Source: Wallemia ichthyophaga EXF-994 (lineage: Eukaryota > Fungi > Basidiomycota). Taken from it: 32,000 bases of DNA. Below, one piece after another: positions 1-32,000 of the stretch. The stretch is from positions 145,280-177,279 of the forward strand of contig NW_008806275.1 in NCBI RefSeq assembly GCF_000400465.1, given 5' to 3'. Position 1 is the first letter of the stretch, and every line of letters begins with the position of its first letter. Both the position numbers and the translations under genes were made by a program. The notes under the pieces were generated by a model. It had not been told where the DNA came from. It worked only from the letters and a program-made list of their open reading frames with translations, and made no database searches.

Positions 1-182
1 TGCATGACATTCCAATTTGCAAATCATTCGCAAATGTTTCTTCATCATATCACATCCGAATTCTCATTAACCCTCAACAATCACATCTTAATATCCTCAC
101 TTGTCATCACACTGTCACTGCCATTGTCACCGCCTCATCGTTTCACAAACAATATGTATTGATGTAATTGGTATAATACATT

Positions 183-1313
183 CTAAATAATGTGAATAGA
201 AGTGTATAAATGCCTAGAACAAAACCTCTCTAAAGCTCTGCTGTCAAAGAGCGGATTTCTGATCAAAGTCAAACTTTTGAGAGCAGGAAGGGCAGTATCC
301 AAGTAGCCATCATTAAAAGCCCTCATAAATCCCCTAATCTTTGAGCTATTGTGGTAATCCCGATAATCTAAAATAATCATACCGGCATTGTTCATTCTAG
401 CCATGCTCTCGATATCCGTTATGAGAGGAATAAGTGGATCTAGTATCAGATGCTCCATTCTGAAGGATACATATTCTAGTTGCGAAATGAAGGGATTATT
501 GTAATCGACTAGAACATTTGCATCGGTCACATCTATGGACATGAGTTCTGGTAGTGATATATCCCGCAAATCAATCATGATATTTTTAAGATATAATTGA
601 TTCAAAGATGCCAAACAAGCTGGCAAAGAAAACGAATTTCTGAGAGGGAATGTTACTTTGTTTGGTACGACATTGCAAGACAAATCTAATTGCTTAAGTC
701 TCGGTGCTCGTGACACAAAATCGTTGATGCCTGCAGTCAGGGCCTCATGGTCACCCTTAATCTCCACCTCATCAAGCATTAGAAAATTGCCATCAGTGTT
801 CATTATAGGGTGTATGTTTATCATAAGAACATATTCCAAATTCTCCCGAGTATCAATTGAAATTGAGCTCAGGTCGAAGAAATAATTTGTGACGATGCTC
901 TCTTCATCTTCAGGCCTGCACCGTATCCGAAGAAATGTTTCGACTAGCAAGTCTGAAGGTAATGAAAGACATTCTGCCTCATCGTGATCCAAGACTAAAT
1001 CCAAATAACAAATGACATTTCTACCAAATGGAATTTGTTTAAAGAGTGCTGCGTTCTTTATCTGGATTTGAAGAAAGTTAATCTTCCTGGATACGTTAAA
1101 GCATTGAGTGAGAATCCTACTGATAATCCCAAGATCGACTTCATCTTCCAATTTAATTACTCGTGAGTAAGTGTAGGCCTTGGATAAAGTTAAACCGTCC
1201 ATCCAATTCCTATTGATCTGAAGAGAAAGACATTCTCCCCCAATGAATAACAGCTCGTTGGCTATAAGAGCAACAAGTTCATGTGGTAGATTAGACGCAT
1301 TTAAGTGCGACAT
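183..1313 (-). CDS. F-box / leucine-rich-repeat-like protein, single exon, ~376 aa
   Basis: The ORF track starts at a TTG (1361); the first in-frame ATG is at 1313. The N-terminus NLPHELVALIANEL fits the F-box LPxE(l)xxxIxxxL pattern. LRR-like segments follow: PRLKQLDLSCN, ASLNQLYLKNI, PELMSIDVTDA, PALKSLTLIRN. Confidence 0.55.
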   Translation of the reverse strand: MSHLNASNLPHELVALIANELLFIGGECLSLQINRNWMDGLTLSKAYTYSRVIKLEDEVDLGIISRILTQCFNVSRKINFLQIQIKNAALFKQIPFGRNVICYLDLVLDHDEAECLSLPSDLLVETFLRIRCRPEDEESIVTNYFFDLSSISIDTRENLEYVLMINIHPIMNTDGNFLMLDEVEIKGDHEALTAGINDFVSRAPRLKQLDLSCNVVPNKVTFPLRNSFSLPACLASLNQLYLKNIMIDLRDISLPELMSIDVTDANVLVDYNNPFISQLEYVSFRMEHLILDPLIPLITDIESMARMNNAGMIILDYRDYHNSSKIRGFMRAFNDGYLDTALPALKSLTLIRNPLFDSRALERFCSRHLYTSIHII

Positions 1314-1581
1314 CCTCGCATGTCGATGATGATGATACGTTTTCGAGAGAGTAGCATCCAAGTAAAAGGGTATGACACCGTAGGTATCAAAGGCGTTAGA
1401 GCATGGCTTCGAGTGTGATTACGGTGCATCAAATCCAGCACAAACATCAAGCTTGCGCTTCCATGTGGGGGAACAAACTGATTAGGATTATTAAAGTGTA
1501 CATATAACATATTATTTCAAAACGATTTTGGTATGGTCTCTGTGTGTGTGATATATGCAATGCATTGGCAGCTGTTTGAAA

Positions 1582-1619
1582 TTTTGTGTTTTGCGTTTTG
1601 CGTTTTGTGTTTGCGTTGC
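1582..1619. repeat. 7-bp tandem repeat TTTTG(T/C)G, about 5 copies (CRCAAA(A) on the minus strand), intergenic
   Basis: Read directly: ttttgtg ttttgcg ttttgcg ttttgtg tttgcg ttgc. It lies about 270 bp upstream of the F-box gene ATG. Confidence 0.85.
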
Positions 1620-2400
1620 AAAGTGCAGATTAGCGACGACGTCCCCCTGAGCCTTTACCTGCGCCGGCATCCATCGACCACGCTTTAGGAACGTCAATGA
1701 TTGCTTTGATGTTTGTGTGCTTCCTCCCGTCGCACTTTCTCATGTCGCTGAAGTATGTCGAGCCGTGTGAGCCTTGTTAGCGGAAAAAGAAGACCGACGC
1801 ACTTTGTACACCAAATATAACTTTCTTCGTTGTACCTGGATAGCCTCTAAGCTAAACACGTAATATCTGTTTACTCAACACACCAATGACTGCAATTTAG
1901 ACTCCTGTTGGTAAATCAAAAAAATCATTGAATCACTACCTACCACTTGTTGCAAATCCACACATTTTTACGTGTTGCACCTGACATTCCTTACCAAGCT
2001 CTACCGTAGTTTCTCCAGAGGCCTATCAGACTATCAGCCAGCTAGAAGTATTTGAGGTGAAACTTTTCATCGACTTATTAGAGCAAGAAAACGACATTGA
2101 TAGCAAAATTGTGAAAAATTAGTACAAATGATCCATTATGAATAGAGGTATGAGTGAAAAGATGAAAATGTTTTTGCTTGTTTGGTATTGTGATTGATTT
2201 GAACGTGTATGTTGATCGTGTATGTTAAATAATGTAACTGATCGTGAAAATCCGTCTATATTTTTGCGTAAATATTTGTGTACTGATTCTGTGATGAATA
2301 TAAATAGTCGTAATAGCAGTATTTATAAACATATGAGCGAATAAGTTAACAGCGTGTTGAATAGAACACGCTTTCCAAGTTGCTTTTTTTTTTTTTTTGC

Positions 2401-4284
2401 TTAGAGCGTGCTTTTTTCGCGAGCAGTAGCGGTGCCTTGATTGATATCCATGTACTGCATAAAGTTGTTCAGCGCCAACTCAGATCTGGTTGAGTAGCTG
2501 TCCATGGTGTATCCAGCACCAGCAGCAGCTGTATAGTTATTCGTACCATTGTAGCTATAGTTGTTTGGAAGGTTAAGTGATTTTAAGTGAGACACTGACG
2601 AGCGTGGAACTAATCTGCTGTAATTCGCGTAGTTGTAGTTGTTCAACAAGTCCATTTGAAGCGGCTCGATTGGAGATGGTTCGGGTGATGTACCAGATTG
2701 AGTAGAGTTGCTTGGTGTCATCGACAATGGTGGTAAATCTGATGCGGATGAAACTAAACGTGAGCTTGTACGAGATGGTGACGAAGAGAGAGATACTCCA
2801 AGTGGACCGCTACTACCAGGAAATAAGGTCGTATGTGATAAGTCGCGATGAGCTTCAGCTCTCAAATGATCCCTATTGAACGCTTCAATAGTCTTGTATC
2901 CACTGATAGGTGAATATTCTGGTAGATCGTTAGTGAATTGTGTAAATTCCGATAATTTTCCTTTGGCAGGAGTAGCTGCAGCAGAGTGAGATGCAGTTGC
3001 ATGTAACTGAGGTGGTGTTGATAAAGGAGCAAATGAAGTATTGGATAATGTTATTTGTGGACGATGAGTGACAGATGCGTAGCTACTGAGACTTTCGGAT
3101 GCGTTTGCACTTCTAGCCAGAGTTGGCGTGTGTTGTAATGTTGGGTTGGCTACTGATGGTCTGAGCAAAGAAGGACTGTAGAGTAGGCTATTTGATCCAG
3201 CCATAGGCTTTGATCCGATAATACCAGCACTAGTTGATCTCTCCAAGCTGCGTTTGTGTTGATGTTTTGGTGTTGCTAAGTTTGAAGAATTGAAAGCTGG
3301 ATGAATGCCAGGTTTCTGTGGATCTTGAGAACGGTCTTGAGAACGGTCTCGAGAACGGTCTTGAGGCTTCGCCGGCATAGCAGGTTGAATAGACGCAGGA
3401 GGCTGGATATTGCGCTTGTTGGCTTGGTTACGTTGATTGCTGCGCTGCTGGCTTCCTTTCTTTGACTTATCCCTATTGTTTCTTCCTGGTTTACCGTCTA
3501 AAGCTTCCATTCCTTGGAATGATCCGGATAGCGCGAAGACACGCATGCCCATATCGAAAGCGGTCTGAACTTCTGGTTCGCAGAGGGCAATTTCCTTTTT
3601 TAAGAAGTGGCGGGGAATTTCGTCTTTGTGATCGCCCTCGTAAACACAAGTATCACGTTTTGCCCAGCTCTGTAAGACGATATTAGTGATGACGTTGAGT
3701 AGACAAGAAATGAACTCACGACCATTTTGCAATTGTTGCAAAACCAATCACCAACTCTCGTCCATTCGACTTTGCTCGTCGCCAAATGTAGTATACAGTG
3801 ATACGCAAAGTGAGAATCGAGGTGCTTGACGTACTCGTCAATAGCCCACATGGTGATAATTTCGCGAGAGGGAGTAACGCCTACAGGGAGTTTGGCTCTG
3901 ACTGGGAAGAATCCGAGTGCGCATTTGTCTGCAGGTATGTCTCTGCCTCTAACGTACGGGATCTTGTTGAAATCATCCATAGAGTGCAGTTCCATATCGG
4001 TGGACGGACGCCCGAGAAACTTGTAAAGGATTAGGCACTCGTAGAACTGCTTTATATGGCCTCGTGAGTTCTTGAACCTGGACATGTCCTTGAAAGTTAC
4101 TTGATCGAATGAATGCTTCGATCTGTTAGCCTGTACTGATTTCGCGAGTTGGTGTATGTCGAGTATATCCTCGCTGTATGGCATTTTATTAGCGTCGTAA
4201 GCACAAGAAACCATTCCTGCGACGGACTCACCGGGGTCTGTCAACTTGCCCACGCACGCCCGCGCTCATCTGAGTGAGTGACAT
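2401..4284 (-). CDS. Uncharacterised 591-aa protein (gene A): unassigned N-terminal domain, degenerate RanBP2-type zinc finger, long Ser/Pro/Gln/Asn-rich tail
   Basis: Exons 4284-4232, 4173-3720 and 3669-2401. Introns 4231-4174 (gtgagt..gctaat..cag, 58 nt) and 3719-3670 (gtgagt..cactaat..cag, 50 nt) keep the frame. The spliced finger reads GDWFCNNCKMVSWAKRDTCVYEG. Confidence 0.8.
3323..3365. repeat. 12-bp coding tandem repeat (tct(t/c)gagaacgg) x3.6, encoding QDRSRDRSQDRSQD in gene A
   Basis: Read directly from the sequence and the translation. Confidence 0.9.
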
Positions 4285-5359
4285 TTCCTATATTGTTTTA
4301 TTTTTACTTGATGATAGTTTAGATCTAAGGAGTTGATGTGCTTATATGGCTATCAGAGACAAAGGATCTTCTTGACATGTGCTCAATTTAGATAATAAAA
4401 AGCACCATTTGTTAGAGCAACTCAGTCAGTTTTTATCCAGGCTATAATATTAACATCTCCTATTCACCAATCGTGAGTAAATTCACTTGGAAACTTAGCG
4501 CGTGCCTGCATATCGACCCGTGACCAGTAGGCGTCTTGGAGCGCTCGGCATTGTACCGGTTAAGTCATTTATGTAATAATAGCAATTGTATTCGTACGAG
4601 CTTGTCTTCCTAACATTCACCTCGTTCACCACGTTCGCGTTAGCCGATAACGAGCGTGGATAAGCGTGGATTGGCGCTTTTTCGGCGATTCTCAAAGGAA
4701 GTAAAATGATTTAGGGGTAATAATACACTTTTTAAAGGCATATGAATCGATTAATACTCAATACACAGCATACTCGTTATCCTCACCCACACTCCACCCC
4801 AGTCTCAGCGAGTGGGGGCTGGTAAATCGGGACAGAAATCCGTGTGCGTTTGTGAGAATACCGCGTATTATGCAAAATGTGATTCCCGTGGGTATCGTAA
4901 TTACTTCCACCTGCATGTGCGTGCGTTAAGACTATTGTAATCCGGGCAGAGACGGCCAACGATATCGAGCGACTGTGGACCGCGATAGATGATAATTGAT
5001 GGGCGTTAAACGGCGTTATAAGGCCACCGTCCCTTGCACCGCTTATACCAACCTCCACATCCTTGCCCTACCACAGCCCATCCTGCTGTCACCCTAAGTC
5101 TGAAACACGGTCCGTGCCTTAATTGCCGGCGTATGACACAGTTGACGCATTTTGATTTGCACACCACTGCTGCAAATTATGCACAGAAACCGTTCCCGTC
5201 ACGATATCCACCTCGGCAGTTACCAGTTACAAACCGCAGCCAACGCCCCAACGCCAAATTACAGCGAATATGTATAAATAGGATCTTTACAAATTAAAAT
5301 TGATTTTGATAAACTATAACATGAGAGTGTTGATGTGTTGGGTGAGCTGAGTTTTCACT

Positions 5360-6931
5360 TCAGTTCAAGCAAAACTCCACGAGTGCTGTTGACGCTTTAA
5401 ATAAAGCATCCTCGACGTCTTGCTCCGATGGTGAGGTTGGTATATCCTTGGTATGTTTGTTTGTGATGTTCTTGCCGACCGCGTTCTCGTTGTTGTTGAA
5501 TGGATCAAACTTGTTTGGAGACGACTCAGCTGATTGCGGTGGAGAAGGCAAGTTGGCGGTAAAGTTTGTCTGGTATGGGTTCGCTGTCTTTGCCTTTGGT
5601 CTGCCAATAGGCTGGATACCGGATCCTGAGCCCGACGATCTACGTTCAACTGGCTGGGCGTCAGCGTGCAGATCTGCAAGTGTGAAGTTGTCTGAGGTGG
5701 TCGAGATGGGTGACGAGATGGGAGTGAGCAGACCGGTCGACTTGAGGGGCGCTGGAGACAGATTGTAATTGTGGTCCTGCTGCGACCATCCCGAGGCAAA
5801 TATTGGCAGCAACGGTGTAGGTGGGTTGCGTCTCGAGTTGTTTGCCCTCGAGCGCTGTCTCGATAGGAATCCGTTATTCTCTGGGAACGTGTTCGATGCG
5901 CTGCCAGTTGGCATCCACGTGGTGTCGAAGCTTGTAGACGTTGGGAGGGGCGACGTGGACAAACGTGGTGCTGCTTTTGCCTTGTTTGAATGTGCTTGAG
6001 CGTGTGCGCTAGCTGGGTTCGATCCCACTCCGCTCCCGGTCGATCCAGTTGACGAGCGAGACGACGAGCGCATTGGCAGCGGTGCAGACTGTGGCATCTG
6101 TGCAGAGACGCCGGACTGCACCTTGGCTGGCGTGATTGGAATCCTCTTCTTGTCCGCTTCTGGGGAGCGTCTCGATGCTGCAGTGCCTGTCTCTATCTTT
6201 TCTCCACCCGAAATGAGCATTACCGTTTCACTCTTTGCGAAAGCATCTAATGCCTCGACACAAAGAGCATTTCGCAACGCCACTCTCACCGGTGGCTGCT
6301 GAGGGCGAGCTGTTTGAACCGATGACTTGTTAACAGGATCATTTCCGCTGGCTCCACACTCGCGGCATTCGTTCTTTGATGCCCAGCATAAAAAGCGGCA
6401 TTCTGAACAAACCCAGTCTCCCATTTCGTACCAGTGCTCAATACCCTGAAGATGTCACGTCAGCATGCTACTTTCCAGCACGCTGGTACTCACAATATCT
6501 GGTCGTCCAATCTTGCATAAATGATCCTCGAGCACGGGTGCCTTGTTGCCTACGCCTCCCTGTGGCAGCTTGAGGCCAGTCTTGCAGATCTCCTCTGCGT
6601 CCCACTCCTTGTCGGCTGGAAGGTGCAGCCATATAGGCATGAATGCTATCCTCGACATGCCCGACTCAAGATCCAGTCCAGGCAGTGTAGCAAGCTCGCT
6701 GACGTGCTGGAACATTTTACATCCAACTGGTGGGCCTAGGAATTGAAGCAGACCTAATACTTTCTTCCTTGGTATCATTTCTTCATTTGTTTGTGCTTGG
6801 GGAGCGTGTTGAGAATGTTGTGTGGTTTGAGTGCGTTGTTTTTGTTGTTGTTGTTGTTGTTGTGGGGTATCTGCATTGCGTCTCATTAGCTCTAGTACCA
6901 TACTCTCTCTACCCTTCCACTCACCAGTCAT
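5360..6931 (-). CDS. Uncharacterised 489-aa protein (gene B): polyQ, unassigned domain, RanBP2-type zinc finger, Ser/Pro-rich tail; probable paralog of gene A
   Basis: Exons 6931-6925 (ATGACTG), 6870-6494 and 6445-5360. Introns 6924-6871 (54 nt) and 6493-6446 (48 nt) have gtgagt donors and cag acceptors and join track ORFs 6455..6931 and 5360..6424. The finger GDWVCSECRFLCWASKNECRECG matches W-x-C-x2-C-x10-C-x2-C. Confidence 0.8.
6842..6862. repeat. (TTG)7 microsatellite encoding Gln7 in gene B
   Basis: Read directly. Confidence 0.9.
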
Positions 6932-7476
6932 TGAATCCAGAGTGTTTAATAAATCATAAGAAGAGAAAGATTCCTTATCCTATACAAGAGCTGTTAGCGC
7001 ATGCTCTAATCAGGAATTGCTATGTCAACCAAAACTCGCGTTTGACATTGACAGCTTCCGCTAAATTGCCTGTCTCACATTTTGTAAACTTAAAATTGTC
7101 TTGTAGAACTTCTTAAATTGCTCAAATGATTCTAACTCGTTCATCCGTGTTGTTATTATGTAGAGAGAGATATAATTTCAAGTCCGTTGTCGTTGTGTTG
7201 TGTGTTTGGCGAGCTTGCGGGGCTATTTAGAGCTTGATGCGCTGAATTAAATTAAACTGTGAAGTAAGTGATCAAGCTTGTAAATAATTCAATTTAAATA
7301 ATATCTCCATCTTCATTCCAACCCTCATTCATAACTCGCTGAGCTCGTACTAAAAGCACACGCCAAGTAATATTCAAACATACCTAACAAGATGATATTC
7401 AAAAACATTCAAATACTTTGGTAATTGCGTACGTGAAAATCATATTCATCTTTATTAAAATCTTTTAAAGTTCATT

Positions 7477-10400
7477 CTACGCCGACTTCTTCTCTAATCT
7501 GCGCTTCTCCCTTCTCTCACTAAATATCACGTTACTGTTAGCACTTCCTACATTCCTCGGAAGAAAATATCAACTCACGATCCTCTTGTCACTAACTCCG
7601 GTGGGTTGAGGTTAGCAAATAGTTTTTTACATCCTATTTCTACTGCATAACAAAGCGTAAAGTCGAGGACCATAGATCCACACAATCTAAGTTGGAATCC
7701 GTACGTCATCTCCACTATCTGCAACCATCTGTTCATCTCTGGTATGAAGTCTGTTGCTCCGCAGAATGAAACTGCACTGGCTCCCATTAATCCATAAAGC
7801 AATGGTGGATTTTCTCTCAGCGATTCTCTGAATGGTCTACCTTGATAGTTAATGGCGAATGTGCTGACTTGTTGCGACAATCCAAGAAGGTAAATCGCGG
7901 TATTCAATAACGTTGGCTTGAACTCCGCATCAAGGTCGATTGGACCGCGGCTATCATGAATGATTAGACTAAACGGATTCTATCACCTTCTTACTCACTT
8001 TTCCAATGTGTTTGAAAGGTCTGTAATGTAAACCATGAAGAATATGTGGATGGCGAATTGAAGCAAAACGGAGAGAAGTATGTAAAAGTTAAAGATGTTA
8101 GTTAAAGGTCTCTCCTTAGAGAGCTTCTCAATTGGCTGTTGTATTTGTCAGTATATTATCCTATTTCCATTTGCAATCTCACCTTGGCCTTGGATATACA
8201 TAAGAAACAAACAGACATGAGCATACCAGAGATAGTCAACTGGTAATCACCTGCTTTGATACCGTCGAGATACTGCACTGAGAGAGTATACGCGGTAATA
8301 AGGCAATTGAGAGCCAAGATCTTGTACATCTGTGTAGTAGCAACCAAAGTACATCTGCCCTGTCTGATAATATTGGCAATGGCACTAACATTGGAGAGCT
8401 TGCTAGTGAATGGAGCTGCGCAGCTGGCATCACCCAATTTGATCTGTGGTGGTTCGTTATCGTCCTCCATATCAGCCATTTTTTCAGTAATTTGAGACAT
8501 GTTGAATTGTTGTGGCTGGGTCTGAGTTTGTCTACTAACGCTGTGTTGAGCAGCTGCTGTTCTCTGTGCGTTGACCATGTCCGGATATAAATGAGCAATA
8601 GGCTTAGGTACCGGTGGAGGAGGCTGGTTGAACCTTTGAGAGAATTTCAGTTGCTGTTCGTAAACCTTCTTAAATCTATCAATCCTGGCGTGCTCTGCAA
8701 TCTTCTTCAAGTCGTCTTCCGTTCCTTGGAGGAGCGCAACACCGATTCTGGCTTGCTTAAGTGCACCAACGTCGTTAGTTCCATCTCCAGCCATCAGCGT
8801 GGTGTAGCCAAGTGATTTGAATGTAGTAAGAATTGATTCTTTTTGCGTAGGACTGACTCTGGCGTAAACCCATGTGTGCTGGATAAGTGCGTGCCAATTC
8901 TCTGTTTTCTTCTCTATTTGACGAAGTGCTGCACCTGTCATACAGATGTCGTGGTCTCTAAGAATTGTCTCGTTAATTGGCTGTGCAGGGTCGACTGGGA
9001 TGATTGTCTTTTCATCGACGGATCTGAGCATTCACATTAGTATTTGTAACGAGTTGAATATTGAAACGTACCTGAACACCAATTCGCTCTCATCTTTAGC
9101 ACCCTCAGCAACGTCAAGAATTAAAGCATCTCTGTCAACAATCTCAACGTCATTGGCAACGTGAAGAGCAGTGAGAGGGTTATCACCAGTAATCATGATG
9201 CTTCTGTGTGACGAATCGTTGAGCATCTTGAGAGTTGCGACAGCGTCAGGCTTAAGTGGACAATGGAAGACGAGGAAACCGGCAAAATGCAAATCAGACT
9301 CAACATCACTACGTTGGAGATTAGGTATCTTTACGACTAGTCAGCGCAATCAAACAAAAGCAAATTAAGATCTCACCTCGGTGTTGCTTGCTTTGATATC
9401 CTTCCAAGCTAAAGCAAGTACACGGCTACCTTTTCTTGTGAACCACTTGTAAGTTTCTTCATAACCTTGTGGGAGATCTTTGATCATACTCTTGATAGTT
9501 TCAGGGGCACCCTTCACGCTAACAAAGGTACGCTTCTGACCTTGGCCATCGACAATGTTGTTGACAGTGGACATTCTCTTTAAAGCAGAGCTGAATTGGA
9601 ATTTTCTTCTAATGTTGATAACGTGCTTGTGGTTAGCTGACTTGTTGGCAGGGGCCACTGTGTCAGCTTTGCCCAACTTCCAATCCAAGGCTTCGAGAGT
9701 GGTTTTCTCCATAGGATCACCAACAACGTCGCCCTCATCGAGCAGTACCAAAGCGTGTGATGAGGCGAGCGTCAAAGTGGTTTCCTTAGGCGTGGTTTGT
9801 AGTGGTAACAAATCTTTTGGATCTTTTGCGATTCCGGCAACACCTTCAACTACCAAATCCTCTCCTGTGATGGTACCAGTCTTGTCGAAACAACACACAT
9901 CAACTCTACCTGCAAAAGGAATTCTAAAAGGCTCTGTGCAGAAGATGGCGAATTTGGACAAAGCAACTAATGAAGCGTTGACAGCTAGTGAAAGTTCCAT
10001 TGGCAATTCAGGTGGGACAACAGAGGTGATGATCAAGATGCAATCCAAAATAAGCTTACTTTTCTTAAGACCACGTTCGTTTCCTTTAATCCATACATAT
10101 GCTGAAGCGGCGATGGCGAAAATGAGCAAGAATCCAATAAAGAGGAAGCTCTCCAAGTTGTTAGCAGAGACCTTTTCAGAAGAAAATAACATAGTACGGA
10201 TGAGTTGACCTTGGGAAGTACCGAAGCCAGTCTTAAGGACGATAGCTAATGCCTTACCATCTGGAGTTAGTAGACCATTGTGAGCCGAAACATCTTCAGG
10301 AGATGGAGGGTTGGTTTGGAGCACCTTGGTACCACCGAATAGAACATGAAGGTTTTTATCGTTGCCGTCGACATCAGAGACTTCATCGTCAGATCTAGAC

Positions 10401-11335
10401 TCAATTGATTCTTTTAGTAGGGGAGTTGATTCACCGGACAGCATCGCTTCGTTAACAATTGCGGAGCCTCTAAGTAAGAGAAGATCACATGGGAGAGCGA
10501 GGCTTTCACCAGTGCGATCTATAGAGACGACGTCACCTGGAACTAGCTCTTCAGAGCTGAGATTGACCCATTTTGAGTTTCTGTAAACGGGCATAGTGTA
10601 AGGAGAGATGGACATTGTTCTGAATTCGTTGAGGGTTCTGAGACGTTGCCAAACGACAGTACATTCAAAGACGACCAACATGAAGCCTGTGAAGAGGGAG
10701 TACCAGAAGTATTCATCCATGCACCATAAAGCGACGCAGAACATTTGAAAAACGAAGAAAGGAGCGACGGCATGTTCAGCGAAGAGTGATAAAAAGGTTG
10801 GAACGGGGATGTTGTAGATGTTTTTACCGAATTTTTCGACCAAGTTATCAACTTGACTTGTCGATAAGCCATTAGAGTGCTTGAAAGTAGAAAGGGAAGG
10901 TTTATCATCGCAAGGGAAGGGCAAGCGAGTGAAAGCCTCACCATTGTAGATATACTTATCAGATTGGTAAATAAAGTGAAAAGTTTTGTTGTGATGATAT
11001 AAAGTAACTAATTCAGGTTCACCGCGATGTTCAACGGGGTTAACGCATACTAAAGAAGCAGATTGTAAGTTATTTGCTTTATAACATTCAGTGAGTGTAC
11101 GCCATGACATTCCCCATCTGCCACCTAACCAACATAAAGCTTGACCACCGAAAACGAATAAGCAAGCCATCAAGGAATATTCCTCTGAAACAAGATAATA
11201 CTCATATTCAAAGTAATAAGCGTAGAATAAGAAAGGGTAGAAAGCGAACCATAAGAAGTAAATACGTAAGAAGATTGGTAGACTGTTATGTAAGCTTATG
11301 CTTGAAATTGATTGAGAATTAATTTTAACTGCCAT
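7477..11335 (-). CDS. SPF1: P5A-type ATPase (Spf1/ATP13A1), 1,202 aa, 6 exons
   Basis: Motifs present: SGES (A domain), the P5A TM4 signature VPPELPMEL, phosphorylation site DKTGT, KGAPE, ITGDN and GDGTND. Introns at 9376-9329, 9071-9024, 8182-8136, 7998-7951 and 7578-7520 give one open frame from the ATG at 11335 to a TAG ending at 7477 (…TRGSERREKRRLEKKSA*). Confidence 0.96.
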
Positions 11336-11410
11336 CGCTCGATTTATAGATTTTGTTGATGGCAGCAAACTTCAAAGGGAATTTGGCTTCCTTCTTCAAT
11401 AAAAACATCG
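11336..11410. promoter_or_regulatory. 75-bp divergent intergenic region between the SPF1 ATG and the next gene (candidate bidirectional promoter)
   Basis: Head-to-head ATGs at 11335 (-) and 11411 (+). Promoter function is inferred, not shown. Confidence 0.5.
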
Positions 11411-11529
11411 ATGAGCAGCGCAGGACATAAAACATTTGATGAAAGTGATTTAGTGGATAGTGTAGATGCTACAGTTGCCACAGATGCCTTCACTCCCTCT
11501 GTTAAGCCAGTTTATAATTCTAGCAGCAG

Positions 11530-11561
<32 letters not shown>

Positions 11562-12112
11562 CTCCCGTAGAGGCAGCCTCAACAAAGATCACCGCTAAAG
11601 ATCAAAATAGATTGGATAGAGAACATGAAGAACGTCAGAAGCACAATAAGCGTAAAGTTAAGAATCAGCGTCAGTCACTTAAGAAGCAGTTGAAGGAAAC
11701 GCAGCCAGAGCCATCTACAAGTCAGCAGAGTGATAGTGACAGTGACAGCGACAACGATGACAACCAACTCCCTGATAGACTTCCAATAGATATATTCGAG
11801 CAGGCTGCTCAATATGTTCCAAGGTCTATGTCCAAATCAACCCAACAGTCACAGCCACAGCACAAGAAACAAAAGAAATCACGTAAAGAGCAAATCATCG
11901 GTAACAAACTCATCAAAGTATCTCAATCGTCTGTCTCAACTAACAGAGCAGATGGCCTACTCGGTGATGGTACAGGCAACTACGTTAACAAATTCAACAA
12001 GAACATCCTCAATAGAAAGCGCAAAAATGTTAGGAAACCTGCTCATATCACTCACGCTCAATTTATCGGTGGCCACAAACCTGCTGCAAATTTTGCATCA
12101 AAACATAATTAA
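11411..12112 (+). CDS. Acidic/basic low-complexity 233-aa protein, possibly a U3 snoRNP-associated Utp16/Bud21-like nucleolar protein
   Basis: ATG-to-stop ORF with poly-Asp followed by APVEA, a K/R-rich helix, LPDRLPIDIF and a basic C-terminus. This layout recalls Utp16/Bud21, but the family call is weak. Confidence 0.6.
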
Positions 12113-12141
12113 TCTTCATCTATGTACAATCATTGACTATC

Positions 12142-13907
12142 TCATTCAAAACAACTTGGCAGCCTTATTTTTAATTTGGCTCTATTCCTATCAAATCTTT
12201 CTAATAGCTGAGCTGTTGTTTCAGTTGATGGTAGCGGTGATGATGATGGTTCCTGACTGCTAAGAGGTGTCAATGTGCTAATGAGTGTGAGTGGGGGATT
12301 AGTTTGTTGTAAATATTCTTTGTTGGGTGTTACTGATCCACGTCTCACGTTGCTACTTTTTTTTGCCTTATCTGATGCATCTGAATCGCTGTTAGGAAAT
12401 TTACTTATCCGTGGCTTCTTAGATTTGCTATAATCACCTTTTTCGAATCCACTTTTACGTTGTTTGTCTGATACATCTGATTCACGTCTGGCAATACTAC
12501 TTTGACGTGAATAATATGAGGCTTCTGAGTCACTTGGAGGTATCCTATTTATACGCGGCTTTTCAGACCGTCTACCAAAAGCGTCACTACTTTTGCGTGG
12601 TTTGTCTGATTCATCTGATTTAAGTTTCGCTTTGTTACTTCTTGATATATCTGGTACATCTGAGTCACTGTCTGACAAGCTAATTTGACGGTGCGATTTA
12701 AATGCTTTAGATTTAGGCTTTGCACTACTTCTTAGTGGGTTTTCTGAGACATCCGAGTCTGGCCTAGAGATGCTACTTCTACGGGTTTTTTCTGATACGT
12801 CTGAGTAAAGTGGAGAGATGCTACTTCTAAGCTGCTTATCTGATGCAACTGAGTCACGCCTAGAAAGTGATTCACTCATATTACTTATGTGTGCTTTATC
12901 TGAGGCGACTGAACCATGTCTAGCAATTGCGTTAGTTTTAAGTACTTTTTCAGATGGATCAGAATCACGTCTACCAACTAAGCCACTGTTCGTAATCTTG
13001 TTTGACTTATTAGATATGTTTGAGTCACGTCTGGTAACTAAATTAGTCCTTCTACGCCGTCTATCTGAGTCAGGTCTAAAAATTACATTACTCTGTTTGG
13101 GTGCTTTATCAGATGAAACGATTTCGTTGATTTCGTTTTTAAATGTTGCGCTACCACCAGTTTTGCCACCACCCCTGCCACCCCTAAAACTACTTTTACG
13201 GGGGCTCTTCACGCCGGTTTTCCTTTTTTTTACAGCAGCAGTATTACGCGCTTGTTTACTTGCTGGTTTGTAATCTTGGTCAATATCCTCCAGCACCAGA
13301 TTAGCTCTAAAAGCCTTCTGATAAAAAGGGTCATTGACGTTGAAGTTATCCTTCCTTCCATAGACTTCTTTGTCAATATTGTAACCCTTTCCGGATTCTT
13401 TCGATAGTCTACTGCGCTTGTTTGAGCTTGTTTGGATAGCCGTTGGTCGATTAGGTGGCGGCGTTGGTGATACCCGGGTTTTAGGTCTTGTTTGTGTGTG
13501 CCTGATAGGGCTAGTGTTGAGATTGCTAGTTTTGATGGTTGGGGAAGCAACCGAAGCTGATCTTCTCTTGTCTAGGAGCCGTTTCAAACCCTCCACTTTG
13601 TTAGTATCGAGGCTGCTGTTATCACTGCTGCTGCTGCTATCACTGTTGCTATCACTGTTGCTGTTGATGTTGCTGTCGCTGTTATCGCCGTCACTAAGCC
13701 TGATATTGCCGTCACCTTGCTTAACCTGCTCATTCTGCTCAACTCTTAATCCGGTGGGTGAATGAGTGTAAGATTTCTGCGGATCGTTGCTCAATGGCGC
13801 TGGAGCATTCTTATCCTGAAAGAACTCATCTAAAGACCAACTCAGTCACAAGTAAAGCACTTAACCCTACTACACGCACCACCACCAATTCCAAGAAATC
13901 TCTCCAT
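12142..13907 (-). CDS. Uncharacterised 571-aa Ser/Arg/Lys/Asp-rich, probably disordered protein with RRxS repeat units
   Basis: The track ORF starts at a TTG. A 28-nt first exon 13907-13880 (MERFLGIGG) and intron 13879-13830 (gtgcgt..ttag, 50 nt) supply an in-frame ATG. Exon 2 runs 13829-12142. Confidence 0.75.
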
Positions 13908-14069
13908 GTTGAATATCCCGCCTTTGCTTTTTATTGGCGACACTCGCCCTGCGTGCTTTTCAAATGGATTCATTCGGGTTCGTAGATAGTGATCGCACTC
14001 ATTAAACCAGCAATAAGCGTAAATAGCGTATTATTAAAATGTACATATCATCTTCTATAGCACTCCTTC

Positions 14070-17000
14070 CTACTTCCTCCGACTTGCTTGCCCCGCTTTC
14101 GGCGTCGTGATACGCGGTGCCGCTAGATTCCTTCTCCCCACACCCAGCCGAGCAGCGCTCTCTGTCGGCTTGGCTGATGTGCACGTCACCACCGATTGTG
14201 ATGGATTGAAACCCGAGTTCATATTCGCTGTACCTACTAAACTCTTTTCATGCGACGCTGTGAGATATGCGTGACTGCCGTGCATTTTTGGCGACTGCGA
14301 CTGCGACTGCGACGGCGGCGGTGGTGGTGGCGGTGGGTGTAATCCAATCTGCCCAATCTGCCCACTCTGTGCACATGTCGGCGACGAAGGCGCGGATGTC
14401 CCAATAGACGACGAGCTGGTCGCGTACGACGAGCGCGTCAGACTTGGTTCCCGTCTCTGGATCACCCCATTGAGGGAAGTGGAAGAGGTAGATCGCGTTG
14501 AAGCATCCACTTCACGTCCACCAACCTCGCTATCTTGACACCTCGCTTGTGTCGTCGCATTGTCGTCTTCCATCTCCTCCTCTGTCTCCTCACCGCCGCT
14601 GCTTGACGGGAAGGCGGTGTCGTAGCAATCGTCGCATGCCCGCGATGGCTGATGCTCGCCTGCTTCATTCACGATGAGGAAATTCTGCGGCGACTCGTAA
14701 GCGCCAATGTCTAGGCTAAACACTCCTCCCACTCACCCTCGTTGAACACTCATGGCACACTACATGTCCACACATCCTGCAATGGTGCTTCCGTCTCATC
14801 CAGTTAAACGGCTCCGAGCAGCTCATGCACACAACTGCCTTGCTGTCGGGCACCCACACCGGCGCTGCGTAATGCTCGAGTACCCTCAGCTTGGTCTCTG
14901 AGGGATTCGAGTGTGAGTGTGAGTTGGCATAAGACTGAGAGGGCGTGAGTATTGACCCATCTGCCCGCTCTTCCTTCTCTCCTTCTCCTTGTCCTTCTTT
15001 TTCTTTAGCCTGCTTTTTCCAGCGCAGCCCATTCACTATCGCTGTAGCGGCTGCAGCTGCTGAAATATCGCCCGTCAAAGCGCTGCGTGTCCTCTCTCGT
15101 GGCCGCGCTTTTGACTGCGATGTAGGCACTTCTGCATATGCATGCACTGATCTCCTGCGCTGCCTGTGCGATCCATTCTCATCAGCCAGTTTGCTAGTCG
15201 GCGTACTGTGTCCTGAAAACGGCGTGGAGAACGACAGCGCAGGCGAGTTCAATGTCCTTTTAACTGTCGTGTTGGTCGAATTTCCTTTGCGCCTGATGTA
15301 CGTGTCCGGGTCTAATGGGAACTGGTTGTCGTCTATCTTGAGCGTACGGAAAGCTGACAAGTACTCATCTTTTGTTGACCTAATCGCATTCAGCCACGCG
15401 TTCCGCTCTTCTTCTGATTCCGCGTAGATACTGAACGACTTTTCTGAAGATATTACTTGTATCGTCCTCCCGTGCAGCTGCGGATAGTCATTGTCAATAG
15501 CAACGACTGTCACATCTTCTAGATCAAGCTTCCTGTTGAAAGTGAAACACTGCCCCTTGAGAGTGCCAATATCAATTGGTCCTACTAGACGTGGTGGCGT
15601 TGAGACAGATGGGACACCATCCTCCTCATTCGTCACAGACGCTGATAAAGAGTGTGGTTGGGTTATCATATTCACTGGCAATGATGCTGAGTGCTTGTGT
15701 CCTCTTCGACCTGCACTTTTTACTTGCGGTCTTTCTGCAGTAGCGGGAGAAGCAGGAAATGCTAACGATGACAACCTGTGCGAAGAGTTGTGCTTGCTGC
15801 TTGAGCGCAGTGGTGGCGCACTCCCGAATGGTGAGTTTTTGAACTCCGTAATAGATGGCGTGCTCGGTGGACTTGTCGGATTGACAACATTCATAACCGA
15901 ACCTACGCTTGAACAAGTAGGCGAAGCATAAATGAGGCAATCGTTGAGCAGAAAGAATGCCTTCACTTCCTCCTTCTTCCTTCCAATTTTGACCAGCCAG
16001 CCTGATTTGATGTGTGTGCGACCGGGTGCTACAATTGGGAAGGGCACACCGAATATACTTTTTTGTAATGTGAGCAATGACATAGTGTGTTGGTATTGAG
16101 CAATATGAGTTTCGAAGGTATTTGCAACTGCGAGTATATTAGAAGTGCCTTTAACATAAACATCCACCCACCATCTGAGACCAGCCTCAATGCGCGCTGC
16201 AAGTTGACAAACTCCTCTTTCGCTTCGTCGGTATATTTGAGAATCTGAGAAATTAACAACTTGTACCTAGGTACACGTTGTACAATAGCGAGTAACTTCG
16301 AATTGAGACCCAGTCGTGTCCATTCGAAGCCGCCTTGGCCTGTATCGACTATGGTATATTGTGCATTCCGTATAAATGAACCAAATTCAGGTTTTGCTCG
16401 CTGCAATTTGTTCAACTGCTGCTGACTATTTTCAAAGTTGCGAATGAAAGGTGTGTATAGCTTAAGGAAAGGAACGAGATTGAGAAGACTCGGTGCGAGT
16501 TGGATACTGGCACGTGTTTTAAGGTAGCTATCTCTATGACTGTTGTTATCGGTGCTCGACCAAGACGGGGAAGCTGGATGTATGGCTTCAGCGACTGTGG
16601 TCGACGCGTTCAAAGAGTTGAACGTGGTAACTGTCGTTGCGTTGGTAACGGTTGTAGTCTGAGCAGGTATAGGTGGTAATCCGGGTAATACTGCGCATTC
16701 TAAGCTGCGCAAGAGTTCTTTGTTGGTGTTGAGAATGTGTTGAAAGTGGGGAAAAAGTTGAGACAAAAGCAAATCATCCCCCGATTGCTTCAGGGGCTGA
16801 ATGAAAAAGTTCCAAATGAGATCCAAATCCTTGACGTAAGACCTCTCAGTCTCTAAAAGCTCAAGAATAGCACGCCACCTTTTTTCGACACGTTCTTTCT
16901 TGTATGAGGTATATTTGCTCTGTTCTGAGTGCCTCCTATGATGCTTGTGGGGTTGTGGGTGTTGTAAAGACTGGGAGGGAAACGAGTACTGCTGTGGCTT

Positions 17001-17180
17001 GAAGTTAGCTTGCTCGCCTTCAGGCAGACTCTCAAAAGAACGCGTCGAGCACGACGAAGTCCTGTTCTTAGACTTGTACTGAGAGGGTATATAGATTCTC
17101 GAGTACACGTTCGACGGTGGCAATGGACGCGACGAGCTCGAAGGGCTTGACGGCTTGGTGTCTTCCCAGCGGCGGTCCAT
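14070..17180 (-). CDS. FGD/frabin-like RhoGEF (DH-PH-FYVE), 1,004 aa, 3 exons
   Basis: DH motifs ELLETERSYVKDL, FLKLYTPF and VQRVPRYKLL. PH motifs KSGWLVK…FLLNDCLIY and AESEEERNAWLNAI. FYVE motifs WVPD…CMSC…RRKHHCRMCGHVVCHEC…RACDDCY. Introns 16171-16128 and 14736-14685 join three track ORFs in frame. Confidence 0.92.
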
Positions 17181-17496
17181 AGATTTTTGCAAATTGATAT
17201 CTCGTGGTGATGATCCAAAGCTAGGGTTAGAAGATCTCAGCTAGATTCGACTCAGTTTTTTTTTAGTTTTATTTGGTGTGTCCAAAAAGGGAAGGAGGAT
17301 AATCAACGCGCGTGGCTACAGCTGAGCAGGTGTATTGTACTCCTCTAGTGCCCATCCCCCAGAAAATTTGATCGTCTTGTTGATTGATAATCTACAAAAC
17401 AACATCGGTATGAAGATAATCATCTTCATGATGAAACCCATTCGATGTCCGCCGAATTAGGTTTAATCGCTCAAACTTGATTTTGCGTGTCTCTGA

Positions 17497-18284
17497 ATGA
17501 CGAATAAGAAGAAAACAAAGGAAGGCAAGGATTGTGAGCCTGTGCAGTACCAGACTACGTTGAAGCGTGGACAGGCGTGTCTCTCGTGAGTGTCAACGCC
17601 ACTCGCCCCACATTCATCCCACTTACCCCGACCTTAGCTGCCGGTGAGCTATTTTAGCGTGCCGCATGATCCTCACTTACACAATCACAGCCGCCTCAAG
17701 CTGAGGTGCTCTGCCGATAAGCCTACGTGTGAGTTTCCTAAGTGGGGGATTGCGTAAGCTGACAAGGGGTGACTATAGGCGACCACTGCTACAGAACGGC
17801 TAGAGAATGCAAATACGATAGCAAAGAAGCGAGAGAAATAATCAAAATTATTAAATCTCAGCAAAATGGCTGTGAGTCAAGTCTCTGGCGAAATCGACAT
17901 ACTAAGAGCTACATAGCGAACGAGGCAAAGATTTCACGAAACAAGGACCCTCCACAAAACAGAAACCCTCCAGTACACAATATATTCCCTCACATTGCTA
18001 ATAACAATCATATATATCCCATGATGTATGCGACGCATCCGTCAAGCTCATCGAGCTACTCAGAGTGTGGCCAGCAATACTTCACGCATGCTACACCTTC
18101 GGTTGCGCAAATGGACGATCCATACGTCGTAAAGCGCGAAGAGGCCACGCTCTACGACACCAATCTTGCCTATCTCCATCAGCCGCAAAATTCTTCGCTT
18201 AGTGGAAGCTGGCTCGTCCACGATGTATTGGCTAGTCCTGCTTATGACGAGCACTACAATAATGTCTACTACAACACCCCCTAA
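17497..18284 (+). CDS. Zn(II)2Cys6 (GAL4-type) transcription factor, 212 aa, 4 exons including a 6-nt microexon
   Basis: Exons 17497-17585, 17638-17643, 17691-17728 and 17779-18284. Spliced, they give KRGQA-C-LS-C-RRLKLR-C-SADKPT-C-DH-C-YRTARE-C-KYD, a complete CX2CX6CX6CX2CX6C motif. Confidence 0.9.
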
Positions 18285-19024
18285 TATAAGAGTTTCCTGT
18301 GGGTCTTCTAACTAATACATTTGTGCATTTAATTAAATTAAAATGGCATTAAAGGAGTAAATAAAGTATACGTAGCAGCATATTGCAGTCATCATGCGTT
18401 CTGTTGGCAATTTCCGGCATAACCATAAAAAGTTGTGCCGATCTCGGAACCACTGAGTCAGATATGTGTGCAAATTTATTCTGGGGATGTGCGATTAGCG
18501 GGCGTAAAATGTTTGTAGGGTTAACGAATACTTGTACGAGTACATGAGTTGCAGCAGCACTTTTGTGCGGTGTTCGATTGAAGCCCTAAATATCCACCGT
18601 AAGTGACTGTAAGTGGAGTGTAATTGGAATGTAATTAGGATAAATGCCTTATCAAAAGGTATTTAGCTGCAAGAGAGTATCGGTAGGCTTTCTAAATGCA
18701 TTATTGTATGTGGCAGGTACAATATATAGTTGGTATCAAAGGCAGTCACCAGCCGCGTATAACATCCACCAAGCTATACGCAAGGCTTTCATTTGCACAG
18801 AGCAAAGAAGACGGAACGCCACCCGAGATAAATACCTGCGTGCTGGCCGGGAATGACACGGAAAAGGAGGATGCGGGAAGCGCGAGTGGCTGCAGCAGCC
18901 TAACAGCGACCCACGATCACGGTCAAAATTGATTTTATATTCGCGGAATGGAGAGATCATGCCACTTCTGGAGAAGGCGACTGCTAGCGACGAAAGTTGA
19001 AGGCTTCTCAACACGACGACCACG

Positions 19025-19999
19025 ATGGAGGCACTGCAATCTATCTCAAGCGGATTCAACGCGTTCAACGCAAGCTCGCTCATCCCTCAAGCAGAGGTGC
19101 AAGGCGAGGACTTGTACACCGGGTACGACCTGAGTCAGCACAACTTGCTGGAGAGAGCGTGGGCTAGCTGGTATATTTGGTGGGGAAATCCGGTAATAGC
19201 CACGGGCGTAATGAGTTTCCTGATGCACGAGGTGTGTATGCCGTTAGCGCGTCTTCTATGCTAAGTTGTACAGGTAATTTACTTTGGACGATCTATTCCG
19301 TGGATTATAATCGACCACATTCCTTACTTCAGGAAGTGGAAGCTGCAACCACACAAGGTGCCCTCAGACTGGGACCAGTGGCGTTGCACGTACTTGGTGC
19401 TTTTGCAGCACTTCACAATAGAGTTGCCACAGATCTGGGGATTCCACCCGCTGGCTGAGTTTTTCGGTATGCAGACGTACCAGCTGCCCTTCCCATCCCT
19501 CTGGACAATGGCTAAACAGATAGCAATCTTCTTTGTGTTTGAAGATACCTGGCACTTTGTCTTCCACAGGGCGCTGCACTGGGGTCCTCTGTACAAGCGT
19601 ATCCACAAGCAGCACCACGAATTCAGTGCGCCGTTTGGACTCGCGGCCGAATACGCGCATCCCGTTGAAGTTGGATTGACCGGTTTCGGCACAGTCGGAG
19701 CACCAATCCTCTACGCGGCATTTATAGGCGAAATACATATAGTGGCGGTGTACGTGTGGATCGCTTGTCGCTTATTCCAGGCGATAGACTCCCACTCGGG
19801 CTACCACTTCCCTTGGTCCCTGTGCAACTTCCTGCCAATCTGGGCCGGCGCTGAACACCACGACTACCACCACGAGAAGTTCACTGAGTGCTACGCTTCG
19901 AGCTTCAGGCATTGGGATTGGCTCTTTGGGACGGATAAGAAGTACCACGCATACAGAGCAAAGCAGGCAGCAGCGAAACGTGATAAGAAAGCACAGTAA
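19025..19999 (+). CDS. ERG25: C-4 methylsterol oxidase, 310 aa, 2 exons
   Basis: Three His boxes: HRALH, HKQHH and HHDYHH. Also HHEFSAPFGLAAEYAHP, SFLMHE|VIYFGRSIPW and QAIDSHSGY. Intron 19232-19273 (42 nt). Confidence 0.95.
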
Positions 20000-20095
20000 A
20001 ACGATTAAATTTCTTGTATAGAATATAATTACTATAAACATCTAGCATCTAATTTCCCCTGTGTCTCTCGCAGCGTGTCTTGCTCACCGACGATC

Positions 20096-23000
20096 ATGAG
20101 TCTGGCTGCGAACAGAACAAGGCGGAAGACAGCGGCCACGGAATTGCCGACGGAACGAAATGGAGATATCGGCGCTACCCGTGGGTTCCTGGGTTTCCCG
20201 CCGCACCGCGAAACATGCTAATCACATAACAGCAACAAGCACAAAGAAGCCAAAGGACAAACAGCGACGAGCGAAAGCTAAGAGAATCTCTATGCACGAC
20301 GTAGATTTATCTGGGTTCGCTTCATCGTCTCCTGCGCCGACTCAGCTGAGAAAGTCGATTGTCGAGCAGCGTGTGCCGATTTCCACGCTGGCGCAACGGG
20401 CAAAGATACTCAAAACACTGTCACAGGATGTTTTGAGCCAGGTACTCGATCCAATCACTGGGACAAACGACATCTCCGTTCTCAAGACATGGCATACGTA
20501 TCAAACGTTTAAACACAACACTTTTACCGAAAATAACTTTATTTCTGTTTCTCAAGTTCTCAGCGGACAAAGGCCCAGCTCAGATACTGCGCGTGCAATC
20601 ACTCAAGGCGTTAGAATGTCCAATATTACTACTTTTGCTGCAATTGTCCAGCAACAGCAAACAACTATCGAAACTGGTGGCGCAATTTCTCCCGCTGTTG
20701 ATCTCAAAGAGGCTTGGGCGGCGTTCCTTGGCCACGTTGTCCCCACTGACTCCAAGCTGCGTAAGATACACATGGACTATCAGATAGATCTAGCAACCCA
20801 AGTCTACAACATCAACCAGCTCAAGGTGCAACACATGCAAAGAATCAGACCTGTAAGCGCTATGGTACAAACAGAGGCCGTCAAAGAGGCTGTTCACGAG
20901 CTCTTTAACTGGAAAGGCACTGTCTGGAATAACAGGGTGGATGCCTCAAGATTATCAACTCAGCTGCAAGCACATTTCGAGAAACTGGCGAAGGAGCGCA
21001 TGATGGTCTTGCGTATCCCTGTAGACAGACTTGATCACGAGTTCCCGTATGAGAAGTTCAAGGGGAGTGTGATGAACTTTGCTCAGCAAGTTTGGGACGA
21101 TATATACAACGATGCAAATCACACTACAGACAGAACAATTTTCGAAGACGATAGATCGACTGGTCTGGGAAGGTCATCTCAGCAGAATCTAAGCCAGGTG
21201 CAGCAAAAAACTCCAAAGCAAAGCCAGATGCAAACTCCGAGAAGGAAAACTACTCTACAGAAAACTCCACAGACTGGGACTAGGAAGAGTCCTCGACAGA
21301 TTACACAGCAACTTGAGCAATCTCCTCAGCAGATTCAACAGCAAAGGCAGTTTAGTCCACAGCAATTTCAACAAACCCTTCAACAAACCTCTCTGTCAAA
21401 TCTACAAACTCCAGATACTCCTCCGATGCCGCAACTGTCTCCAACCCACGTCGATCGCAGCCTGCAACAAGAGATCGATCTCATCAATCTGGATGTGGAC
21501 AAGCACACCGATACCGTTAATGACAGCATCTTCGGTGAACATTTTGAGTGAGTTGGGTTATCTTAAGAAATATTAACTAACAAATACAGCCAAACCATAT
21601 CGAGCTTCTCCAACATTTTTGATGAACCACCTCAAGGCGAATCTACGCTCTATTTGCAAAGTACTCCGGACAGGCGTAGACAGCAAGGGTCTGTCCGTCT
21701 GGAAGATAGATCGCGATCGCCTATCAGTGGAAGAGACATCGATCTCGATCAGCTCCTCAACCATCAACACCACATCAGCAGCGACGCTTTTATCAATGCA
21801 TCCAATGTGTTTACACAATCAGAAGCAAGTGCAAATGCGAATGCAAATGTAAACACTTCGCAAGAAACCGCTCACCGTCATTTAAGGAGTGCTCGCGACA
21901 GCGTTGTGCGTAGTATGGCAGACCACATCCCACCATCATCGCAAGATCAGCAGGGAATGCGTTCTTCATTGCTTCCGCCATCTAACCAGAAAGAAAAGGA
22001 GAAGGAAATTGGACTGAGAGCATCGTTGCAGAATGAAAGCGCGACTGATTTTAATGGCGTGGCTCTTTCGTTTAGACGGCGGTCGCCAGTAGTTGAAGCG
22101 CGAGAGCAGGCTTCAGCAGATGTGCCAATGAACATTGACAATGATACTCCGACAGATGAATCCCTTAGATTGAGGGAGGGGGCTACTGAGAAACATGAAG
22201 AGACCAATAGACTTAGACAGGAAGCTGAATCTATTAGACTGAAAGAGGAAGAAGCTAACAGGCTGAGCCAAGAGGCTAAGGCTAAAGAGCAACAAGAAGC
22301 TGAAGCTAGAAAGCAGCAAGAAGATGAAGCTGTCAGACATAGACAAGAGACCGAGGCTAGAAGACTGCAAGAGGAAGATGATACCAGAAAGAAACTAAAC
22401 GAAGAGGAGGAAAACAGAAAGAGGCTTGAGGAGGAAAGTGATAAAAGAAGGCTGGATGAAGAGACCAATATTAGACTTGAGGACGAGCATAGAAGAAAAT
22501 TTGAGGCAGAGAATAGAGAGAGACAAGAGGATCAGACTAGAAAGAGGCAAAAAGAAGCTGAGCAGCAACATTTAACGAATGAGAGAGCTGAGGCTGCTGC
22601 TGAAAAAGAGAGACAAAGCCTAGCCTCCGACTCTGCACTCGAAGTGGAGCGTTTACATCGGGAAGAGCAGGCGCGAAACATGCTTTTAGCTCAAAAATCT
22701 CAATCAGACAGGATCCCCAGTGCTTCAACACCCTCAGAAGGGCCTGAAAGGTTATCTCAACAAATCTCTGAGCAACTACCTCAATCACCTCGACAAACAT
22801 CCGAGGAACTATATCAAGGAATATCTCAGCAGTTATATCAAACTATGTCTCACGATCCTCAGTCAGCGTGGATCTCAAATTATTCGGCTCCGCTGGAGGT
22901 AATTGAGGAGCCACAGCAACAATCTTCTCAGCATCCAACTCAGCAAACGTCTCAAGAGCCGGATGAGCAACTATACCAACAACTGGATCAACAACTTTCC

Positions 23001-25456
23001 CACCAAATGTCCGATCAACTATCATCTGTGCAGCCTTTCCAGCAACCAACTCAATCAACCGAACCAACTCAACGGTCTCCACGATCTCCACAAACCCAAC
23101 CAACCCAACAATTTCAACCGTCTCCACAAAATAAACCAGTTCAACAAACTCCACAAACTCAACAGTCTCCATCCACAAGTTCCACACACCCTTATAATAC
23201 TGCGCAACCCGTAAAAGCCAATTCAACTTCGGTAGATGTTAATGAGGAGGAAACTGTGGACAATAACGTCAAGGAAATCATGAAGGAGCCATTTGTAGCT
23301 CAACCACAAAGAAGAGTCGAAGACGATCTATTGAATCACTTGGATCTACTACCTGACCACTCAGATAACGACAAAGTAGATGACGCAAATGATGTTGACT
23401 CGGACAATCGTAGTTTTAGTAGGCAGGAGTCTGTAATCAGCTGGGCAGGTGACGATGAAGAGCAGGTGAATTCGAGAAGAAGCGCAGATGGTGGATCGCG
23501 TATTATTCATCGGAAGGGTGTGAGAGTTAGCCGTGAAGTGGAATCACATAGACGCACAATTAGAGAGAACAGACAGAAGGCGTTTGACTCTGACGACTCT
23601 GACGAAGATGGACCGCCCGGTAATCAGCAGAGCTTGGTGCCACCTCATCCTCTTGATGTTGACATGGGCGATCAGGATGAAGATGATCTTGAGCTTATGT
23701 CTAGCCAATTAGAGACTAAGGTTCTAGAAATACCTAGCAGTATGGTTGAGATCAACAAGGATGTTATTGTCCTGTCTAGTGATGATGAAGATGAAGATGA
23801 GGGTAACCAGGGTGGTTCGAAGATGCCTCCTCAAACAGTCAATCCTCGCACTCGCACTAGCGCTTCCTCTCACAGTGGCACTCCTCCTCCAAACCAGCCA
23901 AGTCAACAAAGAAATTCCTCTTTATTCGACTCGAATCAATTTCAACAAATTCATATCAGCCTTCCATTGACTCATCTGACACCTCCACCAACTCCACATA
24001 TTCCACGTTCGCGTTCCAGTGGCCCTACTGCCAATCGCGTGTATGATACCATCAATAGAGAAAGGTTTAGACGCACTGACGATAATGGCTACTACCAAGA
24101 CGAGAACCAAATCGGGGAAGAAAGAGTCGAAAGTGATAAATTAAGCCAGAGCGATGACGAGTGGAATATGGATGATGAGGTACCTGAGAAGCGTTTACGA
24201 ATGTCTAATAAGGCACGTAATCTCAGAAGATCTAATCTAGGTATGATTGACGAGGCTAAAAGAATGCAGAATAAACGCCATAGACACCACCTGAGGCAAG
24301 CAAAGCCACGTGATCTTCTACCCAATGGTCGAAGGATTAAGAGAAAGACAAGGCCTTATGAAGAAGAGTTGATCATACGTGGGTATTCTGCGTTTCATCA
24401 CAAAACCCTGCTGACGTTATTGCGCAATAGGCTACATGGTTAACAGATATCGTCTCGAAAGATGGAAGTTCAACAACAATACAGCAGAATATGCAGATGT
24501 CGACAAAAGTCAATTTCGCTACGTCACTGTGCCCTATAAGTGTTATGCGCAGATGGTCATCGACCATGGGTATCGCGGCAACTTCAGTCAGACACTTTCA
24601 GAAAGAAATAAGTGAGTATCATATTGAATTTGTCGCTATACTGACAATTTAAAGCATTGATATTAAAGATATCGTCCGGAAGTACAATGAACGGCATCTA
24701 AGGAACGGTAGAAAGCTTCACCCGGCGCTGCGCAAGACGACGGGCACATACAAAGCAAATTGGGATACCGATTTCTTGCAAGACACTGATCTGGAAGACG
24801 AACGGGAAAAAGACTTTGTTTCTGAGAGGCAATTAGCACAAGATGTGATAGATCTTTACCCGCAAGTAATTGACGAGGGACTGAATATTCCTGATAGAGA
24901 TGCCGAAAATACTTCAGCAGTAGTGAGTCCGAGGTTAAGTGGTAAACGCCAACGCAAAGGAAAGAGCCAGAATCCAAGTAACGTAAAGCGTAGGCGTTTG
25001 AGTGAGTCTGGTGCAGCGGCAAATACATTGCACACTACAAATCCAGTTCAGCTAGATGGACAAAATAAGCCAAGTCAGGCAGTTCAGCCAGAGCAGTTGA
25101 ATCAGTTAGAGCACCCTTTTTTCTACGATAAGAATGCATTTGGATATGAAACTGAAGTTCCGCAGAGTGAGGATGGAGAAGTAGATGATGGGAATATGGA
25201 TCGAATAGAGAGGGATGGAGAAGAGAGGGAGGATAATGACGATCAACTACATGCAGCAAGTGAGAATGGAATACAACGGTTAGCAGCATCAGATGCTAAT
25301 GAATATGGACAAGATGAGAATGAAATTGGTCAGAACATAGAGCGGGGCATGTTAGAGGAAAATGAGATCCACCGAGTACCAGCGGCAGACGCAAGTCAAT
25401 TAGAAGCCACAGATCAACTCCAACTTGAAAGAGCAAATAAAGACGTAGAATGGTAG
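20096..25456 (+). CDS. 1,723-aa protein, 5 exons; putative diverged TRF/Tbf1-like telomere-repeat-binding factor (TRFH-like N-domain, long disordered/charged-helix linker, telobox-Myb-like domain)
   Basis: Introns 20181-20232, 21548-21589, 24379-24430 and 24612-24654 fuse three track ORFs into one 5,172-nt frame; the gene model is well supported. The domain call rests on remembered fungal Tbf1 motifs and is moderate confidence only (see findings). Confidence 0.75.
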
Positions 25457-25541
25457 CAATGTATGTACTTATATCTCAAATAGAGACGTGTATATCAGTA
25501 GTAATTTATACATTTATACAAATACATCCAATAAAGTCGCA

Positions 25542-26156
25542 TCAGGCGCTTTTCTGGGCATACTTTAGCTTATGCAGGTCTTGTGCCTCCTTTTCACAAG
25601 TCCTCATCCATGTTTCAGTGATAGTGGAGAAAGCGAGTGCGAGTACTGTTCGCGTGGAAACAGTATTGCGATATAAGAGGAGACAGAAGAGGCTGAGAGT
25701 GAGACCGAGCAAGTGAGAACGGGGTTCTGGGATGTTTCTGAGTGCTGGATGTGCAATCAGCATCAGATCACGTTGAGTGAGAGTGTTAAGGAGAGAGGGA
25801 AGCGGGAAAAGAAGTGCAATGAGGTTGAGTACATTACCGCGCATATCAAGACGCAACAGTAACCTGAGATTAGATTTAGTGACGCACTTTTGAGAAGACA
25901 AGACTGACGATAAGAAGTGGGTGGCTATGAAGAGGAGAGTGAATGATCTGTAAATCTTATTCGATGCAGCATTATTTGTAGCTATCCCAGTTACAATTTC
26001 TGTTTGTTCTGCGCCGTGTTAGAAGAGCAATATCATAGAACCAGACGCAGACTGACGGTCTTGATCGAGTAATTGATTTGGGTGCTGAGCGAGCAAGTCA
26101 TCGTCATAATCTTCAGGAAACTTGAAAATGCTCCTCGTTCTCGATCGCAGGTTCAT
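25542..26156 (-). CDS. Small uncharacterised membrane protein, 173 aa, 3 exons
   Basis: Exons 26156-26057, 26008-25909 and 25863-25542, with gtcagt..cag introns of 48 and 45 nt. Features are LLDQDQQTEIV near the N-terminus, several hydrophobic segments, and a C-terminus DLHKLKYAQKSA that resembles an LxKLKYxxKGA-type end I recall from uncharacterised fungal proteins. Confidence 0.75.
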
Positions 26157-26390
26157 TTGGGTGTTAAATTCAAACGGTCATTTGACTGATAGACTAGCTG
26201 CCAGCTAAAAGGTGCTTCTGCGAAAAGGTTCATTTCGCAAGACAGCGTATAAGCAGGCAAACATGAACAGCGACCTGTGTGTACATTGTGTGCTTGGAAC
26301 GCAGTCTACAACTTTCCAAGTCACGCACGTCACAAAAGCAAAGAATCGCGTACATTATATCATTTCATAGCAATTCTAGATACATGACTT

Positions 26391-27543
26391 CTATACTTTC
26401 AATACCTTTTGTACAGCTTTGATTACGTCTGCGTGTATATCAGCACTCGCCGCAATAACTCCCTTGTTATTCTTAAGTGTGCGTCCGAGGGAGAAATCGA
26501 GATCGTTGTTGTGTATGTCAGTCACTTTACCGCCAGCTTCAGCGACGATGAGACGTCCAGGTGCATGGTCCTTTATGTAATGCGTTAATAGGGTTACTTA
26601 AGCTTAAAATAATGTCAACGCACCCAGATCTTCTCCTCGTAATCTGCAGATACAGGCAAACGGAGGTAGATATCACCGTCACCACGTGAAATGGAGCAGT
26701 ATTTAGCTTGAGAATCCATTCTAACAGGCTCGTTGGTTATGCCCAACTCGTTTGCGATGTTTGCAGCGTCAGATTGAGAAGAGTGACCAGATTCAACAGA
26801 TTCACAGAAAGAAGCATATGATAAAGATTCTGGAGTGATTGGGTTCATTCTGATTGGAGTGAGAGTGCCATTTGTTTCGCTGATTGGACGTTGGAAAGCG
26901 CCTTGACCTTTGACAGCAGCTAAAACGACACCCTTTGGACTATCAGGGTTACTTGGGTTTACAGGGAGGTTAGGACATGCTATTACACCCAACTGAACTT
27001 TGCCCTCTACAAGCAAAGCGAGACATACGGCGTATTGGCCACCTCTAAGGAAACCTTTTGTACCGTCGATTGGATCCAAGCACCACATTCTACCACTAGA
27101 ACCACCTTGGAAGGTACCTCTATCGATTGCATCTAACAATACATTTGAATCACGTGAAGTACCCAATTCCAAGTTATCAGATTCACCGATTGATTGTGGC
27201 TTCGATAATTCAGCATTGACGAGCTGGGTGACTCTATTCTTAAGTTGAATTGAAGATTCTGTTGGTTGCTTGAGATCGTTTGCGTCTTCCTCGCCGACGA
27301 TTGGATCATTTGGGAACGATTTTGAAAGGAGGAGAGAAATGAGAGCTTGACAAGAGTAATCTGCGACTATAGAATATGTTTCAGTGAATATCAAACACGT
27401 ATCCCTCCCAACATACCAGTCACAGGAGACTTATCATTCTTTGTGACAGTCTCTGCGGTTACCAACTTGTTAAACACAGATTGAGCTAAATTTGCAGCTC
27501 TGCTAACGACAGTCAATGCGACTTGCAGTTCTGATTTCAACAT
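26391..27543 (-). CDS. MET22: 3'(2'),5'-bisphosphate nucleotidase (PAP phosphatase, Met22/Hal2), 349 aa, 3 exons
   Basis: Motifs KNDKSPVT|VADY, IVGEED, WCLDPIDGTKGFLRGGQYAVCLAL, MDSQAKY and EKIW|DHAPG…EAGG.VTD. Introns 27416-27367 and 26623-26571. Confidence 0.95.
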
Positions 27544-27591
27544 TTCCTCTTTGATTCCCTCTTTGAATATAAACAACCACCTGGAAATGAA
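27544..27591. promoter_or_regulatory. 48-bp (93 bp if NEO1 starts at 27637) divergent intergenic region between MET22 and NEO1
   Basis: Head-to-head ATGs at 27543 (-) and 27592 or 27637 (+). Promoter function is inferred. Confidence 0.5.
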
Positions 27592-30500
27592 ATGAATTCA
27601 TTCAGATTACGCAAAATTAAAAATCATCAAGACACAATGAATAGCCCACACGAAGACGAGCAGAGGTTGTTGGAGGAGCATAATCATAACGATGACGTTG
27701 ATAATGGCACACGCGATATAGACAGCCCTGATAGCCCTGATTTAAATGATTACCGAAGAGTTCCGTTAAACTCACATAAAAAACTCAAACATCCTCCAAA
27801 CAGCATTAGAAACCAGAAATACAACTTAATCACTTTCATTCCCCTCATTTTATACCAACAATTCAAATTTTTCTTCAATTTATACTTTTTATTGGTTGCT
27901 TTATCTCAGTTTATACCTCCGCTGAAAATTGGCTTCATTTCCACTTACATAGCTCCTTTAGCCTTTGTTTTGTTGGTTACCATATCAAAAGAGGCCTATG
28001 ATGATTATTTACGTCAAAAACGAGATAACGAAGTTAATTCTTCACTCTACACCACTCTAACTTCAATTGGTTCTCAATCAACTCCTTCATCATCTATTAA
28101 AGTCGGTGACTTACTATTCCTTGAAAAAAATCAACGCGTACCTGCTGATTTGGTCCTACTAAGGTGTACTGACTCTTCCGGTACTTGTTTCGTCAAAACT
28201 GATCAACTAGACGGTGAAACTGATTGGAAGCTGAAAGTCGCAATCCCTTCCACTCAATCTCTCCCCTCTGACTCTGACTTGCTCAACTTGAAGGCTGATT
28301 TACTCGCTGCTCCTCCCATCAAAGATATTCATTCTTTCAATGGCTCTTTACACCATCATGGATCTAGTCTCTTTCAACACGCACTCCCCGCTGAACCTCT
28401 CTCTGCGGAGAACTGCTTGTGGGCCAACACCGTTTTGGCCGCTGGTTCTGCTATCGGTGTGGTTGTCTATACTGGTAAAGAAACAAGGGCTGTGATGAAC
28501 ACTAGCAATCCTAAAACTAAAGTTGGTTTGCTCGACACCGAGATAAACAGACTAGCAAAGGTTTGTCAAAAGCCTGTCGTCATACAAGCACTAACTATTC
28601 TTTAGATCCTCTGTCTAGTCACTTTCCTACTATCTGTCGCCTTAGTAGCCTTGAACGGCTTCAGAGGCCAGTGGTTCGTCTACATATTCCGCTTCCTCAT
28701 TCTCTTCTCCTCCATCATTCCTATCAGTTTGCGTGTTAATTTAGACATGGGCAAAACAGTATACTCGAAGCAAATTATGAGAGATGCAAACATCCCAGGC
28801 ACAGTAGTGCGCACATCGACTCTCCCTGAAGAGCTTGGTCGTATTTCTTACCTCCTCAGCGACAAAACGGGTACACTCACACAGAATGAGATGATTATGC
28901 GCAAACTGCACATGGGTACTATGTCATACAGCAATGATTCGATGGACGAAGTGCGCTACCAGCTTGCAATGTGTTACGGGGCGCAAGACGACTATGGCTA
29001 TGGCGATAGTGATGAGACGAAAGCACCAACACTAGTCACAGGTATCCAGCTTGCAAATCGCGGGCGTCGCGACATGAGCTCGCGCGTAAAGGATGTAATT
29101 ATGGCTTTATCGCTGTGTCACAATGTCACACCCGTCACAAACGATGACGACACCGTATCATACCAAGCCTCTTCGCCTGACGAAGTAGCCATAGTGAACT
29201 GGACGGAAAGTATCGGTATGGCTCTCGTGCAGCGTGATCGTCAACGCATAACCCTGCGCACTCCCTCTGGGCTTCATATCTCGTATGACATTCTCCAACT
29301 GTTCCCATTCACTTCCGAGTCGAAGCGGATGGGAATCATCGTGCGTGACACCATCTCTGGCATAATCACATTTTACGAAAAAGGCGCAGACGTCGTCATG
29401 CTCCCGCGTGTCCAGCGTCAGGATTGGCTTGAGGAGGAGACGGGTAATATGGCGCGCGAGGGGCTGCGTACGTTGGTAGTGGCGCAGAAGGTACTCACTT
29501 CGAGCACATATGATGCGTTCGAGCAGGCTTACACGAGCGCTAAAGTTGGCGTAAGTATGGGTAGACTAGACGTAACACCTGAAAGTGTCGTCGATCAGCT
29601 CCTTGAACACGACCTAGAGCTTCTCGGTCTCACTGGTGTAGAAGACAAGCTGCAAGAGGATGTCAAGCCGACACTCGAACTGCTCCGCAATGCAGGGCTC
29701 AAAATATGGATGCTGACGGGTGACAAGATTGAGACAGCAACGTGCATTGCCATCTCGAGTAAACTCGTCTACCGCAATCAGTATATACACCAAATAGCCA
29801 AGGCTGGCTCTGTGCAGGAAATTAAAGATCACCTCGACTTCCTCCAGTCAAAACCAGATTCATGTCTCGTCATCGACGGTGATTCACTTAATGTGGGTGA
29901 GGTGTTTCTGTTTTGTACAGCGCTTATCATTTCCAGCTCTGTCTAAACAACCTCAAACCGGAATTCATACAGGTGGCAACGCAGCTATCTGTTGTCGTTG
30001 CTTGCAGATGCTCGCCTACGCAGAAAGCTGAAATCGCCAATCTCATCCGCTCGCACACCAGGCGGCGCGTGTGTTGTATAGGAGATGGTGGAAACGATGT
30101 TTCTATGATCCAAGCTGCAGATGTCGGTGTCGGTATCGTTGGCAAAGAAGGCAAACAGGCTTCACTAGCAGCTGACTTTTCGGTGATGCAGTTCTCTTTC
30201 CTCACTCGCTTGCTGGTGTGGCATGGCAGAAACTCGTACAAGCGCTCAGCGAAGCTGGCACAGTTCGTCATACATCGCGGTCTTATCATATCGATCATCC
30301 AGGCTGTCTTCAGTGCTATTATGTATTTCGCCCCTATCGCCATCTACCAGGGCTACCTGATGGTGGGATACTCAACAATTTACACTATGGCACCTGTCTT
30401 TTCACTCGTGTTGGACAGAGATGTTAATGAGGATCTGGCCCTTTTATATCCGGAGTTATACAAGGAGCTTACTAAGGGTCGCATACTATCGCTAAAGACC

Positions 30501-30970
30501 TTCTTCATATGGATGATGGTTTCCGTGTACCAGGGTGGCGCAATCATGATTATGACGCTCGTCCTGTTTGAGAATGAGTTCCTCAATATCGTCGCTATCT
30601 CATTCACGTCACTGATTGTGAACGAACTTATAATGGTCGCGCTCGAAATCACTACTTGGCATCGCTACATGGTCATCGCGGAGATCGTAACCCTAATCAT
30701 TTACATCCTCAGTATGGTGCTTCTTCCTGAATATTTCGGTATGTGCGTGTACGAGTGATTATCACTACTCACAGCCCTTGCAGACCTTTCGTTCGTCTTC
30801 TCATTCCGATTCGTGTGGAAAGTTGCGGTGATTGTTGCCGTTTCTTCCTTACCTTTGTATGCCTACAAAGCATTCAAGTCGAGGTTCGCACCTGCCAACT
30901 ATGCGAAATTGTCATGTGAGTAAGGGTAATTTCCGGTTGTGGATATTACTGACGACAAACAGATCTGTAG
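27592..30970 (+). CDS. NEO1: P4B-ATPase phospholipid flippase (Neo1/ATP9), ~1,050-1,065 aa, 5 exons
   Basis: Motifs [48 protein letters not shown] and [12 protein letters not shown]. Introns 28561-28605, 29893-29936, 30739-30783 and 30916-30962. The start codon could be 27592 or 27637. Confidence 0.95.
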
Positions 30971-31067
30971 GAATATGATGCAAATTGTATAGAAATGTAT
31001 ATAATACAACCCTTGATTACATTGCTTTATAGAAGATAAATGAAAATAATTCTATCCACTCACCATG

Positions 31068-32000
31068 TCAAACGTTATCCTCACGCCTGACCTTTTCATT
31101 CTCTTGATCATCCAGATTTTGAGAATTGTCTTGAGCAGTTCTTGCATTTCTAGCATTTTCATTGTCTCCGTCATCACCGCTATCACCGTTTTCACTATCT
31201 TTTGTATCCCCATTCTCATTCGCATTCTTCTCCTCTTGTTCGAGTTTAATGCGAAGAGTGCTACCCCAATGTGAATCGATGATTTTCTGACCAAAGAATC
31301 TGACGAGCAGGCCAAATGCGACTGGTCCAATAATGGTATTCCATGCAACGGCCCAGATGCCGATCAAGTAAGTCTCGGTGTCCATCACAGAGATAGCGCC
31401 GGGGGAGTTGGCATTCGCTTGTGTAGTACTAAGACTGACTTGTAGAATCAACACACCTATCTCGCCTCTCGCCAACATGGCACTGCCAAGAATAAGACCC
31501 GAGATCCAGCTATTTTTGTTTGGTTTTCCGAGACCCCACTTTGTTTTCTTCTTTTGGTTCTCCGCGTCGCCGACGATTATTGTCTCTTTGGAAATGCAGT
31601 CGCGTATCGGGATCCATATCCCGACGAGCAGCTTACCGATAAGCATAAGGACACTGTACACCAAACCCTGCCAGAATCTCTTGGCGGTGAAGAGATCGAG
31701 GAATGGTATACAGTAACCGATAGACGCGAAGAAAATAGATGCAAAGTAGCGTTTGAGGAGTGGTTCGAATATCTCCTCGAAAATGTGTTTGTAGTTTAGG
31801 ACATCATCGCGGTTAGATGGCCAGACTACGAGCGTCATACCGGCTAAGAAGGCACCGAGAAGCATAGTGGTGTGTATGTAGTAGCTGATGGCTAAGTAAG
31901 CGGCTAGGACGAGGAAGCCGACAGTGCAGCCGCCTCTGTAGCCACCATAGTGGGTGAGAGGACGCTCAATCCAGCGTCTGTACACCGGCCTGAACGCGTA
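31068..32000 (-). CDS. Cation/H+ antiporter (Na_H_Exchanger, CPA2/Kha1-like), 3' part only
   Basis: Multi-TM ORF running off the window edge, with LLGAFLAGM, FFASIGY.IP, GKLLVG and AMLARGEIG, ending in an acidic tail. Confidence 0.8.
   Translation of the reverse strand, partial: YAFRPVYRRWIERPLTHYGGYRGGCTVGFLVLAAYLAISYYIHTTMLLGAFLAGMTLVVWPSNRDDVLNYKHIFEEIFEPLLKRYFASIFFASIGYCIPFLDLFTAKRFWQGLVYSVLMLIGKLLVGIWIPIRDCISKETIIVGDAENQKKKTKWGLGKPNKNSWISGLILGSAMLARGEIGVLILQVSLSTTQANANSPGAISVMDTETYLIGIWAVAWNTIIGPVAFGLLVRFFGQKIIDSHWGSTLRIKLEQEEKNANENGDTKDSENGDSGDDGDNENARNARTAQDNSQNLDDQENEKVRREDNV

Follow-up and report, generated by a model that had tools for sequence, protein, structure and literature searches.

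The Trf2 protein of Ustilago maydis (UmTrf2) is 1,528 aa long; about 600 aa of linker connect its TRFH domain to a Myb domain that carries insertions (PMC7744550). This evidently essential protein binds TTAGGG repeats and acts as an inhibitor of Blm (PMC7744550, PMC11670948). Tay1 contains two consecutive Myb motifs near its N-terminus, and the TRFH domain is absent from it (PMC7952879). The locus we investigated lies in a window of 32,000 nt, the whole stretch of Wallemia ichthyophaga DNA that was analysed. We consider it, with a probability of roughly four in five, to encode the W. ichthyophaga orthologue of fungal TRF/Tbf1 proteins, in the long version known from U. maydis Trf2. UmTrf2 itself (UniProt A0A0D1E1Z3) was compared through its published description, and the sequence link runs via homologues from Jaminaea, Ceraceosorus, and a Microbotryomycete.

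The frame of 1,723 aa at 20096-25456 on the plus strand consists of five exons joined by four short canonical introns (Table 1), as the sequence-only reading had proposed when it spliced three ORFs into one protein. The spliced CDS has 5,172 nt (1,723 codons and the stop) and no internal stops, and the three long ORFs of the locus (463, 929, and 226 aa) are in different frames. All four introns have a GTRRGT donor, a CTAAY or CTGAC branch site, and a YAG acceptor, and all four positions are shared with W. mellicola (L002) and with a contig from a third Wallemia lineage (L001); the intron sequences diverge and the flanking exons are conserved. In L001 the same four splices together with one extra intron result in a single frame of 1,370 aa, and an independently predicted NCBI protein (P0001) includes all four splice-junction peptides. 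The conservation of the intron positions, the L001 frame, and the junction peptides in P0001 place the predicted five-exon model beyond chance. The peptide at the start of exon 1, MSLAANRxRRK, recurs in W. mellicola and L001, and an in-frame stop is located upstream of the start at 19997-19999.

Table 1. Predicted features of the TRF/Tbf1-like gene (nucleotide positions in the window).
Feature	Position	Strand	Residues	Description
Exon 1	20096..20180	+		start codon and N-terminal basic motif MSLAANRTRRKTA, both kept across Wallemia
Intron 1	20181..20232	+		52 nt, GTGGGT...GCTAATC...ACAG; position kept in L001 (6884-6931) and L002
Exon 2	20233..21547	+		spliced frame
TRFH-like domain	20346..21104	+	67-319	all-helical, Tbf1-type; motifs MSNITTF, AWAAFLGHVVP, DLATQVY
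Linker block	21405..21842	+	420-551	Wallemia-only conservation (three-species conservation map), spans intron 2; QEIDLINLD, FDEPPQGESTLYL, LLNHQHHIS
Intron 2	21548..21589	+		42 nt, GTGAGT...TAACTAAC...ACAG; position kept in L001 (8093-8137) and L002
Exon 3	21590..24378	+		most of the linker
Charged stretch	22152..22694	+	655-835	highly charged, E/R/K-rich; E 26% and R 18% in aa 701-800
SUMO-interaction-motif-like element	23760..23801	+	1191-1204	DVIVLSSDDEDEDE; pattern match
Telobox Myb and C-terminal extension	24330..24745	+	1381-1487	Tbf1-type; interrupted by introns 3 and 4
Intron 3	24379..24430	+		52 nt, GTGGGT...CTGCTGAC...AATAG; after LIIR, likewise in L001 (10399-10443) and L002
Exon 4	24431..24611	+		end of Myb helix 1, insertion, helix 2
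Intron 4	24612..24654	+		43 nt, GTGAGT...TACTGAC...TAAAG; before (I/V)DIKD, likewise in L001 (10625-10666) and L002
Exon 5	24655..25456	+		Myb recognition helix, extension, NLS-like element, tail; stop 25454-25456
Bipartite NLS-like element	24944-25000	+		KRQRKGKSQNPSNVKRRRL, exon 5 peptide

The gene order around the locus (RhoGEF/FYVE, fatty-acid hydroxylase, TRF/Tbf1-like gene, P4-ATPase) is conserved, and the 32,000-nt window contains neither telomere repeat arrays nor tRNA genes. The gene had been described as hidden from annotation. Public models for it do exist, but they are labelled hypothetical, and the NCBI models P0001 and P0002 join the protein to the upstream hydroxylase and, in W. 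mellicola, also to a Zn2Cys6 gene. One could assume that our gene model is wrong, and that the ORFs belong to separate genes or the gene is fused to the hydroxylase as in these models. The fused models favor the fusion, as do the gap of only 96 nt between the hydroxylase and the TRF/Tbf1-like gene and a weak intron candidate (GTAAAA...CTAAT...CAG) that spans the hydroxylase stop codon. However, a stop codon ends the hydroxylase ORF in both species, and the sequence between the two genes is unconserved, whereas the ATG and the MSLAANRxRRK peptide are kept in three lineages. None of the five non-Wallemia homologues matches PF04116 in a Pfam scan, the four internal introns are conserved in position and, once removed, leave one continuous frame in every species, and the architecture of the family places TRFH and Myb on one chain. 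The fusion in the public models is most probably wrong, and we regard an error of either kind in the five-exon model as very improbable.

The N-terminal region had been compared, by a motif pattern, to the TRFH-like domain of Tbf1 and TRF; the SNITTF...ATQVY stretch on which the comparison was based is found at aa 158-220 (20619-20807). An exhaustive HMMER profile search of 1.8 billion representative sequences with this domain retrieved only five proteins from outside Wallemia, all of them long (1,015-1,538 aa; E 2.4e-6 to 3.4e-4). Four of the five were traced to basidiomycetes (Jaminaea, Ceraceosorus, Kwoniella, and a Microbotryomycete, whose protein is annotated as 'TTAGGG repeat binding factor'), and the fifth is P0007. 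Identity to the relatives is only 19-22% in the N-domain; a profile from which Wallemia was left out matches Wallemia aa 67-319 at 5.7e-23 (Z=5000; reverse-profile values 5.7e-23 and 7.8e-25). Against the PDB, the family profile of the domain matches the helical domain of S. pombe Tbf1 (6k5s, 1.8e-4) and the N-terminal domain of S. cerevisiae TBF1 (8x6e, 5.8e-3), and the next match is at 2.1. Direct sequence searches of the PDB with the single sequence and with a Wallemia-only profile gave no significant match for this domain. An AF2 model from a two-sequence alignment was not usable (pLDDT 41). The AF2 model retained for the fold search is of moderate quality (pLDDT 67, pTM 0.70), and its top five Foldseek matches are the Tbf1 helical domains 6k5s and 8x6e (probability 1.00, TM 0.48-0.59; next TM 0.24), with an RMSD to Tbf1 of about 8 Å. 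This transitive profile evidence and the predicted fold indicate that the N-domain is homologous to the TRFH-type helical domain of Tbf1, and the suspected resemblance reflects real homology.

Pfam and a combination of AlphaFold and Foldseek had been suggested as checks on the sequence-only reading. The fold search on the N-domain bore it out. A Pfam scan of the W. ichthyophaga protein found neither TRF nor Myb, and in the W. mellicola orthologue the TRF family (PF08558) is the top-ranked Pfam family but stays below the cut-off of 25 (17.1 bits, E 0.0045), whereas profiles built through the intermediate relatives match both domains. Several clear basidiomycete members of the family also fall under the Pfam TRF cut-off; the gathering score is a detection criterion and not a defining property. 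When the W. ichthyophaga domains were scanned directly against Pfam, the only matches, to DUF5946, InvH, and Annexin, were rejected as noise. Searches for homologous proteins retrieved only two clusters with the full-length query, Wallemia fragments only with the family alignment, and zero matches with the Jaminaea N-domain, where the query itself was also missed. The Wallemia protein is missed by standard domain searches because it is so diverged.

Between the helical and the Myb domain lies a linker of about 1,060 aa that is mostly disordered, poorly conserved, and of low complexity. The block at aa 420-551 may be a partner-binding region. The highly charged stretch, to which a comparable one aligns in the other Wallemia orthologues, probably forms a long helix or a coiled coil. 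A 24-nt tandem repeat is located at 22269-22331, within the coding region of this stretch. The element at aa 1191-1204, which is kept in W. mellicola (EIIEISSESDDE) and in L001 (QLIVLTSDEDE), might be read from its sequence pattern as a SUMO-interaction motif. No significant match to the N-terminal motif, to the linker block, or to the acidic FDS/SIM region was found in the other basidiomycete homologues, and we therefore take all three to be lineage-specific. At the other end of the protein, the tail encoded by exon 5 is acidic and not conserved.

The C-terminal domain becomes readable only once introns 3 and 4 are removed, as the sequence-only reading had observed. It consists of a basic arm (RRIKRKTR), an insertion of 22 aa (24469-24534) between helices 1 and 2, a recognition helix (NNIDIKDIVRKY), and an extension (LRNGRKLHPALRKTTG). 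After the TRF1-DNA structure, we assume that DNA is contacted by the basic arm and by the residues R..V.LKDxxR in the recognition helix of the telobox. All five relatives of the N-domain end in a telobox Myb, and a Myb profile of these five, with Wallemia left out, matches Wallemia where a Myb would be expected, at aa 1424-1484 with 2.5e-6 (Z=5000; values 2.5e-6 and 5e-4). In hhalign the Wallemia-only profile matches the Tbf1/Trf2 family Myb with 94% probability (E 1.5e-7), and the family profile matches the Myb domains of TBF1 (5.8e-12) and S. pombe Trf1/Tbf1 (5.8e-11) in the PDB; direct Wallemia-only searches of the PDB stay sub-threshold (E 0.06-0.6, with the Tbf1 Myb at 0.06). The claimed gapless resemblance to the Tbf1 telobox thus stands as homology for helices 2-3 and the C-terminal extension; helix 1 is placed by position, and the first tryptophan is not conserved, with R in that column and Y two residues on. 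In the alignment, the extension pattern LxxG(x)xLP...TG is retained, as are R, V/I, K, D, and R in the recognition helix. The W. ichthyophaga helix reads R-NN-I-D-I-K-D-IV-R; it retains K, D, and R but has lost the K at the third position, and in W. mellicola Phe replaces the final Arg of the recognition helix. The profile evidence argues that the domain is a single telobox-type Myb with the C-terminal extension specific to Tbf1.

An alternative explanation for these changes is a degenerate Myb domain that has lost its sequence-specific binding to DNA, which would leave the protein as a scaffold brought in by other factors, or else a shift in the specificity of the domain. The loss of the first tryptophan and the gain of the 22-aa insertion fit this explanation, as do the zero matches to the Pfam Myb models and the change of KDKARN to KDIVRK in W. 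ichthyophaga and to KDYVFK in W. mellicola. However, few parts of the protein are as well conserved over three Wallemia lineages as helices 2-3 and the extension, which points to purifying selection. In addition, the recognition-helix K and D are kept throughout and the R in two of three lineages, and the Myb of UmTrf2 also has insertions yet binds TTAGGG (PMC7744550). Degeneration or a shift in specificity is decidedly unlikely. The lost tryptophan, the insertion, and the changed KDKARN also raise the notion, which we consider rather unlikely, that the Wallemia homologue of Trf2/Tbf1 was remodelled to work differently. If this were the case, the Myb domain might recognise another or a less strictly defined DNA sequence, or depend on a partner, and the E/R/K helix of about 180 residues could serve as a stiff spacer fixing how far the DNA-binding heads stand from the dimer core. 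We know of no TRF protein for which a stiff charged spacer of this kind has been described.

As a TRF/Tbf1 family member, the protein appears to be an expected gene of a known kind, and we infer its function from the family. By analogy, the helical domain would form a homodimer, and each Myb domain would use the conserved K-D-x-x-R recognition helix together with the basic N-terminal arm to read a single TTAGGG-type repeat. With the long linker, the two Myb domains could reach neighbouring repeats; the linker would also hold partner-binding motifs. The protein would most likely coat duplex telomere repeats and protect chromosome ends, similar to UmTrf2, which restrains Blm and Mre11; like Tbf1, the Wallemia protein may in addition bind TTAGGG sites in interstitial positions. 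Searching the literature for the telomere repeat of Wallemia gave nothing usable. Membership in the same family would also be consistent with a role like that of Tbf1, in which the protein would act in transcription or as an insulator at TTAGGG-like sites in interstitial and subtelomeric DNA, with another protein, for example of the Tay1 type, capping the telomeres. The closest solved relatives in the PDB are indeed Tbf1 proteins and not metazoan TRF1/2 or Taz1, and the roles of Tbf1 proteins are mostly non-telomeric (PMC7952879). However, UmTrf2, the sole family member tested in basidiomycetes with TTAGGG telomeres, is a telomere protector (PMC7744550, PMC11670948), and three of the closest relatives found for the Wallemia protein belong to Ustilaginomycotina or Pucciniomycotina, subphyla for which close UmTrf2 homologues are reported (PMC7744550). 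We consider the purely Tbf1-like role unlikely.

As a probable member of the UmTrf2 type, the gene provides the Wallemiomycetes, an early-branching and extremely xerophilic or halophilic class of basidiomycetes, with a candidate duplex telomere-binding protein. The UmTrf2-type family thereby gains a lineage whose divergence is too great for Pfam. That telomere proteins evolve fast in fungi is a theme of the literature, and the gene is an example of it; the naturally varying recognition helix of its telobox can be used to test the requirements for TTAGGG recognition. The current understanding of telomere biology is unchanged.

Tay1 and Teb1, telomere binders with tandem Myb domains, are fungal TTAGGG binders built on Myb domains, as the candidate protein would be. 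The Wallemia protein is not a Tay1, because its one Myb-like region lies near the C-terminus and its N-domain is TRFH-like. Metazoan TRF1 and TRF2 and S. pombe Taz1 have the same architecture, a helical dimerisation domain and a C-terminal telobox Myb, but neither the sequence nor the fold searches of the PDB matched them, and the kinship is therefore at the superfamily level and based on the literature. The sole solved structures matched, by profiles and fold search, are the helical and Myb domains of S. pombe Tbf1 (named Trf1 in the PDB; 6k5s helical, 6k5u and 8ynu Myb) and S. cerevisiae Tbf1 (8x6e N-terminal, 8x6d Myb). Wallemia and yeast Tbf1 have in common the motifs NLxTF, FLxxxxP, and (E/D)LxTQ(A/V)Y in the helical domain, and YGPGG/HGYRG, LxxRxxVxLKDxxR, and the LKSGxxLP...TG extension in the Myb. 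However, the yeast proteins are much shorter with short linkers, their Myb domains keep all tryptophans and pass from helix 1 to helix 2 without an insertion, and the roles known for these proteins lie largely outside telomeres. UmTrf2 differs in its N-terminal extension of about 415 aa, whereas the Wallemia helical domain begins near the N-terminus (from aa 67), and in its linker of about 600 aa, compared with about 1,060 aa in Wallemia, where the linker includes the highly charged stretch of about 180 aa. The loss of the first Myb tryptophan likewise sets Wallemia apart from UmTrf2 and its homologues. The proposed likeness to Ustilago Trf2 nevertheless agrees with the published description (PMC7744550): both are very long basidiomycete proteins (1,528 aa versus 1,723 aa in Wallemia) in which a linker hundreds of residues long connects a TRFH-type helical domain to one C-terminal Myb with lineage-specific insertions.

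Both the homology of its two domains and its gene structure, which our analysis itself demonstrates, support the earlier reading of the gene at 20096-25456 as a Wallemia homologue of TRF/Tbf1. Three long ORFs of 463, 929 and 226 aa lie in different frames across this part of the forward strand. After removal of four short introns (see table) the predicted CDS runs from the ATG at 20096 for 5,172 nt, or 1,723 codons, and its one stop is terminal. The intron donors all read GTGGGT or GTGAGT, the acceptors CAG, TAG or AAG, and a CTAAY/CTGAC branch motif is present in each of the four. All four positions are shared by the W. mellicola locus (L002) and by a contig (L001) of a third Wallemia lineage, drawn from a public read set, with diverged intron sequences and conserved flanking coding sequence. 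The spliced CDS and the positions shared by the three lineages confirm that these introns unite the ORFs in one frame, as the sequence-only reading had proposed; the two peptide stretches that it quoted are present where it had placed them. Splicing of L001 removes five introns and leaves a single closed frame of 1,370 aa. Its extra intron (7202-7251 of L001, 50 nt) interrupts the coding sequence of the TRFH domain where ...TWQTFE meets TFKRNTF. W. ichthyophaga does not have it, so that an intron was gained or lost within the genus Wallemia. Introns 1, 3 and 4 of L001 (6884-6931, 10399-10443, 10625-10666) are by chance in frame and free of stops, so that prokaryote-style ORF callers read through them and produce spurious insertions (P0005, 967-aa call).

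Public protein models cover the gene in two species. The W. ichthyophaga entry P0001 ('hypothetical protein E3P91_00828', 2,042 aa) is 98% identical to the 1,723-aa protein over its full length, the W. mellicola entry P0002 (1,785 aa) shows 34% identity to it, and the internal junction peptides of the spliced model are common to both. Both entries are fused N-terminally to the upstream PF04116 fatty-acid hydroxylase, which is spaced only 96 nt from the TRF gene, and P0002 also to a Zn2Cys6 protein. We regard the hydroxylase fusion as an annotation artefact, and conservation argues for separate genes: a stop codon closes the hydroxylase ORF in both species (19997-19999 in W. ichthyophaga); the short intergenic stretch is unconserved and, in W. 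mellicola, interrupted by stops; both the ATG and the sequence MSLAANR(T/S/A)RRKTA are kept in W. ichthyophaga, L002 and L001; and a Pfam scan of more distant homologues found no hydroxylase domain among them. A weak candidate intron (GTAAAA...CTAAT...CAG, about 19995-20072) spans the hydroxylase stop codon. The three Wallemia genomes share one gene order at this locus; in L001 the RhoGEF and FYVE also lie upstream of the TRF gene and the flippase downstream, and in L002 the RhoGEF is likewise upstream.

Features of the locus and its surroundings (window positions)
Feature	Position	Strand	Remarks
P5A-type ATPase (neighbour)	9365-11368	-	
RhoGEF-PH-FYVE protein (neighbour)	14716-17192	-	
Upstream hydroxylase region and gap to TRF gene	19358-20096		
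Intron 1	20181-20232	+	52 nt
Intron 2	21548-21589	+	42 nt
Intron 3	24379-24430	+	52 nt
Intron 4	24612-24654	+	43 nt
Wallemia-specific conserved linker block	21405-21842		motifs QEIDLINLD, FDEPPQGESTLYL, LLNHQHHIS
E/R/K-rich charged stretch	22152-22694		about 180 aa; holds 24-nt tandem repeat 22269-22331
Acidic AFDSDDSDED motif, upstream of the next element	23580-23609		kept in three Wallemia orthologues
SUMO-interaction-motif-like element DVIVLSSDDEDEDE	23760-23801		kept in three Wallemia orthologues
P4 phospholipid flippase (neighbour)	27592-28605	+	

The N-terminal domain of the W. ichthyophaga protein has no Pfam match; for that of W. mellicola, TRF (PF08558, E=0.0045) ranks first among the Pfam families, with 17.1 bits, under the cut-off of 25. 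An exhaustive HMMER search with the two-species Wallemia alignment against 1.84 billion representatives recovered Wallemia fragments and five long proteins at E values of 2.4e-6 to 3.4e-4. Four of these relatives come from Jaminaea rosea, Ceraceosorus, Kwoniella dendrophila and a Microbotryomycete, the last annotated 'TTAGGG repeat binding factor', and the fifth is P0007. A profile built from the five without Wallemia finds aa 67-319 of the W. ichthyophaga protein at 5.7e-23 and the W. mellicola protein at 7.8e-25 (Z=5000, proteome-sized). The sole PDB matches of an eight-sequence family profile are the helical domain of S. pombe Tbf1 (6k5s, 1.8e-4) and the N-terminal domain of S. cerevisiae TBF1 (8x6e, 5.8e-3), with the next entry at E=2.1. 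The AF2 model from the family alignment has moderate quality (pLDDT 67, pTM 0.70) and an all-helical fold; its top five Foldseek matches in the PDB are 6k5s/8x6e (probability 1.00, TM 0.48-0.59), and the sixth falls to TM 0.24. HMMER pairs MSNITTF with ANLAIF/ANLLTF, and AFLGHVVP...DLATQVY with NFLEVFAP...ELKTQAY, the same motifs that the sequence-only reading had named for the fungal Tbf1/TRF dimerisation domain.

All five relatives carry a telobox-type Myb domain at the C-terminal end, which is clearest in the Microbotryomycete protein (WTIAEE...YGPAGDVSQELRHRTVVSLKDKAVN). The C-terminal telobox Myb postulated for the Wallemia protein is supported by the Myb profile of the five relatives, which finds aa 1424-1484 of W. 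ichthyophaga at 2.5e-6 and the W. mellicola protein at 5e-4, by hhalign of a Wallemia-only profile against the Tbf1/Trf2 family profile (94% probability, E=1.5e-7, 53 columns), and by a PDB search with a seven-sequence family profile, which matches the TBF1 Myb structure 8x6d at 5.8e-12 and its S. pombe counterpart at 5.8e-11. PDB searches with Wallemia-only sequences place Tbf1 proteins first or near first, at E values of only 0.06-0.6. The Myb alignment keeps HG(Y/W)xGxxSQxL and R-x-N-(I/V)-D-I-K-D, as well as the C-terminal extension LxNGxKLHPAxRxTxG. Conservation does not extend to the first Myb Trp, where R fills the column and Y follows two residues on, and in W. mellicola Phe replaces the Arg of K-D-x-x-R. 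Between Myb helices 1 and 2 W. ichthyophaga has a 22-aa insertion, FNNNTAEYADVDKSQFRYVTVP (24469-24534), which is of similar length in L001 and is missing at the DNA level from W. mellicola, which has an uninterrupted exon there.

The three-species Wallemia map contains four conserved blocks (aa 1-32, 46-317, 420-551 and 1374-1509); the other ~60% of the protein is fast-evolving, Q-/P-rich, acidic and of low complexity, and takes in the highly charged E/R/K-rich stretch. The charged stretch, whose counterparts are present in the other two Wallemia orthologues and absent from other basidiomycete homologues, could form a single alpha-helix spacer or a coiled coil. Outside the genus no counterpart of the conserved linker block was detected, and the block may serve as a docking site for a partner specific to the lineage. 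Strings of the form (R/K)xFD(S/E)-acidic-FL, similar to the elements at 23580-23609 and 23760-23801, are also present in P0007 and in the proteins of Jaminaea and Ceraceosorus, a match without statistical support. Imperfect 9-nt and 36-nt tandem repeats (23043-23163) encode a P/Q/T-rich, QPTQ-like linker stretch whose length probably varies from strain to strain, and a bipartite NLS-like sequence, KRQRKGKSQNPSNVKRRRL (24944-25000), lies within the otherwise unconserved acidic C-terminal tail.

The protein would form a homodimer via its helical domain, and the two Myb heads, on long flexible tethers, would read TTAGGG-type repeats. Telomere end protection would be its most likely role; the main alternative is that the protein acts like Tbf1 at interstitial sites instead. 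End protection is the role described for Ustilago maydis Trf2 (UmTrf2), a TRF/TBF1-like protein of 1,528 aa that protects telomeres, binds TTAGGG repeats in duplex DNA and is evidently essential (Yu et al., PMC7744550), and that binds and inhibits Blm (PMC11670948). UmTrf2 homologues from Ustilaginomycotina and Pucciniomycotina reach 1.5-3 times the size of mammalian TRFs (PMC7744550), and three of the closest relatives that we found belong to these subphyla. Likened via the published description and the intermediate relatives, UmTrf2 has the same architecture as the Wallemia protein. This architecture, together with relatives from those subphyla, leads us to class the Wallemia protein as a new, highly diverged member of the known UmTrf2-type family, an ordinary orthologue that is unusually diverged and badly annotated.
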